Origin: a virus
Taxonomy: Duplodnaviria; Caudoviricetes
IMG/VR virus record: IMGVR_UViG_3300033066_000364
Location: 7,975 to 71,974 of that record
Direction: 5' to 3' (one strand)
Length of the DNA stretch: 64,000 nucleotides
This document shows, piece by piece, positions 1-64,000 of this stretch. The notes below the pieces were generated by a model. It was not told the origin of the DNA. It ran no database searches and worked only from the letters and a program-made list of their open reading frames with translations. Made by a program: the position numbers and the translations under genes. How positions within the stretch are numbered: position 1 is the stretch's first letter; each line of letters starts with the position of its first letter.

Positions 1-162
1 GTCGCAAGACGACGAGTTGGCCGACATTATTTCGACCACATGCCGAGGGGATTTATGCACGGCTGGCGACGATGGAATGTGTGCGGTTCATCCGACGTGT
101 AGTTTCGTCACTGCCAGAGAGTTGCTTAAAAGGCAATGTGACGCTCAAGTAGAAAGGCCAGC

Positions 163-357
163 ATGAACTACCTGACACCGGCTCAATGGACCGTCTTGGA
201 CAACATGATTCACAGTTGGGATATCCATACCAATTTGAACTACAAAATGGCCGAGGAAGCATACAGGTGGCTGGTAAACAACGAGTATATTAAGGATGGC
301 AGATTGACTGCTTTGGGTGAAACGGCAACTTTGACCCATGTGATTATCAAGCATTAG
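163..357 (+). CDS. hypothetical protein (64 aa)
   Basis: ORF track; ATG start, plausible phage-like composition. Confidence 0.45.
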   Translation: MNYLTPAQWTVLDNMIHSWDIHTNLNYKMAEEAYRWLVNNEYIKDGRLTALGETATLTHVIIKH

Positions 358-462
358 CGACACCTTCACCGAGAACGAAGAGAAGGCTTTCGAGTTGTTC
401 GCATACGTCCAGTCGCAGGACAGGAAGGTGCGGCTCGTGAAAGTAACGGAAGAGGTGCTGCG

Positions 463-582
463 TGCTGATGACGCTCAAGCAGCCGCTTTGCCAAATGAGC
501 CATATTTAACCGTATACAATAGCGACATTTGGTGATGCTGATGACGCTCAAGCAACTCGCTGCTGTTGACGCTCAAGCAGCC
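463..582. repeat. three 19-bp direct repeats TGCTG(A/T)TGACGCTCAAGCA
   Basis: Copies start at 463, 536 and 561; partial copy TGACGCTCAAG at 139-149. Confidence 0.85.
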
Positions 583-692
583 CAGTGCGTGCCGACAAAT
601 TAGTTTGTCCCCATCTCCGAAAAATTTCCCGCGACGACCGCAATGGGCCATCTGGTACACCACCAGGGTATACCAGGGTGGCCCTGTACCCG

Positions 693-860
693 TCACTTAG
701 CACAGCCAACCATGCACGTCTTGCACTTTGGGCATTTGTAGTAATGGAATAGATCGCAGATGCGAACCCATGCGCCGTTCTTGTGTACCAGTTCTCGATT
801 GGCGGTATATGGAGGACTCTTGAGAAGCTTCGCGGGTATCTTGCATTTTTCACAGTTCAT
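693..860 (-). CDS. small Cys-rich (zinc-ribbon-like) protein, 55 aa; not in ORF track
   Basis: Manual translation MNCEKCKIPAK...YKCPKCKTCMVGCAK; GAAAGGG RBS and the minus-strand promoter at 908-934 lie upstream. Confidence 0.65.
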   Translation of the reverse strand: MNCEKCKIPAKLLKSPPYTANRELVHKNGAWVRICDLFHYYKCPKCKTCMVGCAK

Positions 861-1072
861 CTTTCCATCCCTTTCATTTCGAGTATCGTTTCCTCATCAC
901 AATATCCTAGACGCAATAGGCGTCTGTTTGTTCCAAGAAAAAAAATAAATATTCTTGGAACATAGGCGAATGAATCGCGTATAGTATTATGTGAGGAATG
1001 AAACATCTTAAAAGGCGATACCGATTGCGTATAGGTTAATGTCAAGGGAATCACCACTAGCACCGAAAGGGT

Positions 1073-1432
1073 ATGACGATGAACGCAAAGAACAACAAAA
1101 CGGTTACGAATGGCCATTGGGGAGTTAGCACGACAAGCGGAAGCGATATCCAAGGCTCGATTCTGAGCGTCTGCAAGTGCCATGAAGGAAGCAAATTCAA
1201 GGATGGGAAGTTCCGCATCCAATACGCTTCGCTGAATGGCATGACGTTTCCAGAGCGATTTGATAGCGGATATGATCGTATTTGCTTGGAACATGGGTTC
1301 CTGAAAATGTACGGGCGCAATACGTGCGAATTCATCATGTCCCGCGCAGCACGCAAACGCGGGTACACAACAACGGATTGTATGTATCTCGGCAGAGTCA
1401 AACGCCATGCTGAGGAGATGGCAAAGAAATAG
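1073..1432 (+). CDS. early-region hypothetical protein
   Basis: ORF with GAAAGGG RBS; ends in the TAGGCG cassette motif. Confidence 0.75.
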   Translation: MTMNAKNNKTVTNGHWGVSTTSGSDIQGSILSVCKCHEGSKFKDGKFRIQYASLNGMTFPERFDSGYDRICLEHGFLKMYGRNTCEFIMSRAARKRGYTTTDCMYLGRVKRHAEEMAKK

Positions 1433-1516
1433 GCGTAATTTCTTGGAACGCAATCCCATATTTCGCGTATGGGATTGTGTCGAGAAGAAAACAATCTAAC
1501 TGGAAAGGTGCTAGTC

Positions 1517-2050
1517 ATGATCGCAATCACTGACAAAAATCTGAAAGACGGCGAAACGTCCTTGATCCATCGGTTTGAACATGCTGGACTTGGCAAGGCT
1601 CCATTCCGATTCACTGGCACAGTTACGGAAAAGGTGTTTTGTGTTCCGGGCGGAATGCCGAAGGCCGGTTCATCGTGCGATTACTGCGGAACTGGCATTC
1701 GATATGAATTCTGGGTCGAATCGGCAGATGCCAAGGTTTTCAAGGTTGGTTGCGATTGCATTCACAAGACTGAGGATCGGGGTTTAATCAAGCAAATTAG
1801 CGTTGCCGAGCGTAAGCTTCGAGATGCCAAAAACAAGGCCGCAAAGGATCGCAAGGCCGCGAAATTGGCAAGCCGAGTCGAGAAGGCGAAAGAGACGCTA
1901 TCGGTCGTTCGCGGGACATTGGCAAGCAAACCCCATCCGTCGCAGTATTTCGCCGATCAAGGCCGCACGTTGCTAGATTACGTGCAATGGTGCTTTGACA
2001 ACCGCGCAGCGGATAAGGCGTGTTTCATAATTGAGAAAGCAGCGGAATAG
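1517..2050 (+). CDS. early-region hypothetical protein with Cys motifs (CDYCG...GCDC) and basic coiled segment
   Basis: ORF; start moved to ATG 1517 after GAAAGGT RBS. Confidence 0.8.
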   Translation: MIAITDKNLKDGETSLIHRFEHAGLGKAPFRFTGTVTEKVFCVPGGMPKAGSSCDYCGTGIRYEFWVESADAKVFKVGCDCIHKTEDRGLIKQISVAERKLRDAKNKAAKDRKAAKLASRVEKAKETLSVVRGTLASKPHPSQYFADQGRTLLDYVQWCFDNRAADKACFIIEKAAE

Positions 2051-2093
2051 GATAGGCGAATCGCCCATTCGCCATTTTTGAAAGGTTACGACG

Positions 2094-2330
2094 ATGAAAC
2101 TGACCATAGGCGACCGTGTAGCGTATTCGGTTCAATTCCTCAAGTCTATTGGCATGTCGCATAGTAATATGGCGTTTGCCAAGGGAAAGATAACGTATCT
2201 GAATGCGATATCGCTCAATTTCATCTTGGCAACTATCCAATGGGAAGGCGGCGCAGAGATGCCAGAAAAGGTAGCCGTTGCCAATCTTGCCAAGGTAGGA
2301 CCAAATAGGCGTTATGCAAATTGCGATTAA
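2094..2330 (+). CDS. hypothetical protein
   Basis: ORF with GAAAGGT RBS. Confidence 0.7.
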   Translation: MKLTIGDRVAYSVQFLKSIGMSHSNMAFAKGKITYLNAISLNFILATIQWEGGAEMPEKVAVANLAKVGPNRRYANCD

Positions 2331-2410
2331 TTTTCTTGGAACACAATCGCCCGTTTTGCGTATAGGTTATTGTACGGGACAAACATCTTAACTCTGAAAG
2401 GGAAACGACA

Positions 2411-2644
2411 ATGGCAATTCACGAAATCGAAGTTTGGGTATTGGTGGACGCAAACGGGGACTATGGCGTTGGCCGCGACGAGGACGGCGCTAAGGACAAT
2501 TACGATGCCGAGATAGACAATTCGCTGATCGGTTCTCGCATGGTCAAGATGACGTTGAATGTCGAGATGCCCGATGCGGTCGAGTTGTCGGCGGATATCC
2601 CTTGCGAGCAAGGCAAGGCGATTGTAACCAGCATCAAAGCGTAA
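2411..2644 (+). CDS. small acidic hypothetical protein
   Basis: ORF with own promoter (2338) and GAAAGGG RBS. Confidence 0.75.
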   Translation: MAIHEIEVWVLVDANGDYGVGRDEDGAKDNYDAEIDNSLIGSRMVKMTLNVEMPDAVELSADIPCEQGKAIVTSIKA

Positions 2645-2717
2645 TTCGGCGGAACACTACTCCCGATATCGCGTATAGGATATCGGGCATTTTGAAACAC
2701 TCTAAACTCGAAAGGGA

Positions 2718-3254
2718 ATGAACATGACGACGAAAGAACGAAGCCTGGAAGAAATCGGCAAGTGCGCAATGGCATCCATTCGCGAAATGGTCGATGCTCT
2801 TGAATGCGACTATCAACGCATGGAAGAACTGCGAACGGAACGCGATGAATGGGTCGAAAACGACGGCGACGCAGACGAGCAAAACAGAACAGAGGCGGAA
2901 TGGAAAAGTGAGTTTCCAGAGGAAGCAAGTGAGTTGGCCGAACTGGAAGCGGCAGCAGGCGATTGCCAAGACGAAGACGATGCACGTCAGCGTATCGATG
3001 AAGACCCGCTATCGCTCGAATTTCGCAGCGGGTGGGTATCGAGCAAAGACGACATGGAACCGGAAGAATATTGCCTCTTGCTTTCGACGGGTGGACCTGC
3101 GACGCGGATCATAGGCGATATCGACAATGGAGAGGCAACGTCGGCGCGTCTGCAAGTGCAGGATTGGGGGACGCCTTGGACGGAACATGTCGTCACTGGC
3201 GAAGATCATCGGGCGTTAATGGCATACGTTCAGTGCTTTTGCTTCGAGCAATAG
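2718..3254 (+). CDS. highly acidic early protein (DNA-mimic candidate)
   Basis: About 47 of 178 residues are D/E by hand count; own promoter (2651) and RBS. Confidence 0.75.
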   Translation: MNMTTKERSLEEIGKCAMASIREMVDALECDYQRMEELRTERDEWVENDGDADEQNRTEAEWKSEFPEEASELAELEAAAGDCQDEDDARQRIDEDPLSLEFRSGWVSSKDDMEPEEYCLLLSTGGPATRIIGDIDNGEATSARLQVQDWGTPWTEHVVTGEDHRALMAYVQCFCFEQ

Positions 3255-3309
3255 GCGATTCACAATCGGGACGGCGCAAACCGCCGTCCCTCATTCGGGA
3301 GGTGCAATC

Positions 3310-3582
3310 GTGAAGATTGATCCAAACGTTTATTCCGATTACCGTAAAGCGAAATCAGAGGCCGGAAAACTGGCCATTGCCATGCGATTCGAGTTAGGTC
3401 AGAGTGTAGGCGGAAAACCGCAAGTGAGGACCACTACGGGGCGCATAAAGCCTTTCAAGACTTGGCTTTCCGCTTTCACTTGGCTTTACGCAATTTGGCT
3501 TGACAGACAGCCAAAGGCGGTTTGCAAGCCCATGCCGAGTGTGAAGGAACCGCCTGTACCGTGGGCAATCATGCTGGATTAA
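3310..3582 (+). CDS. hypothetical protein
   Basis: GGAGG RBS, GTG start. Confidence 0.6.
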   Translation: MKIDPNVYSDYRKAKSEAGKLAIAMRFELGQSVGGKPQVRTTTGRIKPFKTWLSAFTWLYAIWLDRQPKAVCKPMPSVKEPPVPWAIMLD

Positions 3583-3656
3583 TTCTTGGAACAAAGGCGA
3601 ACGGATTGCGTTTAGGATAGTGGGAAGAACGATAACTTAACTCGAAAGGTGATGCG

Positions 3657-4136
3657 ATGAAACGTCTGCGAATGTACAAAACCAATGGCGAATACGTTTG
3701 TTGTAAAGATGCCGAGTTACCAACGTGGTCCGATGCGATTGACTTGGTTAGGAAGTATCTTGGGGATGTTTCCGGTCGAGTTAGCGTCTCGATAAGCGAC
3801 GACTACAATCATCCTGATTATTCAGGCCAGTGTGTTTTGAGGGCCAATACGTCTGGCGGTAGCGAATACATTATCTTGGGGTATGAAAGGCCGCAAATTG
3901 AATCGCCCGCCAATCAGGACCATACGCTAGAATCGATCAGGATAGACATACAGGCCGCTTGCCAAGTATCGTGTATCGTCCGCGACAAAATGCCTCACGA
4001 TGCCTACCGTGACGAACTGAGCCGCATTGCAACGGCGTTGGCGGAACTGTGCAACGATGTTAGTCGTCTGGAAATGGCCGAGATACCCGCGAAAGCGTTC
4101 GTCGTGCCGCGTGGATGGGAATCGGTGGAATCATAG
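3657..4136 (+). CDS. hypothetical protein
   Basis: Own promoter (3588) and RBS. Confidence 0.75.
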   Translation: MKRLRMYKTNGEYVCCKDAELPTWSDAIDLVRKYLGDVSGRVSVSISDDYNHPDYSGQCVLRANTSGGSEYIILGYERPQIESPANQDHTLESIRIDIQAACQVSCIVRDKMPHDAYRDELSRIATALAELCNDVSRLEMAEIPAKAFVVPRGWESVES

Positions 4137-4219
4137 GCGGAATTTGTGGAGCGCTCACCTAAATTTCGCGTTTAGGTGAGTGCAGGGATAACCAATACAC
4201 GAAATGAAAGGGCAGGACG

Positions 4220-4435
4220 ATGGGCGATTACAACGAATCACTGAAATGCTACGTCCGCAACATGAAGGCCATGATTGCGAAGGCCAAGCGAGACGGCATT
4301 GTTGGGATGAGTCGAGCAAACTTGCGTCAGATTGTCAGCACGAAGGGATTGACCATTCCGCCAGCGGCATTTGATCGCTTGGTTGACGACGCTATTCGCA
4401 TCGTAAAGGTCAAGGGATTCGCGATTTACGCATAA
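4220..4435 (+). CDS. small basic hypothetical protein
   Basis: Own promoter (4148) and GAAAGGG RBS. Confidence 0.7.
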   Translation: MGDYNESLKCYVRNMKAMIAKAKRDGIVGMSRANLRQIVSTKGLTIPPAAFDRLVDDAIRIVKVKGFAIYA

Positions 4436-4523
4436 TTGATCCACACCCGCGCCGTCGATACCAAACAAGCCAATTGGCAGTATGTCGGTCGCGGGTGTTA
4501 CTTACACTTGAAAGGAAAGAGCG

Positions 4524-4637
4524 ATGCCGAAATGCCCTAAATGCGGATCGACAATGGTAGGCGGTGCGCCGCATGGTCCGTGGCCAGTTCAATACGAATG
4601 CCGACAGTGTGGTACAATAACTACTCCGTCGAAATAG
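4524..4637 (+). CDS. 37-aa zinc-ribbon peptide; not in ORF track
   Basis: MPKCPKCGS...ECRQCG; GAAAGGA RBS; stop lies in the TAGGCG motif. Confidence 0.6.
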   Translation: MPKCPKCGSTMVGGAPHGPWPVQYECRQCGTITTPSK

Positions 4638-4725
4638 GCGGAACACAAATCGCCCGATTGCGTCTAGGGTAGTATAACCGAGTGCAATATTGCACTTTAC
4701 ATTACAGAAACGAAAGGTTTTAGAC

Positions 4726-4929
4726 GTGGCAAAGGAATTCGATAATAATCCGCGCAGTTTTGCTTTGGACATGGTTGCGAATGGTCTTGTGAGTGCTGAC
4801 AGCATGCTTTTGATGGCACTCAATTACATGTCGCATGATGATGTTCGCGACATGCTTGACGCAAACGAACTCAGTCCAAGATTCGACGAAGACGACGAGG
4901 CCGATAGCGACGATGATAGTGAAGACTAA
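4726..4929 (+). CDS. small acidic hypothetical protein
   Basis: GTG start after GAAAGGT RBS; D/E-rich tail. Confidence 0.65.
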   Translation: MAKEFDNNPRSFALDMVANGLVSADSMLLMALNYMSHDDVRDMLDANELSPRFDEDDEADSDDDSED

Positions 4930-5023
4930 CTTTATCAACATAGTAAACATTGCACAGAATGAATTTTGAGGCATTGCGATTCCAGAGGTGGACGCAATGC
5001 CCTTTTCATGGTAGACTTGCCTC

Positions 5024-5785
5024 ATGAGTGAAACCAATGCGATTAATGACCATATGGAAGTAAATGGACCCGTTAGAGGTTCGTCTGAGCCGATGGCGGG
5101 ACGATGTGGGCGTAAGTTACGCGGGACGGACCCACCACGGTATTGCACGAAGTACCCTAGCGATGGCAGAACCGCATGCAAGTTCCACGGCGGCGCATCG
5201 TTGGCAGGCGTATCAAGCCCATCATTCAAGACTGGCAGACACTCGAAATACATGCCTAAGCCCTTGATGGAGAGGCATGAATCGCGGCTCGCGGACATCC
5301 AGGCGGTACGCAAGCTTGACGAAGAAATCGTCATGCTGGATGGGCGCATATCGGACCTATGCGAACGCCTATCTACTGGCGAGCGCGGAACTGTATGGGA
5401 TGACATGCAGGCGAGCGTGAACGAATTCACAGAGGCATTCGACGGCTGGCGCACCAGTCAATCGGGCGAGCGTGAAGCGAAAGCGGCTGCGTTGTTTGCA
5501 TCGCTCGAATCAATCAAGGCGATAGCGGCCAAAGGGAAAGAGACGGAACAAGCGTGGAGAGACTTGGACGCGGCCATCCATAGCAAGGCGAAAATAACGG
5601 CGATTGAAGCGAAGCGAATGGCCGATATGGGCGAGATTGCGACCCGCGATGAAGTCAAAACCCTAGTCCTGCAAATCGTGAATGTCGTGAAGGATCGCGT
5701 AACGGACCCACAGACGCTACGCCTAATCTCGAATGATCTTATGCCAGTGTTGGGTAATCCGCATAAGGTAATAGGCGTAAAATAG
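5024..5785 (+). CDS. terS: terminase small subunit (HGGxSTG-type)
   Basis: RCG...YC...CKFHGGAS motif followed by GRHSKY and a helical/coiled region; TGGACG-N17-TAGACT promoter at 4989-5017. Confidence 0.75.
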   Translation: MSETNAINDHMEVNGPVRGSSEPMAGRCGRKLRGTDPPRYCTKYPSDGRTACKFHGGASLAGVSSPSFKTGRHSKYMPKPLMERHESRLADIQAVRKLDEEIVMLDGRISDLCERLSTGERGTVWDDMQASVNEFTEAFDGWRTSQSGEREAKAAALFASLESIKAIAAKGKETEQAWRDLDAAIHSKAKITAIEAKRMADMGEIATRDEVKTLVLQIVNVVKDRVTDPQTLRLISNDLMPVLGNPHKVIGVK

Positions 5786-5862
5786 TGGAACAACGGACCG
5801 CGAATTGCGTCTAGGTTGATGTGAGGAACGAAACAACAAACTCGAAGCGAAAGGTGAATGAG

Positions 5863-6228
5863 ATGTTGACTGTAATGATTCACTCGGAAAATGCGGCTTT
5901 TGATGATTCTCAAGGTGTGCGGAATGATGAGTGCGCTCGCATCCTTCGTTCTATTGCTGATTCCTTGGAGAAAGGTCGCGACAGTGGCGATTGCATTGAT
6001 TTCCAAGGCAATACGGTTGGCAGCTGGGGCATCAATGCCGACGCAAGGGTTTATTTGCGAGTATCGCCAAATGGTGATTCGCTTAGCTCAAGTCGAGTTA
6101 ATCGGAAAGACCTAGAGCGAAGACTAGGCGGCGACGAATTGAAATCTTGGCTCGATATGTGCGAATCTCGCGGCAAGGTTGGGGAGTGCGGCGAGTTTTT
6201 CGACGATGTTATCGTGATGGTTGGCTAG
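5863..6228 (+). CDS. hypothetical protein
   Basis: Own promoter (5787); GAAAGGT RBS. Confidence 0.7.
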   Translation: MLTVMIHSENAAFDDSQGVRNDECARILRSIADSLEKGRDSGDCIDFQGNTVGSWGINADARVYLRVSPNGDSLSSSRVNRKDLERRLGGDELKSWLDMCESRGKVGECGEFFDDVIVMVG

Positions 6229-6281
6229 TTTGCTTGAAATCGCCCAGTTTTGTCAGTTTCACTTAACGCGAAAGGGAAAAC

Positions 6282-6521
6282 ATGATTCGTGAAAGTAAAA
6301 GAGAAGACCGCCTAACCGTGCCTGAGTTGGTCCGGTTATTCCATCGTGGCGATAATGCGGGTATCGTCGATGCAATCCTTGAGGAAGAAGACACCACAAT
6401 TGGCGTTAGTCAGGTTTTATGGATGGTTGCTAGCCTAATGGATATCAATTTTAAGAAGGTATCCAGCGAGGACATTCGCAACCTTTCAAGATTGTTTGCG
6501 GATCGCAACATAAACGCCTAA
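6282..6521 (+). CDS. hypothetical protein
   Basis: GAAAGGG RBS. Confidence 0.65.
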   Translation: MIRESKREDRLTVPELVRLFHRGDNAGIVDAILEEEDTTIGVSQVLWMVASLMDINFKKVSSEDIRNLSRLFADRNINA

Positions 6522-6593
6522 ACGCCGGAACAACTCGGCACGGAAGCCGTTTAGGATAGCGTAACGAACCCCAAACAACGAAAGGTGACGACA

Positions 6594-6794
6594 ATGGGAC
6601 TAAAAGAGTATCGGGAACTGTTGATCCAAGCGAAGCAACAGGAACCAAGCGAAGGTCATTTCATTCGGTGCGGGATGTTGGCAAGCCAATTACACGAAGC
6701 GTGCTGGCAGCCGTGGGCCAAAAGCGAAGCCAGCGAGTTAAGCAAAGAATTCTTGGCCGAGCGTGAACGATCCAGGGAAGCGGCTGGATGTTAG
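6594..6794 (+). CDS. hypothetical protein
   Basis: Own promoter (6527); RBS; stop in TAGGCG. Confidence 0.7.
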   Translation: MGLKEYRELLIQAKQQEPSEGHFIRCGMLASQLHEACWQPWAKSEASELSKEFLAERERSREAAGC

Positions 6795-6885
6795 GCGGAA
6801 AAAATAATCGGGAGAGCGAAACAAGACTCTCCCGATTGCGTCTAGGATGATGTAACGGGAACCACTTAACACGAAAGGGAAGCAA

Positions 6886-7077
6886 ATGAAACTTGAAATA
6901 AAAGACATCAGCAAAGAAGATCGATTGCGATACACGGACGGGACTAGGGCGGTTTGGAAATGGATTTGCCCTGGCTGCGATGGCGAAACATTTGGAACGG
7001 ACGACGAATCATTGACAAGAGCAGCAATACGGGCTGATCCGCTTTGTTGCTATTGTCGAGAACGCACCGAAAATTAA
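6886..7077 (+). CDS. small Cys-containing protein (CPGC...CCYC)
   Basis: Own promoter (6818); RBS. Confidence 0.7.
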   Translation: MKLEIKDISKEDRLRYTDGTRAVWKWICPGCDGETFGTDDESLTRAAIRADPLCCYCRERTEN

Positions 7078-7148
7078 AACAGTGCAATCGCCCACAAATC
7101 GCGTATAGGATAGTGTTCAGAAACACCAAACCATGAAAGGGAACGCAA

Positions 7149-7355
7149 ATGCGAGTAAATAGTTTTGAATCCGACCGCATATACGTCGAGTCTCTGGAAA
7201 CTAAATTGCAAAACGAACGACGCAAAACCCATAAGGTTCGAATGAAACTGCATGAGATAATCAAATTGCTTGGCAATTCAGACCTAAAGGCAATAGACCG
7301 CGTTGCGAATGCACTGGTATGGGCGGAAGAAGCCGTCGAACGGATAGACGCCTAA
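7149..7355 (+). CDS. small coiled-coil protein
   Basis: RBS; -10 CGTATA at 7102. Confidence 0.7.
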   Translation: MRVNSFESDRIYVESLETKLQNERRKTHKVRMKLHEIIKLLGNSDLKAIDRVANALVWAEEAVERIDA

Positions 7356-7805
7356 TCCCACAACACAGAACCAAATGCCAACAATCCCGATAGAAAGACA
7401 CAGAGAACCACAGGAGCCACTACAACCAAACCCAGTGGCTCCGCACCCTCTCCCCTAATCCAATCATCCCATAACGCAAACCAGACGCTAGAAACAGCAC
7501 CGTAGCACGCTGGGAACCAAGCCAATCGCCATGCGGCGCACAATGGAACCGCCTGCAAATACGCCCAGAAATGAGCGCAGGAATGCCCAAATGGCCGCAC
7601 GAATACGGCCAGGAATACAGCTAGGAATGTCCATAGGGGCGCACAAATGACGCCAGGAATGTCACCATCTCCCCTTCCATAGCCACAAAAACGGCAAACT
7701 GCATGCAGAAAAACCGTATACAATCGATTGCTTTGTATACAGAATGTTGTATACTTTGTTGAGTTGTATACGCCAATAGGCGGGATTTGTATACGGAGAA
7801 TTGAG

Positions 7806-8102
7806 ATGGCGAAAGCAGATGCGGTTCCGGTGAGGTTTGACAGCGAGGAGGAGAAGGCGAGGTTTGCGGAGTGCGCCAAGAAAGATGGCGTCAGTATGGC
7901 GGTATGGATCCGCAACGCATGTCGAGCGTATGCGGATGGCCCTGTTGAGGTGCAGCCAGTTGAAGCCCTCAAATCGAAGCCCACGAAGAAGGAGAAGCCG
8001 GAATCGGAGATGACGTTTCAGGAGTTGCGGAATAGGCGGGTAGGGATCAAGGAGCCAGTGTCGGCCCTTGACGCATTCAAACACATGTTGCCCCCTGATT
8101 AG
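7806..8102 (+). CDS. ribbon-helix-helix (CopG-like) DNA-binding protein
   Basis: VPVRFDSEEEKARFAECAKKDGVSMAVWIRNAC fits the RHH pattern. Confidence 0.7.
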   Translation: MAKADAVPVRFDSEEEKARFAECAKKDGVSMAVWIRNACRAYADGPVEVQPVEALKSKPTKKEKPESEMTFQELRNRRVGIKEPVSALDAFKHMLPPD

Positions 8103-8114
8103 GAGGATAGGCGG

Positions 8115-8417
8115 ATGTTTAAGTTAGACCCGAATGACCGGATTGGCGATAGGGCAAGCTTCCTGCATGAGCAGGAGAGGCGAACCACGGAGTATTACGA
8201 CATGCTGGCGGACCGTGGCGTATCGTTCGATTGGAGCGATTGCACTAAGGCGGGCGAGAATGGCCATAGGAGCCGTTGTGAGCAGGTCAAGGTTGCGTTG
8301 TGTCCAGAGTGCCAGCAACGCAATGCGGAGGCCATAGGAGCGAAGCGGGCCATTGACGACGAGCGTGAAGCCCTTCGTCACCAAGCCCTGCGCCAGTTTC
8401 AGCGTGAAGGAGAATAG
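8115..8417 (+). CDS. hypothetical protein
   Basis: AGGAGG RBS. Confidence 0.65.
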   Translation: MFKLDPNDRIGDRASFLHEQERRTTEYYDMLADRGVSFDWSDCTKAGENGHRSRCEQVKVALCPECQQRNAEAIGAKRAIDDEREALRHQALRQFQREGE

Positions 8418-8535
8418 GCGGCAGGTGTAAACCCCTTTACACCTGGATTGATAGGCGGAATTCGTGGAACAGAGTAGCGCCGATTGCGTCTAGGTTAGTG
8501 TAACGAACACCACTCTAACCGAAAGGTAAACGGCA

Positions 8536-8634
8536 ATGATCGCAATCACCATGAAGACCCTGGTATGGCTTGGCATCATCGGCTACGCAAGCTACGATCC
8601 GCACAGTGGCATTCTCTACATCTCGGCACGATAG
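8536..8634 (+). CDS. 32-aa hydrophobic peptide; not in ORF track
   Basis: Follows promoter 8466 and GAAAGGT RBS; stop in TAGGCG. Confidence 0.5.
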   Translation: MIAITMKTLVWLGIIGYASYDPHSGILYISAR

Positions 8635-8925
8635 GCGGCCTCAGCCAGTGCAATATTGCACAACTAATAACTAGGTGATGCCCCTACGGAAACATGGGGG
8701 TTTCACTTAGGGAGGGTAGGGGGTGGCTGCCACCTTGGACATATATCATTTTTAGACGGTTCGTTCCGTACAAATATATAAATAGGAATTGGGTGGAGTC
8801 TTCCGTACAGAGTTGAGTGGTGTGTTGTCTCTCTCTGGTGGTGACTCTCTGTTCTCTTGGGGTTCTCTTTTGTTTCTTTGATCGGGAATGTTGGCGATGG
8901 GAGTTTCTTTTGTGGGAGTGGTTTT

Positions 8926-9672
8926 ATGAAGCATGTAGTGGCATTGAGTGGTGGCAAGGATTCGACGGCATTATCGGTGAGGTTGAGGGAGTTGAATCCT
9001 GGGGTGGATTACGAGTACATATTTACTCCGACTGGTAATGAGCCGCCTGAGATGGTGTCGCATTGGGTGAAGTTATCGGAGATATTGGGGAAGAAGTTGA
9101 CTCCGGTGGTTCATCCGTTGGGTTTGAATGGATTGATACGGGAGCAGAATGCGATACCGAACTGGCGACAGCGGTGGTGTACGAGGATGTTGAAGATAGA
9201 GCCATGTGCGGCGTGGTTGACGAAGAATGTGCCGTGTGTGCTTTATGTCGGATTGAGGGCGGACGAGGAGGAGCGGGAGGGTGGTGATTATTTGGGTGTG
9301 GATGGGGTGGAGATGAAGTTCCCGATGAGGGAATGGGGGTGGGTGGAGCGGGATGTTTATCAATATTTGGCGGACAAGGGGATATGTGTTCCGAAGAGGA
9401 CGGATTGCATGGTGTGTTTTTGGCAGAGGTTGATTGAGTGGTGGGAGTTTTGGGAGATGGCGTATGTGGTTGGGTCGGAGGAGCATAGGAGGGCGTGGGA
9501 GAAGGGGGAGGAGCAAGAGAGGTTGATAGGTCATACGTTTCGGTCGGACAGTAGGGATACGTGGCCAGCGTCGATGGAGGGGTTGAGGAAGGAGTTTGAG
9601 AGTGGTCGAGTTCCGAGGGATACGCGAAAGTCGCAGAATGGCGATTTGAAGTGTCGGGTGTGTCGAATGTAG
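8926..9672 (+). CDS. PAPS-reductase / DndC-like PP-loop family protein
   Basis: N-terminal VVALSGGKDS, FTPTGNE, RWCTRMLKIEP, and C-terminal CMVCF and CRVC motifs. Confidence 0.85.
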   Translation: MKHVVALSGGKDSTALSVRLRELNPGVDYEYIFTPTGNEPPEMVSHWVKLSEILGKKLTPVVHPLGLNGLIREQNAIPNWRQRWCTRMLKIEPCAAWLTKNVPCVLYVGLRADEEEREGGDYLGVDGVEMKFPMREWGWVERDVYQYLADKGICVPKRTDCMVCFWQRLIEWWEFWEMAYVVGSEEHRRAWEKGEEQERLIGHTFRSDSRDTWPASMEGLRKEFESGRVPRDTRKSQNGDLKCRVCRM

Positions 9673-9696
9673 TTTCTTTTGTGGGGGGGAATTCTT

Positions 9697-10089
9697 ATGG
9701 AGGGCGTAGGTATGGATGAGTTACGTGTGGCGGCGAAGCGGTTGGCAGAGGGGGAGTTTAGCGAAAACTACCCTGCGTTCATGGCTACGACGTTTGGTTT
9801 GGCGGATGGTTTTTTGTTGGCGAGAGCGTATCTTGCGGAGCATCCAGAGGATGATGGTGAGCCTGTGACGGAGGAGTGGTTGCGTAGTTCTGTAGGATGG
9901 ATTCCGGTTGAAGGTAGTGGGTACATTGGTCGAGACGGGATTATATTCTGTAAGGGTAGTGAAAGTGTCTATTCTGCGTGGTTGCAAATAAGTCAGTATT
10001 ACTACGACATGCGAAGGATTGTTCGAGTTGAAACTCGTGGCGATGTGCGGCGTCTATGCAAGGCGTTAGGGGTATCTTTGGTTGGATGA
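9697..10089 (+). CDS. hypothetical protein
   Basis: ORF track, start uncertain. Confidence 0.55.
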   Translation: MEGVGMDELRVAAKRLAEGEFSENYPAFMATTFGLADGFLLARAYLAEHPEDDGEPVTEEWLRSSVGWIPVEGSGYIGRDGIIFCKGSESVYSAWLQISQYYYDMRRIVRVETRGDVRRLCKALGVSLVG

Positions 10090-10493
10090 TGATTTTGTGC
10101 GTGGGTAGAAAAAGTGTGGTATAGTTTGGCGGGTGATTTTACGTACAAGATGAAAGTTGAGGTAGGTGATGGATGAGGGATATTCTGGGGTTGGTCAGGA
10201 CAGGAATTCTGAGATTTACAAGGAGTTTTTGTCGAGGGCGGCGAGGGCGTGTGCGTTGTTGAGGAAGTTGTCTGATGGTGGGAAGGAGATTTGGCCTATT
10301 CATATTATGGAGGTGCAAGAGGCTATTGTTAAGGAGTTAGGCGAGGTGTATTTCCTTGGGATAGGGGAGGACAAGTGATGTCGTATACACCATGGCCGTG
10401 GAAGATGACATTAAAGGATGATAATGACTTCTCGACGGAGGACGCTATCAGGCTTTCGTATGACGACGTTGAGCAATGGATGGAGATTCCGAA

Positions 10494-10835
10494 ATGAGCC
10501 ATCGTGATAGTTTCATAGCGGCGCTGGATGCGAACCCATCTGATCAGGTTACGAGGTCGATCTTTGCGGACTGGTTGGAGGAGAATGGAGATGGCGCGAG
10601 TGATTTGATACTGGCGAATGGTTTGCGATGGATGGCGGCGAATGACAAGTGGCCTATAAGCGCTTATAAAGACCAATGGGATTGGTTTTCGGCTGGAAGT
10701 GAGCATTACACAATAACAGAAGATTACGGCATTACAAAATCCCAAGGACGATGGTGGAAAACACATCACCCATCTGCCCATGCCGCCGAAGTAGCCCTTG
10801 CCGAGTCGTTGTGGGAAGCGGGCATAACCAAGTAA
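10494..10835 (+). CDS. TIGR02996-like (planctomycete/myxobacterial repeat-companion) domain protein
   Basis: N-terminal DSFIAALDANPSDQVTRSIFADWLEENGD motif. Confidence 0.8.
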   Translation: MSHRDSFIAALDANPSDQVTRSIFADWLEENGDGASDLILANGLRWMAANDKWPISAYKDQWDWFSAGSEHYTITEDYGITKSQGRWWKTHHPSAHAAEVALAESLWEAGITK

Positions 10836-10885
10836 AGCAAAAAGTGCAATATTGCACAGTGTGTCTTTTAACCAAGGGAGAACTG

Positions 10886-11374
10886 ATGAATTCGTTAATG
10901 TGTGCGTTTTTGGTAGTGGCGATGGTTCCACCGACTAAAGCTGGGGCGGATGCTGCACAAAAGAGTGCTGGCGATTCTGCGGTCAGTGCGGTGGATTACA
11001 AACTGGGAGCGACGAAGTATCGCGAGTTCCAGACAACGAGGATTGCGGCGGCGTATGCGAGCTACGTTGCCGTGAAGAATAGCCTGTCCGAGACGGATGC
11101 GTTCTTCTTAGCATTGTCGTTCACGAAGCTCGATACCCAGGTCGCGTCGTGTGACGGATACATTGTTGCTGGTGATGGATGCGTTGATTCTGGAACGACG
11201 CATGTGGAGGCGGCGACGGCATCATATGCTTTGGAGAAGTGGGGAGATGCGATTGATTCCTACAATTCTGCTTTTGCGGAGTACGAGAATGCGGGCGGCA
11301 ACTACAAGAATGCGAATGAGTCGATTAGTGATGATTTGATTGCTCTGGTGGAGCAGACGCTAAAGGGATATTGA
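10886..11374 (+). CDS. secreted/membrane helical protein
   Basis: Hydrophobic N-terminal signal-like segment; AAGGGAG RBS. Confidence 0.6.
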   Translation: MNSLMCAFLVVAMVPPTKAGADAAQKSAGDSAVSAVDYKLGATKYREFQTTRIAAAYASYVAVKNSLSETDAFFLALSFTKLDTQVASCDGYIVAGDGCVDSGTTHVEAATASYALEKWGDAIDSYNSAFAEYENAGGNYKNANESISDDLIALVEQTLKGY

Positions 11375-11386
11375 TGTGTGGTGCGT

Positions 11387-11421
11387 GCCCCGTCTGCTTG
11401 TTGCAGCGGGGCTTTTTATTT
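11387..11421 (+). terminator. intrinsic terminator
   Basis: GCCCCG...CGGGGC stem followed by a T-tract. Confidence 0.75.
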
Positions 11422-11578
11422 GCATTTCCCGAAAGATGGTGCATAGTTGAGTGCCTGTGCACGCACGTTGCGGCGGGGACATTCTGTATTCATCCTTTCA
11501 AGGAGACAGCGGTAAACGGTTAGTCGTCAGAGGTTCCCCTGTACGTGTTGTGCAGGGGTTTTCTTTATCGAGAGACAC

Positions 11579-13201
11579 ATGAAATCCGAGTTCATGCACC
11601 TATGCACGGAACACGAGCCGTTCCAGTTTGGCCAGAATGAGATATGCCGCCACTGTGGGGCGAGAATGACCAATGGGGTGTCTGTGGAGAAGCATGGTCC
11701 GTGCGTCGATCCTGGCCACAGCAAAGGGGTATCGGCGATAGTTGGCAAAGTGGTGAGTTGGCAATGTGGATGCGGGAGGACATGGGATGAAAACTCCTAT
11801 AATTAATCAACGTCTATTCATGATTGATTGGAAAAAAGGCGAGCCATATTTTAAGTTCGGTGTTGTCTCAAGAGTAACGAAAAAAACATTTGATGTTTCG
11901 TTTGCGGGCGGAATAGACAAGAGTTTGGATTATTGCTTACTTGGAGAAGTGTGGCACACTGACAATTGGCTAGGTGCTTTAGATAAAGAAATGGTGTCTC
12001 TTCTTGGGTCTATCGCTCTTGGAGAAGAATTTAGATCGTGGTCTGTTAAAAAGAAGGTGTCTTGTATAAACAGATTGTGGAGACTCAGGAGTAAGTGCAT
12101 AAAGAAGTTGGGAGTAAAGAAAAAATGAAAGAAGTTATTGATTTGATTGAGGCGGCAAAGTCTGACTTGATGGTTCGAGATTATCTGTGTGAACACATTG
12201 CTGCCGCCGAGCGGTGGGTTGCTAAGGAAAGAGAGTTGGAGAAGTCATTTGTGATGGCGATAGAAGCCCTGGTCAATGCGAACAAGGCAGATCGAGACAT
12301 TCCCGATGGTGTGCCATGAATCCGACATCGAGGTTGTTCATCGAGATAACCAAGAATGGCAAGACGACTCTGTACAGGCTAGAGCGAATGGAATCAGACA
12401 AACTGATCTGGCGTCTGATATCTCCGAAGGGGGATCAGTACGAGGTGGTGGTAGAGAGTAACGGTTACGTGACGTGTACGTGTGCGGATTGCTCGTTTAA
12501 TCACGACAAGATATGTAAGCACACGCGGGCGTTAAAAGCGGAGAAGTTGATATGGGTTTAGAGTATGAAGCGGCACTTGAAGTGAAAACAGGACTCTACA
12601 GCATAGAACTTATGCTTGGAAGAATCTGCGAATCACAGTACATGAACGCACCTACGAGGCGCGAACGCATCGCAATCGCAGCCTTGCAAGGGATTTTAGC
12701 AGACCCGAATTCGTCTGGGTCATATGCCGAAATAGCCAACAAATCAGTAGAGTGGGCTGATGCACTCATTGCTGAACTCGACAAAACGGAGAACAGTCAA
12801 TGACAAAGACCGAGTTCATTGCCTTGTGCCACAGTGACTTCGAGGTAAAGAGAAAGCGTGGCTGGCACACGGAGAAGTGTCACGAGGCCGAGCAATGGGT
12901 AGTGCCGCAACTGATGAGTTACTTGTTTGCGGAAGGCGCAATTGCGGCGATGTATCAGAATGGTCATGATGTGGGACTGTTAACAAAGGCAAACGAGTGG
13001 TTTGAGAAAGAAATAGAGAGGCCGCAAAATGAGTGACGAGCCGGAAGACTGGATTATCGGCCCTTACGAGACGATGTGGGTGGATGACATTGGCGGCATC
13101 GAGGATATGTGCAACTTCATCCATATGTCGGGTGGAGAGCCGATAGCGATCTTCGACGACGGGAATGGCGGATATGGAATCGTGGCGAAGTGGAGTGAGT
13201 A
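11579..13201 (+). other. run of small overlapping accessory ORFs (11579-11806 Cys/His-rich, ~11787-12128, 12125-12319, 12552-12803, 12800-13036, ~13029-13201)
   Basis: Tightly coupled start/stop overlaps; no function recognisable apart from the SWIM protein listed separately. Confidence 0.6.
12316..12561 (+). CDS. SWIM zinc-finger protein
   Basis: YEV...CTCADCSFNHDKICKH matches CxCxDx(n)CKH. Confidence 0.75.
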   Translation: MNPTSRLFIEITKNGKTTLYRLERMESDKLIWRLISPKGDQYEVVVESNGYVTCTCADCSFNHDKICKHTRALKAEKLIWV

Positions 13202-13203
13202 GT

Positions 13204-13440
13204 CTACTGGCACGGCTCCCCATCGTGAGAAAGACCTTTGAGTGGTGTGGTTGGTATTGGTGGTGGAGCATCGGGTGGCAGGTAGGGCTTCATGACGTTC
13301 TCGGATTGATCGGATAGGCAGCGGCGGCGAATCCATTCGGAGATGGTGAGTCCAGCGTTGGTGGCGCGTTTATTGATCTTCTTCTTCTCGGATTCGGTGA
13401 GTCGGATTTCAATTCTGCTTTCAAGTTTATCTGTCTTCAT
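13204..13440 (-). CDS. MobC/Arc-like ribbon-helix-helix regulator
   Basis: RIEIRLTESEKKKINKRATNAGLTISEWIR; transcribed divergently from the Clp-N/terL promoter. Confidence 0.75.
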   Translation of the reverse strand: MKTDKLESRIEIRLTESEKKKINKRATNAGLTISEWIRRRCLSDQSENVMKPYLPPDAPPPIPTTPLKGLSHDGEPCQ

Positions 13441-13453
13441 GTCGTTATCCTGT

Positions 13454-13482
13454 TTGACGTAGCGACGAAACAATGATAGGAT
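13454..13482 (+). promoter_or_regulatory. sigma70-type promoter for the Clp-N/terL operon
   Basis: TTGACG-N17-TAGGAT. Confidence 0.65.
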
Positions 13483-13518
13483 TGTACGGGAGATTCTTAA
13501 TTCAAGCAAGAGGGTATT

Positions 13519-14148
13519 ATGTACGAGAAGTTTACGGATCGTCTGCGAAAGGTAATGCAACTGGCTAATCAAGAAGCACAGCGATTGAACCACGAGTATG
13601 TGGGTACGGAGCATATTTTGCTTGGCTTGATAAAGGAAGGCTCTGGTGTTGCGATTGCTGTGCTAAAAGAACTCGGCGTTGATCTTGGCCAGATTCGTAT
13701 GGGTGTTGAGAAGATTTGTATTCCTGGTCCAAGTATGGTTACTATGGGTAAGTTGCCGCACACGCCAAGGGCGCAGGTGGCGATAAAGTTCGCCATCGAA
13801 GAGTCGGCAAGGATGGGTGATAGACACGTCGGAACAGAGCATATGTTGATTGGGTTTATGCTGGACTACGAAAGTGTGGCCAAGTTCGTCCTGTGCGGGC
13901 TGACGACTATTGAAGCCGTGCGGAGCAAGGTGGCAGAGATAAGGGTTGCTGGTCAGGCGAAAAACGCCGTTATGCAGCACATTGAGAAGGTGTATGGCAT
14001 CAGGATGCAGTACATTGAGATGATGGCTGCTTCTTTTGCTGCGCACACCAATTTACCCATTGATGAGTGCGAACTGGTGGAGCAGGGGCACGATGACGGC
14101 AAAACGTCGTGGTACTTTCGTAAACGTCCTACTGGTGGTCAATCATGA
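13519..14148 (+). CDS. stand-alone ClpC/ClpA N-terminal double-repeat domain with unrelated C-terminal extension
   Basis: MYEKFTDRLRKVMQLANQEAQRLNHEYVGTEHILLGL...TPRAQ...HVGTEHMLIG; no AAA+ domain follows. Confidence 0.9.
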   Translation: MYEKFTDRLRKVMQLANQEAQRLNHEYVGTEHILLGLIKEGSGVAIAVLKELGVDLGQIRMGVEKICIPGPSMVTMGKLPHTPRAQVAIKFAIEESARMGDRHVGTEHMLIGFMLDYESVAKFVLCGLTTIEAVRSKVAEIRVAGQAKNAVMQHIEKVYGIRMQYIEMMAASFAAHTNLPIDECELVEQGHDDGKTSWYFRKRPTGGQS

Positions 14149-15905
14149 TCGACGATCTTTCCGACATCCTATCATCGCTGACACCAGAGCCAAAGACTCT
14201 ATGCGAGAGTGCAATGGTGGAAGCGGCACAATTGCTGGCTCCCGCAGGAGAAGGTTTGTTCGCGAAGTATCGATATGACGCCTTGGGGTATTTCAAGGAT
14301 GTATTGAAGACGAAGTACCTATCGGAAGCACAGTTGCGAATCTTGAAGTTGGTCAGTACGCCAGCGAATGATGATTGGAAGCGTAAACTCGCCGTAGGAT
14401 CGTCAACAAATTTTGGCAAAACTTTTTTGATAGGTGGCCTAACTAATTGGTACTACGATGCTTGGGGTCCGTGTGTCGTTGCAACAACGGCTCCATCATA
14501 TCAATCCGTGGTCGATCTTTTGTGGAAGGAAGTCCGCGTCCAGAGGTCCAAGGCAGATAACAAATGGGGGATAGGTCCACACGACTTTATTGGTCCACAA
14601 GCCCCACAGATGCGAAGGTCGGCGGATTGGTGGGCAAAGGGGTTTGTGGCGACAAAGGGCGAGAACTGGAAGGGGCGTCACGACTCGAATATGTTCTTCG
14701 TCTTCGACGAAGCTACGGCCCTCATGGACTTGTACTTTCGCATGACGAAGACGATGTTCAAGACGGATTGCTCACATCTATGGTTGTGTACCTACAACCC
14801 GACCGATGCTTCTTCCCCTCTCTATCAGGAAATCATGGGTGCGGATAGTGACTGGGAAATAATCGAGTTGTCATCGCTGGATCATCCCAACGTGATAGCC
14901 GAACTGCGTGGCGATCCTGCGCCGATTCCACCAGCGGTATCTTTGTCGCAACTCGAAGACGCGATGAGGGATGAATGTGATCCAATTGATGCTGCTGATG
15001 CCAAAGCAACTGACTTTGAATGGCGTCCTGGTAGTGGTAGGTGGTTTCGCCCAAGTGCCGTTTTTGAAGGCAACTTCATGGGAAGGTGGCCTACAAACGA
15101 TGAGTCGTCGTTGTGGTCCGACGCTCTATGGAAGGCAAGTTCGGTTCCGCTCAAATGGAGCGAGGTGAAGATCACGCTTGATGAGTTACCACGGTTGGGA
15201 TGTGACGTGGCGTATCTTGGCAAGGCAAAGACCTCGATCAGTGTGACGTGGGGAGACTACGCCGTATTCCACGAGAGTAAGGGTGGACAACAGCCGATGA
15301 GGACGGTGGGGCGTTTGGTGGAACTGGCGGAAGAATGGGCAGAGAAGTACAACGAGCAGGCGCGTAAGGCTGGGACGAGGCAGATATCTGGCAAACAGAT
15401 TCCGATTAAGGTAGACGACCAGGGGATTGGTGGCGGGGTTGTATCGAGGCTTCGGGAACTCCAGTATAACGTGTGGCCAGTTGGTGCGAGTGACCGACCA
15501 CTGAGGCCGACACGGTATTACGATAAGCGATCCGAGTTGTGGTTCGTGACGAAAGAGCGAGCCAGCATGGGCAAGGTGAAGTTAGGATTGCTCGATAGTA
15601 AGATGTTGAGTTTGATACGAAAGCAGGCGATGGCTCCGATGTGGGAGTTGATGTCGAGTGGGCAGCGAAGAGTCGAGCGTAAGGAGATGACGGAATCGCG
15701 ACTTGGCACGAGCATTGACGAGATGGACGCGGTGAACCTGAGTTATTACCACGTCGATCTGGCGAGTCCTGAGTTAATCAGGGTAGACCCATCAGGCTTC
15801 ATAGAACGCACGCAGGAGGCAATCAAAGAGGAAAGGCAGACAGGAGCCTCATATGGGTGGAGGCAGGGCAGAGACAGCCGCAGGGGGCTTTTTAAGAGGT
15901 ACTAG
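14145..15905 (+). CDS. terL: terminase large subunit
   Basis: Walker A-like SSTNFGKT, Walker B FFVFDEA, RNase H-like LGCDVA and VDDQGIGGGV; upstream of portal. Confidence 0.9.
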   Translation: MIDDLSDILSSLTPEPKTLCESAMVEAAQLLAPAGEGLFAKYRYDALGYFKDVLKTKYLSEAQLRILKLVSTPANDDWKRKLAVGSSTNFGKTFLIGGLTNWYYDAWGPCVVATTAPSYQSVVDLLWKEVRVQRSKADNKWGIGPHDFIGPQAPQMRRSADWWAKGFVATKGENWKGRHDSNMFFVFDEATALMDLYFRMTKTMFKTDCSHLWLCTYNPTDASSPLYQEIMGADSDWEIIELSSLDHPNVIAELRGDPAPIPPAVSLSQLEDAMRDECDPIDAADAKATDFEWRPGSGRWFRPSAVFEGNFMGRWPTNDESSLWSDALWKASSVPLKWSEVKITLDELPRLGCDVAYLGKAKTSISVTWGDYAVFHESKGGQQPMRTVGRLVELAEEWAEKYNEQARKAGTRQISGKQIPIKVDDQGIGGGVVSRLRELQYNVWPVGASDRPLRPTRYYDKRSELWFVTKERASMGKVKLGLLDSKMLSLIRKQAMAPMWELMSSGQRRVERKEMTESRLGTSIDEMDAVNLSYYHVDLASPELIRVDPSGFIERTQEAIKEERQTGASYGWRQGRDSRRGLFKRY

Positions 15906-15908
15906 CGG

Positions 15909-17575
15909 ATGAATGATGTAAAGTTGGGGTGCTATCTATCAGAAGAAGATACCGTTTTGTTTTTTGAAAACAATCTTATTCCAAAAACATGCGGGTCGTG
16001 CAGGTTTTTTGATGAAATCGAAAATCCTACATGGGTAGATAGCCGTGTACACGATTCTTCTACTGGCAGAGGGGTTTGTTACGAAGGTTTTTGTCGTCGA
16101 TATCCTCCATCGTTTTACGATAAAGATGCAGAACAATGTAATTGGCCTCTCGTTGATTATGACGAATGGTGCGGAGAGTACAAGACTCGCGAAGAATAGT
16201 CAAAATAAGAGGGACTATCGATGGAAGAGTCCGAGTTCAAGGCTAAACTGATCGCGGAATGGCAAGATAGGAACAAAAGAGCCGAGGAATGGTATTGGCG
16301 CAACTACAACGCCAACATGGGAATTACGTGCAGGCACATGAATGGCGTTCCGGCATGGGGTAAGTGCCAGGAGTGCGAAAGGAATGATCGAAAATTCCGT
16401 CATCTATGCCGCCGCACATGGATTCGTGTGGTAAGGTTCTTTCGGTGGATGATGTCGTTGTAAATGGAGTCATAGTTATGGATGTAAGGGTAAATAACAA
16501 GCCGACGTGTGATTGCGAGGTGTTCGCAAAAGACCTTGGCGATGAAATGAAGAAGTATTACTATCCGTGCGAAAAGCACAAAAGGATGCTCGACGAACTT
16601 TCGGCAATTGACGATTTGTTCGATAAAGGCATTGCGTTCCATCTTCACATGGAAGATTTCGCAAAAGAGGCGGTAAACAATTGAGTGCAATATTGCACTT
16701 CTGGTTACAGAAAAGAAAGGTTTTTGGATATAAAAATGGATTGGCTTGACTGCAAGAGTCTTGAAGAGGCTTACCATAAAGGATTTGCCAACGGAATGAA
16801 AGTTGGCTCGCGTATTGCGGTTGTATCATTCGTGATAACCGTAGTTCTTTTCTTCTTTTTGCAGAAGGCTTTTGGGTGCAATATTGCACTTTTTAACTAG
16901 GGAGAATTTCGCATGGATCAGTTAAGTTTCGGACTGCCATCGACAGGATCGGACATCCATTTTACGTGGAGTGGCGGCATGATTACGTTGTCGGACAAGT
17001 TTACGGGCGACATCAGGCTGGCGGATGGTGATTGTATTCGTATCGAGGATGGGAAGTGGATTTACAGGACGTTTGGCGAGTGCAAGCCAGCGCAAATACA
17101 GCACGTTTGCCCCTCTTGCGGTGTGGGGGAAGGCGATGTGTGTGATCCAAGTTGCGATGCCAGAAAAGAAAGAGTCGCTATGTATGTGGCAGAAAAGGCG
17201 AGCATGGAGGGGAATGTCATAGTGCCTAATCAGCCGCATTATGTCTGGCAATTTAAGCAAGTTGATAGCCCTGGCCCTTCGGAGCGTGCCGAGGTGGAGT
17301 TGCGGATAAAACAAGCCGAGCGATTGCCCCATCCGTGCGTCCAGAACGTTGTTGCTGGCGAGGACATTGGGGCAGGGCAGTTTGTCCAGATGAAGGGAGA
17401 AGGTCCGCTACGCGCGGCATACAGGTGCTTTAAGATCGCAGAGGATATGAGAGAAGCAATGCACGAGCATTTTTCGATGTATGCCTTTCCGGCATGGGCA
17501 ACGAATCAGTCGTCGTGCAAGTGCGCATCTCTACTACATGGTCATGAGCCAGGGTGTCCGATTCAAGGCAAATAA
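15909..17575 (+). other. small accessory ORFs between terL and portal (15909-16199 Cys-rich, 16221-16463, ~16478-16684, ~16735-16900, 16913-17575)
   Basis: ORF track plus RBS-like motifs; functions unknown. Confidence 0.55.
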
Positions 17576-17590
17576 ATCTCATCGTGAAAT

Positions 17591-17619
17591 TTGACTGATA
17601 GCGCTTTATGTGGTAGTAT
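17591..17619 (+). promoter_or_regulatory. sigma70-type promoter upstream of portal
   Basis: TTGACT-N17-TAGTAT. Confidence 0.65.
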
Positions 17620-17712
17620 TCCACCAAAAATAAAGTAGTGCGCCTCATTTCTTCTCGACAAATCAACGTAACTCCGTTAGAGTAAACACAAATCTAACGG
17701 AGTTATTGCGCA

Positions 17713-19377
17713 ATGCCGCCACTAATACCACGTCCGCCAAAGCAACAATCTTCCTTCACGAAGATTGATATGCGCCCCCACATGCAACCAAGCGGACCTG
17801 GGCAAAACCCTGAAAATTCCTTTGCAGTTCCTCACGTTCTAAGCCTCCAAGCCGTCATTGGTTCGGCTTGGAATACATACATGCATCAATTTTGGGACGA
17901 GTCGGTTCGCAACAGTTACGTCAATGCCCAAGCGATGATGAATGATCCATTCCTGATGCGTTTACTGAATGAGCGCAAACACGCCGTATGCTCGCTAAAG
18001 GTTAGTATCGAGGTTGATAATGACCAAGACCCTTGGCAGAAGGCGGTAAAAGACTCCCTGACGCAGCAATGGAAGGCAATCCCAAACTCTTATGATCTGA
18101 ATTGGGCATTACTTGATGCCATTTGGTTTGGTCGTGCTGGATCGCAATTCAATTGGGAATGGAAGGTTTCCGATCTGCCAGCCCTGCCAAGGGCCGGAGG
18201 TGCATCACCAGGGCTTCCGGCGATATTGGGGGCATCGACAGGCCGAGAGAAGCGTCGAGTGCTTGCGATGCGAAACCATATGCCTTACGAGGGCGACAAG
18301 ATTGGGTATGATTATTTCGGTTGTCCGTATGTTTTGATATCGACGACGGCAGAAGTGGCGTTGAAGGACACGGATGCGATTGTCGGTCAGGTTCCGCCGA
18401 TTCACGCACGTTCGATGGAGACAGGATACACCACGACTGGCGGTAAGGCATTGTTCTTGCGTAACTCGTCATGGCGTGAGAAGTTTGCTATCCATGCTCA
18501 CGAATGCAAAGACATGCCATTCACTAATGGCTATGCTGGTGACTCGATTCATGGTATGGGCATCAGGACGGTAATCTACTGGTACTGGTGGCTCCGCGAC
18601 GAATTCATGTCAAATGTGGCCGATTGGTGCGCTCGCACAGGGTTAGGTATCAGGCTTTGGTACTATGATGCGAGCAACCCGCAGAGTAAAGCGGAAGTAT
18701 CACAAGTCGCGAAAGACCAGTCGGACAAAGTAAACATCATGGTTCCTCGATTCCCTGGGCAAGAGGCTCAAGAAGGGGTGACGTTTGTAGACACAAGTAG
18801 CAGCGGTGCGGACTTACTACTTCGATTGATCCAGTATCTCGACGAGAACATTGAGTTGTATGTGTTGGGCCAGTCGATGTCTCGCGGTTCACAGGAAAAC
18901 AACGGGAGCGGATTCGGTGACAGGGGTAGGGCCGATTTTGCGATGTCAACGAAGCACCAAATTACCAAGATGGATGCGGCGAAATTTGGTGATACGATGA
19001 CAAATGACGTTCTCGGCGTCATGAAGAAATGGAGTTTGCCAAAGGATTTGCAAGAGATACCAGCCAGGGTAGTTTATTCAGTTGATTCGCCAAATGTTTC
19101 TGACTATATGTCTGGCGTTAAAACGTACATCGAGTTAGGCGGGACCGCGAGAGATGCAGAGGTCAGGAATGTTCTTGGCCTTGGCGATCCTCACGAGGGC
19201 GAGCCTATTCTTGGAGGGGAGAAATTCATGCAAATGAAGAACTCCAAAAACAACATGAACGAAGAAGGCGGCAAAAAAATAGACCACGACGAACTTCCTG
19301 CTGGCGAGAAGAAGGGAGTTGGTGCAGCGGTCGGTGATTACAAAAATGGGCGAGCAAACGGGTTTATTGCTCCATAA
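17713..19377 (+). CDS. portal protein (Mu gp29/DUF935-like)
   Basis: 554 aa after terL; LLDAIWFGRA, YWYWWLR and IELYVLGQSMS segments resemble the DUF935 portal family. Confidence 0.8.
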   Translation: MPPLIPRPPKQQSSFTKIDMRPHMQPSGPGQNPENSFAVPHVLSLQAVIGSAWNTYMHQFWDESVRNSYVNAQAMMNDPFLMRLLNERKHAVCSLKVSIEVDNDQDPWQKAVKDSLTQQWKAIPNSYDLNWALLDAIWFGRAGSQFNWEWKVSDLPALPRAGGASPGLPAILGASTGREKRRVLAMRNHMPYEGDKIGYDYFGCPYVLISTTAEVALKDTDAIVGQVPPIHARSMETGYTTTGGKALFLRNSSWREKFAIHAHECKDMPFTNGYAGDSIHGMGIRTVIYWYWWLRDEFMSNVADWCARTGLGIRLWYYDASNPQSKAEVSQVAKDQSDKVNIMVPRFPGQEAQEGVTFVDTSSSGADLLLRLIQYLDENIELYVLGQSMSRGSQENNGSGFGDRGRADFAMSTKHQITKMDAAKFGDTMTNDVLGVMKKWSLPKDLQEIPARVVYSVDSPNVSDYMSGVKTYIELGGTARDAEVRNVLGLGDPHEGEPILGGEKFMQMKNSKNNMNEEGGKKIDHDELPAGEKKGVGAAVGDYKNGRANGFIAP

Positions 19378-20059
19378 ACAGGCATTGTTCGACAGTGTAT
19401 TTGCCAGATTTGAACCGCCTCGAAATGCGATGCCGAGGAATATTTAGCTTCTCCGCCCATTCGCTTATGCACAGAGAGACGCCGTTGTGAGTGATGTATA
19501 TATTACTTCGTCTGTTCCTGCCTTGTTCTTTCATGCCAGCCCATCGGCAATTGAGGGGCCATCCTTTTTTGACGCATTCTTTGCATTTTCCGCAAGAGTA
19601 ATGGCCATTGTTGTTTATTCTGTCTATGGATTTGTCTGTTCTTGGACCCATGTCGTCAAAGAATTGCTGAAAAGAACTCCATCCTTCGCAAACCTTTATG
19701 CCTCTACCGCCATAGTCGCTGTAAGCGTGATGGGTTTGGGTGTAGCAACGCGAACGCATTTCATTCCATGTAAAATATTCTTTTTCATGGGATTTTCCGT
19801 GTTTCTTTCTGCATTGGGCAGAGCAGAACACTTGCGAGTTCCATCGTTTTGTGTCTCGTTTGTGAAAGCGAAAGAACTCTTTGCCGCATTTTTGGCATAT
19901 CTTGGATCGGCTTGTCCCGTCCCTAAGATGTATGCCTACGCATTGGGGAGAGCAGAATTTGGCAGTAGACCATTTCTTTCGACCTCTACCGTAAGGCATA
20001 AAAAATTCTTTTTTGCATACTTCGCAAATCTTGGATTTGATAAGATACGGGTCAGACAT
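19364..20059 (-). CDS. HNH-type homing endonuclease with two N-terminal Cys repeats
   Basis: C..C.KEF...FCS..C twice; TWNEMRSRC...YGGRGIKVC...SIDRINNNGHY...NCRWA. Confidence 0.85.
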   Translation of the reverse strand: MSDPYLIKSKICEVCKKEFFMPYGRGRKKWSTAKFCSPQCVGIHLRDGTSRSKICQKCGKEFFRFHKRDTKRWNSQVFCSAQCRKKHGKSHEKEYFTWNEMRSRCYTQTHHAYSDYGGRGIKVCEGWSSFQQFFDDMGPRTDKSIDRINNNGHYSCGKCKECVKKGWPLNCRWAGMKEQGRNRRSNIYITHNGVSLCISEWAEKLNIPRHRISRRFKSGKYTVEQCLFMEQ

Positions 20060-20151
20060 GATCGTTCCTCCGATAAGGACGGTTTTGTTAAGGGCCGAAT
20101 CAGCGCACCAACGCTGTCTCGGCTCGCTTATTATACGGAAAGGCAAAAGCA

Positions 20152-20508
20152 ATGCCTAGCTTGATCTACATACAATCAGTGAACTGGCGTACAGTGCAAG
20201 TGCAATTCTTGGATGAGAATGGTGATCCAATTGACTTGACCGGCGCAACTGGCGTGTTAGTGTATTCTGACTCGGAGAATCCGCCGAATTCCTACGAGAC
20301 GGAAGCGATATTGGGGCGGTGGGATGCGCCATCGGATCAAGCGGCTGATGCGATTCTTGGTTATGTATACGGGATTGAAGCCGAGATTAGCGCCTCTGGT
20401 GCTTTTTCCGAGCAATTCCAATTGGTTCTGCCAAGTAATTCCGAGCCACTGTATGGTGGCGTGGTGACGTTCAGTGTGAATGAAAACCTTGATCCGCCAA
20501 CGCCGTGA
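20152..20508 (+). CDS. small Ig-like/BppU-N-like structural protein
   Basis: VQFLDENGDPIDLTGAT motif. Confidence 0.5.
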   Translation: MPSLIYIQSVNWRTVQVQFLDENGDPIDLTGATGVLVYSDSENPPNSYETEAILGRWDAPSDQAADAILGYVYGIEAEISASGAFSEQFQLVLPSNSEPLYGGVVTFSVNENLDPPTP

Positions 20509-20542
20509 GTTTGTGCAATATTGCACTCAAAGGAGAATGTAG

Positions 20543-20707
20543 ATGAAGTGTGAGAAGTGTGGGGAACGGATACCCAAGGGAAGGCTAGATGTGTTGCCGG
20601 ACACGAAGGTATGCGTGAGGTGTTCGGGTGGGAAGCGTCGGACGATAGATGACGTGGAGATAGACGTTCCGGATCGGGAAGAAATGGCTCGATGCGTACA
20701 GGGGTAA
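20543..20707 (+). CDS. TraR/DksA C4 zinc-finger protein (54 aa); not in ORF track
   Basis: MKCEKCGERIPKGRLDVLPDTKVCVRC matches the DksA/TraR CxxCGxxIPxxRLxxxPxxxxCxxC motif; AAGGAG RBS. Confidence 0.8.
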   Translation: MKCEKCGERIPKGRLDVLPDTKVCVRCSGGKRRTIDDVEIDVPDREEMARCVQG

Positions 20708-20710
20708 TCG

Positions 20711-23215
20711 ATGAAGACTTTGCTCGACATAATGCGTAAAGGCCGGATGAAGCGAGAGTCATTGAAGTACGATAGCAAATACGTCCCTGGCGACGACGCT
20801 ATGTGGCGTATGAAGGATGGCTCCAACGTCGGCGAGAAGAAGAACAGAGGGATTGTTGGCAATCCTGATGAGTTAGCCAAGAAAGTCCAGCACAAAGGTA
20901 AAGGCGATGTTTCGGCTGCGCGTAACAAGCCGAGCGAAGCAAAGGATAAGCCGAAAGAGGAATCAAAACTAGAGGCAAAGAAAGAGCCTAGTCAACCAAA
21001 AGAGGCTAAGAGTTCTCCTTCGGCAGATTTGGAAAAAGAAACGGCATCGAAAATAACAGAGGCAACACAAAAAGATGCTGTAGTTAGTGTTGCTGATTTG
21101 CGAGACTCTTTTCCGAAAGAGATGCAAGGGGAAGAGTTCGACAAGGCAATTATCAATCTTGCCGAGCAGGGAAAAATAATTGTTTACCAAGATGCTGATC
21201 CGTCGTCATTTTCGGACGAACATTTGAAGAAATTGGTGAAGGATGGGAACAATTATTTCACCACTATTTCTGCTGCTTCTGGCTCACAAAATGCACAAAC
21301 CGGAACTGCTGAGCCGAAAAAAGAAGCGACATCCAAGATGCCGTCGAATCCCGATGATGTGGCTAAGACGGTAGGAAAGCCCAAGGCATCGAGCATCATG
21401 GACAAGATGCGTAGCAAGCCCAAGGATGCCGCACCGAAAGAGCAGCCAAAGGAAGAACCGCGTCCAGAGGCGAAAGCCCAAGAAGCCCCTGCGGAGACAA
21501 AGAAACAGACCATTCCTCAGCAGCAAGCCAACGAGATTGTAACCGAGGCTTTGCAGAATGGCACGGCAAGTTCGTGGATACGCCATGCGATCAACTCTTC
21601 GGTTAGGGGTGGAAAAGGTGTCGATCCAGACGAGTTGGAATCCGACGCGAATCTCGCACTGATGGAAGTTGCATCGAGTCTTACGCCAGAGGAAGCGGCT
21701 GATCCGAGTATCTTTCGTCAGAAGGCGAAGGCGGCGATCACGAACGCGATCATTGATTCGTTCCGCAGAAAGAATACGGTCAAGGCTGGTGTCGGCAAGA
21801 AGAAGCAGATGGGTGAGGAGTTCGACGCTGCGGACAAAAAGACGGAGGCTCCAAACGCAGATAAAGTTGATGCGGAGAAGGTACGGGCATTCGTTCAATC
21901 GCTGGACAGCCCTGTATTGCAGCAGATTGCCGAAGGGAAGATGAACAAGGTTCCCATTCGCAAGATTGCCGAGGAGTTGGAAATTAGTCCTGGAACGGCG
22001 CAGCGATTGTGGGAAAAGATTGTTGAGAAGGCTGGTGGAAAAGAGGACAAGTTCTACAAGCAGAAGGAAGCGGAAGGGAAGGAACGTTATGGTCATCCAG
22101 TACGTGACGACGTTTGGGAAGAAATACTCAAACAGTCGAAACAGTATCCGTTTCCAGGTGAGTTCGTGCGTTGCGTTATGGCGGCAATGGAAAAGAGCCA
22201 AGGCCAGTGGGACGCTATCAACGCTGGTCGTAAAGCGTACATGAGCGGTAATCGGGAACGGTATGAGAGTAAATATGTCTCTGGCGACGACGCGAAATGG
22301 AAGATGAAAGACGGCAGTAACGTTGGAGACAAGAAGAATCAGGGCATCGTTGGAAGTCCTGATGACATGGCTTCGTCGGTGGGAAAGGGCGGGGGAAGCA
22401 ATGAACCTGCGAGCGACGACGATAATTATGCGGGGTTTGACGAGTTGTTCGCAAACATGACTGATCCTGAATCTTCAAATAGCACGGACGAGGCGAATGA
22501 TGACCTTGATGCTATGTCCGACGAAGAAATGGAAGCCGCCATGAGTGGCGAAAACAACGAAAATGAAACGGGCAAAAGTGATTACAAGTCAAAAAGCAAA
22601 GCGAAATTAAACTTTTACGGAAAAAGCGACATAGAAAAAGGCGTTCGCGAATCTGCCAATGCCCTTGGCGTTTCTACGGAGGCTTTCCCTGATCTGGTTG
22701 GCGCACCAGATGACGCGATTCTCGATGCCGCATCTATGTCCCCTGGCAATGTCAGGGTCAATGGCAAAGGCGATGGCTACGATTTCACCAGATACTTCAA
22801 GACTGACGAAAATGGGGACAAGTATATTCACAATGCTTCTTTTGAGGCAGAGAAAAAAGGACAAGGAGCCGAGATATTTTCAAATCAAGTTGAAAATGCG
22901 GTAGAGAACGGGTTTTCTTATATTAGGTGTCATGCGGCTGGCAATCAAGGAAGTGAATTTAACGGCTATTACACATGGCCTAGATATGGATACGACCAAG
23001 ATATTTCGGAGTTTGATGGTGCATTCCAGCAAAAGGTAAAATCCGCGTTCCCAGAAGCAAATAGCGTGCTAGATATTATGGAGACTAAAGAGGGAAGGGA
23101 TTGGTGGAAGGCTAATGGCAAGGACATGCGTAATGCCAAGTTTGACCTTAAACCTGGATCAAGATCGATGAATATCTTGAAATCATATATGGACGCAAAG
23201 AAGGGGGGTAAGTAA
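20711..23215 (+). CDS. multidomain head-cluster protein: duplicated leader, wHTH-like region, ECF-sigma-like domain (aa ~274-442), C-terminal GNAT-like domain
   Basis: Region-2-like DPDELESDANLALMEV...FRQKAKAAITNAIIDSFRRK; region-4-like LDSPVLQQIAEGKMNKVPIRKIAEELEISPGTAQRLWEKI; GNAT-like EKKGQGAEIF...GYYTWPRYGY. Confidence 0.75.
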   Translation: MKTLLDIMRKGRMKRESLKYDSKYVPGDDAMWRMKDGSNVGEKKNRGIVGNPDELAKKVQHKGKGDVSAARNKPSEAKDKPKEESKLEAKKEPSQPKEAKSSPSADLEKETASKITEATQKDAVVSVADLRDSFPKEMQGEEFDKAIINLAEQGKIIVYQDADPSSFSDEHLKKLVKDGNNYFTTISAASGSQNAQTGTAEPKKEATSKMPSNPDDVAKTVGKPKASSIMDKMRSKPKDAAPKEQPKEEPRPEAKAQEAPAETKKQTIPQQQANEIVTEALQNGTASSWIRHAINSSVRGGKGVDPDELESDANLALMEVASSLTPEEAADPSIFRQKAKAAITNAIIDSFRRKNTVKAGVGKKKQMGEEFDAADKKTEAPNADKVDAEKVRAFVQSLDSPVLQQIAEGKMNKVPIRKIAEELEISPGTAQRLWEKIVEKAGGKEDKFYKQKEAEGKERYGHPVRDDVWEEILKQSKQYPFPGEFVRCVMAAMEKSQGQWDAINAGRKAYMSGNRERYESKYVSGDDAKWKMKDGSNVGDKKNQGIVGSPDDMASSVGKGGGSNEPASDDDNYAGFDELFANMTDPESSNSTDEANDDLDAMSDEEMEAAMSGENNENETGKSDYKSKSKAKLNFYGKSDIEKGVRESANALGVSTEAFPDLVGAPDDAILDAASMSPGNVRVNGKGDGYDFTRYFKTDENGDKYIHNASFEAEKKGQGAEIFSNQVENAVENGFSYIRCHAAGNQGSEFNGYYTWPRYGYDQDISEFDGAFQQKVKSAFPEANSVLDIMETKEGRDWWKANGKDMRNAKFDLKPGSRSMNILKSYMDAKKGGK

Positions 23216-23604
23216 TGGTTAAGTCAGAAGAAATCCAATTGAGCGAAGACGACGAAAAGTGGCTGGAAGAAGCGGAATCCGCAAGAGAGCGAGCAGCAGC
23301 GGAGAAGAAGCGCACTCAAGCGACTGGTTACGCCAATCGGTACGAGAAAGAGGAAGAGCCAAAGCACGCTCCACGGCATCAGGCTCCCAAGCGTCTAGAC
23401 GGTGCTGTAGCGAGGCTAGAAGCACTGCTTGAGTACCGTGACGAAATCGACGAAGAAGCCCTAGAAAGCGAAGTGAGGGGCATTGCAAGCGAGTTTGACG
23501 CGAAAGAACTAAAAGAGATTGCTCGCAAGTTCGGCGTTAAGCGTGGGCTGGCGACGAAACTAGCGGCACTGGAAAAGATACTGGCCAAAGTGTGTGGAGA
23601 CTGA
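23215..23604 (+). CDS. charged hypothetical head-region protein
   Basis: Start overlaps the upstream stop (TAATG). Confidence 0.65.
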   Translation: MVKSEEIQLSEDDEKWLEEAESARERAAAEKKRTQATGYANRYEKEEEPKHAPRHQAPKRLDGAVARLEALLEYRDEIDEEALESEVRGIASEFDAKELKEIARKFGVKRGLATKLAALEKILAKVCGD

Positions 23605-24200
23605 CCGTGACCCTATTTGGCAAGTTCAAATCGGTGGTTGGCAAAATCTTCGGCAAGGCAACTACGAAGACGATCAAGCCATTGAACGGCAGACGTTCTG
23701 AGCAAGACGCCGCAACACACGCCCAAGGTCAAGCCGGAAGACGCCGCAAGTTCCTAGAGAAGCGAGTAGAGAGCGGCGAATCCGAAAAGGTATATCGGAA
23801 CCGCAAACCAATCGATGTCCTGTCCACAGGGATAGGGCCAAACCTCGAATCGGTAACAAGGGAAGCGTTTCTGGAAGGGCATCTGTTCAGTCGGTTCGCG
23901 TCGAGCAACGTGTGGGCGTTGGCGTATGACCGTATAAGTAAAATTCTGTATATTCAATACATGCACGGAAGTGGCAAAAAGAAGTCTGGCCCTGGCCGAT
24001 GGTATTCTTACAATTCGGTCACAAACCAAGAAGCACGAACGATTTACGACAGTGCCTCGAAAGGCGTTTGGATTTGGACGAATCTAATTGGCCGAGGTCA
24101 GAGGTCGTCAGGTCGTAAGCCTTTTGCCAAAGATGTTGCGCCGCCGAAGCATCTTCCATACGATCAGAAAAAGAAATCAAACATCCTTCAAATGCCATGA
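23592..24200 (+). CDS. KTSC-like domain protein
   Basis: SSNVWALAYDRISKILYIQY...RWYSYNSVT...SKGVWIW resembles KTSC. Confidence 0.65.
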   Translation: MWRLTVTLFGKFKSVVGKIFGKATTKTIKPLNGRRSEQDAATHAQGQAGRRRKFLEKRVESGESEKVYRNRKPIDVLSTGIGPNLESVTREAFLEGHLFSRFASSNVWALAYDRISKILYIQYMHGSGKKKSGPGRWYSYNSVTNQEARTIYDSASKGVWIWTNLIGRGQRSSGRKPFAKDVAPPKHLPYDQKKKSNILQMP

Positions 24201-24213
24201 TTGGAGTTACTGA

Positions 24214-24444
24214 ATGTCAGGTCACACAGTCTTTATTCCCGAAGCAGACGGAAGATTCCGCAAAGAGTTCCATCCAATCAATCAGTCTGGCGATCCGACG
24301 CACGCGGATATACGCGAGGTGGAAAAGATGTCAGAGATGATCGTGAAACAACAGTTGAAAATGCGTGGTATCGAGAGGTATTACATGCTCTTTGAGACGG
24401 ACAATTGCTACTACACTCTGCCAAGGAAATCGACTTGTGGGTGA
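24214..24444 (+). CDS. hypothetical protein
   Basis: ORF track; GGAG RBS. Confidence 0.5.
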   Translation: MSGHTVFIPEADGRFRKEFHPINQSGDPTHADIREVEKMSEMIVKQQLKMRGIERYYMLFETDNCYYTLPRKSTCG

Positions 24445-24481
24445 CAAGAGGAATGTTTTTGTGTTATTTTAAGATTTTTTC

Positions 24482-24510
24482 TTGACATAACTCCGTTCGT
24501 TCGTTAGGAA
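24482..24510 (+). promoter_or_regulatory. sigma70-type promoter of the capsid operon
   Basis: TTGACA-N17-TAGGAA. Confidence 0.55.
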
Positions 24511-24682
24511 TTAAGGTAACGAATACATGGGAGCCGTGGACTAGAATCTGCGGTTACTGTTTTGGGTCTTACGGGTGTCCGCCCGGACAGCGGATCGCTT
24601 GTGACCTAATAACGCATCGATCACGACTCAATTAGGGAGCCGTAGATTTTAATCTACGTCTCCCTTTTCTATTTGAGTCGAT

Positions 24683-26182
24683 ATGAGCCAAACACTCCAT
24701 CCTGCCGTTCAAGAACTTCTCTCGTCGGGCAAATACGCATGCCGCCCGCACGTAGAGATTTTCACCGAACACGAACTCACCTCGAAGACTGGCAAGAAGA
24801 AGCGAGTTGACAAGGTTGAACTGGAACGGATTGCCAAGAACAACAACAACAAAGCCAAGAACGGCTCCCTGACGTTGCTTGGCCCTGGCCACACATTTGA
24901 TGACCAATACGACGAAAAAGGCGTATTGATCCGCAAGGCTCCAGAGAGTGAGCAACCTAAGCCGATTGGTGCATACCTCAACTACCACGTCGAAAAGAAT
25001 CCTCATTCCGGCAAATACAGTCTCTACGCAGACGAGCATGTTGAAAAGACCATTACGGACGATAATGGAAAAGAAGTAGATGGCCTGAAATACACGGCTA
25101 CCTATCCTCGTCGTTCGGCGGAATATTACGCAAACGAAAGTTGGATTGATTGGGTTGCGATGATTCGTCGCGCTCCACGTCTTGACCTTGCAGTTCAGAT
25201 GTATGCCAAGGCTGACCCTGCCAAGGCGTACTACAGCCGCGAAGTTTTGACTGACAATGGTGATCCTGCTGGCGTCTACGAATTCGCCAAGGGCAAACTA
25301 CGATACAGTTTCGATACGGGAGAGGCTATGGAAGACGAGACTCCAGACGCTCCGGCTCCGATGGCTGATCCGACGATGCCTGCCGAGGCTGGCGATCCTG
25401 CTGGTGGTTCTGGCGGCATGGACGATATTGAAACTCCTTCCAATGATGGCCCTGGCAACGATGATGATGTGCCAGCGGAAGGCATGGAAGACGATATGGA
25501 CGATAACGGGTTGAATGGCATGCACCGTAATGCGGCGGAAGCGTATGCTCGCCACATGCACGGAATGCACCACAGCCAAGTCAAGCCGTTGATGGCTCAC
25601 ATGCACAAGATGTATGCTCGCGATTGTGGATTGCCGGAGGATATGCACGCAGAATACGCCATGCCTGGTGCTGGCGCAGTTTTACCACAGGCATCGGCTC
25701 CAAAGGGGCCGGAAAAACCGGAGATGAGTCGAATGCAAAAAGATCAATTTGCGATTGAGAAGCAACGCTACGAAAAGCGTATGGCTGATATGGAAGCCGA
25801 ACTTGCCGAGATTCGTCAAAAGGAACTCTACACGCACATGGAGCGGCAGTTGATGCAACTCGTGGCGGAAGAGTACCAGATTGACGCAGCGGAAGAACTC
25901 GACATTTGCCAGAAGCGGAAGTACAGCCGCCAGCAATTTGACGAGCGAATCGAAGACCTTCGCCGCGTTCTTTCCAAGAGCGGTGCGAAGTCTCCTGTTG
26001 GCACGTTTCCGCGATTGTCTCCAGACGCAAAGCCGATGTCTCGTGCGAATGACTCCATCGACGGCTCCGAGTTGAGTCCTGACGAGGCTCGCAAGGCACA
26101 GCGATACATGCTGGACGAACAGGCTCGTGGCAAGCAATGCAGTTGGGAAGACGCGAAACAACGTTACAACAAGACGGCGTAA
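24683..26182 (+). CDS. prohead protease/scaffold fusion (Mu gpI-like architecture)
   Basis: Globular N-terminal domain, acidic linker, C-terminal coiled coil; located before decoration and capsid genes. Confidence 0.7.
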   Translation: MSQTLHPAVQELLSSGKYACRPHVEIFTEHELTSKTGKKKRVDKVELERIAKNNNNKAKNGSLTLLGPGHTFDDQYDEKGVLIRKAPESEQPKPIGAYLNYHVEKNPHSGKYSLYADEHVEKTITDDNGKEVDGLKYTATYPRRSAEYYANESWIDWVAMIRRAPRLDLAVQMYAKADPAKAYYSREVLTDNGDPAGVYEFAKGKLRYSFDTGEAMEDETPDAPAPMADPTMPAEAGDPAGGSGGMDDIETPSNDGPGNDDDVPAEGMEDDMDDNGLNGMHRNAAEAYARHMHGMHHSQVKPLMAHMHKMYARDCGLPEDMHAEYAMPGAGAVLPQASAPKGPEKPEMSRMQKDQFAIEKQRYEKRMADMEAELAEIRQKELYTHMERQLMQLVAEEYQIDAAEELDICQKRKYSRQQFDERIEDLRRVLSKSGAKSPVGTFPRLSPDAKPMSRANDSIDGSELSPDEARKAQRYMLDEQARGKQCSWEDAKQRYNKTA

Positions 26183-26197
26183 TACGGGAGAATTTCG

Positions 26198-26557
26198 ATG
26201 CCTTTAGTTACTTCTGATTCCCAAAGTATTACTGCCCCAGGTGCGTTGGCTCTTGTTACGCAGTCTGCTGATGGGGCTTTGAATCCGAATCTGGCCGCTA
26301 CGTACAAGGTCACTAAGGCCGGTGTATGTGCGATGACTCTTGCTGCTCCTACTGCTGGCGTTGATGACGGCAAGGTGATTACGGTTGTTTCTGTTACGGC
26401 GAATGCTCACACGATTACGGCCACTGGTTTGTTTCAGTGTGGGACTGCTGCGACTGATCTTGCTACTTTCGCTGCCCAAGCAGGGGCCAGCGTAACGCTT
26501 ATGGCAAACAACGCCAAGTGGACTGTGTTGTCGAACAACGCAATTACCTTTAGCTAA
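26198..26557 (+). CDS. small Ala/Thr-rich virion protein
   Basis: Composition and position in the head operon. Confidence 0.6.
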   Translation: MPLVTSDSQSITAPGALALVTQSADGALNPNLAATYKVTKAGVCAMTLAAPTAGVDDGKVITVVSVTANAHTITATGLFQCGTAATDLATFAAQAGASVTLMANNAKWTVLSNNAITFS

Positions 26558-26576
26558 CAATTCAGGGGATTGATAC

Positions 26577-27278
26577 ATGAGCATCGTCGCAAGCGGAATT
26601 CGCACACTTGGCAAGAAGACGGCCTCTGCTGGTACAGCGTATACCGCCTTTGTTGAGCCAGTCAATATCTTCATGCCGTTTTTGAACTTTGCCCAATTCA
26701 CGGTCAGTTCAACGGCACACACGCTGACAATCATGCGTCCGCTTTCTTCGCAGCAAGTTAGTGGCCAAGCCAATCGTTGTTCGTGCTATCTGACGGCAGC
26801 GGCAGCGGCGAGCCAAGCGGTTATTGCGATCAACGAAAATCCAGGGACGTACACGAACTACTTCAACTCGACTCCGCGAACGGCCAACAACGGCATTGCG
26901 GCAAACGATTACGTGGCGTTCCAGTACCCAGATGGCTCTTGGGGCGTGGACACGGTTAGCAGCGTTTCCAGCCTGAACATTACGCTATCGAACAACCTTG
27001 GTACGGGTGGCTTGGCTGCTGGTGCTCCGGTGTGGTTCTTTGGTATCACGACGGACACGAACCCGTATGACGCACAGGCTCATCCGGCTTACACCCTGTT
27101 CGCGAACTCGGCTCCGTTGAACCTAGGTGCGACGGACGCTCCGATTGCATCGACGTTCCGAGTTGGTGAGCCGCTTCTGTTGTACGTGAACAATGCGACT
27201 GCTGCAAGCACGCTGGAACAATTGGTTGTTGAGTACGCGGCACTGAATGGCCCTTACGCTCAAACCGGCTCGGACTGA
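26577..27278 (+). CDS. virion structural protein
   Basis: A/T/N/S-rich beta-type sequence in the head operon. Confidence 0.6.
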   Translation: MSIVASGIRTLGKKTASAGTAYTAFVEPVNIFMPFLNFAQFTVSSTAHTLTIMRPLSSQQVSGQANRCSCYLTAAAAASQAVIAINENPGTYTNYFNSTPRTANNGIAANDYVAFQYPDGSWGVDTVSSVSSLNITLSNNLGTGGLAAGAPVWFFGITTDTNPYDAQAHPAYTLFANSAPLNLGATDAPIASTFRVGEPLLLYVNNATAASTLEQLVVEYAALNGPYAQTGSD

Positions 27279-27309
27279 CATTGATTCTGACACCTAAGAG
27301 GGTATTCAA

Positions 27310-27726
27310 ATGGCTCGTGGAAGCTTTGTGGCCGCAGGCAATATTTTGCCAAGCCGTTTTGTTCGTCTCGACACGACTTCTGGTGCAACTGGCAAGGTTG
27401 TACAAGCGGTTGCTGGAGAGAACGTCTATGGCGTTTCGCAGCAATGGACTCGCAATGTGCCGCTGACTGGTCTTGATGACACGTATGCGGCGATTGCTGG
27501 TGAAACCATTCGTGTATACACGGCTGGTGATCCAGAGGATGAACCTTACATCGAAGTCGATGCTGCCTATGTTCAGGGTCAGTTGTTGAAGCCGTCTACG
27601 AACGGTATTGCGACGGCAACGGTTACGAATCTCGACATCGTTGGTGCAATCCTGTTGGAGCAATCTACGGCAGCGGGCCAACTGGTCAAGTGCCGCGTCA
27701 TGGCTCCGTACAACCTGAGTACGTAA
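27310..27726 (+). CDS. capsid decoration/cement protein (DUF2190-like)
   Basis: AAGNILPSRFVRL...YAAIAGETIRVY...GQLLKPSTNGIA; directly before the capsid gene. Confidence 0.7.
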   Translation: MARGSFVAAGNILPSRFVRLDTTSGATGKVVQAVAGENVYGVSQQWTRNVPLTGLDDTYAAIAGETIRVYTAGDPEDEPYIEVDAAYVQGQLLKPSTNGIATATVTNLDIVGAILLEQSTAAGQLVKCRVMAPYNLST

Positions 27727-27769
27727 TTCTTCGGTTAAACAAAAACAATCAAGGTACGGAGGTCGTTAA

Positions 27770-28849
27770 ATGGCAGCTCAGCCAAGGTATGCAGGGCAGG
27801 GTCAGGTTCTTCCTGAAGCCACAGGCCAGATCATTGAATTTATTCGCAAGCCGAACAAATTCAAGGTCAACAAGTACGCGCAATACATTGAAACGCCAAA
27901 CACTTACGGCGTTTACTTCAACATCGATTCGGATCAACCAGTCCGCATCATTGCTGATGCTGACTTTGCATGGGCTGACGGGGATCAGCGTCCGCAGGGC
28001 AACAGCAACGGCATGACCTACAACGCCGTGGACTTCCACACCAATCGACGGTCTTATCCGTGGATCATGGGTGAAATGGCGATTGATACCCAGCGTCAGG
28101 GCAACAAGATCGATTGGACGCAACAGAACACTGGTATGGTTGCCAGCCAAGCCATGACCAATCGCACGAATCGCGTCATTACGATGATGCAGACCGTGGG
28201 CAATTGGGGCGACAACACGGCATCGGCCAACTCGATCAACGGCGGCTACGGCAACTGGCGTACTGCTTCGAGTGATCCTGGTAGCCCGTACTACCTTGCA
28301 ATCAAGCGGTCGATTGACAATGCCTGCAAGGTCATCAACTTGAAGACGAACGGCATTGTACAGCGTTCGGACATGCAGTTGGTAATCTCCCCAGGGTTGG
28401 CCTCGTTGATGGCCGAAACCTCTGAGATTTACGACTACATCAAGTATGGTCCGTTCTCCAAAGGTGCGCAAGAAGGCTCCGACCGTAACTTGAACGAGGA
28501 TTGGGGACTTCCTGCCAAGTTGTATGGCGTTGAGCCTGTTGTGGAAGATTCGCCGATCATCACGATTCCGCCGAACAGCAGCGGTACGTATGCGAGCATC
28601 ACGACTGGTCAGCGTGCGTACATCAAGAACGACACGACGGCTGTCCTGACTTCGCGTGTTGGTGGCATTGCGGGTGCGTATGGCGCTCCGGCGTTCAGCA
28701 CGGTTCAGATTTACTTCTACGGTTCGCCGATGGAAGCCGAGACGTTCACGGACGCGAAGAACCGCCGTGTGGAAGGCTACCTTACTGAGAACTACTACGA
28801 AGTCGTTGCGGCTCCTGCTGCTGGCTTCTTGTTTACGTCTGTTTCCTAA
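27770..28849 (+). CDS. major capsid protein (HK97 fold)
   Basis: 359 aa after decoration gene; LVISPGLA and GLPAKLYGVEPVV segments typical of HK97-fold capsids. Confidence 0.8.
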   Translation: MAAQPRYAGQGQVLPEATGQIIEFIRKPNKFKVNKYAQYIETPNTYGVYFNIDSDQPVRIIADADFAWADGDQRPQGNSNGMTYNAVDFHTNRRSYPWIMGEMAIDTQRQGNKIDWTQQNTGMVASQAMTNRTNRVITMMQTVGNWGDNTASANSINGGYGNWRTASSDPGSPYYLAIKRSIDNACKVINLKTNGIVQRSDMQLVISPGLASLMAETSEIYDYIKYGPFSKGAQEGSDRNLNEDWGLPAKLYGVEPVVEDSPIITIPPNSSGTYASITTGQRAYIKNDTTAVLTSRVGGIAGAYGAPAFSTVQIYFYGSPMEAETFTDAKNRRVEGYLTENYYEVVAAPAAGFLFTSVS

Positions 28850-28861
28850 TTGGAGTGATGT

Positions 28862-29281
28862 ATGGGTCGTAAGCGAGCGGAAGAGGTTGAATCGGCTCCG
28901 ATGGTTGTTTCCGAGAGGCGTCCATCGGTACGTCCGATCAATCAGATCATTGATGAGTTCTGGCACACTTGCTTGAGTCATCCTGACTTCAAGGCTTTGA
29001 CTTGTGTTTGGCATGGCCGACCGAACAGTGCGCAGCGATTCGATGATAATACACCTCCGTCTATGCAGCACATGGTTAACCTGAGTTTCGTCTGGAAAGA
29101 GTCGATGGCGGAACAGGTGGTTAAGGAAGTGGAAGACCCATACGCTCCAGGTGGCCGACTTTCGTTCATTGTTGCTCGCAAAGAGGAAGTGGCTACAGCG
29201 AAAGAAGCCACTTTCGAGGAACCGAAAAAGAGTTGGGAGAACTTGGTTCCACAGCGGGAAGAACTCGCGATGGCCGAGTAG
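28862..29281 (+). CDS. hypothetical protein
   Basis: GGAG RBS after the capsid gene. Confidence 0.55.
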   Translation: MGRKRAEEVESAPMVVSERRPSVRPINQIIDEFWHTCLSHPDFKALTCVWHGRPNSAQRFDDNTPPSMQHMVNLSFVWKESMAEQVVKEVEDPYAPGGRLSFIVARKEEVATAKEATFEEPKKSWENLVPQREELAMAE

Positions 29282-29288
29282 GTGATCC

Positions 29289-29843
29289 ATGACGATGACT
29301 GTCAATTCTGGGCTGACGGCGTATGCAACCGCAGCCCAATTTGTTCAAGTTTTCGATTATCGTGTTTTCGCACAACTAGCATCGGACACAGACGTACCTT
29401 TGGCGTCGTCATCGGCATTGCAATCGAGTAACGTTCTGGCGACGTGTTTGCGGATTGGTGCTGGCAAGATTGAGATGGCAGTAACGAGGTCAGCGATTTA
29501 CGATCACGCGGATTTGACGGCACTTGTAACGGCTCCGATCACGAATAGCGGGTATGCACTGATTGACTTGAATGCGACGTTGGCGGCATACGAGATGTTT
29601 AGTCGCCGGTTCCAAGCTATGCCAGAGTTTATTGCGAAGAAGGTAGAATTTGCGATGAATCAGTTGGCGGAACTGGAATCTGGATCGAAGATATTTGGGT
29701 TCACTGAGACGCAGCAAGCAGGTCTTATCGACGATTACCAAGAGACGGCACAAGACGTTGCCAACAGGAATCTTCCGAGTTTTGTTGCACGTCGATTGTT
29801 TGGCGCACGCGACAATGTGTTGCCTTATGGGAGGAACGCATAA
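29289..29843 (+). CDS. head-tail adaptor (Mu gp36/DUF1320-like)
   Basis: YATAAQFVQVFD...L..AGKIEMAV...Y pattern and position. Confidence 0.7.
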   Translation: MTMTVNSGLTAYATAAQFVQVFDYRVFAQLASDTDVPLASSSALQSSNVLATCLRIGAGKIEMAVTRSAIYDHADLTALVTAPITNSGYALIDLNATLAAYEMFSRRFQAMPEFIAKKVEFAMNQLAELESGSKIFGFTETQQAGLIDDYQETAQDVANRNLPSFVARRLFGARDNVLPYGRNA

Positions 29844-30418
29844 TGGCCCAGCAGTACGCCACAGGTGCATGCCATATCTGGTTGCGATTCAATGATGGTG
29901 CTGGAATTCAATATTTCGGTACGTGTGAATCGATGCCGCAAGACAGCCGTTCTCCGACCTACGAAATGCTGATGAACGATTTGAGTGGTTCGCAGGTTCC
30001 GCTCGATGTTGCGTATCAGGGTGAATCGGCACAGATTTCCTTGACGATGACGCGATGGGACGAAACGCTCGCTCAGTCGCTTGAGGCTCCTCCTGGTCCT
30101 AATTCCGTTCCTGGACAATGGGAATGGAGCGACGTTGGCACGTTGATGTCGCTTGAGAATGAATGGACTGAGGTTTGGATCGGATACACGTTTGGAAGTG
30201 CATTGGCCAACAAGTCGGTTTATGTTGGCAATGGTCTTCGTCCTGGTCGTCATTACCTGCAAGCGGTGTTGTGGTCCCCACAGGTGGACGAGACTGGCAC
30301 GAAGCCGATGAAACGACATTTCATGCTGTACTCGTTCCCGTATTACGATTCATCGACGAGGACGTTTACGCTTTGGGACACGGACTTTAGCGGAATCACG
30401 GCTAATTCGATTACTTGA
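29843..30418 (+). CDS. probable tail tube protein
   Basis: 191 aa between adaptor and tail-chaperone pair; beta-rich. Confidence 0.6.
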   Translation: MAQQYATGACHIWLRFNDGAGIQYFGTCESMPQDSRSPTYEMLMNDLSGSQVPLDVAYQGESAQISLTMTRWDETLAQSLEAPPGPNSVPGQWEWSDVGTLMSLENEWTEVWIGYTFGSALANKSVYVGNGLRPGRHYLQAVLWSPQVDETGTKPMKRHFMLYSFPYYDSSTRTFTLWDTDFSGITANSIT

Positions 30419-31097
30419 GGTCGCTTGTGGAAGTATTCAAGCCAGCAGAGAAACAGATTTTCGCTTACGACAACGGCGGCGGTGTTACGCTTTACGCGGA
30501 CCCTCTTGTTTCGTTGGGTAAGTTGAAGACGTTGGCTGTGTCTCGCGGCAAGACGTTGGAGAAGTGGATTGAGTTGGCAAACCCTGGATTGAAGGGTGGT
30601 CCGAAAGCCGACAAGATGAATGACATGGAATTGTCGGAAGCATGGAATGCGATTGGAGTTCTTGAAGACATTTCGCGTGAAGCGTTCTCGCTTGTTCCAT
30701 ATGATCCGGTGACGGGTGGTGGAGCGTTGGCTGAGTACGCTTTGGGTGTGTTGAATCATTTCAATGTTTGGTGCGAAAAAAAAAATCGGAAACCCGTTTC
30801 GCAGCCGACATTCACGCCGCCTACGGAATCCACATCGGAGACGCAGCCGATTACGGCTATGTAGTCGGATTGTTCCTTAACCTATCACGGATACAAAGTA
30901 GGGCCGCTCTAGCAGCGGCTATTGGCACGTCCGTAGGTATGGGGACTGGTCATGTGCCTGCGTCGTTGTTTGAGGGTGTGGTGGATACTCCAGATGAGGC
31001 GAGAGAGTTGGCTTTCACGATCAACACGAAGCGTGATGCGGCGGTTTTTGCGGCGAAGGCGAAGAACGGTCTTGCTGGCTTATTGGGGGCAAGATAA
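30415..31097 (+). CDS. tail assembly chaperone pair (G, 30415-30864; GT via -1 frameshift, to 31097)
   Basis: A10 run at 30776-30785 at the overlap; downstream ORF 30768-31097 is in the -1 frame. Confidence 0.8.
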
Positions 31098-32557
31098 TGG
31101 CAAAACATGGATTTCCTGTTGGTCCCATACCTGAGCCTGACCGTCAAGATGCTCTTGATAGGTTTTCGCATACAGTTCCAGAACAACTTGGGCGTCGTCT
31201 TCGTGCTGGAGAAGTTGATGTTTCCATTGCTTCTTTGATTGCGACACAAAAGGGAGTCGATCAGGATCACGTTGAAGACTTGATGAGTGGGAGAGAGCAG
31301 CGAGAAGCGGGTAATGCGATTGATGTTCTTCGTGTTGGCGGAAAGAATTTCATTTGGGATGGTCATCACGCATCCGAAGCAGCAAGGAAGCGTGGAGATA
31401 GTTCGATAAGAGCAAGACTTCTCGATCTTGATACGATTCGCGGTGTCCCTACCGATTTGCTTCAAAAGGTCATGTCAATTCACAACGACATGAGTGAAGG
31501 GCAAAGAAGCAGCAAGTCTTTTCAGGAGTTCATGCAGGATGCTCGCGAGTATGCCCAACTGACGTTGAATCGTCCTGTCACGGATGGCGAGATTGCGATT
31601 GCTGTTAGTGCGTTGGAGTCGGAAGGTTTTATTTCAAGGATTAGTTTTTCTTCGCCAAGTTCCGCCGATCTTGCCGCCAAGCAATCCCTGATTACGGCCA
31701 ATCCTCCATCTGGTGCAGGTCAATCGGTAGCCAATATCTCTTCGGACAACAACGAGATAGCGGCTCCGCTTGGCAATTTGTCTTTGCCATCGATAGATCA
31801 GGGAGAGAATACGCAGTTAGGCAAGATGACGATGATTGCTGGCGCTGGTACGCGGCAAGGCGTAACTCAGATTGATCCAGCAAATGACTTTTCGCTCAAT
31901 CCTTCCGATCACCCTGGGCTGTTTGAGCCGTCGCGGACGCAAACATCGCTTGGCATGCCGCAAGGGATATATTCGCCGCCAGACATGAATATGTCGCTCG
32001 GTGGAGATTCCTTGTCGGGTGGATCGATATCAAGCGGAATGTTCTCACCTGAGCCGATTCAGACCAGTAGCGGATTGAGTTCTGCGCCAACCACAAATCC
32101 TGTTTCGCAAGGTGGAGGATTTCTTTCTAATATTGGCGGGTCGATATCCTCTGCTGCTGGCAGTGCGTCCAACTTTGTTTCATCAGGGATTGATAGTGCC
32201 AAAAACAATCTTGGAAGTTTGCCTTCTATATGGTCAGCGGGAACAAACGCATTTGGCAGTGCTGTCGAAGAGATGATGGGTCTTTCTGGCGGAAGTGGCT
32301 CATCTGGGAGTGCCTTTGATAACAATGATTTTGTTGACGCGATAAACTCTCTTACGGAAGCCGTGAAGAATTTGACGGCAAAGATTGATGCCATCGGTGA
32401 TCGTGGGTCAACAAGTGATCCGCCGACATATGACCAATGGGTTGCCAACAAGAATAGTAGTTCTCCGACGATTGACATGAATAATGCCGAGGAATCTAGT
32501 CGGACTTTGCAAGCGGATGTTTTGGCCGGAATAAGCCGGACGCTGATGAGGAGATAG
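31097..32557 (+). CDS. protein in the tape-measure position with an N-terminal ParB/Srx-like domain
   Basis: Follows the G/GT pair; SIASLIATQ...IDVLRVGGKNFIWDGHHA; S/G/P-rich middle; short C-terminal coiled coil. Confidence 0.55.
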   Translation: MAKHGFPVGPIPEPDRQDALDRFSHTVPEQLGRRLRAGEVDVSIASLIATQKGVDQDHVEDLMSGREQREAGNAIDVLRVGGKNFIWDGHHASEAARKRGDSSIRARLLDLDTIRGVPTDLLQKVMSIHNDMSEGQRSSKSFQEFMQDAREYAQLTLNRPVTDGEIAIAVSALESEGFISRISFSSPSSADLAAKQSLITANPPSGAGQSVANISSDNNEIAAPLGNLSLPSIDQGENTQLGKMTMIAGAGTRQGVTQIDPANDFSLNPSDHPGLFEPSRTQTSLGMPQGIYSPPDMNMSLGGDSLSGGSISSGMFSPEPIQTSSGLSSAPTTNPVSQGGGFLSNIGGSISSAAGSASNFVSSGIDSAKNNLGSLPSIWSAGTNAFGSAVEEMMGLSGGSGSSGSAFDNNDFVDAINSLTEAVKNLTAKIDAIGDRGSTSDPPTYDQWVANKNSSSPTIDMNNAEESSRTLQADVLAGISRTLMRR

Positions 32558-32559
32558 CA

Positions 32560-34005
32560 ATGGAGGCCATTTACTACCGAGATATCAAACTAGATATCAT
32601 CCAGTCGATTGCATGGGAACGCGAGCCTTTGCACGATCAGGCTGGAATGAGTACCTATGAATGCACGCGAGTTCGCGGGTCTGTTATTGTTACGTACAAT
32701 CCAGGGGCAATCAGTTACAAATTCTCAACCAGTACCACCGTTCCGTCTCCTTCTGCTGGAAGGATGCCAGCGGAGACGGATGAAGAGATTCGCAGATTCC
32801 TTGAGCAGCCTCGTGGCAAGTTGTACGTCGTTTCGGCAGAGCGAGTGTGGCTTGAGTCGCCTGTCCCTGGAAGAACGTGCGACGTAAGGAACGGACCATT
32901 TGTGCGAGTGGAATCAATTGTTAAGATTCCTGGCGAGCGAATGTGGCAGATTCACTTGGAAATCGAGACGTTCATCAATGAGTTCCCAGCTTCGAGCGGA
33001 TCATCGACGCCTCCGCTTATTGTCTCGAATCGGTGGTATGCGAGTGACGACACAAACTGGCAGCACTTGAGGACGCGGACGTATGTAGGGACATGCACAG
33101 TTCGTGGCGACGTTTTGCAGACTTTGGATGGGACGGAAAAGTTCATCGATTCTCTGCGCGGGTCGTTTGCTTCGTTTAGTGTTCCAGTTGGATTTCAGCG
33201 TGAAAAAGTGCAGGTCACGGTGACACCAGATGGCAACACGGCTCACTACACGGTTGTTGATACAGAACAGTTGTTTAACAAAAACAATAGCCAGCTTACT
33301 CCGGTTAGGATCGACATATCCGACACTTCATGGACATGGAAGGGCAGTGCTGGGAGAATGATGTCAAATATGGGTGGAACGATGGCTATAAGTGGCCAGA
33401 TGACAGCCGCAGCCGCATCTCTTGACCCAAGAACTGTTGCAAGTACAACGGTAGGTCTTATCAATCAAATAGCTAGAGGTCTTGCCGACAATCTTCCCAA
33501 GGCTTATCGACAAATTGTTGTTCAGTGCTGGGGAAATCAAAGGACGCCAAGAACAAATTTGGTCAAGTACGCTCTTGGATGCCTTAGCACACGCATGGGC
33601 AATATTCCATTGCTTCATACTGGTTCTTCGGAGTTCATTATCAATCAGACCACGGACAACTACGTAAAGGGAACGTATACCGTTGAGTGGGGCCTTGACT
33701 TGGCGGACGCATTCCTTGGCCCTCTTACTCCTATTGGTGTTGGTGCTGCTGCGTTCAGGACTGTTTTCGCAAATGGCAATACGAATGCTCAACAGCAATT
33801 CAATATTTCTGTGAATGCCAATCCGAATACAAGAAACGATGGAGTGAGTTTCAGTCAGGGGCTTCCTTTATTGGGAAACGTCCCTTTTCCAAATAGCAGT
33901 GGGACTCGTGGGACGGCGGCATCATTGCCATCAACGCCATCGTTGCAAACATTGCTTACGCAAACTCTTGAAGGATTCAATGAAGCCCCAGCGAGTGTGC
34001 CATGA
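32560..34005 (+). CDS. tail/baseplate structural protein
   Basis: 481 aa in the tail operon. Confidence 0.55.
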   Translation: MEAIYYRDIKLDIIQSIAWEREPLHDQAGMSTYECTRVRGSVIVTYNPGAISYKFSTSTTVPSPSAGRMPAETDEEIRRFLEQPRGKLYVVSAERVWLESPVPGRTCDVRNGPFVRVESIVKIPGERMWQIHLEIETFINEFPASSGSSTPPLIVSNRWYASDDTNWQHLRTRTYVGTCTVRGDVLQTLDGTEKFIDSLRGSFASFSVPVGFQREKVQVTVTPDGNTAHYTVVDTEQLFNKNNSQLTPVRIDISDTSWTWKGSAGRMMSNMGGTMAISGQMTAAAASLDPRTVASTTVGLINQIARGLADNLPKAYRQIVVQCWGNQRTPRTNLVKYALGCLSTRMGNIPLLHTGSSEFIINQTTDNYVKGTYTVEWGLDLADAFLGPLTPIGVGAAAFRTVFANGNTNAQQQFNISVNANPNTRNDGVSFSQGLPLLGNVPFPNSSGTRGTAASLPSTPSLQTLLTQTLEGFNEAPASVP

Positions 34006-34508
34006 CACAGAAACTACTTAATCCACAGTACGATACGTTCTCAGCAACACGCATGCACATTCACACGAATGGACTCGCGGCGATGCCTGTTGCTGGAGCG
34101 TTTCCTTCTCCATCGGTCACGGTGGCGTTGCACGGAGGATTGGATTACGATGCCATTGCGTATACGGCGGTTCGGCGTGGTGCACCTCCAGTTGTTCCAT
34201 CACCGAAGACGACGAACCCCAATCGAGTGTTCCTGAGTGGCGGTCGAGTTGCCGATTTTCCGATCACGGATTTCAGCGGCACGACGATGTATGTCGTTAC
34301 AGGATGGTTGTTGTTCCAGATATTGTCGCCGGAAGGATTGGAATCTAACTTCTACATTGGCAATTTGCCGTTCCCAGGGGTGGACAAGAACGAATACATC
34401 CCTGGCGTGAACTTCCAATATCAATTGGTCAATCAGAATCAGACGCAGACCCTTATACCAGTGCCACAGATACCGGCAATTTTGCAAAACATGATCCAGA
34501 AGGGCTGA
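34002..34508 (+). CDS. tail structural protein
   Basis: Coupled to the upstream gene. Confidence 0.5.
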   Translation: MTQKLLNPQYDTFSATRMHIHTNGLAAMPVAGAFPSPSVTVALHGGLDYDAIAYTAVRRGAPPVVPSPKTTNPNRVFLSGGRVADFPITDFSGTTMYVVTGWLLFQILSPEGLESNFYIGNLPFPGVDKNEYIPGVNFQYQLVNQNQTQTLIPVPQIPAILQNMIQKG

Positions 34509-34570
34509 TTTCGATTGAATTTGCGGCGGACAATAGATAAATTGCTTATTAACTACAAGGGGAATCCGAT

Positions 34571-35527
34571 ATGGCAAGTCGGTTGAAACTGGAACGAGCC
34601 GAGTACAGGGAGCCTGTTCTTGAGATGGCTTCCATCGGTCGTACAGTTTACCAGATTGCCGACGAGATTGGCGTAAGTCACAAGACGGTACGTGCTTTCC
34701 TTTTGAAGAACGGAATTACGCCAGAATGCTTTCTGAACAAACCGGATGCTACGGGGACGTGGTATTGTCGTGATTGCTCAACGGAAAAAGATGTGTCCGA
34801 ATTTGGAGAATGGCGTCCAGGAAGGCCGAAATCTCCATGCAGGAAGTGTACTTCGGCTAAGGTTCGTGCTTATGCAAATGCGAATAAAGAAAAGGTAAGG
34901 GGGCACAAAAGGCATACGCATTGGAGAAGGAAGAAGGTAATTATAGACCAATATGGCGGCAAATGTCAGTGTTGCGGAGAGGGCGACATTCACTTTTTGA
35001 CTATAGATCACGCAAACGATGATGGAAAGATTCATCGCCAAAGGGTAGGCGAAGGCGGGGCAATGTATCTTGATATCGTCCGAAGAGGATTCCCGAAAGA
35101 CGAAGGGCTTCGCGTTCTCTGTTACAATTGCAACATCGGGAGAAGGGCTTATACATGTTGCCCGCATAATTTTGTTGATGGAGAGCCGATACCTTACAAG
35201 ATACCTATCAAGGACGCGATGACAAAGTGGCGTCGGACCAAGTTGGTTGATTTCCGCAAAGAAGTTATATCAGAGTATGGGTGCGTATGCTCTTGTTGCG
35301 GAGAAAATAACTTTTATTTTCTCGTTGTGGATCATGTTAACGGAAACGGGCACATAGAGAAAAAAGCAGGAGTGGTTAGTTGCGGAACTGGGTTGCTAAA
35401 AAGGATAAAAAGCCTTGGGTTTCCTAAGGATTCGTTTCAAGTTTTGTGTTATAACTGTAATTCGGCCAAGGGCACAAAACAAGAATGCCCTCACAACAAA
35501 AAGGACGTAAACCCTTATGGCTATTAG
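34571..35527 (+). CDS. endonuclease with HTH and two tandem HNH-like domains
   Basis: YGGKCQCCGE...LTIDH...LCYNCN and YGCVCSCCGE...LVVDH...LCYNCN. Confidence 0.85.
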   Translation: MASRLKLERAEYREPVLEMASIGRTVYQIADEIGVSHKTVRAFLLKNGITPECFLNKPDATGTWYCRDCSTEKDVSEFGEWRPGRPKSPCRKCTSAKVRAYANANKEKVRGHKRHTHWRRKKVIIDQYGGKCQCCGEGDIHFLTIDHANDDGKIHRQRVGEGGAMYLDIVRRGFPKDEGLRVLCYNCNIGRRAYTCCPHNFVDGEPIPYKIPIKDAMTKWRRTKLVDFRKEVISEYGCVCSCCGENNFYFLVVDHVNGNGHIEKKAGVVSCGTGLLKRIKSLGFPKDSFQVLCYNCNSAKGTKQECPHNKKDVNPYGY

Positions 35528-37028
35528 CTTTTCGACTTCCTTTAGCGATTTAGGCAAGCTACTTGCGGCTTTCGCCAATCTGAATGGTTTTTCTGGAAAC
35601 CAAGCCATTTCTACGGCCTCTTTGTGGGGTAGCAGTGGTCCTGTCATCAAGCCACAGAGCGTGATGGTGACGGACATCCTGACTCGATTGGAGGGGTCAG
35701 GGCTTACGTCGCTCATTCCCTATGGCGGTTGGCAAGATACATTCGAGACGATTGACACTTCGCTGCAATCGCAAAAGACCGTGCTGCAACAACTGGCGCA
35801 ACAGGTCATCATTACTCGCGTGAACAACGACGTGCCACAACAGTCGAGTCAAGACTTCACGCAAGCCATGACGGAATGGATTCGTCAGATGCAAGTGCAG
35901 ACCGAATCGGTTGCACAATCGACCATGAGTTCCGCAACGACGGCGGGCAGTGGCAATACGGGCACGTCCGTAACTGGAGCGACCGTATACTCTTCGCTGT
36001 ATGACGCGAATGGGTTGTTGCTCGAATACGCTTACGATGAGACGTTGGTTGTCCAGTGCATCCAGGATCAATTTACTGGTGCTGACGCTGGTAGTGAGCA
36101 GTTCTCCGTTACGTCTCCGGCCCAAGCCGAGAATCAGTTGTCCTACTTGTGGCCAGCGGGATCGGGTGTTAGCACGACGATCACGATGGTTGATCCGGAG
36201 CAGGGCAACGGTGGTGGTCAGAACCTTGCGACAGGTTCGACTTCGCTGACGACGGTTGGTGCGTTCAAAGCATTCACTGGATCGGTTCCGACTGCATGGA
36301 CTGTCGATGTTGATGGAACGAATATCAGTGATGGCACGAGCAACGCATACGCGGGTGGCGCACACTGCTTGGCCATTACGGGCAACACGGCTGGCACGAA
36401 CCTGAACACGGCGTTGTATCAGTCGTTTGCGAATGGCGACATCACGAGTGGTTCGACGCAGACCTTGACGCCGAACACGGTGTATCAGTTCTATTGCAAG
36501 GTGAAGGCATCGGTGGTTCCGGCTGCGGGTGCTTTGTCCTTCCAATTGACGGACGGCAGCGGTACGGTGGTGAATAACAACGCTGGCACGGCAAACACGA
36601 TTACCACGACGGTATCTGGTTACGGTTCGACTGCGTACCAGACGATTACGGGCACGTTCCAGACGCCAACGAACATGCCAGAGAACATTCGGCTTCGCAT
36701 CAGGGCATCGACCAAGATCACGACAGGAAGCGTTGTATACGTCGATTACCTTGCACTGACTGAGCCGACTTCCAACTCTGGCTACGGTGGCTTGTACGCG
36801 GGTGGACCTTTCTTGTCGGCGTTCCGTGGCAGCGTCGATCCGGTAAACTACGTCTCCCCGACAATTGGTGATCGCTGGACGGTGGCGGTCGTGAACAATG
36901 GGGCGTCTAGTTCGCCTTACCCTTTATCTTTCAACATCCTCTTTAACCAATTGTTCAACATGAGTTCGTTGGGGCTGATTCTGCCTTCAAGCGGTTCACC
37001 GACACAGGCGTCAAGTTTGATAAGTTGA
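35517..37028 (+). CDS. virion protein with a carbohydrate-binding-like beta domain
   Basis: T/S/G-rich; TLTPNTVYQFYCKVK resembles CBM4/9-like modules. Confidence 0.5.
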   Translation: MAISFSTSFSDLGKLLAAFANLNGFSGNQAISTASLWGSSGPVIKPQSVMVTDILTRLEGSGLTSLIPYGGWQDTFETIDTSLQSQKTVLQQLAQQVIITRVNNDVPQQSSQDFTQAMTEWIRQMQVQTESVAQSTMSSATTAGSGNTGTSVTGATVYSSLYDANGLLLEYAYDETLVVQCIQDQFTGADAGSEQFSVTSPAQAENQLSYLWPAGSGVSTTITMVDPEQGNGGGQNLATGSTSLTTVGAFKAFTGSVPTAWTVDVDGTNISDGTSNAYAGGAHCLAITGNTAGTNLNTALYQSFANGDITSGSTQTLTPNTVYQFYCKVKASVVPAAGALSFQLTDGSGTVVNNNAGTANTITTTVSGYGSTAYQTITGTFQTPTNMPENIRLRIRASTKITTGSVVYVDYLALTEPTSNSGYGGLYAGGPFLSAFRGSVDPVNYVSPTIGDRWTVAVVNNGASSSPYPLSFNILFNQLFNMSSLGLILPSSGSPTQASSLIS

Positions 37029-37058
37029 TGATGTGATTAACTTTACACAGGATTTACC

Positions 37059-37262
37059 ATGCAGAAATTCAAAGTGCGAGTGTTGATTGAGAATGCGAGT
37101 GTAGGTCAGTCGTTCCACGCGGAAGTTGTTCTGGGGGACGTGTACGCCAAGGACGGCGATACGTTAATCAAGCATGCGAGTTCCCTTGGCGAATCTTTTG
37201 TAAAGGCAGCAAATGGCGTCACTCCTGCAAACGGACCTGCCGACGATCATGCAGCAGGTTGA
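37059..37262 (+). CDS. hypothetical protein
   Basis: AGGA RBS. Confidence 0.5.
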   Translation: MQKFKVRVLIENASVGQSFHAEVVLGDVYAKDGDTLIKHASSLGESFVKAANGVTPANGPADDHAAG

Positions 37263-37737
37263 GACTCAGTTACTAAATTTCATCCCTGAATCGACGAATA
37301 CGCCGGTCATTGGTGACATTAGCAACGTCTATTGGGTTTTCAGTGATGAAGCCCCTCCTCCTGGTCAGACGGGAGAGAGGGACATTCTATTAGTGGAACG
37401 CGATGACGAGTTTACCAATGTCCAAGGCGCGGGACGATTCACGGAAATCTACGCAGGGCTGGATATCTATCTTCGTTCGTCCTATGCGGTGGATCGTCAT
37501 TTCACGCAGAAGCAGTGGAAGATCAAGAATCGCCAGATGATGAACGCGATGATGGATGCGTTGATGGGATACTTTCCCATTGATGAGAACTCCAATGCCT
37601 ATACCATCGAAGGGTTCGTCATCGACGGCAACGCCAAGCCAGTGCGAAATCGTGAGACGGAGACATGGGGTGAGCAAGTTGGCACATACAGGTTTCACTA
37701 CTTGCCAAACGTAAACACTTCACTGTTAACGACTTAG
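37213..37737 (+). CDS. possible tail terminator/completion protein
   Basis: Acidic 174 aa alpha/beta pattern; positional inference only. Confidence 0.4.
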   Translation: MASLLQTDLPTIMQQVETQLLNFIPESTNTPVIGDISNVYWVFSDEAPPPGQTGERDILLVERDDEFTNVQGAGRFTEIYAGLDIYLRSSYAVDRHFTQKQWKIKNRQMMNAMMDALMGYFPIDENSNAYTIEGFVIDGNAKPVRNRETETWGEQVGTYRFHYLPNVNTSLLTT

Positions 37738-37802
37738 GCAGGTGTAAGGGGGTTTACACCTGAAATCAGAAAGTGCAATATTGCACAACATGATGGAGAG
37801 AT

Positions 37803-38552
37803 ATGTTTTCTTACGCGAATGTGCCATTGGCTGAGCCGGAAGGGAGTGATGTTGCGGGTTGGATTGCCGCCAACATTAAGCCGCAAGAGTTGTTTCCTTT
37901 GGCGTATCGAGCATGGCCCGCGTACACGTCCTACGGTCCCGTCCTGAACAACACTCCGGGCGTACCGACTCCTGTGGTCATAAACACGCTGACGTGGCCT
38001 GTAGGGGCATCCAGGTTCGCTAGGGGGCATTTCGTTGTCACGGATAAACAACTCGATCTGATCCAGGGAGTAACGTACAAGAATGGGACACAAGCGGCGG
38101 CTCAGTTTGTGTTCTCGGATAGCGTTAACAGCATTGAGACGGACTTGTGGATGCTACCTCCGACTCCATTGGCTCAGTGTGCGACAGGATTGGGAATGTG
38201 GTTGCTCACTTTGGTGGATGAAAGGTACTATTGGTCTGGCATGCCGCTTGATTTGACGGTGAATGTTGGCGTGACAACTTGGGGAGATTTGTACGACGAC
38301 ATTGCGGCTGTGCTTGGTGCGACGTTTGTGGTTGATCCAGTGGCGGCGGACTACTTAACTCCGACGATTGATTACTCGACGTATCAGAAGCCATTGTCGG
38401 GAGTGTTGGACGCCATCGCGTTCTCGGTTCAACAGAGAGTGGTTCGGTCGTATGATGGGACGATCAAGATTCAGAACTATAGTACGGCGAAGGCGGCGGT
38501 GATAGCGAATAGCGGGTGGAAGCCATACGCGGGCGGCGTGTATAACTTTTGA
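37803..38552 (+). CDS. baseplate hub/distal tail protein
   Basis: WLLTLVDERYYW...TWGDL...VLDAIAFSVQQRVVRSYDG hub-like pattern. Confidence 0.55.
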   Translation: MFSYANVPLAEPEGSDVAGWIAANIKPQELFPLAYRAWPAYTSYGPVLNNTPGVPTPVVINTLTWPVGASRFARGHFVVTDKQLDLIQGVTYKNGTQAAAQFVFSDSVNSIETDLWMLPPTPLAQCATGLGMWLLTLVDERYYWSGMPLDLTVNVGVTTWGDLYDDIAAVLGATFVVDPVAADYLTPTIDYSTYQKPLSGVLDAIAFSVQQRVVRSYDGTIKIQNYSTAKAAVIANSGWKPYAGGVYNF

Positions 38553-38562
38553 AAGGTAGCAC

Positions 38563-40623
38563 TTGGCAAGCGATCTTGCGTCATTGGTTCCCCAAACGGT
38601 ATCGGTTGCCTTTCGTGCGACTGGTACTGGACAGCCATCGAACGGCTTTTACAATGTCGATACCAATCTTTTCGACATAGGTCTAGCTGCATTTAGGAAC
38701 ACGGTGGGATATCCGTGGACACGTCTTCTGCATCGCTATGAGATAGCGACTTACGGTGCATCTCCTCCTCCAACGAATCAAGCCGATCTTGACGCACTCG
38801 CGTTACAGATGGCAACGGATTGGTATCAATGGCAATTAGGGACGCTGGATAGATATTTCGCTGGTATAGCGGAGTGGAATCCGGAGGGATTGCACGATAT
38901 TACGTTTGAACAGCGTGGCGGGAAGATCACGACGCATGTCCAAAGGATGGTGTTCAATCCAGCGGAAGATTTGCTGTACGAAACGAATCAGATCACGAAC
39001 AACACGCCGGTAATTGGGATCGGCGATGGTTCGATTCTTTACATCGACAATGGGTTTATATCGGGCGATTACACGCATTTAGCTTGGGACGAGACGACGT
39101 TTCTCTTTTCGGTGGTTGGTGGTGCGTACTTCGACATCAAGAACAGCAAGACTTTCATTATCGAAGAAACGACGACAAACAACCAATACTTCAAGATCAC
39201 TAATAGCACGAACCAGATCAACATCTGGGAAAACACGGTCATCATCAACGAGGGGTTGGTCAAGATTGACATCAGTATTGTCAATCAACAATTCTTCGTG
39301 TGGGACCAGACGAACTATTACATCAAAATCGACGACTCGACACAGTTGGTAACGTTCTGGAATGCGTTCATCACGATATCCTCGACCGTGTTCAAGATCA
39401 CGAATAGCGGCACGGATTATTTCTACGTAGATAACTCGGATCAGAGCATCAAGATCGGTTGGCCAACAAAGGCGACGAGTGATACGGGCAAGTATGCGTA
39501 CTGGCATTACGTAGCGGGGAAACCAACTGGCGCGGCGACTGCCAAGACGGGATATTGGGCGTGGTTATTCGACTCGACGAACTATCGCAGTTGGTTCTAT
39601 GCCGAGGCCGTGTCGAAGTGGTTACTCGAATGTTGCTGGATTATCGTAAAAAAATCATCGAATTACACGGCAGAATACGGCGATTTCATTTGGGGTGACA
39701 CGAGTGGCGGCGGGGTAGACATTGACCTTCCATCTCCACTCTTGAATCAAGAAATCAAGATTCGGACGGACACGCTAACGAATCCATTGCGTGTGACGGG
39801 GACTGGCATTGGTACGAATGTGCCATTGACACTCCAGAACATGACGTATGACTTCTACAGCGACGGAACCAATTGGCTCACCGATGCTGTAGAGCCAGCG
39901 ATTCCCTATGGCACGACGACTGGGGACATGCTCGTCTGGAATGATTCCGCCCAAGAGTGGCAAATCCTTGATGCACCGACGACGGATGGGTACGTATTAA
40001 CGAGCGATTCTGGCGAGACGTTGAAGATGAAGTGGGCTCCATCATGCTGCTATGAGCCTTATACGGAAACGTTTGACGTGGACGGCACGTTTACCAGCAC
40101 ATTTGATGGGTACATAGAAATTGAAGCGTATGGGGCTGGTGGTGCTGGTATCTCAACGAATACGAACGGCGGTGGTGGTGGTGGAGCATACGCAAAGAAG
40201 AATAGTTACGCCGTGACCAATGGCGGAACTTACACGGTTGTCGTTGCAACGAACAGCACAGAGGATTCTTACTTTGTTAGCACGGCGGTCATAAAGGCTG
40301 TATCAGGAGCGACAACAGCAACTTCCTCTGGCGGCGCTGGTGGTGCGGCTGCTAGTTGCGTCGGCGACGTTACTTATAGCGGTGGCGATGGTGCTGCATA
40401 CTCGGCTCCCGATGGCGGTGGTGGTGGCGGATGTGCTACTAGTTCTGCTAATGGAGGCAACGCATCTGGGGCAACCGGAGGCACAGGCTCGTTTGCTGGT
40501 GGGACTGGTGGTGGCGATGGGTTTGGTGGTGGTGGTGGCGGTGGAAGTCAAGCCGGTGGCGCTGGGGCAGGTGGTAGCGGTCTAGGTGGAGTCGGGCGAG
40601 TCATTGTGACACGAATAAGTTAG
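38563..40623 (+). CDS. tail fibre/spike with C-terminal glycine-rich domain
   Basis: Internal N/I/T beta repeats; IEAYGAGGAG...GGGGGGAYAKK glycine-rich tail. Confidence 0.75.
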   Translation: MASDLASLVPQTVSVAFRATGTGQPSNGFYNVDTNLFDIGLAAFRNTVGYPWTRLLHRYEIATYGASPPPTNQADLDALALQMATDWYQWQLGTLDRYFAGIAEWNPEGLHDITFEQRGGKITTHVQRMVFNPAEDLLYETNQITNNTPVIGIGDGSILYIDNGFISGDYTHLAWDETTFLFSVVGGAYFDIKNSKTFIIEETTTNNQYFKITNSTNQINIWENTVIINEGLVKIDISIVNQQFFVWDQTNYYIKIDDSTQLVTFWNAFITISSTVFKITNSGTDYFYVDNSDQSIKIGWPTKATSDTGKYAYWHYVAGKPTGAATAKTGYWAWLFDSTNYRSWFYAEAVSKWLLECCWIIVKKSSNYTAEYGDFIWGDTSGGGVDIDLPSPLLNQEIKIRTDTLTNPLRVTGTGIGTNVPLTLQNMTYDFYSDGTNWLTDAVEPAIPYGTTTGDMLVWNDSAQEWQILDAPTTDGYVLTSDSGETLKMKWAPSCCYEPYTETFDVDGTFTSTFDGYIEIEAYGAGGAGISTNTNGGGGGGAYAKKNSYAVTNGGTYTVVVATNSTEDSYFVSTAVIKAVSGATTATSSGGAGGAAASCVGDVTYSGGDGAAYSAPDGGGGGGCATSSANGGNASGATGGTGSFAGGTGGGDGFGGGGGGGSQAGGAGAGGSGLGGVGRVIVTRIS

Positions 40624-40779
40624 CCTCTCCTCAAAATGAAAGCGCACGCACAATTGCTTGCCAGCGTTATGAGCATCGCCAGATAACACGTAAAAAAGTG
40701 GAATACCTTGGTCGGGAATGGTATCCCGTAGCGAAAGAACTGAATTTCGTCTGCAAGGAGAAAGACGAACGCGACGTTA

Positions 40780-41028
40780 ATGGCAATCGTGACTGCCAAA
40801 AACACAAGAGCAACGAAACGCATGGCAACCCCTCAAAAGATGTTGAACTGCATACACTTGGGAAACCGGACGAAAGAGATGGTCAAGTGCATGCAATGTA
40901 AAGGAACCCATCTCAAGGTATTCGAGTGTGCAAAGCACGGCAAATGCACGGTATACAAAACGGGGCAGACGATCCGCCATAAATGCAGCAATTGCCCCGA
41001 TTACTGTGGCAAAGACGCACAGCGTTAG
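40780..41028 (+). CDS. small Cys-rich protein
   Basis: CIHLG...CMQC...ECAKHGKC...CSNCPDY. Confidence 0.55.
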   Translation: MAIVTAKNTRATKRMATPQKMLNCIHLGNRTKEMVKCMQCKGTHLKVFECAKHGKCTVYKTGQTIRHKCSNCPDYCGKDAQR

Positions 41029-41089
41029 TTATACTACACCCCTAGACGAGAAAACTTGGCTCGTGTTCCAGAAATAAGAGGAAAATACC

Positions 41090-42649
41090 ATGTCGAGTGT
41101 AACGACGACGGTGAACGTGAACGAAAGCCTCGACCTCGAAGGTGAGGCAACCCATCAAGTACGTGTTCATTACAACGAAACTGACGCTGGCCAAGTGACT
41201 GGTCCATTCACGCTCGTAGGGGCACGTCAGGCGGCTCTCGTGGCGTTGGGCAAGGCTGGCGTACTCAAAGCAACCGTGGAGGCAATCTAATGGCTACTCT
41301 TGCTGAACTGATGACGCTGATTAACGACGGAGCGTTCGCCGACAAGTGCCGTGCGGCCATGCTCGTTACGGCGTACAACATCAAGAATGAGGCAACGGAC
41401 ACGCCGAACCATGCCAAGCGTCTTGCGGTTGTCAAGGGATGGCTTGCCGATCCTGAGCAGTATGACAATCGTGTTGCTCGCTATGTCATCGGGGCAAATA
41501 ACGCTCTGGCGTTGGAGTCGATTACTGGTCTGTCTGACCCGGACATCAAGGCACACGTTGACGCATCCGTGGATATCTTCCTCGACTAAGGGAAACCATG
41601 AACGAATATTGTCAAAACGTCCTCAAGACGGAGTTGGCCAAGTCTGACTACGACGGCAAAACAGCCGATCAAGGTTGGGCTTGGCTGATGGAGCCTTACG
41701 CGACGGAATCCACCAAGGTTAATCCGGTTGTGGATCGTCGCAGCATCAAGACTTGGGCTATGCTGCACGGCAAACTCGGCATGATCCAAGCATCGGACAG
41801 CCAAGCGGCCAAGACACTGATGATGCTGTTCTCCGATCCTGACTTCACCAGCATTGATACTTCCAGCGACTTATGGAAGGCATTGATGGGGCAGTTGGTG
41901 GCGGCAGGGTTGCTAACTGAATCTGATGTAATTGCCGTGTCATCGCTCAACTCGACAAAGACCACGAGTGGACCGAAGGTGAGATTTGACGAGCGATTCT
42001 TCCCTGAGTTGTGGCCTCACGTCTCCAAGGACGGGAACGTTGGATCACCAGATGATCCAGCCATCAGTGGGTTCCCCAACACGATTACTCGTGAAGACTT
42101 TGACAAAGCGTGGTCCGCAGCAGGGAGGGCGTAACGATGAGTTTGCCAGATTCTATCGTCAATACAATCGGTACACCAATCGATTGGGAATCGAGTGGTG
42201 GTGATTACGCCATTACCTTGACTTCAATCTCTACTGGCAACGGTCGTCAGGGAGCGAAGGGTGATTTGACGGCATCTCGTGCCCGCATCTTTGACGTGCT
42301 GTTCACTGGTTCGGTTGGTTCGGCTGCGACAGCCGGAAATACCTTCGACCTCTATTGGGCAGCGTCCGACAGCGGGACGGCGGGAACCGATAACCCAGGT
42401 GGAACCAGCGGCACGGATGCGACGTTCAATACAACTCCATCCGAGTATGCGGCACAACTAATATTCATCGGCTCCCTTGTGCTGTCCAACAACGCCAGTA
42501 CGGGCGTGCAGAAGCAATGGTTGTCATTTGTGCCTCCTGAACGCTACGGGATGCCTGTGGTGGTCAATAGCAGCGGTCAGACGACTGGTTCTACTGGTGC
42601 GGACTTCTTGATTCGTCTCATTCCTAGACTTGAACAGGTAATCGACTAA
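41090..42649 (+). other. four coupled small virion-associated ORFs (41090-41290, 41290-41589, 41598-42134, 42137-42649)
   Basis: RBS motifs and start/stop overlaps; lie upstream of the LamG gene. Confidence 0.6.
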
Positions 42650-43527
42650 TGCCAATTGGCTTGAACGAAAACCCTGTTGGACTGATTGATCCAGCGATGC
42701 CATTGGATTGGAGTCATCCTCTCAATCGTGGTCTTGCATCACGGTGGAAGGTGATTCCCAATTCCGGTTGGCGTGGCGGGTTGACGTTTCGTGATTTGGT
42801 TCGTGGCGGGAAGAAACCGAACGATGGCACACTCGTAAACGGGCCGACGTGGGTTGGTGGTGGGAGGCGTGGCGGGTATGGGGCGTTGTCGTTTGATGGG
42901 ACTGACGACTGGGTGGATTTTGGTAATTCTTCGCAATTCGACATTACATCAAAGTTGACTCTATCCGTGTGGATATATCAGGCATCGCTCGTCGATGGCG
43001 GCATAGTAACGAAGTGGACTACGGGCGCTGGCACTGATAACTCGTACTTGATATATGCCCAAAGCGATAATTCGACTAATTTTTCAATTGAGCAGTCTGA
43101 CAACACCATTAAAAATGCGTTGACTGATTGCGTTCTTGGACAGTGGAGGCACGTCGTTGCAACCGCAGACGGGAGCAATATCCAATTATACTCTAACGGT
43201 CAGGCGAGCGGGTCGGCGGTGGCTTACGATGGGACTCTCAAAACGACAACAAAAAAAGTCGTTCTCGGCAGACTTCGACAAGAAGACAATATTTATTCTT
43301 TTAGTGGAAAAATTGACGACGTTCAGATTTATAACCGTGGACTCTCCGCTCGCGAAGTCGCCCAACTCTACCAAGAGCAGCTACGTGGCTCACCCGAAAC
43401 GCTGAGATGGGTAGGGGCGAAGACGTATGGGTTTTCGGAGCAAGCGGCAGCGAGTGGTGGAACTCCGATATTTAGCAGTGGTATTCTGTCTTCGAGAATC
43501 ATTGGTGGTGGGGGTATCGCGGCATGA
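42649..43527 (+). CDS. LamG/concanavalin A-like lectin domain protein
   Basis: ALSFDGTDDWVD...LTLSVWI...QWRHVVAT...LYSNG...FSGKIDDVQIYNRGLSAREVAQLY. Confidence 0.9.
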   Translation: MPIGLNENPVGLIDPAMPLDWSHPLNRGLASRWKVIPNSGWRGGLTFRDLVRGGKKPNDGTLVNGPTWVGGGRRGGYGALSFDGTDDWVDFGNSSQFDITSKLTLSVWIYQASLVDGGIVTKWTTGAGTDNSYLIYAQSDNSTNFSIEQSDNTIKNALTDCVLGQWRHVVATADGSNIQLYSNGQASGSAVAYDGTLKTTTKKVVLGRLRQEDNIYSFSGKIDDVQIYNRGLSAREVAQLYQEQLRGSPETLRWVGAKTYGFSEQAAASGGTPIFSSGILSSRIIGGGGIAA

Positions 43528-44921
43528 GCGTCAGATCAGGTCAATCGATTACCACTGAATTCACCACACGAGCCTTCGCTACGGGTGCTGCCACGGACGC
43601 CACCGGAACCCCGACAGGGACGTTGTACGTCAATGGCACTTCTAACGCCGCAACAGTAACGGTTACGAATCAAGCAACTGGCATCTACAAAGCAGCGGTA
43701 ACGCTTCCAACTTTAGCGGTTGGCGATGTTGTATCACTTGTCATCAACGCGACGGTGAGCGGCGTAACGGACAACGCTAAGATTTGGGAAGACAGCAAGG
43801 ATGTGTTTGCTGGTGCAATTCCAGACGTTGCGGCTGGCGGATCGGGAGGATTGTTCATCAGTGGGTCTAACACTGGCACGACCACGATGGGTGCTTTTAC
43901 CGTGTCGGGTGCAACGACTCTTACGGGTGCGGTGTCGCTTGGGTCAACTCTTGGAGTTACGGGAACCACAACACTCGCAGCGGTCAATACGGGAGCCATC
44001 AATGCGAGCGGTACGGTTACGTTCAATGCGTTTACGGTTACGAACGCCTTCACGGTGTCTGGTGCTACCACATTGACAGGAGCGTGGACTGCAACGAACG
44101 TCAGCAACAACGTTACGGGCATAGCGATCACGGCGGCTAGTGTTGATGCTATCTGGGACGAACCTCTAGCGGCGCATACGACTGCTGACACTCCTGGAAA
44201 TGTCCTTAACATGCTGACTCAGGACACAGTTGTTCTTTCGTCTGATGTTGCTCTTGGTTCAATTGTTGGTCAGATTCTTGATAATGGCACGGTATGGGAT
44301 TACGACCGTGCAACTAGTTCGCTTCATGCGTTAGGGTCGAAACTGCCAGCCTCATTGGTAAGTGGTAGAATGGACGCATCTGTTGGCGCATATCAATCCG
44401 GATTGACTCCATTACAGCCGACAACATCCGGAAGAACCCTTGACGTTACGGCGGCTGGTAACGCTGGTATCGATTGGGCCAACATCGAGAACCCAACTAC
44501 TGCGGTCAATCTATCGGCAACCAACATCGACGTGGATCAGGTCATTGCAAGTGTCTCAGGCAACGTGGGTGGCAATGTGACTGGTTCGGTTGGTTCTGTA
44601 CTAGGAAGCGTTGCTGGCAGCGTGGCAAGCGTCGTGGGCAATGTGGGCGGCAATGTTACCGGAAGCGTGGGCAGCGTGACTGGATTGACCAATGCCACGA
44701 TTGCGACGGCTGTTCTGACGACTGCAATGACGGAGAGTTATAGTGCTGACGGAGCGGCGGCAACTCTGGCTCAAGCCTCGTACATCATCATGCAAATGCT
44801 GACCGAGATTAGTTTCTCTGGCACAACGGCAACCGTGAAGAAACTGGACGGCTCCACGACAGCGTATACGCTCACGATCAACAATAGCAGCACACCAACT
44901 AGCATCACGAGGTCAACGTAA
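43524..44921 (+). CDS. adhesin/fibre-like protein with VGGNVTGSVGSV repeats
   Basis: T/A/G/V-rich with internal repeats. Confidence 0.7.
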   Translation: MSVRSGQSITTEFTTRAFATGAATDATGTPTGTLYVNGTSNAATVTVTNQATGIYKAAVTLPTLAVGDVVSLVINATVSGVTDNAKIWEDSKDVFAGAIPDVAAGGSGGLFISGSNTGTTTMGAFTVSGATTLTGAVSLGSTLGVTGTTTLAAVNTGAINASGTVTFNAFTVTNAFTVSGATTLTGAWTATNVSNNVTGIAITAASVDAIWDEPLAAHTTADTPGNVLNMLTQDTVVLSSDVALGSIVGQILDNGTVWDYDRATSSLHALGSKLPASLVSGRMDASVGAYQSGLTPLQPTTSGRTLDVTAAGNAGIDWANIENPTTAVNLSATNIDVDQVIASVSGNVGGNVTGSVGSVLGSVAGSVASVVGNVGGNVTGSVGSVTGLTNATIATAVLTTAMTESYSADGAAATLAQASYIIMQMLTEISFSGTTATVKKLDGSTTAYTLTINNSSTPTSITRST

Positions 44922-45130
44922 TGGCACTCGTAGGAAGCCCATCATCGGTGTTGTCGAAAGGCATCGGTTCGTGGGGCAGCGTCAATTTGATGGTGACTCG
45001 CGGCCTTGGTGTTGCCGAAGCGGTTGTCGTCAATCCACGTTACGCCGTTGAGTACCAGATCAAGGTAAGCAGGGACGCGACGTATGCGATGAAGATATCT
45101 CGCGTGGCCAGTTACCAAGTGAAACTCTAG
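44921..45130 (+). CDS. small hypothetical protein
   Basis: TAATG coupling. Confidence 0.55.
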   Translation: MALVGSPSSVLSKGIGSWGSVNLMVTRGLGVAEAVVVNPRYAVEYQIKVSRDATYAMKISRVASYQVKL

Positions 45131-45141
45131 GAGTCGGCACG

Positions 45142-45735
45142 ATGGCTCAGGAACATCCACAACACATTCGTTTCCCACATAACGAAGAACAGGTCCAGTT
45201 GTTGCCGACATGGAAGATGGCCATCGTCCAAATGCTTGTCACGTTGATGCCGATCATTGGCATCTTGTATCAGGGGTTTGTGGTGCTTCCGGGAGGAAGA
45301 GAAATGGAAGATATAGCGTTGAAGTGGATTTCTACGTTGGGTTTTCCCATCTTTTCCGCATGCGCCTTGGCGTGGGCATTGTTGAGAATATTCAGCAAGT
45401 ACGAGAGCGCGACCAACGAATCGAAGCAGATAGCCCTTGTCCTGCACAAACAAGCCATCGAGCAAGTGGCGACTATGAATGAAGCACTGAGCCACACTGC
45501 TGATAAAATGTCGCAAGTAGCCAATTCGCTCGATAAAAACGTCAAGGCGACGGAGGCTAACACGGAGTACCTAAAGAAGTTCGGTTCCGACCCGATGGGG
45601 TTGTGTAAGATCGAGGAGGCCAAACGACACATTATCGAGCATGGTTTTAAGTGTCCTTCCGACAACAAGATACAGATGATTTTTGACAAGATAGTTGAGT
45701 TAAAGGAAAAGAAAGACAGGGATAAGGTCGCATGA
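45142..45735 (+). CDS. holin-like membrane protein
   Basis: Two hydrophobic segments followed by a coiled coil; first gene after the fibre genes. Confidence 0.5.
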   Translation: MAQEHPQHIRFPHNEEQVQLLPTWKMAIVQMLVTLMPIIGILYQGFVVLPGGREMEDIALKWISTLGFPIFSACALAWALLRIFSKYESATNESKQIALVLHKQAIEQVATMNEALSHTADKMSQVANSLDKNVKATEANTEYLKKFGSDPMGLCKIEEAKRHIIEHGFKCPSDNKIQMIFDKIVELKEKKDRDKVA

Positions 45736-45765
45736 AGTATTGGAGGGGCAAATTCCGCAAGTGAT

Positions 45766-46005
45766 TTGCCTTTTGTACGGTAGTGTGATACATTACTGAC
45801 AGACCCAGCCGATAGAGGTCGTGACATGCCGGTTTCCAGTCGTCCTGCATGGAGCATCGCAAGATAGCTCGCCCAAAACACGTACTAATGCTCCTTTGGT
45901 ACGCGAGTAAGGTTTCACGAGACGCAAGAGATGCGTTTTCCAACGCAACACCTTTCAACCATGCCGAGCCGTGCATGGGCAATCTTCGGCCACGGCTTAT
46001 TTTTA
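45766..46005 (+). ncRNA. candidate ~210-nt sRNA or attenuating leader
   Basis: TTGCCT-N17-TACATT promoter (45766-45794); stems 45851-57/45888-94 and 45967-73/45991-97, the latter followed by TATTTTT. Confidence 0.4.
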
Positions 46006-46025
46006 CACCTTTCTTGGAGTATTTC

Positions 46026-46319
46026 ATGGGTTTAGAATCTCGGATGAGTAGTGCGTATGAGTCCAATGGCGGCAAGAATGTCTCTGCTTTGCCGTGGGCT
46101 GCAATCGTCGAGGCATTGATGTCTCTTTTTGGCAATTGTCCAGCAAAGCGAACAAAGCGATGGGCTAAGTTGCATCCTGTTGCTGCGAAGTCTGCGATTG
46201 ACGAGAAGTTGAAAGAAGAAGGGACGTTCACGAGCAACAAGGATCGCAAAGCGGCGGTTGATGCGGCTTACGATACGTTCATCAAGACTTCGGACGCGGA
46301 ACTCGAATCCATGCGATAA
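46026..46319 (+). CDS. small protein with amphipathic segment
   Basis: GGAG RBS before ATG 46026. Confidence 0.55.
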   Translation: MGLESRMSSAYESNGGKNVSALPWAAIVEALMSLFGNCPAKRTKRWAKLHPVAAKSAIDEKLKEEGTFTSNKDRKAAVDAAYDTFIKTSDAELESMR

Positions 46320-46334
46320 CTCACGAGGAAGATC

Positions 46335-46793
46335 ATGTCTGACGAGCAAGATAAGAAGTTGGATGAAGTAGTTGCCGCGACATTCGATTGGGGCAAGTTC
46401 TTCTCGACGCCAACAGGCAAAGCAATCGGGGCACTTGCGATTGCTTTCTTTATGATGGCGTCCTCTTGGATTACCGACAAGGTGAATCACCAGCCTCCAG
46501 TAATCAACATTGTCCCATCGAACGACAATCCGCCGATTGTTCCGAGCGTAAAAGCCAAGTTCTCTGTTTATGTGACGGAGAAGACGAAAACGATCCCGAA
46601 TGATCCGTCATTGGCTCAATTTGGGTTGATGGTGGATTCCAAAGTATATTCGGAAGGATTGTCGTACAAGATTGGCAATGTGATGACGCCGTTGCCATGC
46701 GTGGTCTTGGTTGACTCGGATGGTCGTGCGGTGTCAGCGGCTACTTTCGAGAAAGCGTCGGATATTGCGGAATTCTGCAAGAAAGGGAAATAA
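46335..46793 (+). CDS. single-pass membrane protein
   Basis: AIGALAIAFFMMASSWI transmembrane-like segment. Confidence 0.6.
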   Translation: MSDEQDKKLDEVVAATFDWGKFFSTPTGKAIGALAIAFFMMASSWITDKVNHQPPVINIVPSNDNPPIVPSVKAKFSVYVTEKTKTIPNDPSLAQFGLMVDSKVYSEGLSYKIGNVMTPLPCVVLVDSDGRAVSAATFEKASDIAEFCKKGK

Positions 46794-47647
46794 TGCGTTT
46801 ACCCATGTCTTTTGTGGCCGTATTGCTGTTTGCGTCCATCACTTCGTCTCAGATCGTTGATCCGAAAGATCATCCCAAAAAAGCCTCTAGCATCGTCCCT
46901 GCGACACTCAAAGCGTCTGGCGGGCAATTGGTGGTCATTGATGCCAAGAGTGCCAAGGGTGACGTTTCCTTTCGTTGGGACAAGGCTGTATTCGAGAATC
47001 GTGCGACGGTGGATGGGAAGAAGTTGTTCTTGTCGATTCCTGAGTACGATGACGACAAAGCATATCATATTGGGGTAATCTCGTGGGATGACAAGTCAGA
47101 CGAGACGGTGACGATTTCGGTACAGGGGAAGAAGTTACCCATACCGAAACCGCCCACTCCGAAGCCAGAGGATATCTCGGTAAGGCTCGACAAGATCGAG
47201 TCGTCACTTGCTTCGATTGAGACGCGACTGATCTACCTCGAAAAGATCAAGCCGAATCCTCCTCCCGATCCGAAGCCGGAACCGAAGCCTGACGTTGTGC
47301 CGATACCGGCCAATGGTCTGCGGGTTTTGATCGTTGAAGAGTCGGCACAAAGGCACACGTTGTCGCAAGGGCAACGGCTCATTATTCTTGGCAAAGAATT
47401 TCGCGACTTCCTTGAGGCTAAATGCGTCATGGGTCCAGATAATCGGACAAAGGAATATCGGATTTACGATCCAGAAATTGCCATGAACGGAGAGTCGAAA
47501 ATCTGGCAAGATGTGATGAAGCGTCCTCGTGCTTCCGTTCCGTGGATTGTGATTAGCAACGGCAAGAATGGGTTTGAAGGTCCGTTGCCTACAAACCTTG
47601 CTGATGCTATTCTTTTGGTAAACAAATATGCGGGGGTGAATCCGTGA
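46793..47647 (+). CDS. secreted Pro-rich two-domain protein
   Basis: Signal-like N-terminus; PKP/PPPDPKPEP linkers. Confidence 0.65.
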   Translation: MRLPMSFVAVLLFASITSSQIVDPKDHPKKASSIVPATLKASGGQLVVIDAKSAKGDVSFRWDKAVFENRATVDGKKLFLSIPEYDDDKAYHIGVISWDDKSDETVTISVQGKKLPIPKPPTPKPEDISVRLDKIESSLASIETRLIYLEKIKPNPPPDPKPEPKPDVVPIPANGLRVLIVEESAQRHTLSQGQRLIILGKEFRDFLEAKCVMGPDNRTKEYRIYDPEIAMNGESKIWQDVMKRPRASVPWIVISNGKNGFEGPLPTNLADAILLVNKYAGVNP

Positions 47648-48441
47648 GCGAGTTAATTATCAACGATGATCCATCAACAACGGACCTTGCGTACCCTGAC
47701 GGCGTTTCGTTTGGCTATGTCGAACGCGATTACGCCGTTTATCCGAAAGAAATGTTTTCCGCACCGAGCGAGATGAAATTGATCCCTCGTTCGGAGTGGT
47801 CGGCTCGAATCAAAGAGCAAGAAGAAGCGAAGTCGCGTATCTCGGATATCTTGCTCGCCAAGGGCATTCCGAGCATGGATCAAGGACCGAACGGCTATTG
47901 CTGGGGTCACAGCACGGTAGGGGCTGTGCAAGCCGTCCGCGCCTTTAACAATCAGCCATACGTCCCCCTTTCTGCTTACATGGTCTGTGCAATCATCAAG
48001 AAGGGGAAAAACGAAGGTGGTTGGTGTGGTTTGTCTGCTAAATTCTTGCGAGAAGTTGGCGTTTGTTCGCAGGCACTTTGGCCGCAAGGCGACCGAAATG
48101 TCCGACGAGATACGCCAGAAGTGCGAGAAGACGCGGCAATGCGTAAGGTAACGGAAGACTTCGTGGACCTGACTCGTGACGTATACGACCAGAATCTTAC
48201 GTTCGATCAACTCGCTACGTGTTTATTGAATGGGATTCCTTGCGCGGTAGACTTCAATTGGTGGTCACATTCCGTCATGGCGTGCGATCTTGTTGAGGTC
48301 AGTGCTGGCAGTTTCGGAATTCGCATTCGCAACTCGTGGGGCGATAGTTACGGAGATCGAGGGTTTGCTGTCCTGCAAGGGTCAAAGGCCATTCCAGACG
48401 GTGCATTAGCAATAAGGGTCAGCGGCGCTTCGTCGAACTAA
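47644..48441 (+). CDS. papain-like (C1A) cysteine peptidase
   Basis: QGPNGYCWGHS (oxyanion Q, catalytic C), WWSHSV (H), IRNSWG (N). Confidence 0.9.
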   Translation: MSELIINDDPSTTDLAYPDGVSFGYVERDYAVYPKEMFSAPSEMKLIPRSEWSARIKEQEEAKSRISDILLAKGIPSMDQGPNGYCWGHSTVGAVQAVRAFNNQPYVPLSAYMVCAIIKKGKNEGGWCGLSAKFLREVGVCSQALWPQGDRNVRRDTPEVREDAAMRKVTEDFVDLTRDVYDQNLTFDQLATCLLNGIPCAVDFNWWSHSVMACDLVEVSAGSFGIRIRNSWGDSYGDRGFAVLQGSKAIPDGALAIRVSGASSN

Positions 48442-48970
48442 GTATTGGCCTAGATATGGCGTCCGCGAAATCTATTTTGCATATGCGGACTCTTTGATAT
48501 ATTGTGCTGTACGGCAATCCAAGGAAACTGCACCACTCTTTGAGTGACATTATTTTTCCTTCGTGGTCTATCATTACATTCCTTTGTTTGTTACTGTATG
48601 CTCCTAGCCGCCGATTGTCCTCGTAGTTTTCGCTTGGAGTGCCCCATGATAAATTGCCAACAGAGCAGTCTGTTTTTATTCCGTTAAGATGGCGGCATTC
48701 CATTCCGCTTGGTTTTGGTCCTACGAAGGCGCACAGGACTAATTTGTGGACAAAAAAGGTAGATTGCTTTCTTTCTGGCGTAGCAAGGTTAACCCTTGGA
48801 TATCCTTTGGCGCTGGGAGGTGTTTTTAATTTCTTCCACTTGTCAGTAATGAATTTTCCGAGGCAGCAGGATTTCCATTGGCTCCATATAGTTCCGTCGC
48901 TTCCGACGCGATAGCCAGGATAATTCTCGATGCTTCGATACTCGACTTGATGTGAATCCATGATTACCAA
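48419..48970 (-). CDS. NUMOD4-HNH homing endonuclease
   Basis: YRSIENYPGYRVGSDG...VHKLVLCAFVG...CRHLNGIKTDC...NLSWGT. Confidence 0.9.
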   Translation of the reverse strand: MVIMDSHQVEYRSIENYPGYRVGSDGTIWSQWKSCCLGKFITDKWKKLKTPPSAKGYPRVNLATPERKQSTFFVHKLVLCAFVGPKPSGMECRHLNGIKTDCSVGNLSWGTPSENYEDNRRLGAYSNKQRNVMIDHEGKIMSLKEWCSFLGLPYSTIYQRVRICKIDFADAISRPILSSTKRR

Positions 48971-49060
48971 TCTCGCAAATGGTAGTTGTGGTAGAGTTGT
49001 TTGGGTTTACAAGAACCCAAGCAACTCGGTATATTGTATTCAAGAAAGGATTAGTTGAAT

Positions 49061-50032
49061 ATGCAAATTCTGCTTCTTGCGATTTTGATTTGTCAGCCTC
49101 CCCAAGTTCCACGAGTTGAGCAAGCTCCACCGATAGAGGAACTGCTACCTCTCCCACAAGCCCACCCACCAATGCCTGTGGTGGAAAAGATTCGTCCCGT
49201 CCAGTATCCATACGTCCTATTCGTCGGTCAGTCTCCTGTAAAAGTCGGAAACTACCAATCCATTCGCGACGACAAGGCGTATGATCGAAGTGGCGTGTAC
49301 TTCGTCATGTCGGATCGTTCGTATCGAATCATTGCGGACGACGTATTGGGTGAGTGTCGCAGATTGGAGAGTGGCCCTGTGGCACGCCCTTTTTTCGGCA
49401 AATCCCTGTCCAGTCTCGGCAAAACTGCTGACGCTAGTGGTGTATATCTCGCCGTGAGCGAGCAAGAGGCGTTGAAGTCAGTTTGGCCGAAAAGCGTACC
49501 CGTTCCACAAGGCTTGTCGTTCTATGTCCCGACTCGGCTGGTACAGCGTAGTGCGGTGACGGATACGCCCCAGGAGGGACGCTACAACGAATTGACGGTC
49601 GGATGGCTTGGTCGCCAATCACAGTCGCCGTATGACGTTCCTGGTGGGCTAGAGGGCATATCTAGGGGCGAGTGGTCTGCTTTCCCTGCGACGATCAAGG
49701 GTAAAGAGGTCAAGTACTTCAACAAGATCGATCCTTTCAGCGGTGCGTTTGGTGGTAGGTTGCGAAGGATTGATCGGTCGTTTGAGGGTGGGTCGGTGTT
49801 TTATGACTTGCTCGTGAACGCGAGAGGAAAGCCTTTTGAGTTGCGGGCCATGTCTTTCGATGGTGATGTGCCAGAGCCGATGGTGTTGTTCGCGGACCAC
49901 TCGGAGGCTCCCGTTGGGTATAATCGGGTTCGCTCGAAAGATTGCTTGTCTTGCCATCAAGATGCTGGTAGTGTTCGGTATGCCAGTGGAAATGTTGTCG
50001 GTGGCGGGTATAACTTCTCTTTTCCATACTGA
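49061..50032 (+). CDS. exported protein with a C-terminal CxxCH motif
   Basis: Signal-like MQILLLAILIC; KDCLSCHQD near the C-terminus. Confidence 0.65.
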   Translation: MQILLLAILICQPPQVPRVEQAPPIEELLPLPQAHPPMPVVEKIRPVQYPYVLFVGQSPVKVGNYQSIRDDKAYDRSGVYFVMSDRSYRIIADDVLGECRRLESGPVARPFFGKSLSSLGKTADASGVYLAVSEQEALKSVWPKSVPVPQGLSFYVPTRLVQRSAVTDTPQEGRYNELTVGWLGRQSQSPYDVPGGLEGISRGEWSAFPATIKGKEVKYFNKIDPFSGAFGGRLRRIDRSFEGGSVFYDLLVNARGKPFELRAMSFDGDVPEPMVLFADHSEAPVGYNRVRSKDCLSCHQDAGSVRYASGNVVGGGYNFSFPY

Positions 50033-50101
50033 TTTGTGTAAAAAATGGTGTCTTTGCGATGAATGCACAAAGACACCTGTCACAACCAAACTTTCAGGAG
50101 A

Positions 50102-50668
50102 ATGGCTATGCGTGGTAATGATACTAGCGATGAAATTCTTTACAAGGATATTCCTGGATATCCAGGATACAAGGCCGGAACGGATGGGTCAATTTGGACG
50201 GCATGGAAAAGGTCATGGGGCAATGGTCGAATTGGGTGTTTTTTCGAGATGACTGACTGTTGGAAGAAAATGACCATAAACCATAATGGAAAATATCCAA
50301 CAATAAAGTTATGTAAAAACGGGAAAGTTTATAATTTTTCAGTTCACAGGTTGATTCTTTTTTCATTTGTTGGCAATCCTCCAGAAAACCATGTCGCATG
50401 TCACAACAATGGCGTAAAAAACGATTGCCGCTTGGAAAACCTTAGATGGGATAGCCGAAAGGGAAATGAAGCTGACAAAGTGGTCCACGGAACTAAGCAG
50501 TGCGGTGCTAAACACTACGAATCCAAAATAACGGAGCAAGACGTTAGGGATATTAGGAAAAAGCGATCAGAAGGAATTACGTTGAAGTCTATAGCAAAAG
50601 AATATGGAATTCATTTGTCGGCAGTCCATCTTATTGCTAAAAGAAAAACGTGGGCCAGTGTCGATTAG
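50102..50668 (+). CDS. NUMOD4-HNH homing endonuclease
   Basis: YKDIPGYPGYKAGTDG...VHRLILFSFVG...ACHNNGVKNDCRLENLRW. Confidence 0.9.
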   Translation: MAMRGNDTSDEILYKDIPGYPGYKAGTDGSIWTAWKRSWGNGRIGCFFEMTDCWKKMTINHNGKYPTIKLCKNGKVYNFSVHRLILFSFVGNPPENHVACHNNGVKNDCRLENLRWDSRKGNEADKVVHGTKQCGAKHYESKITEQDVRDIRKKRSEGITLKSIAKEYGIHLSAVHLIAKRKTWASVD

Positions 50669-50927
50669 TGATCCATTCCGTGACTTCCCTGGTCATGGAG
50701 AGGAACGTCAGGTGGTGTTGCGTTGATAGATCAATATTGGGATGATTGGAGTTGGACAGAAATGTTAAACGAAGAAAAACCATCACAAAAAGCCATTGAG
50801 GTCGCGGCGCGAGTCTGGTGCGACCAGGAAATGGGCAGCGTTGTTATGGATACGAACGCCGCAACGGAAATTGCAAGAGTCGTGGATAAGGTGCTTTTGG
50901 GCCAAAATGTTCCTCAAGGAGAATGAC

Positions 50928-51179
50928 ATGAAAAAGGGATTGCTTGTTTTGCTGTTCTGCATGGCTCTGATGTTGGTCGTGTTTGTCAGTTACTCGGAAG
51001 CGTGTGGCGGCGGTGCGGCTCGTCGTGCAAATCGTGGCGGGCTGTTCCGTGGCCGATTCCAGGCTCGTGAGAGCGTTGCCACGACGTATCGCATGTCTGC
51101 CCCACGTATGTCGTTCCGAGTCCAAAGCGGCGCGTGTGCCAATGGGCAATGCGAAGTACCGATGAGTCAGAAGAAGTAA
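50928..51179 (+). CDS. small secreted Arg/Gly-rich peptide ending GACANGQC
   Basis: AAGGAG RBS; classic signal peptide. Confidence 0.65.
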   Translation: MKKGLLVLLFCMALMLVVFVSYSEACGGGAARRANRGGLFRGRFQARESVATTYRMSAPRMSFRVQSGACANGQCEVPMSQKK

Positions 51180-51421
51180 AAGTGCAACGCCGCAGTAGCG
51201 ACAATATTGCACAGAGATGTTCTGCTTGGTGAAGGCAGACAGTTAGCGGCCATACCAACGAGGATTGTTGGTGAACCTACTACGGCACGTCGCCGTCAAA
51301 TGGCCGCTTAATACACAAAGAAAGGGAAAAGGTGATCCCTATCTACCCTGTAATGGGGTTCTCGTATATCAGGCTTGATTCCTAGGACCGTCTGAAAGTT
51401 ACGGGCCATAATTAGCCGGGT

Positions 51422-51456
51422 AGCGCCAGTGAGCATTCAACTCACTGGCGTTTTTG
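51422..51456 (+). terminator. intrinsic terminator ending the late region
   Basis: AGCGCCAGTGAG / CTCACTGGCGT stem plus T-tract. Confidence 0.85.
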
Positions 51457-51508
51457 TTTGACTTGGGTGCGTTCTTGGTATATCCTAGCATCAGAAAGGA
51501 AGGAATAA

Positions 51509-51751
51509 ATGGAAAAGAAACGTAGATCGGCTGGCTCCAGTCGCATGAAAGAACTCGGATACCGTGGGGTGATGTTGTACATCACGGAAGAGGAATATCT
51601 TTCTGCGTGCGAACTCTCTGGTGACAAACCAGTTGCGACATGGGCTGCGGAAAAGTTGAAGAAAATAATCAAAAAGCACTTGACTGTTCCAAGAACAAAA
51701 GGTATAGTTGATTGTGTCAAGCCAATCAATCAAAACGAAAGGGAAACATGA
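51509..51751 (+). CDS. RHH-like DNA-binding protein
   Basis: RGVMLYITEEEY...ACELSGDKPVATWAAEKL. Confidence 0.5.
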   Translation: MEKKRRSAGSSRMKELGYRGVMLYITEEEYLSACELSGDKPVATWAAEKLKKIIKKHLTVPRTKGIVDCVKPINQNERET

Positions 51752-52100
51752 GCAAGCCATCCAAAGAGCAGTTGGAATCCATGATGCGTCGTCACGAGTC
51801 GTTTGTGGCACTCGTTGCTGGCAAGACGCATTACGAACTGAAACGTCATGGCAAGGTGGTGCAAGTGCCAATTGCTACGACACGGAAGAATGAGAGGCCG
51901 CGATGACCCAGCGAAAGCATGATTCCGAGGCATTGCGCAAGGAAGTCCAGTCTTTGCGTGACGCGAAAAAGGAAATGACAAAAGCACTGGAAACCGCTCT
52001 TTCTACTCCAGTAGTTCCCTGGAATGAGGAGCAAGCGTTGGAGTCGATCAATTGCCGCTACTATGCACGCGGCATCCTTGAGAAATATAAGGGGTAAACT

Positions 52101-52607
52101 ATGAGCAGTGAAGTTGTTAAGTTGGGGAAACTTGCTCTTGGGCAAGAAGGAAGAGATGCCGTACACGTCGCCGTCATACCCATGAAGGCTGATCGGCCAT
52201 TGAATCCTGGCACTCACTTGAATGCCAATGGCGGTATCGGTGGCAAGTTGGTTGGCATCGTGGACCCTTTCCTTGGGTCGCGTGTGAATGCTGGTGAATG
52301 GTTCTATCTGTGCCTTTACCCGAACACCGTTACGTCTTTGCGACACGAATGGACGCATCCAGAGTTCCCTGGCACTACTCCGGCCATTAGCGAATCAGAG
52401 AAGTGGCTTAGGAATTTCTGCCGAGAAAATAGCGCCGACTACGAAGAGCTGGTCAAAGACGCCTCTAGTGGCCACGGATACTGCTTTGGCGATGATTGCG
52501 GTCCAGGTAACGTTGGCGACGAATTCTGGGATCACTTGGAAGTTGTGACTGGAATGAAGTTTAGCCGTAATCACAGGGAAGATATTTATTTCCGGTGTGC
52601 TTGCTAG
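52101..52607 (+). CDS. conserved phage hypothetical protein
   Basis: RDAVHVAV...GIVDPFL...LYPNTVTSLRHEWTHP motif. Confidence 0.7.
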   Translation: MSSEVVKLGKLALGQEGRDAVHVAVIPMKADRPLNPGTHLNANGGIGGKLVGIVDPFLGSRVNAGEWFYLCLYPNTVTSLRHEWTHPEFPGTTPAISESEKWLRNFCRENSADYEELVKDASSGHGYCFGDDCGPGNVGDEFWDHLEVVTGMKFSRNHREDIYFRCAC

Positions 52608-52889
52608 GGAGTGAACCATGAGCGACATTTCCGATTACAGTGAAGCCAATGATCGGCCAGCAACGCCAGAGCCAAAGGCCGAGCATTTAACCATGACTCC
52701 TGAGCGTGAGGATTCCCTTCTGTACTTCGGATTTGTCCGCAACAAGATGGCTGTGCCGATTCACAAGGGATACAAGTATCGCAACTACCTGATTCAGCCA
52801 GGAGAAGGGTGGATCAGGAATGGCGAGGTTTTTACAAACGTGGCGGCGTTGGCGTGGTTACACGATTATCGAAAGAAAGAAGGTGAAGA

Positions 52890-53726
52890 ATGAGTTCAGA
52901 GATTGCTACTATTGGTCCAGAACAAGTTGACCTTATCAAAAGGACTATTTGCAAGGGTGCAAGCGACGACGAATTGCGTCTTTTTATGAACCAGTGCAAC
53001 CGAACTAGGCTTGACCCGTTTTCTCGACAAATATACGCTATCAAGCGATGGGACTCTCGCGAGAAACGAGAAGTGATGCAGACGCAGATAAGCATCGACG
53101 GAAGCCGACTTATTGCCGAGCGATCTGGCAAGTATGCAGGGCAAGTCGGTCCTTGGTGGTGTGGTCCCGATGGCGAGTGGAAGGAAGTGTGGATTAGCAA
53201 CGATCCACCTGTAGCGGCCAAGGTCGGCGTTATTCGCTCCGACTTCAAAGAGCCATTGTATGCAGTAGCTCGCTACTCTGGTTACGTCCAGACTAACCGT
53301 GAAGGCAATCCGAATGCGATGTGGGCAAAACTCGCAGACGTGATGCTTAGTAAGTGCGCCGAGTCACTTGCTCTACGCAAGGCATTCCCGAATGAGTTAA
53401 GTGGCCTTTACACGGAAGAAGAACTTGGTACAGAGCATCCTGTGGCAGTCAAACAAGATCACCATGTGGAGTTGCCAGCCGCAAAGCCTTCTAACATCGA
53501 ACTCGATACAATCGTTGGTGCGTGGAAGGTGCTTCTGACGGTGGAGAAAATTCCCAACGTCGTCGAGTTGAACAAACAACTGGCGGCGGTCAAGGCAATC
53601 GAGATCGAGGAAGCACGCAAAGTCGTATGGGGCATGGTAAAGAACTTCGCGGCGCAAGTCGATTGTGTGTGGGACGAGACAGCGAAACAGTTCGTGGTGA
53701 AACCTGTGAAGATGATTAAGGAATAA
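52890..53726 (+). CDS. bet: Bet/RecT-family single-strand annealing protein
   Basis: [23 protein letters not shown]...[15 protein letters not shown]...[25 protein letters not shown]. Confidence 0.92.
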
Positions 53727-53877
53727 CAGAAATGAGCATTGCTGGTTGTGTTCAAAACGTTTCGGTTCTAGTTGCGGCACTTGTGGCGTGTTGGTTATTC
53801 GATAACTACTGGATGCTATTGCTGATTGCGTTGTGGCTAATACCTAAAGAGAAAGAATAACAGAAAGGTGGATTTGT

Positions 53878-54159
53878 ATGAGCATGAGTACGAGTATTGT
53901 TGGTTTTGTTCCTCCCGATAACAAGTTCAAGGCAATGAAGGCTGTTTGGGATGCGTGTCGTAAGGCTAAAGTTGAAATTCCAGAAGAAGTTTCCGACTTC
54001 TTTCAGGACGAAACTCCTGATGATGCTGGCGTTTCCATCGACCTTGAGGACCATGAGTGCGTAAAAGAAATTTCGGAGGAATCAGTCAACGGGTTCGAGG
54101 TCGATATTTCGATGTTGCCCAAGGACGTGAAGATCATTCGGTTCTCCAACTGTTACTAG
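53878..54159 (+). CDS. acidic hypothetical protein
   Basis: GAAAGGT RBS. Confidence 0.65.
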   Translation: MSMSTSIVGFVPPDNKFKAMKAVWDACRKAKVEIPEEVSDFFQDETPDDAGVSIDLEDHECVKEISEESVNGFEVDISMLPKDVKIIRFSNCY

Positions 54160-54534
54160 AAAGGTGGATCATGTACGTCGATTTGTTCTGGGTAGGATTG
54201 GTTGCTCTTGCATTGCAAAGTTCGGTTATTTGCGTCGCTACATTCCTTGTTGCTTTTGATCCTGGTCTTGGTGGAGCAAAAGTAGCAGCGAAAGCAGCTT
54301 TGTGTTGTATTGTTTCACTAGCAACTCTTGGTCTAGGAGTCGCGCTGTGTGTTAATAACAGAGTACCTGTCGAGGTCGAGTGTTGTAAAAAGTAGAGGAG
54401 TTCTGCGCATGGAAGCAATTATCGTTTACTTGGCGATTTCTCTTGGCTCCTACTCGGCTTGGGTTACGCTAGATGAGTGGAGACGGCAGAGGTCGCCGCC
54501 GTGATTATCCTGCGATCAAGGGCAGGTCTGGGGG

Positions 54535-54571
54535 AGGCCGGTATGTCAGAAATGGCGTACCGGCTTTTTTT
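54535..54571 (+). terminator. intrinsic terminator
   Basis: GCCGGTA / TACCGGC stem plus T8. Confidence 0.75.
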
Positions 54572-54773
54572 ATTGGCGCAACCCATGACAGGATAAAGAA
54601 CTACTGATTTTGTACGGGAAACCAACACAAAATTTCTGGACAAAGCAATACGGATGGGGTATATCTTCTCAACCTACCAGCAATTCACGTTGATAGTCCC
54701 TGCCGTTCACGCATCTGACTCCTGGTAGGGTTGATTTCGCTGGACGGTGGGGCTTTGTTTTCCAAGGATCGAT

Positions 54774-55727
54774 ATGAAAACAGTCGCAATCCCGACTCCC
54801 GCCGATTGGGAGAAACTACCGCATCACCCCTTGGCCAATCTCATCGACTTTGGGGCAGGAATCAGCGTAGCAGGGCTTGCAGACCATATCAAACGCAATG
54901 GCTTCGACGATCAGGAGCCAATCGTCCTGCTTGATGATCTTATCCTCGATGGTCGTCATCGTCATTCTGCGTGCGTCCTAGCAGGCATTACCCCTTCCTT
55001 CCGAAAGTTCATCGGCAAATCACCCGAAGCTTATGTAGCAAAAAAAGCATTTCGCCAACATCTTGATACGTCCCAACGTGCCATGATTGCCGCTTGCATG
55101 ACAAGTGCAATATTGCACAACTCGGATCAGGTTGATGAGAGTGCAGTATTGCACACGGCGAAAGATGCTTCCAAGGTGATGAATGTATCGAAACGTGTAA
55201 CGGAAGAGGCAAAGAAGGTCATCAAAAATGGTTCGCAAGAGTTGCAGGATTCGGTGAAGAGTGGTGCTGTATCGGTTTCTGATGCTGCGAAGGTTGCGGA
55301 TAAGCCCGTAGAAGTGCAGAGGAAGGCTGTGGAGGCCGTGAAGAACGGCAACGCTAAGACGGTGGCGAAAGCGGCGGAAGAGGACGTAGGGGCCATTCTG
55401 GACGATGACAACAACATTGTGCCAGGTGGGTTAAGACGAATATTCGAGTACAGCGACAAGTATCTTTCGGCGGCGAACTCTCTCGCCAAACTCGCGAAGT
55501 TGATGCGTCAGATCGAGGAGAGTGAGCCATATCGCACGGTGGATGCCCTTAGTGAAGGCGAGAGAAGAGACTACTCTTCGCTAATGTCGAGAGCGAGGGA
55601 CAAGTTGTTGGCGTGGCGTCCTGCGGTAGCGTGTGAGTGTGATAAGGGGTGCAATGATTGCGGCAAGAAGGGGTTTCTAACAGCGGAAGAAGTAGAAGAA
55701 AGGGACGCAAATGCTGGCAACAAGTAG
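54774..55727 (+). CDS. ParB-like protein (ParB N-domain plus HTH)
   Basis: LADHIKRNGF..EPIVLLDDLILDGRHRHSA (GxxRxxA box); HTH TAKDASKVMNVSKRVTEEA. Confidence 0.8.
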   Translation: MKTVAIPTPADWEKLPHHPLANLIDFGAGISVAGLADHIKRNGFDDQEPIVLLDDLILDGRHRHSACVLAGITPSFRKFIGKSPEAYVAKKAFRQHLDTSQRAMIAACMTSAILHNSDQVDESAVLHTAKDASKVMNVSKRVTEEAKKVIKNGSQELQDSVKSGAVSVSDAAKVADKPVEVQRKAVEAVKNGNAKTVAKAAEEDVGAILDDDNNIVPGGLRRIFEYSDKYLSAANSLAKLAKLMRQIEESEPYRTVDALSEGERRDYSSLMSRARDKLLAWRPAVACECDKGCNDCGKKGFLTAEEVEERDANAGNK

Positions 55728-56850
55728 GAAACTGAAAATCTTCTCTGGTATCGAGTTAAGCGAAGATCAGAACATTGCGATTGACGGGATTTACGAATGG
55801 AGAGATAACTGGCCGCGAACGAAACAATACTTCACATTTGGCGGTCTGGCTGGCAGCGGAAAGAGTACGATTGTTTCCGAACTTCTAACGGTGTGGAGTA
55901 GCGTTGCTGTGGTTGCTCCGACAGGTAAAGCAGCAAATCGGCTAAGGCAATTGGGCGTCGATAGCGCCCAGACCGCACATAGTTTGATCTACTATCCCTA
56001 CGAGGACAAGATTACGAGCAAGGTGAAGTATCGCAAGGTGGAGAACTTGCCTGGGGTAAGGACGATCATTTGCGACGAAGCGAGCATGGTTAACGAATGG
56101 CTGATGAACGATCTTTTGTCTTTTGGGATACCTATTCTTTTCGTTGGCGATCATGGGCAATTAGAGCCGATTGGCAAGAACCCAAATCTGATGGTTGATC
56201 CTGACGTGAAACTCGAAAAGATTCATCGTCAGGCAGAGGGGAATCCAATCATTCGGCTGGCGGCAGCGTGGAGAGAGGGTAGAGAGCAACAGGTTACGAA
56301 TGCGGTTCGCGGCAAAGGGTATTGGCAGGATAAAGATGGGTTGTGCAGGGTGTCAAATCGGCGCGAGTTTGATTCATGTCTTGATTCGGGAATGCAGTTG
56401 ATTTGCGGATACAACAACACGCGACACAAGTACAACTCGACGATTCGCAAGACTAGGGGCTTTAGTGGCAAACTTCCCGAACCAGGGGAAAAGATCATCT
56501 GTTTGCAGAACAATAAGGAGTTCGGGATATTCAACGGTCAGCAAGCAATGTGTGTTGCGACGTACAAACCGCACAAGAAGACGGTGGAGATGGACATTGA
56601 GGTGGACGACGGCAGAATCATCACAGTTAATTGCCTCATCGATCAGTTTGGAGCAAACGTCGTGGAGGACCACAAGAACAAAGCTATTGCCCTGTTTGAC
56701 TTTGCGTATGTTCTTACGGCCCACAAATGTCAAGGCAGTCAGTACGATTCCGTTGCTGTTTTGGAAGAAATAGCTCCAGCGTGGAATGCCGCACGGTGGC
56801 GATACACTTGTACGACGCGAGCAAGCAAGAACCTTGTTTATTGCATGTAG
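55711..56850 (+). CDS. SF1 Dda/RecD-like helicase
   Basis: GLAGSGKS, APTGKAA, ICDEASM, VGDHGQLEP, IHRQ, AYVLTAHKCQGSQY, YTCTTRA. Confidence 0.92.
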   Translation: MLATSRKLKIFSGIELSEDQNIAIDGIYEWRDNWPRTKQYFTFGGLAGSGKSTIVSELLTVWSSVAVVAPTGKAANRLRQLGVDSAQTAHSLIYYPYEDKITSKVKYRKVENLPGVRTIICDEASMVNEWLMNDLLSFGIPILFVGDHGQLEPIGKNPNLMVDPDVKLEKIHRQAEGNPIIRLAAAWREGREQQVTNAVRGKGYWQDKDGLCRVSNRREFDSCLDSGMQLICGYNNTRHKYNSTIRKTRGFSGKLPEPGEKIICLQNNKEFGIFNGQQAMCVATYKPHKKTVEMDIEVDDGRIITVNCLIDQFGANVVEDHKNKAIALFDFAYVLTAHKCQGSQYDSVAVLEEIAPAWNAARWRYTCTTRASKNLVYCM

Positions 56851-56859
56851 GAGCCAAGA

Positions 56860-57750
56860 ATGGAACGCTCATCTTGGGTACGAGTGAATAATCGGTGTGA
56901 ATGTTCCGTTTGCCACTCAAAATCCTGGTGTGTCAGAAGTACGGATGGGCAAGTGGCTTACTGCATGAGGGTAGAGTCGGATAAGCCAATCCCTGCGGGT
57001 GGCTGGATACATCGATTATCCGATCCTCTTCCAGTTGCGCCAGAGCGAAAGCCAGCGAAGAAGATTGCCAACGTGGACGAACTGGCTGGCAAGATGTTCA
57101 ATCGACCTTCGGCGGCAGAGAAACGAGTAGAGTTGTCGAGGTCGCTTGGAGTGAGCCTGGAATCGCTCTATTCGCTTCGTGTGGGTGTTGGGTGGGACCA
57201 CGATGGGCAAGAGTATTCCTCGTGGCCTGCACGCGACCCTGGTGGCTCTGCGATAGGGATTACGCGACGATACGGGGATGGATCGAAACTCACACTGGCG
57301 GGAACCTCTAACAGTGGGGTTTTCCTTCCCGATGCGTGGCCAGATCGACTCGGAAGGATCGTGGTGGTCGAGGGTGGGTCGGATACAGCGGCACTTCATT
57401 CTTGTGGTATCAACGCGATAGGACGACCGAGTAACGTGGGTGGGGCGAAGATCATTCGAGCGATACTGGAAAGGTACGGCAGGAACAGAAGAGTGATGGT
57501 GGTTGGGGAGAACGACGAGAAGCCACACAAGAGGGGGCAAAACAGTTGGTGTCCGAATGAATGTAAAGGGTGTGCGTGGTGTTTTCCAGGGCTGTATGGG
57601 GCAAGAAAGGTAGCGAGCGAGTTGGGATGTCCCTGGTATATGCTACCCAAGGAGTTCAAGGACGTAAGGGATTGGTATAAAAAGGAAAAGGTTGATTTCG
57701 TAAGTGCGTTTTGGCTGGAAATCTTTAACCAAGAAAGGGCTGTGGCATGA
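56860..57750 (+). CDS. primase-like protein (Zn-binding plus TOPRIM)
   Basis: CSVCHSKSWC...C; VVVEGGSDTAA...AIGRPS...VVGEND...KDVRDW. Confidence 0.8.
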   Translation: MERSSWVRVNNRCECSVCHSKSWCVRSTDGQVAYCMRVESDKPIPAGGWIHRLSDPLPVAPERKPAKKIANVDELAGKMFNRPSAAEKRVELSRSLGVSLESLYSLRVGVGWDHDGQEYSSWPARDPGGSAIGITRRYGDGSKLTLAGTSNSGVFLPDAWPDRLGRIVVVEGGSDTAALHSCGINAIGRPSNVGGAKIIRAILERYGRNRRVMVVGENDEKPHKRGQNSWCPNECKGCAWCFPGLYGARKVASELGCPWYMLPKEFKDVRDWYKKEKVDFVSAFWLEIFNQERAVA

Positions 57751-58169
57751 AGGTCGGCATTACGGGAACGCGAGAAGGGATGACGGAGAAGCAAAAGAAG
57801 TCATTCAGCGAACTTGTTAACGAGATACCAATTCCATTTGAGCTTCATCATGGCGATTGCGTAGGGGTCGATGATGAAGCGGCAACCATTGTGCATGAAG
57901 CTGGATCGGCGACAATCGTGGTGCATCCTCCTACCGATGACAAACTCCAAGCGGGAAACCCGTATGGGACATTTACGATGGAGGCGAAGTCGTATTTCGC
58001 ACGCAACCGAGACATCGTTGACGCCGTTGAGTTGTTGATTGTTGTACCGCTACAGAGCGAGCATCAGATACGTGGCGGCACATGGAAAACACACGACTAC
58101 GCTGTGAAAAAGAACAAGCGAATCATTACGATTTGGCCAGATGGAACCCTAACCGAAAGGAAACCATAA
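57747..58169 (+). CDS. SLOG-superfamily (YspA/Smf-like) protein
   Basis: VGITGTR...LHHGDCVGVD...RNRDIVD...GGTWKTHDYA. Confidence 0.75.
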   Translation: MKVGITGTREGMTEKQKKSFSELVNEIPIPFELHHGDCVGVDDEAATIVHEAGSATIVVHPPTDDKLQAGNPYGTFTMEAKSYFARNRDIVDAVELLIVVPLQSEHQIRGGTWKTHDYAVKKNKRIITIWPDGTLTERKP

Positions 58170-58392
58170 TGAAAGATTCATGCTTAAACAAGAAGCCAGT
58201 TAGTGTTTGGGAGTTTCACGCGGCAGCGATCAGGAAAGAGATTGGCCAAGCTAGATTGACTGCTTTGTTTCGCAGAGATGGGTCGTTCATGGCGTGGGTA
58301 ATACGCAACAAGGACAATGAGGCTATTTCCCGATGGTGCGGTGATGATGAGGAAGCGTGGCGTGATGCAGCGGAACGACTTGGGGTAATCTG

Positions 58393-58806
58393 ATGCGAAT
58401 CGAGTGCGAAGAAACGTTGGACTTGTTTCGTGGTCCTGGCATGTGTGAGTGGTGCGGCAAACAATGCCGGCGCAGAGAGCCATGTCACCTCGTGGCCAAA
58501 GGACATGGCAGCGGACGTAGATTGGACGTTTCTTGGAATCTTTTGGCAATGGGGTCAACGTTGGAATTCGAGTGTCCCTGTCATACGAAATCGCATCAGG
58601 AGGGTATTCCTTCTTACGAGCAAATGTTATCGGTGATTAGTCGGAGAGAGGGTCATTCTTCTGATGCGATTGAACGAGCCATCTGGTTCATCTTGAGGCT
58701 CAATAAGGACTTGTCGGTTTATCGCGTTGAAGAAGCGTTAAAGGACTTGACCAGGGAGCCGCGAATGTTGGCTGAACGTGAATTACGAAAGGCTGGGAAG
58801 TTATGA
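58393..58806 (+). CDS. HNH-like Zn-binding protein (DUF968/NinG-like)
   Basis: CEWCG...EPCHL...NLLAM...CHTKSH. Confidence 0.6.
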   Translation: MRIECEETLDLFRGPGMCEWCGKQCRRREPCHLVAKGHGSGRRLDVSWNLLAMGSTLEFECPCHTKSHQEGIPSYEQMLSVISRREGHSSDAIERAIWFILRLNKDLSVYRVEEALKDLTREPRMLAERELRKAGKL

Positions 58807-59258
58807 AAGGCATCAGTAAAGCAGACTTCGACAAATACATTGCGATGGGCGCAACATCACAGGGAGTCAATGTGGACGCCCTGCCCGATCCAGATTCCAT
58901 TGTTGTCCATGTTGATGGAGAGACTGTGCTTGTGCCGCGAAAGAACAAGTACAACGCCAAAAAGACAGTTGTGGACGGTATCACGTTTGACTCGAAAGCC
59001 GAGAGTGAGCGATACAAGTTCCTGAAATCCATGCAGGACGCGGGAGCGATATCGAATCTTGAGTTGCAGCCACGATACGTGTTCTACGTGAACAGCCAGA
59101 GAATCTGTGCATTCAAACCAGATTTCAGGTATGTGGCGGAAGGGGAAGTTATTGTCGAGGACGTGAAGAGTAAGGCAACTAAGACGCGAGACTACTCTAT
59201 CCGAAAGAAGTTGCTTCTTGCCCTGTACAACATTGATCTTGTGGAAATCATGAAGTAG
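58803..59258 (+). CDS. DUF1064-family PD-(D/E)XK nuclease
   Basis: NKYNAKKTVVDGITFDSKAE...ELQPRY...KPDFRY...VEDVKS. Confidence 0.9.
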   Translation: MKGISKADFDKYIAMGATSQGVNVDALPDPDSIVVHVDGETVLVPRKNKYNAKKTVVDGITFDSKAESERYKFLKSMQDAGAISNLELQPRYVFYVNSQRICAFKPDFRYVAEGEVIVEDVKSKATKTRDYSIRKKLLLALYNIDLVEIMK

Positions 59259-59738
59259 CCATCCGAGATTGCGTTTCTCTGTGCTTCCCGCGTGGGCCTA
59301 AAGCATGGGTGGAGCGGAACCTAGTCAATGATTGATGATGGTCCGCAACCGATATGAGATAATCGGACGCAACGGATGGTTTTCATTTGACAATTCTCGG
59401 AACACATGGCATATTAGTTACGTCAAGCCGATTCCTTATACCCATCACCCCAGCGTATCTAAACGGCTTGACATTCGTTTCTTCTACCTGGGGTGGTGGA
59501 TTTCTGAAAGGTAACAAGTGAAAACACTGATAGAAATCAAGTTGCTGGCGGATTCAATCGAATATATTGCTTTGAATCCGAGCAGTAATCTGTCACGGGA
59601 ACAGACCGAGCATCTTGCCAACACTCATATGACGCTTCAATGGGTTCTCGGCGAAGGTGATGCTAATGAACAACGGATTCTTTCTGATGGTTTCGAGGCT
59701 ATTGTTGCCAGTGCAAAACTCATTCAGGAGGAAAGCAA

Positions 59739-60824
59739 GTGAAAGCATCTTTTCGTCGGGAGCCATTGTTGGCTGCGTGTGCTGCGGTATTTCCATTTGC
59801 GGCCAAAAAAAGCACGGTCGAGGCCATCAAGAACGTCAAAATTATATCCGATGGCCTTGGTATTACGTTAGTTGCGACGGATAACGAAACAACGATCCGA
59901 AAGAAATGCAGTGTCCTTTCCAGCGAGGAAGGCGCTGCTATCTTGCCGTGGAAAGCGTTCAACATCCTCAAAGAATCGGACTCGGAAGAAGTGGTTATCG
60001 ATGCCGATGAGGGGACTTGTCGGATCGAGTTGAGCAATGGATCGTTTGAACTGAATAGCGTCCCTGTGTCGTCGTTTCCTGACTCGAATCCATCGGATTT
60101 CACTCGTGCGATCATGGTCGAGGCCGAAGACTTTATCCGCATGGTCAAGTCGGCTTCTATTGCGGTGTCGCAGTTGGATAAGACGACTAGCGTGCAGCGT
60201 GGCATCAATGTGCGATTACAGGACAAAAGGTTGTCGATGATCGGTTTTGATGGTCGTGTGGCGTGTTTTACGGGCGTGGACGGCGACTTCGATGGAAAAG
60301 CCAGTGTTACGGTTCCACCAAAGCCGATGGAACTGGCGGCAGGGATGGGAGTTGGCCAGTTGTTGATTAATCCGTTCCTGCCCAATGCGTTTGCGGTCAA
60401 AGGTGGTTCGTGGGAAATCAGGACTTTGCTCTACGAAGGGACATTCATGGATGTGCAGAAAGCTACGGCTAAGTTGAAGTCTAGTTTTGAGGCAAAGATC
60501 AATGTCGGCCAGTTCGCGTCCCTGTTGCGTCAGGCATCGCTTGTAACGGACGATTTATCCGTGTCGGTCATTTTGTCCTTTACGCCGAACAAGTTGTCTG
60601 TAACGTCGTCCTGTGCATCGCATGGGCGTTCCGCTCTGGAGATGGTGTGTGAGTGTGCGGGAAGTAGCACGACTCGGATGAATCCGAAGTTTTGGTTGGC
60701 GTTCTTAGATACCCTTGACGATGACTCGGTGATGGAGTACAAGTTTGACGGGAAACAGGCCATTGCGACGTGTGGCAACGTGGTGTTCCTCATTTCGTCG
60801 ATGGAAATCCAGAAAGGGAGTTAA
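59739..60824 (+). CDS. dnaN: DNA polymerase III beta sliding clamp homologue (divergent)
   Basis: 361 aa; LVATDNETTI, FPDSNP, RLSMIGFDGRVA and MNPKFWLAFL align with the beta-clamp three-domain pattern. Confidence 0.85.
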   Translation: MKASFRREPLLAACAAVFPFAAKKSTVEAIKNVKIISDGLGITLVATDNETTIRKKCSVLSSEEGAAILPWKAFNILKESDSEEVVIDADEGTCRIELSNGSFELNSVPVSSFPDSNPSDFTRAIMVEAEDFIRMVKSASIAVSQLDKTTSVQRGINVRLQDKRLSMIGFDGRVACFTGVDGDFDGKASVTVPPKPMELAAGMGVGQLLINPFLPNAFAVKGGSWEIRTLLYEGTFMDVQKATAKLKSSFEAKINVGQFASLLRQASLVTDDLSVSVILSFTPNKLSVTSSCASHGRSALEMVCECAGSSTTRMNPKFWLAFLDTLDDDSVMEYKFDGKQAIATCGNVVFLISSMEIQKGS

Positions 60825-62360
60825 TCATGAAGATGCACAGTTTGGTTGACCCGCCGCGAAGGGATGGTTTTAATGATTTTGAAGACTACCTGAACTCAAA
60901 TCCTGACCTTAGAAGGAATTATGTGACCTTGTGTCATTGGTTTGAGGCAAAGAAGCATCGTGGCCACTTGTACGAGTTCTGCGCGATGAATGGTCATCTG
61001 GCGGCGTTTGAGGAGGTGTTCAAGGAGGACGCAGCATGAAGCCTCGTCAATGCTATGATTGCGGATCGAGGAAATCTCCGATCAGTTGGAAAGGTCGTTG
61101 CAAGAATTGTTATGACCGATGGATATACCGGCAAGGTCTGGATACCCATTTCGATGGCGACGATATGACGCAAGAGGAAGTGGATGCGTTAGTTGCGGAA
61201 CAAATGCGGAATCTGCCGCCGTGGTGGTATACGAACAAGAAAGGGGAATAGATGAATGAATTAATTCTCGAATTTGCCAAGAGAAAGGATTACGTCCTTC
61301 TGTCATGCGAAACAAAGAAGATAAATGGTTATGACTCATGGCTTTGCACATGGAGTGACGGCGGCAATGTCATCCACAATTTCATTGACGGAATGGGATA
61401 CAACGAAGAATTCAAATTGTCCATGACGCTGCTTTCCATGACGGACGAGGAACTTGCGTTGTACTGCGAAGAAAACGGAATAGAATGGGGTAATTCATGA
61501 GTCAATCTCTGGCCGACAAATTGAAGTTGAAGATCACGGGCAAACTGACGCCCAAGACGGATGAGCCTGCGCCGGTTAAGGGCAAAAAGAAGAAGTTCTC
61601 CAAAGAAGAAATTGCCGCCGCTTCGGCAATTATCAAGGCCGACGTGGAGTTAAAGAAGTCTCTGGAGATTCTTCTGCCGAAAGAGGGACCTAAGCCCGCA
61701 GATGCCCCAAAACAGGCACAAGATAAGCCCAGAACGTGTTGTGGGACAAAAAGGGGCAAGGATTCGCCTCACGACGTAAAGTGCCACACGCTCGTAGGGA
61801 AGAAGAAGTTGCATATTGGGTTTGATTTGCCTGGGGGAAGATTTCCCGTTGGCACAAAGATGGATAAGACATACCATGAAGGGGGATTCTGGTCTTGTTT
61901 ACTTGGAATTCCTAGTTGCGATGTGGTATTCGAGGCGCAAGACGGCAACGCTCTCCAGGTAGAGTGGAAGGTAACGAAGAAATACATTGCGTGGTTGAAA
62001 GAGAACGCGGCGGCTCCCGTCGTACCGGAGGTGAAATCGTGACCTGCGAGTGCTACTACTGTGGCAAAAAGAATGAGGTAGATATCGGATACGACACTTG
62101 CGACGGTTTAGAGGTAGACGTAAAGTGTACGTCATGTCAAAAGGAATACGTCGCCGTTCTTCATTTGGAAATGTGGCTGGAACCGTGGGAGAAAGCAGAT
62201 GAGTGACAAACCAAAATCTCGCCAAGTGAAGTGGCAGGAGAAGATGATTGCGGAAGGAAGATGCCGCCAGTGCGCCGTTGTCCTCACCAATGGCAAGACC
62301 AAGTGTGATCCATGTCTAAAAAAATCCAACAAAAAGATTGACAAGCTCCAAAAAGCATAG
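60824..62360 (+). other. run of small coupled ORFs (60824-61039, 61036-61251, 61252-61500, 61497-62042, 62039-62206, 62199-62360)
   Basis: ATGA/GTGA overlaps; several carry CxxC pairs. Confidence 0.6.
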
Positions 62361-62366
62361 TAGATT
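62338..62366 (+). promoter_or_regulatory. sigma70-type promoter of the RNA cluster
   Basis: TTGACA-N17-TAGATT, 16 nt before the tRNA-like 5' end. Confidence 0.65.
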
Positions 62367-62381
62367 ATCGGTGTCAGTGAT

Positions 62382-62474
62382 GCAGGAATGGCGCAATTGG
62401 AAGACGCAGGCCCTACAAGGGGTTGATAAGGCTGGCAATGGCCTCTTTTGTAGGTTCAAATCCTACTTCCTGCA
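62382..62474 (+). tRNA. class II tRNA-like gene with irregular anticodon arm; identity not assignable
   Basis: Acceptor GCAGGAA/TTCCTGC, Leu-like D arm GCGCAATTGGAAGACGC, T arm GTAGG-TTCAAAT-CCTAC, long variable arm; no encoded CCA. Confidence 0.7.
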
Positions 62475-62578
62475 CTTCAACCGAGGCGAGAATTGAGAAG
62501 CGGTGGCAATCCTCGGCAAGTACCACCTGAAAGTTTCCGCGACATCAGCGCGACTTGACAGCCGGAGAGACGGCGGTT

Positions 62579-62714
62579 TTCTCTGGGATGGGCACGGCGA
62601 CCCATTACTTGCAGATAGAACGGCCAAGCCAGCCGGTGTGAAACGTGGCTGCAACCACAAGTGGCTCTAAGAAGGAAACAATCACACTAGCCGGTTCGAC
62701 TCCGGCCAGAGAAA
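62579..62714 (+). ncRNA. tRNA-like RNA with a large branched insertion
   Basis: Acceptor TTCTCTG/CAGAGAA, perfect T arm GCCGG-TTCGACT-CCGGC, 5' hairpin ATGGG/CCCAT. Confidence 0.55.
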
Positions 62715-62820
62715 CTTGGACGCACTTGTGGAACAGGATGTCTGCCCCACGCTGGATGGTGGGATTGCGGCCATATCGGTGAAAACCCGATTGCGTCTAA
62801 CTAACTGAAAGGTGAGCGGC

Positions 62821-63024
62821 GTGGTAGACAGATACACTTTCGACCAGGACTTTGATGGCGTATACCTATACGACATCTACACGGACACTGTGACTGGCAA
62901 GAAGTATGGAGTGATGTACGAAGACACTCTGGAATTGCTTAACTCGCAAGCGGCGGAAATTGCCAATCTGCGATCAAGGATCGACAGCTTGGTTGACGCA
63001 TGTGGAGGGCGTGTTGGAGGTTGA
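62821..63024 (+). CDS. hypothetical protein
   Basis: GAAAGGT RBS, GTG start. Confidence 0.6.
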   Translation: MVDRYTFDQDFDGVYLYDIYTDTVTGKKYGVMYEDTLELLNSQAAEIANLRSRIDSLVDACGGRVGG

Positions 63025-63035
63025 TAAATAACGCA

Positions 63036-63560
63036 AGCCGAGCGTTTAACTCGGCTTTGGCGTCTAACCAGAAAACGTTGTATATTTGGTCCAATTCGCA
63101 ACCAAATCTTACGACACTTCTGGTTAGATGTCAAATAAAAATCACAAAATTGCCCAAGTGACAGCCATTTTCGCAATGAAAACAAGATGGCGTCACACAC
63201 ATAGCACTTATGTGCAACCTCGCGTTAGTCCGAGCCTGCGGGAAGACTATCATTGGGCGGCGTCCCCTACAATCAGAATCGTGGGACATACTTTACCAGC
63301 GGCATTGTCGCATTGTTTTAACGGGAGACGGGATAACCGTAAGTCTCCGAGGCCAGGGGTGAACCTTGATGGGCCTCAACTGCATTGGGCAGCGTGCTTT
63401 TAATCGAGCATTGAAACATCAAGGGCAAGCAACCGTCTCAGCTTTATACGGAACGGCTTGGCAATCCAGATTACCAGGGATTGCTGCGCCCCGAACTCGC
63501 ATTACCGGAACTACGCAGCACACTTCTCTGGTGAGAGAATAAGAGTATACAAGTAAACAG
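63036..63560 (+). ncRNA. candidate large structured ncRNA
   Basis: About 520 nt without a convincing ORF; many nested helices (see findings). Confidence 0.5.
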
Positions 63561-63578
63561 AATACAGGGGAAAACCGA

Positions 63579-64000
63579 ATGTTTGAGAAGAAACAGATCA
63601 GTATGGACCAATACAGGATATCCATCGAGAATATCATTTCGATGATGGAACTCGACATGGACGTTCATCTCTCTTCGAGGTTGGATCAGCAGACAAGAGG
63701 TATGGTTTTGCATATAGTGGCGAACCTTTACGCGAAGGACCACAAGGAAACCGTCGAGGATTGGTCTGAGAAGAAGACGGTGGAGATGATAGAATTCGTG
63801 TCGGTTCCGGCGTCGTGGTGGCAGCACTTCAAGAAGGAATGGTTTCCGTTGTGGGCGCTGAATCGGTGGCCGGTCAAGGAAAGGTTCATCGAGGTGAAAT
63901 TGGAAAGGGAAGTGGAAGTCAAGCATGTCGTCAACAAGCACGTCACGAAGATTTGCCCGCATATAAAATTGGACCGTCAGGCAAGGCATTTGAGCTGGAT
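63579..64000 (+). CDS. hypothetical protein, truncated by the window end
   Basis: Open frame from ATG 63579 (MFEKKQISMDQY...) to the edge; AGGGG RBS. Confidence 0.7.
   Translation, partial: MFEKKQISMDQYRISIENIISMMELDMDVHLSSRLDQQTRGMVLHIVANLYAKDHKETVEDWSEKKTVEMIEFVSVPASWWQHFKKEWFPLWALNRWPVKERFIEVKLEREVEVKHVVNKHVTKICPHIKLDRQARHLSW

Follow-up and report, generated by a model that had tools for sequence, protein, structure and literature searches.

A divergent ECF-type sigma domain in a phage head-module protein and promoter arrays of matching geometry

Why should a domain resembling a sigma factor be encoded among the head genes of a tailed phage, and which promoters could it serve? The question arises from a viral genome of 71,974 bp, of which we analysed a window of 64,000 nucleotides ('the window' being this whole stretch, to which positions refer unless stated otherwise). 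A sigma domain lying among head genes, together with 13 matching promoters before early-type genes, raises the possibility that the phage brings its promoter-recognition subunit in the particle. The ClpN gene of the phage is 60–65% identical to planctomycete ClpC, and the host is probably a planctomycete bacterium. No integrase was found in the genome.

The sigma module of P0001

The protein concerned, P0001, is encoded directly after a Mu-type portal gene (PF06074, E 3e-33) and is followed by a scaffold gene and then by a weak major-head match. It joins unrelated domains in one polypeptide: besides the sigma module and the GNAT-like domain there are a possible winged helix and a conserved helical domain. 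A duplicated 40-residue leader and a long acidic linker connect the sigma module to the GNAT-like domain. The layout is as follows.

20711–23215, plus strand: P0001, an 834-residue multi-domain ('polyvalent') head-module protein (open reading frame list and translation; the four homologues likewise follow a Mu-type portal gene)
20756–20884, plus strand: leader copy R1, residues 16–58, KYVPGDDAMW..KDGSNVG..GNPDELAK (in-frame direct repeat)
21044–21280, plus strand: possible winged-helix insert, residues ~112–190, absent from the homologue P0002 (weak Pfam hints: TFA2_Winged_2, E 0.02; MCM4_WHD, E 0.03)
21539–21781, plus strand: predicted sigma domain 2, residues ~277–357 (fold matches; weak Sigma70_r2; co-fold on the β′ clamp helices)
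21782–21847, plus strand: linker between sigma-2 and sigma-4 with the motif GK.KQM.E, residues 358–379 (disordered in the AF2 model; motif kept in 5/5 family members)
21848–22057, plus strand: predicted sigma domain 4 with helix-turn-helix, residues ~380–449 (fold matches; PF07638, GerE, Sigma70_r4_2)
22073–22255, plus strand: three-helix domain, function unassigned, residues ~455–515 (alignments including the five-member one; AF2 pLDDT 75–83)
22253–22381, plus strand: leader copy R2, residues 515–557, where an inserted cassette begins (direct repeat)
22640–23212, plus strand: GNAT-like (acetyltransferase-fold) C-terminal domain, residues 644–834 (AF2 pLDDT 95; Foldseek; homologues)

Profile and model comparisons point to residues ~277–449 as a real but very divergent sigma-factor domain, composed of sigma-2 and sigma-4 at the size of an ECF sigma. 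An ECF-sigma-like domain had been proposed here in an earlier note, and the proposal is upheld by three Pfam models, by TIGR02937 and by fold matches. PF07638 (Sigma70_ECF) matches P0001 at residues 337–440 with 21.6 bits against a cut-off of 21.1, matches the isolated domain with 25.4 bits (E 1.5e-5), and exceeds its cut-off independently in P0001 and the homologues P0002 and P0026 (21.6–28.7 bits). Weak matches to Sigma70_r2 (residues ~300–355, E 0.002–0.04) and Sigma70_r4_2 (residues ~415–432) are colinear with it, and in a six-frame translation of all 71,974 bp the three models match nowhere else. The NCBIfam model TIGR02937 aligns from position 22 to 160 of its 165 (E 2.3e-9) at 37.1 bits, below the 42.9-bit cut-off; it is near full-length in P0001, P0002 and P0026 (E 2.3e-9, 8e-6 and 1.2e-9), with family scores of 25.6–38 bits that all fall under the cut-off. 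Two further members, P0030 and P0029, respectively pass Sigma70_r4_2 and are annotated by JGI as a sigma-24 family protein.

The AF2 model of the sigma module (pLDDT 69.5) consists of two helical bundles separated by a low-confidence joint of ~25 residues, without regions 1.1 and 3. Comparison by AF2, VIA and Foldseek gives both domains in the order claimed earlier, sigma-2 before sigma-4, and two-domain structural alignments are obtained with BldN, SigL, SigH and AlgU. Sigma-2 matches 1sig (VIA Z 8.4, r.m.s.d. 2.4 over 71 residues), 3ugo (Z 7.9) and the N-domain of SigE (8b3z; Z 7.9, TMt 0.78), and sigma-4 matches SigF sigma-4 (8jzt; Z 8.2), SigR region 4 (5fgm; Z 7.8) and sigma-E region 4 on −35 DNA (2h27; Z 7.6), a Z of about 8 being middling for helical proteins by the tool's own note. 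With the whole two-domain model Foldseek gives no match at E <= 1e-3, yet its list is almost purely sigma factors. Sigma-4 also resembles LuxR/FixJ helix-turn-helix domains, with LuxR-type models scoring similarly; a profile search of PDB sequences returns only region-4/LuxR-type helix-turn-helix matches at E 0.01 or weaker, and the 'DLxQE' signature of region 2.2 is degenerate in P0001. The low scores (TIGR02937 below cut-off, Foldseek E 1e-3 or weaker, Z ~8) weigh against the sigma reading.

Docking on the host polymerase was modelled by co-folding residues 270–364 of P0001 with the N-terminal 390 residues of a Gemmatales β′, giving 0.80 against 0.00 for the best of three controls, a mark that is reached in 58 of 80 cases by solved complexes and in 2 of 110 by mismatched pairs. 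Contacts agree between runs by at least 80%, with a partner pLDDT of 77 or more, and the interface is canonical, the RRIINRNNRLKKLVDL...RNEKRM coiled coil of β′ facing the region-2.2-like helix at residues 307–322. This co-folding with a planctomycete β′ clamp, suggested in the earlier note, is favourable as a model. Since sigma/β′ complexes have already been solved, the pass may reflect structures that the model had learned; we take it as a sign of likeness, not of binding.

The promoter array and its counterparts in related phages

ECF promoters of the SigW type carry 'AAC' at −35 and 'CGT' at −10 with 16-nucleotide spacing, and the array found here has the same geometry. GGAACA...GCGTnTA is the top gapped dyad of the genome. 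The element GGAACA-N15-GCGTnTAGG occurs in 12 copies in the window and 13 in the genome against 0.01 expected, the thirteenth being at genome position 577, before the window begins. The 12 promoters counted earlier in the window are confirmed as 10 exact copies of GGAAC-N16-CGTHTA (0.01 expected; none of 100 shuffles reaches 10) and two one-base variants:

908–934, minus strand: promoter copy, leftward half of a divergent pair
957–983, plus strand: promoter copy
1445–1471, plus strand: one-base variant, GGAACG...GCGTATG
2338–2364, plus strand: promoter copy
2651–2677, plus strand: promoter copy
3588–3614, plus strand: promoter copy
4640–4666, plus strand: promoter copy
5787–5813, plus strand: promoter copy
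6527–6553, plus strand: promoter copy
6818–6844, plus strand: one-base variant, GAAACA...GCGTCTA
8466–8492, plus strand: promoter copy before a PAPS-reductase-like gene (homologue in the close relative at L013:473)
41043–41069, minus strand: isolated promoter copy inside the tail module

The variable spacer is strictly fixed at 15 nucleotides, and the copies precede start codons by 30–70 nucleotides and lie almost always on the coding strand, divergent pairs among them; together these features are the signature of sigma-dependent promoters. The 13 promoters head cassettes of small genes and replication-accessory genes upstream of the packaging genes, that is, genes of early type. The 677-residue protein behind the first promoter matches PHROG 1735 (unknown function) alone, and a search of the PDB with it gave no match.

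The repeats might instead be cassette-boundary signals, such as repressor-binding or recombination sites, with the sigma likeness a functionless remnant. The conserved block does run past a normal −10 element (TAGGatagtGt), as this account would have it; the bipartite form, the invariant spacer, and the distance and orientation relative to start codons speak for promoters, and we consider boundary signals highly improbable.

P0001 and its four homologues make up a family spread over at least four phage lineages, three of them beyond its own: an exhaustive single-sequence search yielded one further lineage and a profile search two more. All five members, down to ~32% identity, have the gene between portal and scaffold and retain the linker motif and the two sigma domains in unchanged order; the three-helix domain (residues ~455–515) is among the best conserved stretches. 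In every member the sigma is embedded in a protein of 577–834 residues that also has leaders and long disordered linkers, and no free-standing short relative (~170–250 residues) came out of the exhaustive search. Among 50,697 deposited phage records there was no DNA or protein match, and no relative of the sigma module turned up in IMG/VR besides the window's own record, nor any relative or prophage copy in 185,579 species genomes.

Each of the three further lineages carries an array or a single copy of bipartite promoters of the same geometry. In the close relative (58% identical protein), GGAACA-N15-TCGTCTA stands at the homologous site; the P0029 phage has six copies of GGAAT-N16-CGACATT against 0.00 expected, and the P0026 phage nine copies of GAAAT-N15-GCAACA against 0.08 expected, a pattern absent from our window. 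In all three phages with arrays, a divergent pair marks the array's left edge. The pattern was missing from the loci of relatives inspected first because the early region is lacking there, and the arrays were found on walking the contigs. The co-occurrence of domain and promoters proposed as a check on the earlier reading is positive in the 4/4 lineages that could be examined. The promoter words change together with the sigma sequence. Since the four lineages are related phages, the co-occurrence is partly inherited.

Which sigma reads the array, and how it might arrive

In the mechanism we propose, residues ~277–449 would form a working, highly divergent group-IV (ECF-type) sigma made by the phage, whose sigma-2 part would dock on the β′ clamp helices of the host's RNA polymerase and which would read, with sigma-2 and sigma-4 acting jointly, promoters of the form TGGAACA, 15 nucleotides, GCGTnTAGG. 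Rather than coming from a free-standing early gene, this sigma would be a module of a polyvalent protein encoded between the portal and the scaffold/capsid genes, and its first supply would enter the head during assembly and leave it along with the DNA; otherwise it would be synthesised anew from a host-read promoter. That the phage sigma, and not a host ECF sigma, reads these promoters we think somewhat probable from sequence and modelling. Given a working sigma, head loading and ejection of the protein is evenly balanced with its opposite. P0001 has the architecture of 'polyvalent', presumably packaged, phage proteins; virion delivery as a whole, suggested by gene position and architecture, is a tentative proposal that we rate below even. 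The constant slot behind the portal, the homologues of the GNAT-like domain in portal, MuF and ART fusions, and the failure to find an integrase or a prophage copy count for packaging; the lack of a MuF domain and of a recognised protease, and the separation of the conserved tail into its own reading frame, count against it. Equally speculative is the step that would follow, in which the injected sigma would make the host core polymerase phage-specific and fire the 13 early promoters before any phage protein is made.

The phage sigma may read the array and yet not be in the particle. Shortly after entry, the main holoenzyme of the host would then transcribe the operon from portal to sigma weakly, the new sigma would turn on the array as delayed-early or middle genes, in the manner of phiEco32 or SPO1, and the location among head genes would be a historical accident. 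The P0001 gene apparently belongs to a late operon and has no phage promoter copy nearby, and de novo supply therefore needs a putative host-type promoter. TTGAC-N17 sites had been placed before terL, portal and capsid in the earlier note, and such sites do occur at 13454, 17591 and 24441, those before terL (13454) and portal (17591) lying in intergenic gaps and having an extended TG; as a class, however, sigma-70-like sites are not enriched, 15 being found where shuffles give 20. Read-through would be easy in a genome that is co-directional, and the known phage sigmas are all made de novo (phiEco32 gp36 and SU10 CDS32, PMC4281155; SPO1, PMC13401047). Conversely, the constancy of the portal–scaffold slot and of the embedding in a large protein is not what an accident of location would lead one to expect, and it would be awkward to tie a regulator of early-type genes to portal expression. 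Synthesis after entry is possible in our view, if doubtful.

Alternatively, a host ECF sigma could read GGAACA...CGT, and the phage domain could be a decoy that silences the host's transcription by sitting on the β′ clamp helices, or an internal head protein that binds DNA, like SPP1 gp7. The motif has a generic ECF shape, planctomycetes encode many ECF sigmas, and PF07638, the best Pfam family and one that we take to be a planctomycete ECF family, fits a host reader together with the probable planctomycete host. The weak sigma scores, the degenerate region 2.2 and the LuxR/FixJ-like sigma-4 count in the same direction, and drifting promoter words would also be expected if each phage used a different host ECF sigma. 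Yet in 301 planctomycete genomes the extended motif is at chance (7 matches against 11 for reversed-pattern controls, at most one per genome). ECF sigmas are normally kept inactive by anti-sigmas, and a sigma under such control would be a poor basis for most early phage genes. The family-wide retention of sigma-2 and sigma-4 in the same arrangement and of the linker motif, and promoter words specific to each lineage, likewise favour the phage sigma. The case for a host sigma is weakened, and we judge it improbable.

Phage sigmas and injected multi-domain phage proteins are each already known. In phiEco32 (gp36) and SU10 (CDS32) a phage sigma of ECF size steers the host core polymerase to phage promoters (PMC4281155), and these sigmas, like that of Salmonella phage 7-11, share with the P0001 sigma module their size and, putatively, the use of phage-specific promoters. 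Those of the phiEco32 type are nevertheless ~25-kDa products of stand-alone middle genes, which have a sigma-70 promoter to themselves, and act through a single box (tAATGTATA) on middle and late genes, whereas the P0001 sigma is a domain of an 834-residue head-module protein and the promoters are bipartite, ECF-like and attached to early-type genes. Polyvalent proteins with MuF- or portal-fused effectors have been interpreted as packaged and injected (Iyer, Burroughs, Anand, de Souza and Aravind 2017, PMC5512222). P0001 has in common with them several unrelated domains, a location among virion genes and a GNAT-like domain, but it is without a MuF or portal domain of its own; the MuF model PF04233 has no match in the genome, and the portal is encoded separately. 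'Sigma' has no occurrence in that survey, whereas P0001 carries a sigma module, and the repeated leader of P0001 is not described there. The virion RNA polymerases of N4 (vRNAP) and of phiKZ and AR9 are packaged and ejected with the DNA, giving early transcription without new protein synthesis (PMC4496689, PMC5449584), and T4 Alt is a packaged polymerase-modifying enzyme (as summarised in PMC5512222). Where these phages deliver complete polymerases or an enzyme, the cargo here would putatively be the promoter-recognition subunit alone, working with the host core. Cellular ECF sigmas (B. subtilis SigW, E. coli RpoE, M. tuberculosis SigL and SigH) resemble P0001 in having sigma-2 and sigma-4, a short linker and the promoter geometry; P0001 differs in scoring below the general model's trusted cut-off, in being embedded in a much larger protein, in its conserved GK.KQM.E linker and three-helix C-terminal extension, and in that no anti-sigma partner is seen.

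What is new is a head-module sigma family in several lineages, with matching promoter words in each lineage that could be examined. We know of no sigma factor shown to travel in a virus particle, and no report of a virion-borne sigma was found in the literature searched; if delivery is true, P0001 would be the first example and would amount to a minimal version of what the N4 and phiKZ virion RNA polymerases do. Even if unpackaged, a transcription regulator long kept between portal and capsid genes and fused to effectors is unusual. The family offers an experimental system with built-in specificity swaps for takeover by a promoter-recognition subunit alone, and in planctomycetes, a group that resists manipulation, its orthogonal sigma/promoter sets could be of use as genetic tools.

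The remainder of P0001 and its neighbours

Two small genes adjoin that of P0001.

20543–20707, plus strand: TraR/DksA-type zinc-finger gene, 54 residues, directly upstream of P0001 (PF01258, E 5.4e-9, 36.3 bits, above cut-off)
23215–23604, plus strand: 129-residue open reading frame, the split-off conserved C-terminal tail of an ancestral gene (83% and 77% identical to the last ~90 residues of P0002 and P0026)

The P0001 gene had been described as lying between portal and prohead protease and as encoding a polyprotein. The portal stands. The protease label was dropped, the 202-residue neighbour resembling only KTSC-domain phage proteins (ESM Atlas, 0.80), and cleavage of a polyprotein is not confirmed, no protease and no cleavage sites having been identified.

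The GNAT-like domain was modelled from 15 sequences (AF2 pLDDT 95). It has no Pfam or NCBIfam match; its top Foldseek matches are all acetyl-CoA/GNAT proteins, weak ones (E 4e-3 and higher, TM 0.25–0.4), and its 'KKGQGAE' stretch is similar to Q/R-x-x-G-x-G/A. Homologues at 33–45% identity occur at portal C-termini and in MuF and ART (ADP-ribosyltransferase) fusion proteins. This putative effector may be co-delivered with the sigma.

The two leader copies form a 105-nucleotide in-frame direct repeat (20767–20871 and 22261–22365, 74% identical). Within the phage genome the leader motif is confined to P0001, and it is also the N-terminus of P0002 and P0029. Alignment of P0001 with P0002 skips residues 93–198. 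The cassette that begins at R2 was inserted within an ancestral gene, of which the open reading frame at 23215–23604 is now the tail. Across the family this C-terminal tail is strongly conserved and is a possible capsid anchor; in this phage it is a separate open reading frame, for which the ESM Atlas gave nothing firm, a Rho_N/HeH-like lead scoring 0.80. The two frames meet in a TAATG stop/start overlap. A −1 frameshift fusing them was rejected, the overlap being of an ordinary kind, and P0001 and the tail are therefore treated as translationally coupled. On the upstream side, the pairing of the zinc-finger gene with the sigma-protein gene recurs before P0029.

Sigma module of the head-cluster protein

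The reading frame at 20711-23215 (+) encodes P0001, the 834-aa protein of the head gene cluster in which the earlier note had seen an ECF-type sigma domain. PF07638 (Sigma70_ECF) bears this out, matching residues 337–440 just above its gathering score (25.4 bits for the excised domain), as do structure matches to sigma domains 2 and 4 in that order. Weak matches to Sigma70_r2 and Sigma70_r4_2 are colinear, and none of these three profiles matched outside P0001 in a six-frame translation of the genome. TIGR02937 aligned over positions 22–160 of 165 (E 2.3e-9, under its trusted cut-off). Judged as a sigma factor, P0001 has the requisite domains, is not free-standing and misses one of two curated score thresholds.

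The earlier note had also called for a structure comparison and for co-folding with a planctomycete β′ clamp. The Foldseek list for an AF2 model of residues 270–520, which rests on three sequences (pLDDT 69.5), consists almost throughout of sigma factors, with weak E-values. A Foldseek-independent search aligned residues 277–357 with sigma domain 2 (1sig, Z 8.4, r.m.s.d. 2.4 over 71 residues, a Z near 8 being middling for helical proteins by the tool's own warning; also 3ugo and the SigE N-domain) and residues 380–449 with sigma domain 4 (SigF, SigR and sigma-E on -35 DNA). It also returned two-domain alignments with BldN, SigL, SigH and AlgU. These matches carry weight because both domains are in the right order and the HMM results agree. 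When residues 270–364 were co-folded with the first 390 residues of a Gemmatales β′, the score was 0.80, whereas none of three controls exceeded 0.00. Among solved complexes 58 of 80 attain this mark, and among mismatched pairs 2 of 110. The runs shared at least 80% of their contacts, and the partner had a pLDDT of at least 77. The predicted interface joins the clamp-helix coiled coil of β′ to a region-2.2-like helix (residues 307–322). Since sigma/β′ complexes have already been solved, the modelled clamp pairing points to likeness to a sigma rather than to binding.

Promoter arrays and relatives

The motif GGAAC-N16-CGTHTA occurs in 10 copies in the window (0.01 expected), and one-base variants at 1445 and 6818 complete the 12 promoters counted previously. 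A 13th copy lies at genome position 577. The consensus, ttcTTGGAACA-N15-tGCGTnTAGGatagtGt, is the genome's strongest gapped dyad and has the geometry of classical ECF promoters such as that of SigW, with AAC in the -35 element, 16 nt and CGT in the -10 element. Eleven copies run rightward, 908 (-) pairs divergently with 957 (+), and 41043 (-) lies in the tail module. Sigma-70-like sites do precede terL, portal and capsid, as the earlier note had claimed, but are no commoner than in shuffled sequences. The first promoter copy is followed by:

Genome 595-2628 (L014:595-2625), 5′ of the window: 677-aa protein, immediately after the promoter; SSB next

This protein matches PHROG 1735, of unknown function, end to end (897 bits) and has no Pfam or PDB match. 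Downstream of the leftward copy (41043-41069, -) are two 67-aa reading frames (40620-40980, -), one resembling a two-helix membrane protein, antisense to a Cys-rich 82-aa plus-strand frame; this copy may drive an accessory gene or an antisense RNA.

Sequence searches yielded four further family members from other phages.

Family members of P0001
P0002: 577 aa; 58% to P0001; 72.3-kb JGI contig; PF07638 over cut-off
P0026: 719 aa; ~32-37% to P0001; NCBI metagenome assembly and others; PF07638 over cut-off
P0029: 774 aa; ~33% to P0001; 71.7-kb JGI contig; JGI name sigma-24 family protein; Sigma70_r4 weak
P0030: 797 aa; NCBI, 4.5-kb contig; Sigma70_r4_2 over cut-off

P0030 matches the family profile twice, at residues 343–527 (sigma-like) and 568–721 (region 4 plus a helical domain), which suggests internal duplication of its sigma-4 part. 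Every member with known context directly follows a Mu-type portal, and in two lineages, our phage and that of P0029, a zinc-finger gene lies immediately upstream:

20543-20707 (+): TraR/DksA C4 zinc-finger gene, 54 aa (PF01258, E 5e-9), ending 3 nt before the P0001 gene

Because TraR/DksA proteins work in the RNA polymerase secondary channel, the two genes may form a polymerase-directed unit.

The promoters accompany the sigma gene in other phages, an association the earlier note had proposed to check. The close relative encoding P0002 has GGAACA-N15-TCGTCTA at the counterpart of our 8466 copy. GGAAT-N16-CGACATT occurs six times in the P0029 phage (0.00 expected). GAAAT-N15-GCAACA occurs nine times in the P0026 phage (0.08 expected), and this last form is absent from our window.

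Promoter forms in register
Own phage: -35 TGGAAC; N15; -10 GCGTcTAGG
P0029 phage: -35 TGGAAT; N15; -10 TCGACATTg
P0026 phage: -35 TGAAAT; N15; -10 GCAACATTG

The three forms are identical in geometry, their words shift step by step as the sigma module diverges, and a divergent pair opens each array. Drifting words at constant geometry are what would be predicted if a sigma encoded by the phage evolved together with its promoters. Host ECF sigmas might, less probably, read them instead, given that the array-bearing phages are related and their hosts possibly different. Across 301 planctomycete genomes our extended motif is at chance level (7 matches versus 11 for a reversed control). We think it rather probable that the sigma module works as a sigma, in which case it would bring host core polymerase to the phage's own promoters, functionally resembling the phiEco32 gp36 class of phage ECF-like sigmas with phage-specific promoters.

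In relatives, long non-coding gaps separate the array from the next gene block (L009:9320-10001 and L039:6408-6725). They hold repeated short words, such as GTCATGAC and CCGTAC, and may be origin- or pac-like regions.

Architecture of P0001 and supply of the sigma

The N-terminal leader of P0001 (~40 aa, KYVPGDDAMW...KDGSNVG...GNPDELAK) is repeated in frame at residues 515–557 (74% DNA identity over 105 nt), and within the genome the motif is confined to this protein; P0026 and P0029 have shorter forms, WAPGPNA.W..KSPD[DA][ML]AK. The three-helix domain after the sigma module is among the best conserved family stretches. In P0002 and P0026 it is followed by a ~90-aa tail, the counterpart of which is separate here:

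23215-23604 (+): 129-aa reading frame, 83% and 77% identical to the P0002 and P0026 tails; its start overlaps the P0001 stop (TAATG)

Hence a cassette made up of the repeated leader, an acidic linker and a 190-aa domain entered the ancestral gene, splitting it. The tail (...IAREFDA.DLK.IARKFGVKRGLATK...) is 77–83% conserved versus 32–58% for the sigma module, gives a weak Rho_N/HeH-like lead (0.80, ESM Atlas) and could serve as an anchor that binds DNA or the capsid.

The inserted domain (predicted fold, pLDDT 95) has weak but consistent structure matches to GNAT acetyltransferases. Homologues (33–45% identity) form the C termini of Mu-, lambda- and other-type portals, occur in MuF proteins, and are also found beside ADP-ribosyltransferase and 2H-phosphoesterase domains. 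Our genome has no MuF domain, and the P0001 gene occupies the position held by MuF in Mu-like head modules. The same domain company surrounds polyvalent proteins, which are argued to be packaged and injected, in a survey that does not mention a sigma domain (Iyer et al. 2017, PMC5512222). P0001 shares their multi-domain build.

Delivery of the sigma in the particle, judged from position and architecture, is doubtful overall and evenly poised once a working sigma is granted. It is favoured by the deeply conserved head-module position, by the constant placement of the sigma inside a large protein that also carries leaders and extended disordered linkers, by fusion to an effector domain associated with portal and MuF, and by early-type genes behind the promoters in a genome without lysogeny genes. 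However, neither a protease nor a known anchor was identified, in our phage the conserved tail is a separate reading frame, and the characterised phage sigmas are each made after infection, as far as the accounts cited go (PMC4281155; PMC13401047). If delivered, P0001 would be a counterpart of the N4 and phiKZ virion polymerases in which just the specificity subunit is brought in.

Genome organization and host

The phage genome, a 71,974-bp IMG/VR record that is complete by CheckV, carries nearly all its genes on the plus strand; the window spans its positions 7975-71974. A recombination/replication module (RecT, ParB-like protein, SF1 helicase, primase-like protein and sliding clamp at 52–61 kb of the window, with SSB upstream of the window) is followed by small genes, a PAPS-reductase-like gene and the head/packaging genes: ClpC-N-domain gene, terL, Mu-type portal, P0001 gene, scaffold, a weak major-head match and tail genes.

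13519-14148 (+): ClpC-type N-domain-only protein, 209 aa, translationally coupled to terL

The host is likely a planctomycete, because this protein is 60–65% identical to ClpC N termini of Planctomycetia, Gemmatales and Pirellulaceae MAGs. The genome yielded no tyrosine integrase, and the absence of sigma-module relatives from 185,579 species genomes fits a lytic lifestyle.

At 51422-51708 (+), TTGACT-17-TATCCT and TTGACT-17-TATAGT come after a strong hairpin terminator with a 12-bp stem and a run of T; they may start a host-read unit spanning RecT, ParB-like protein, helicase, primase-like protein and clamp. A perfect 14-bp palindrome, GTGCAATATTGCAC, lies just 5′ of the TraR gene (20513-20526), with a second copy at 10844-10857, and may be an operator or parS-like site.
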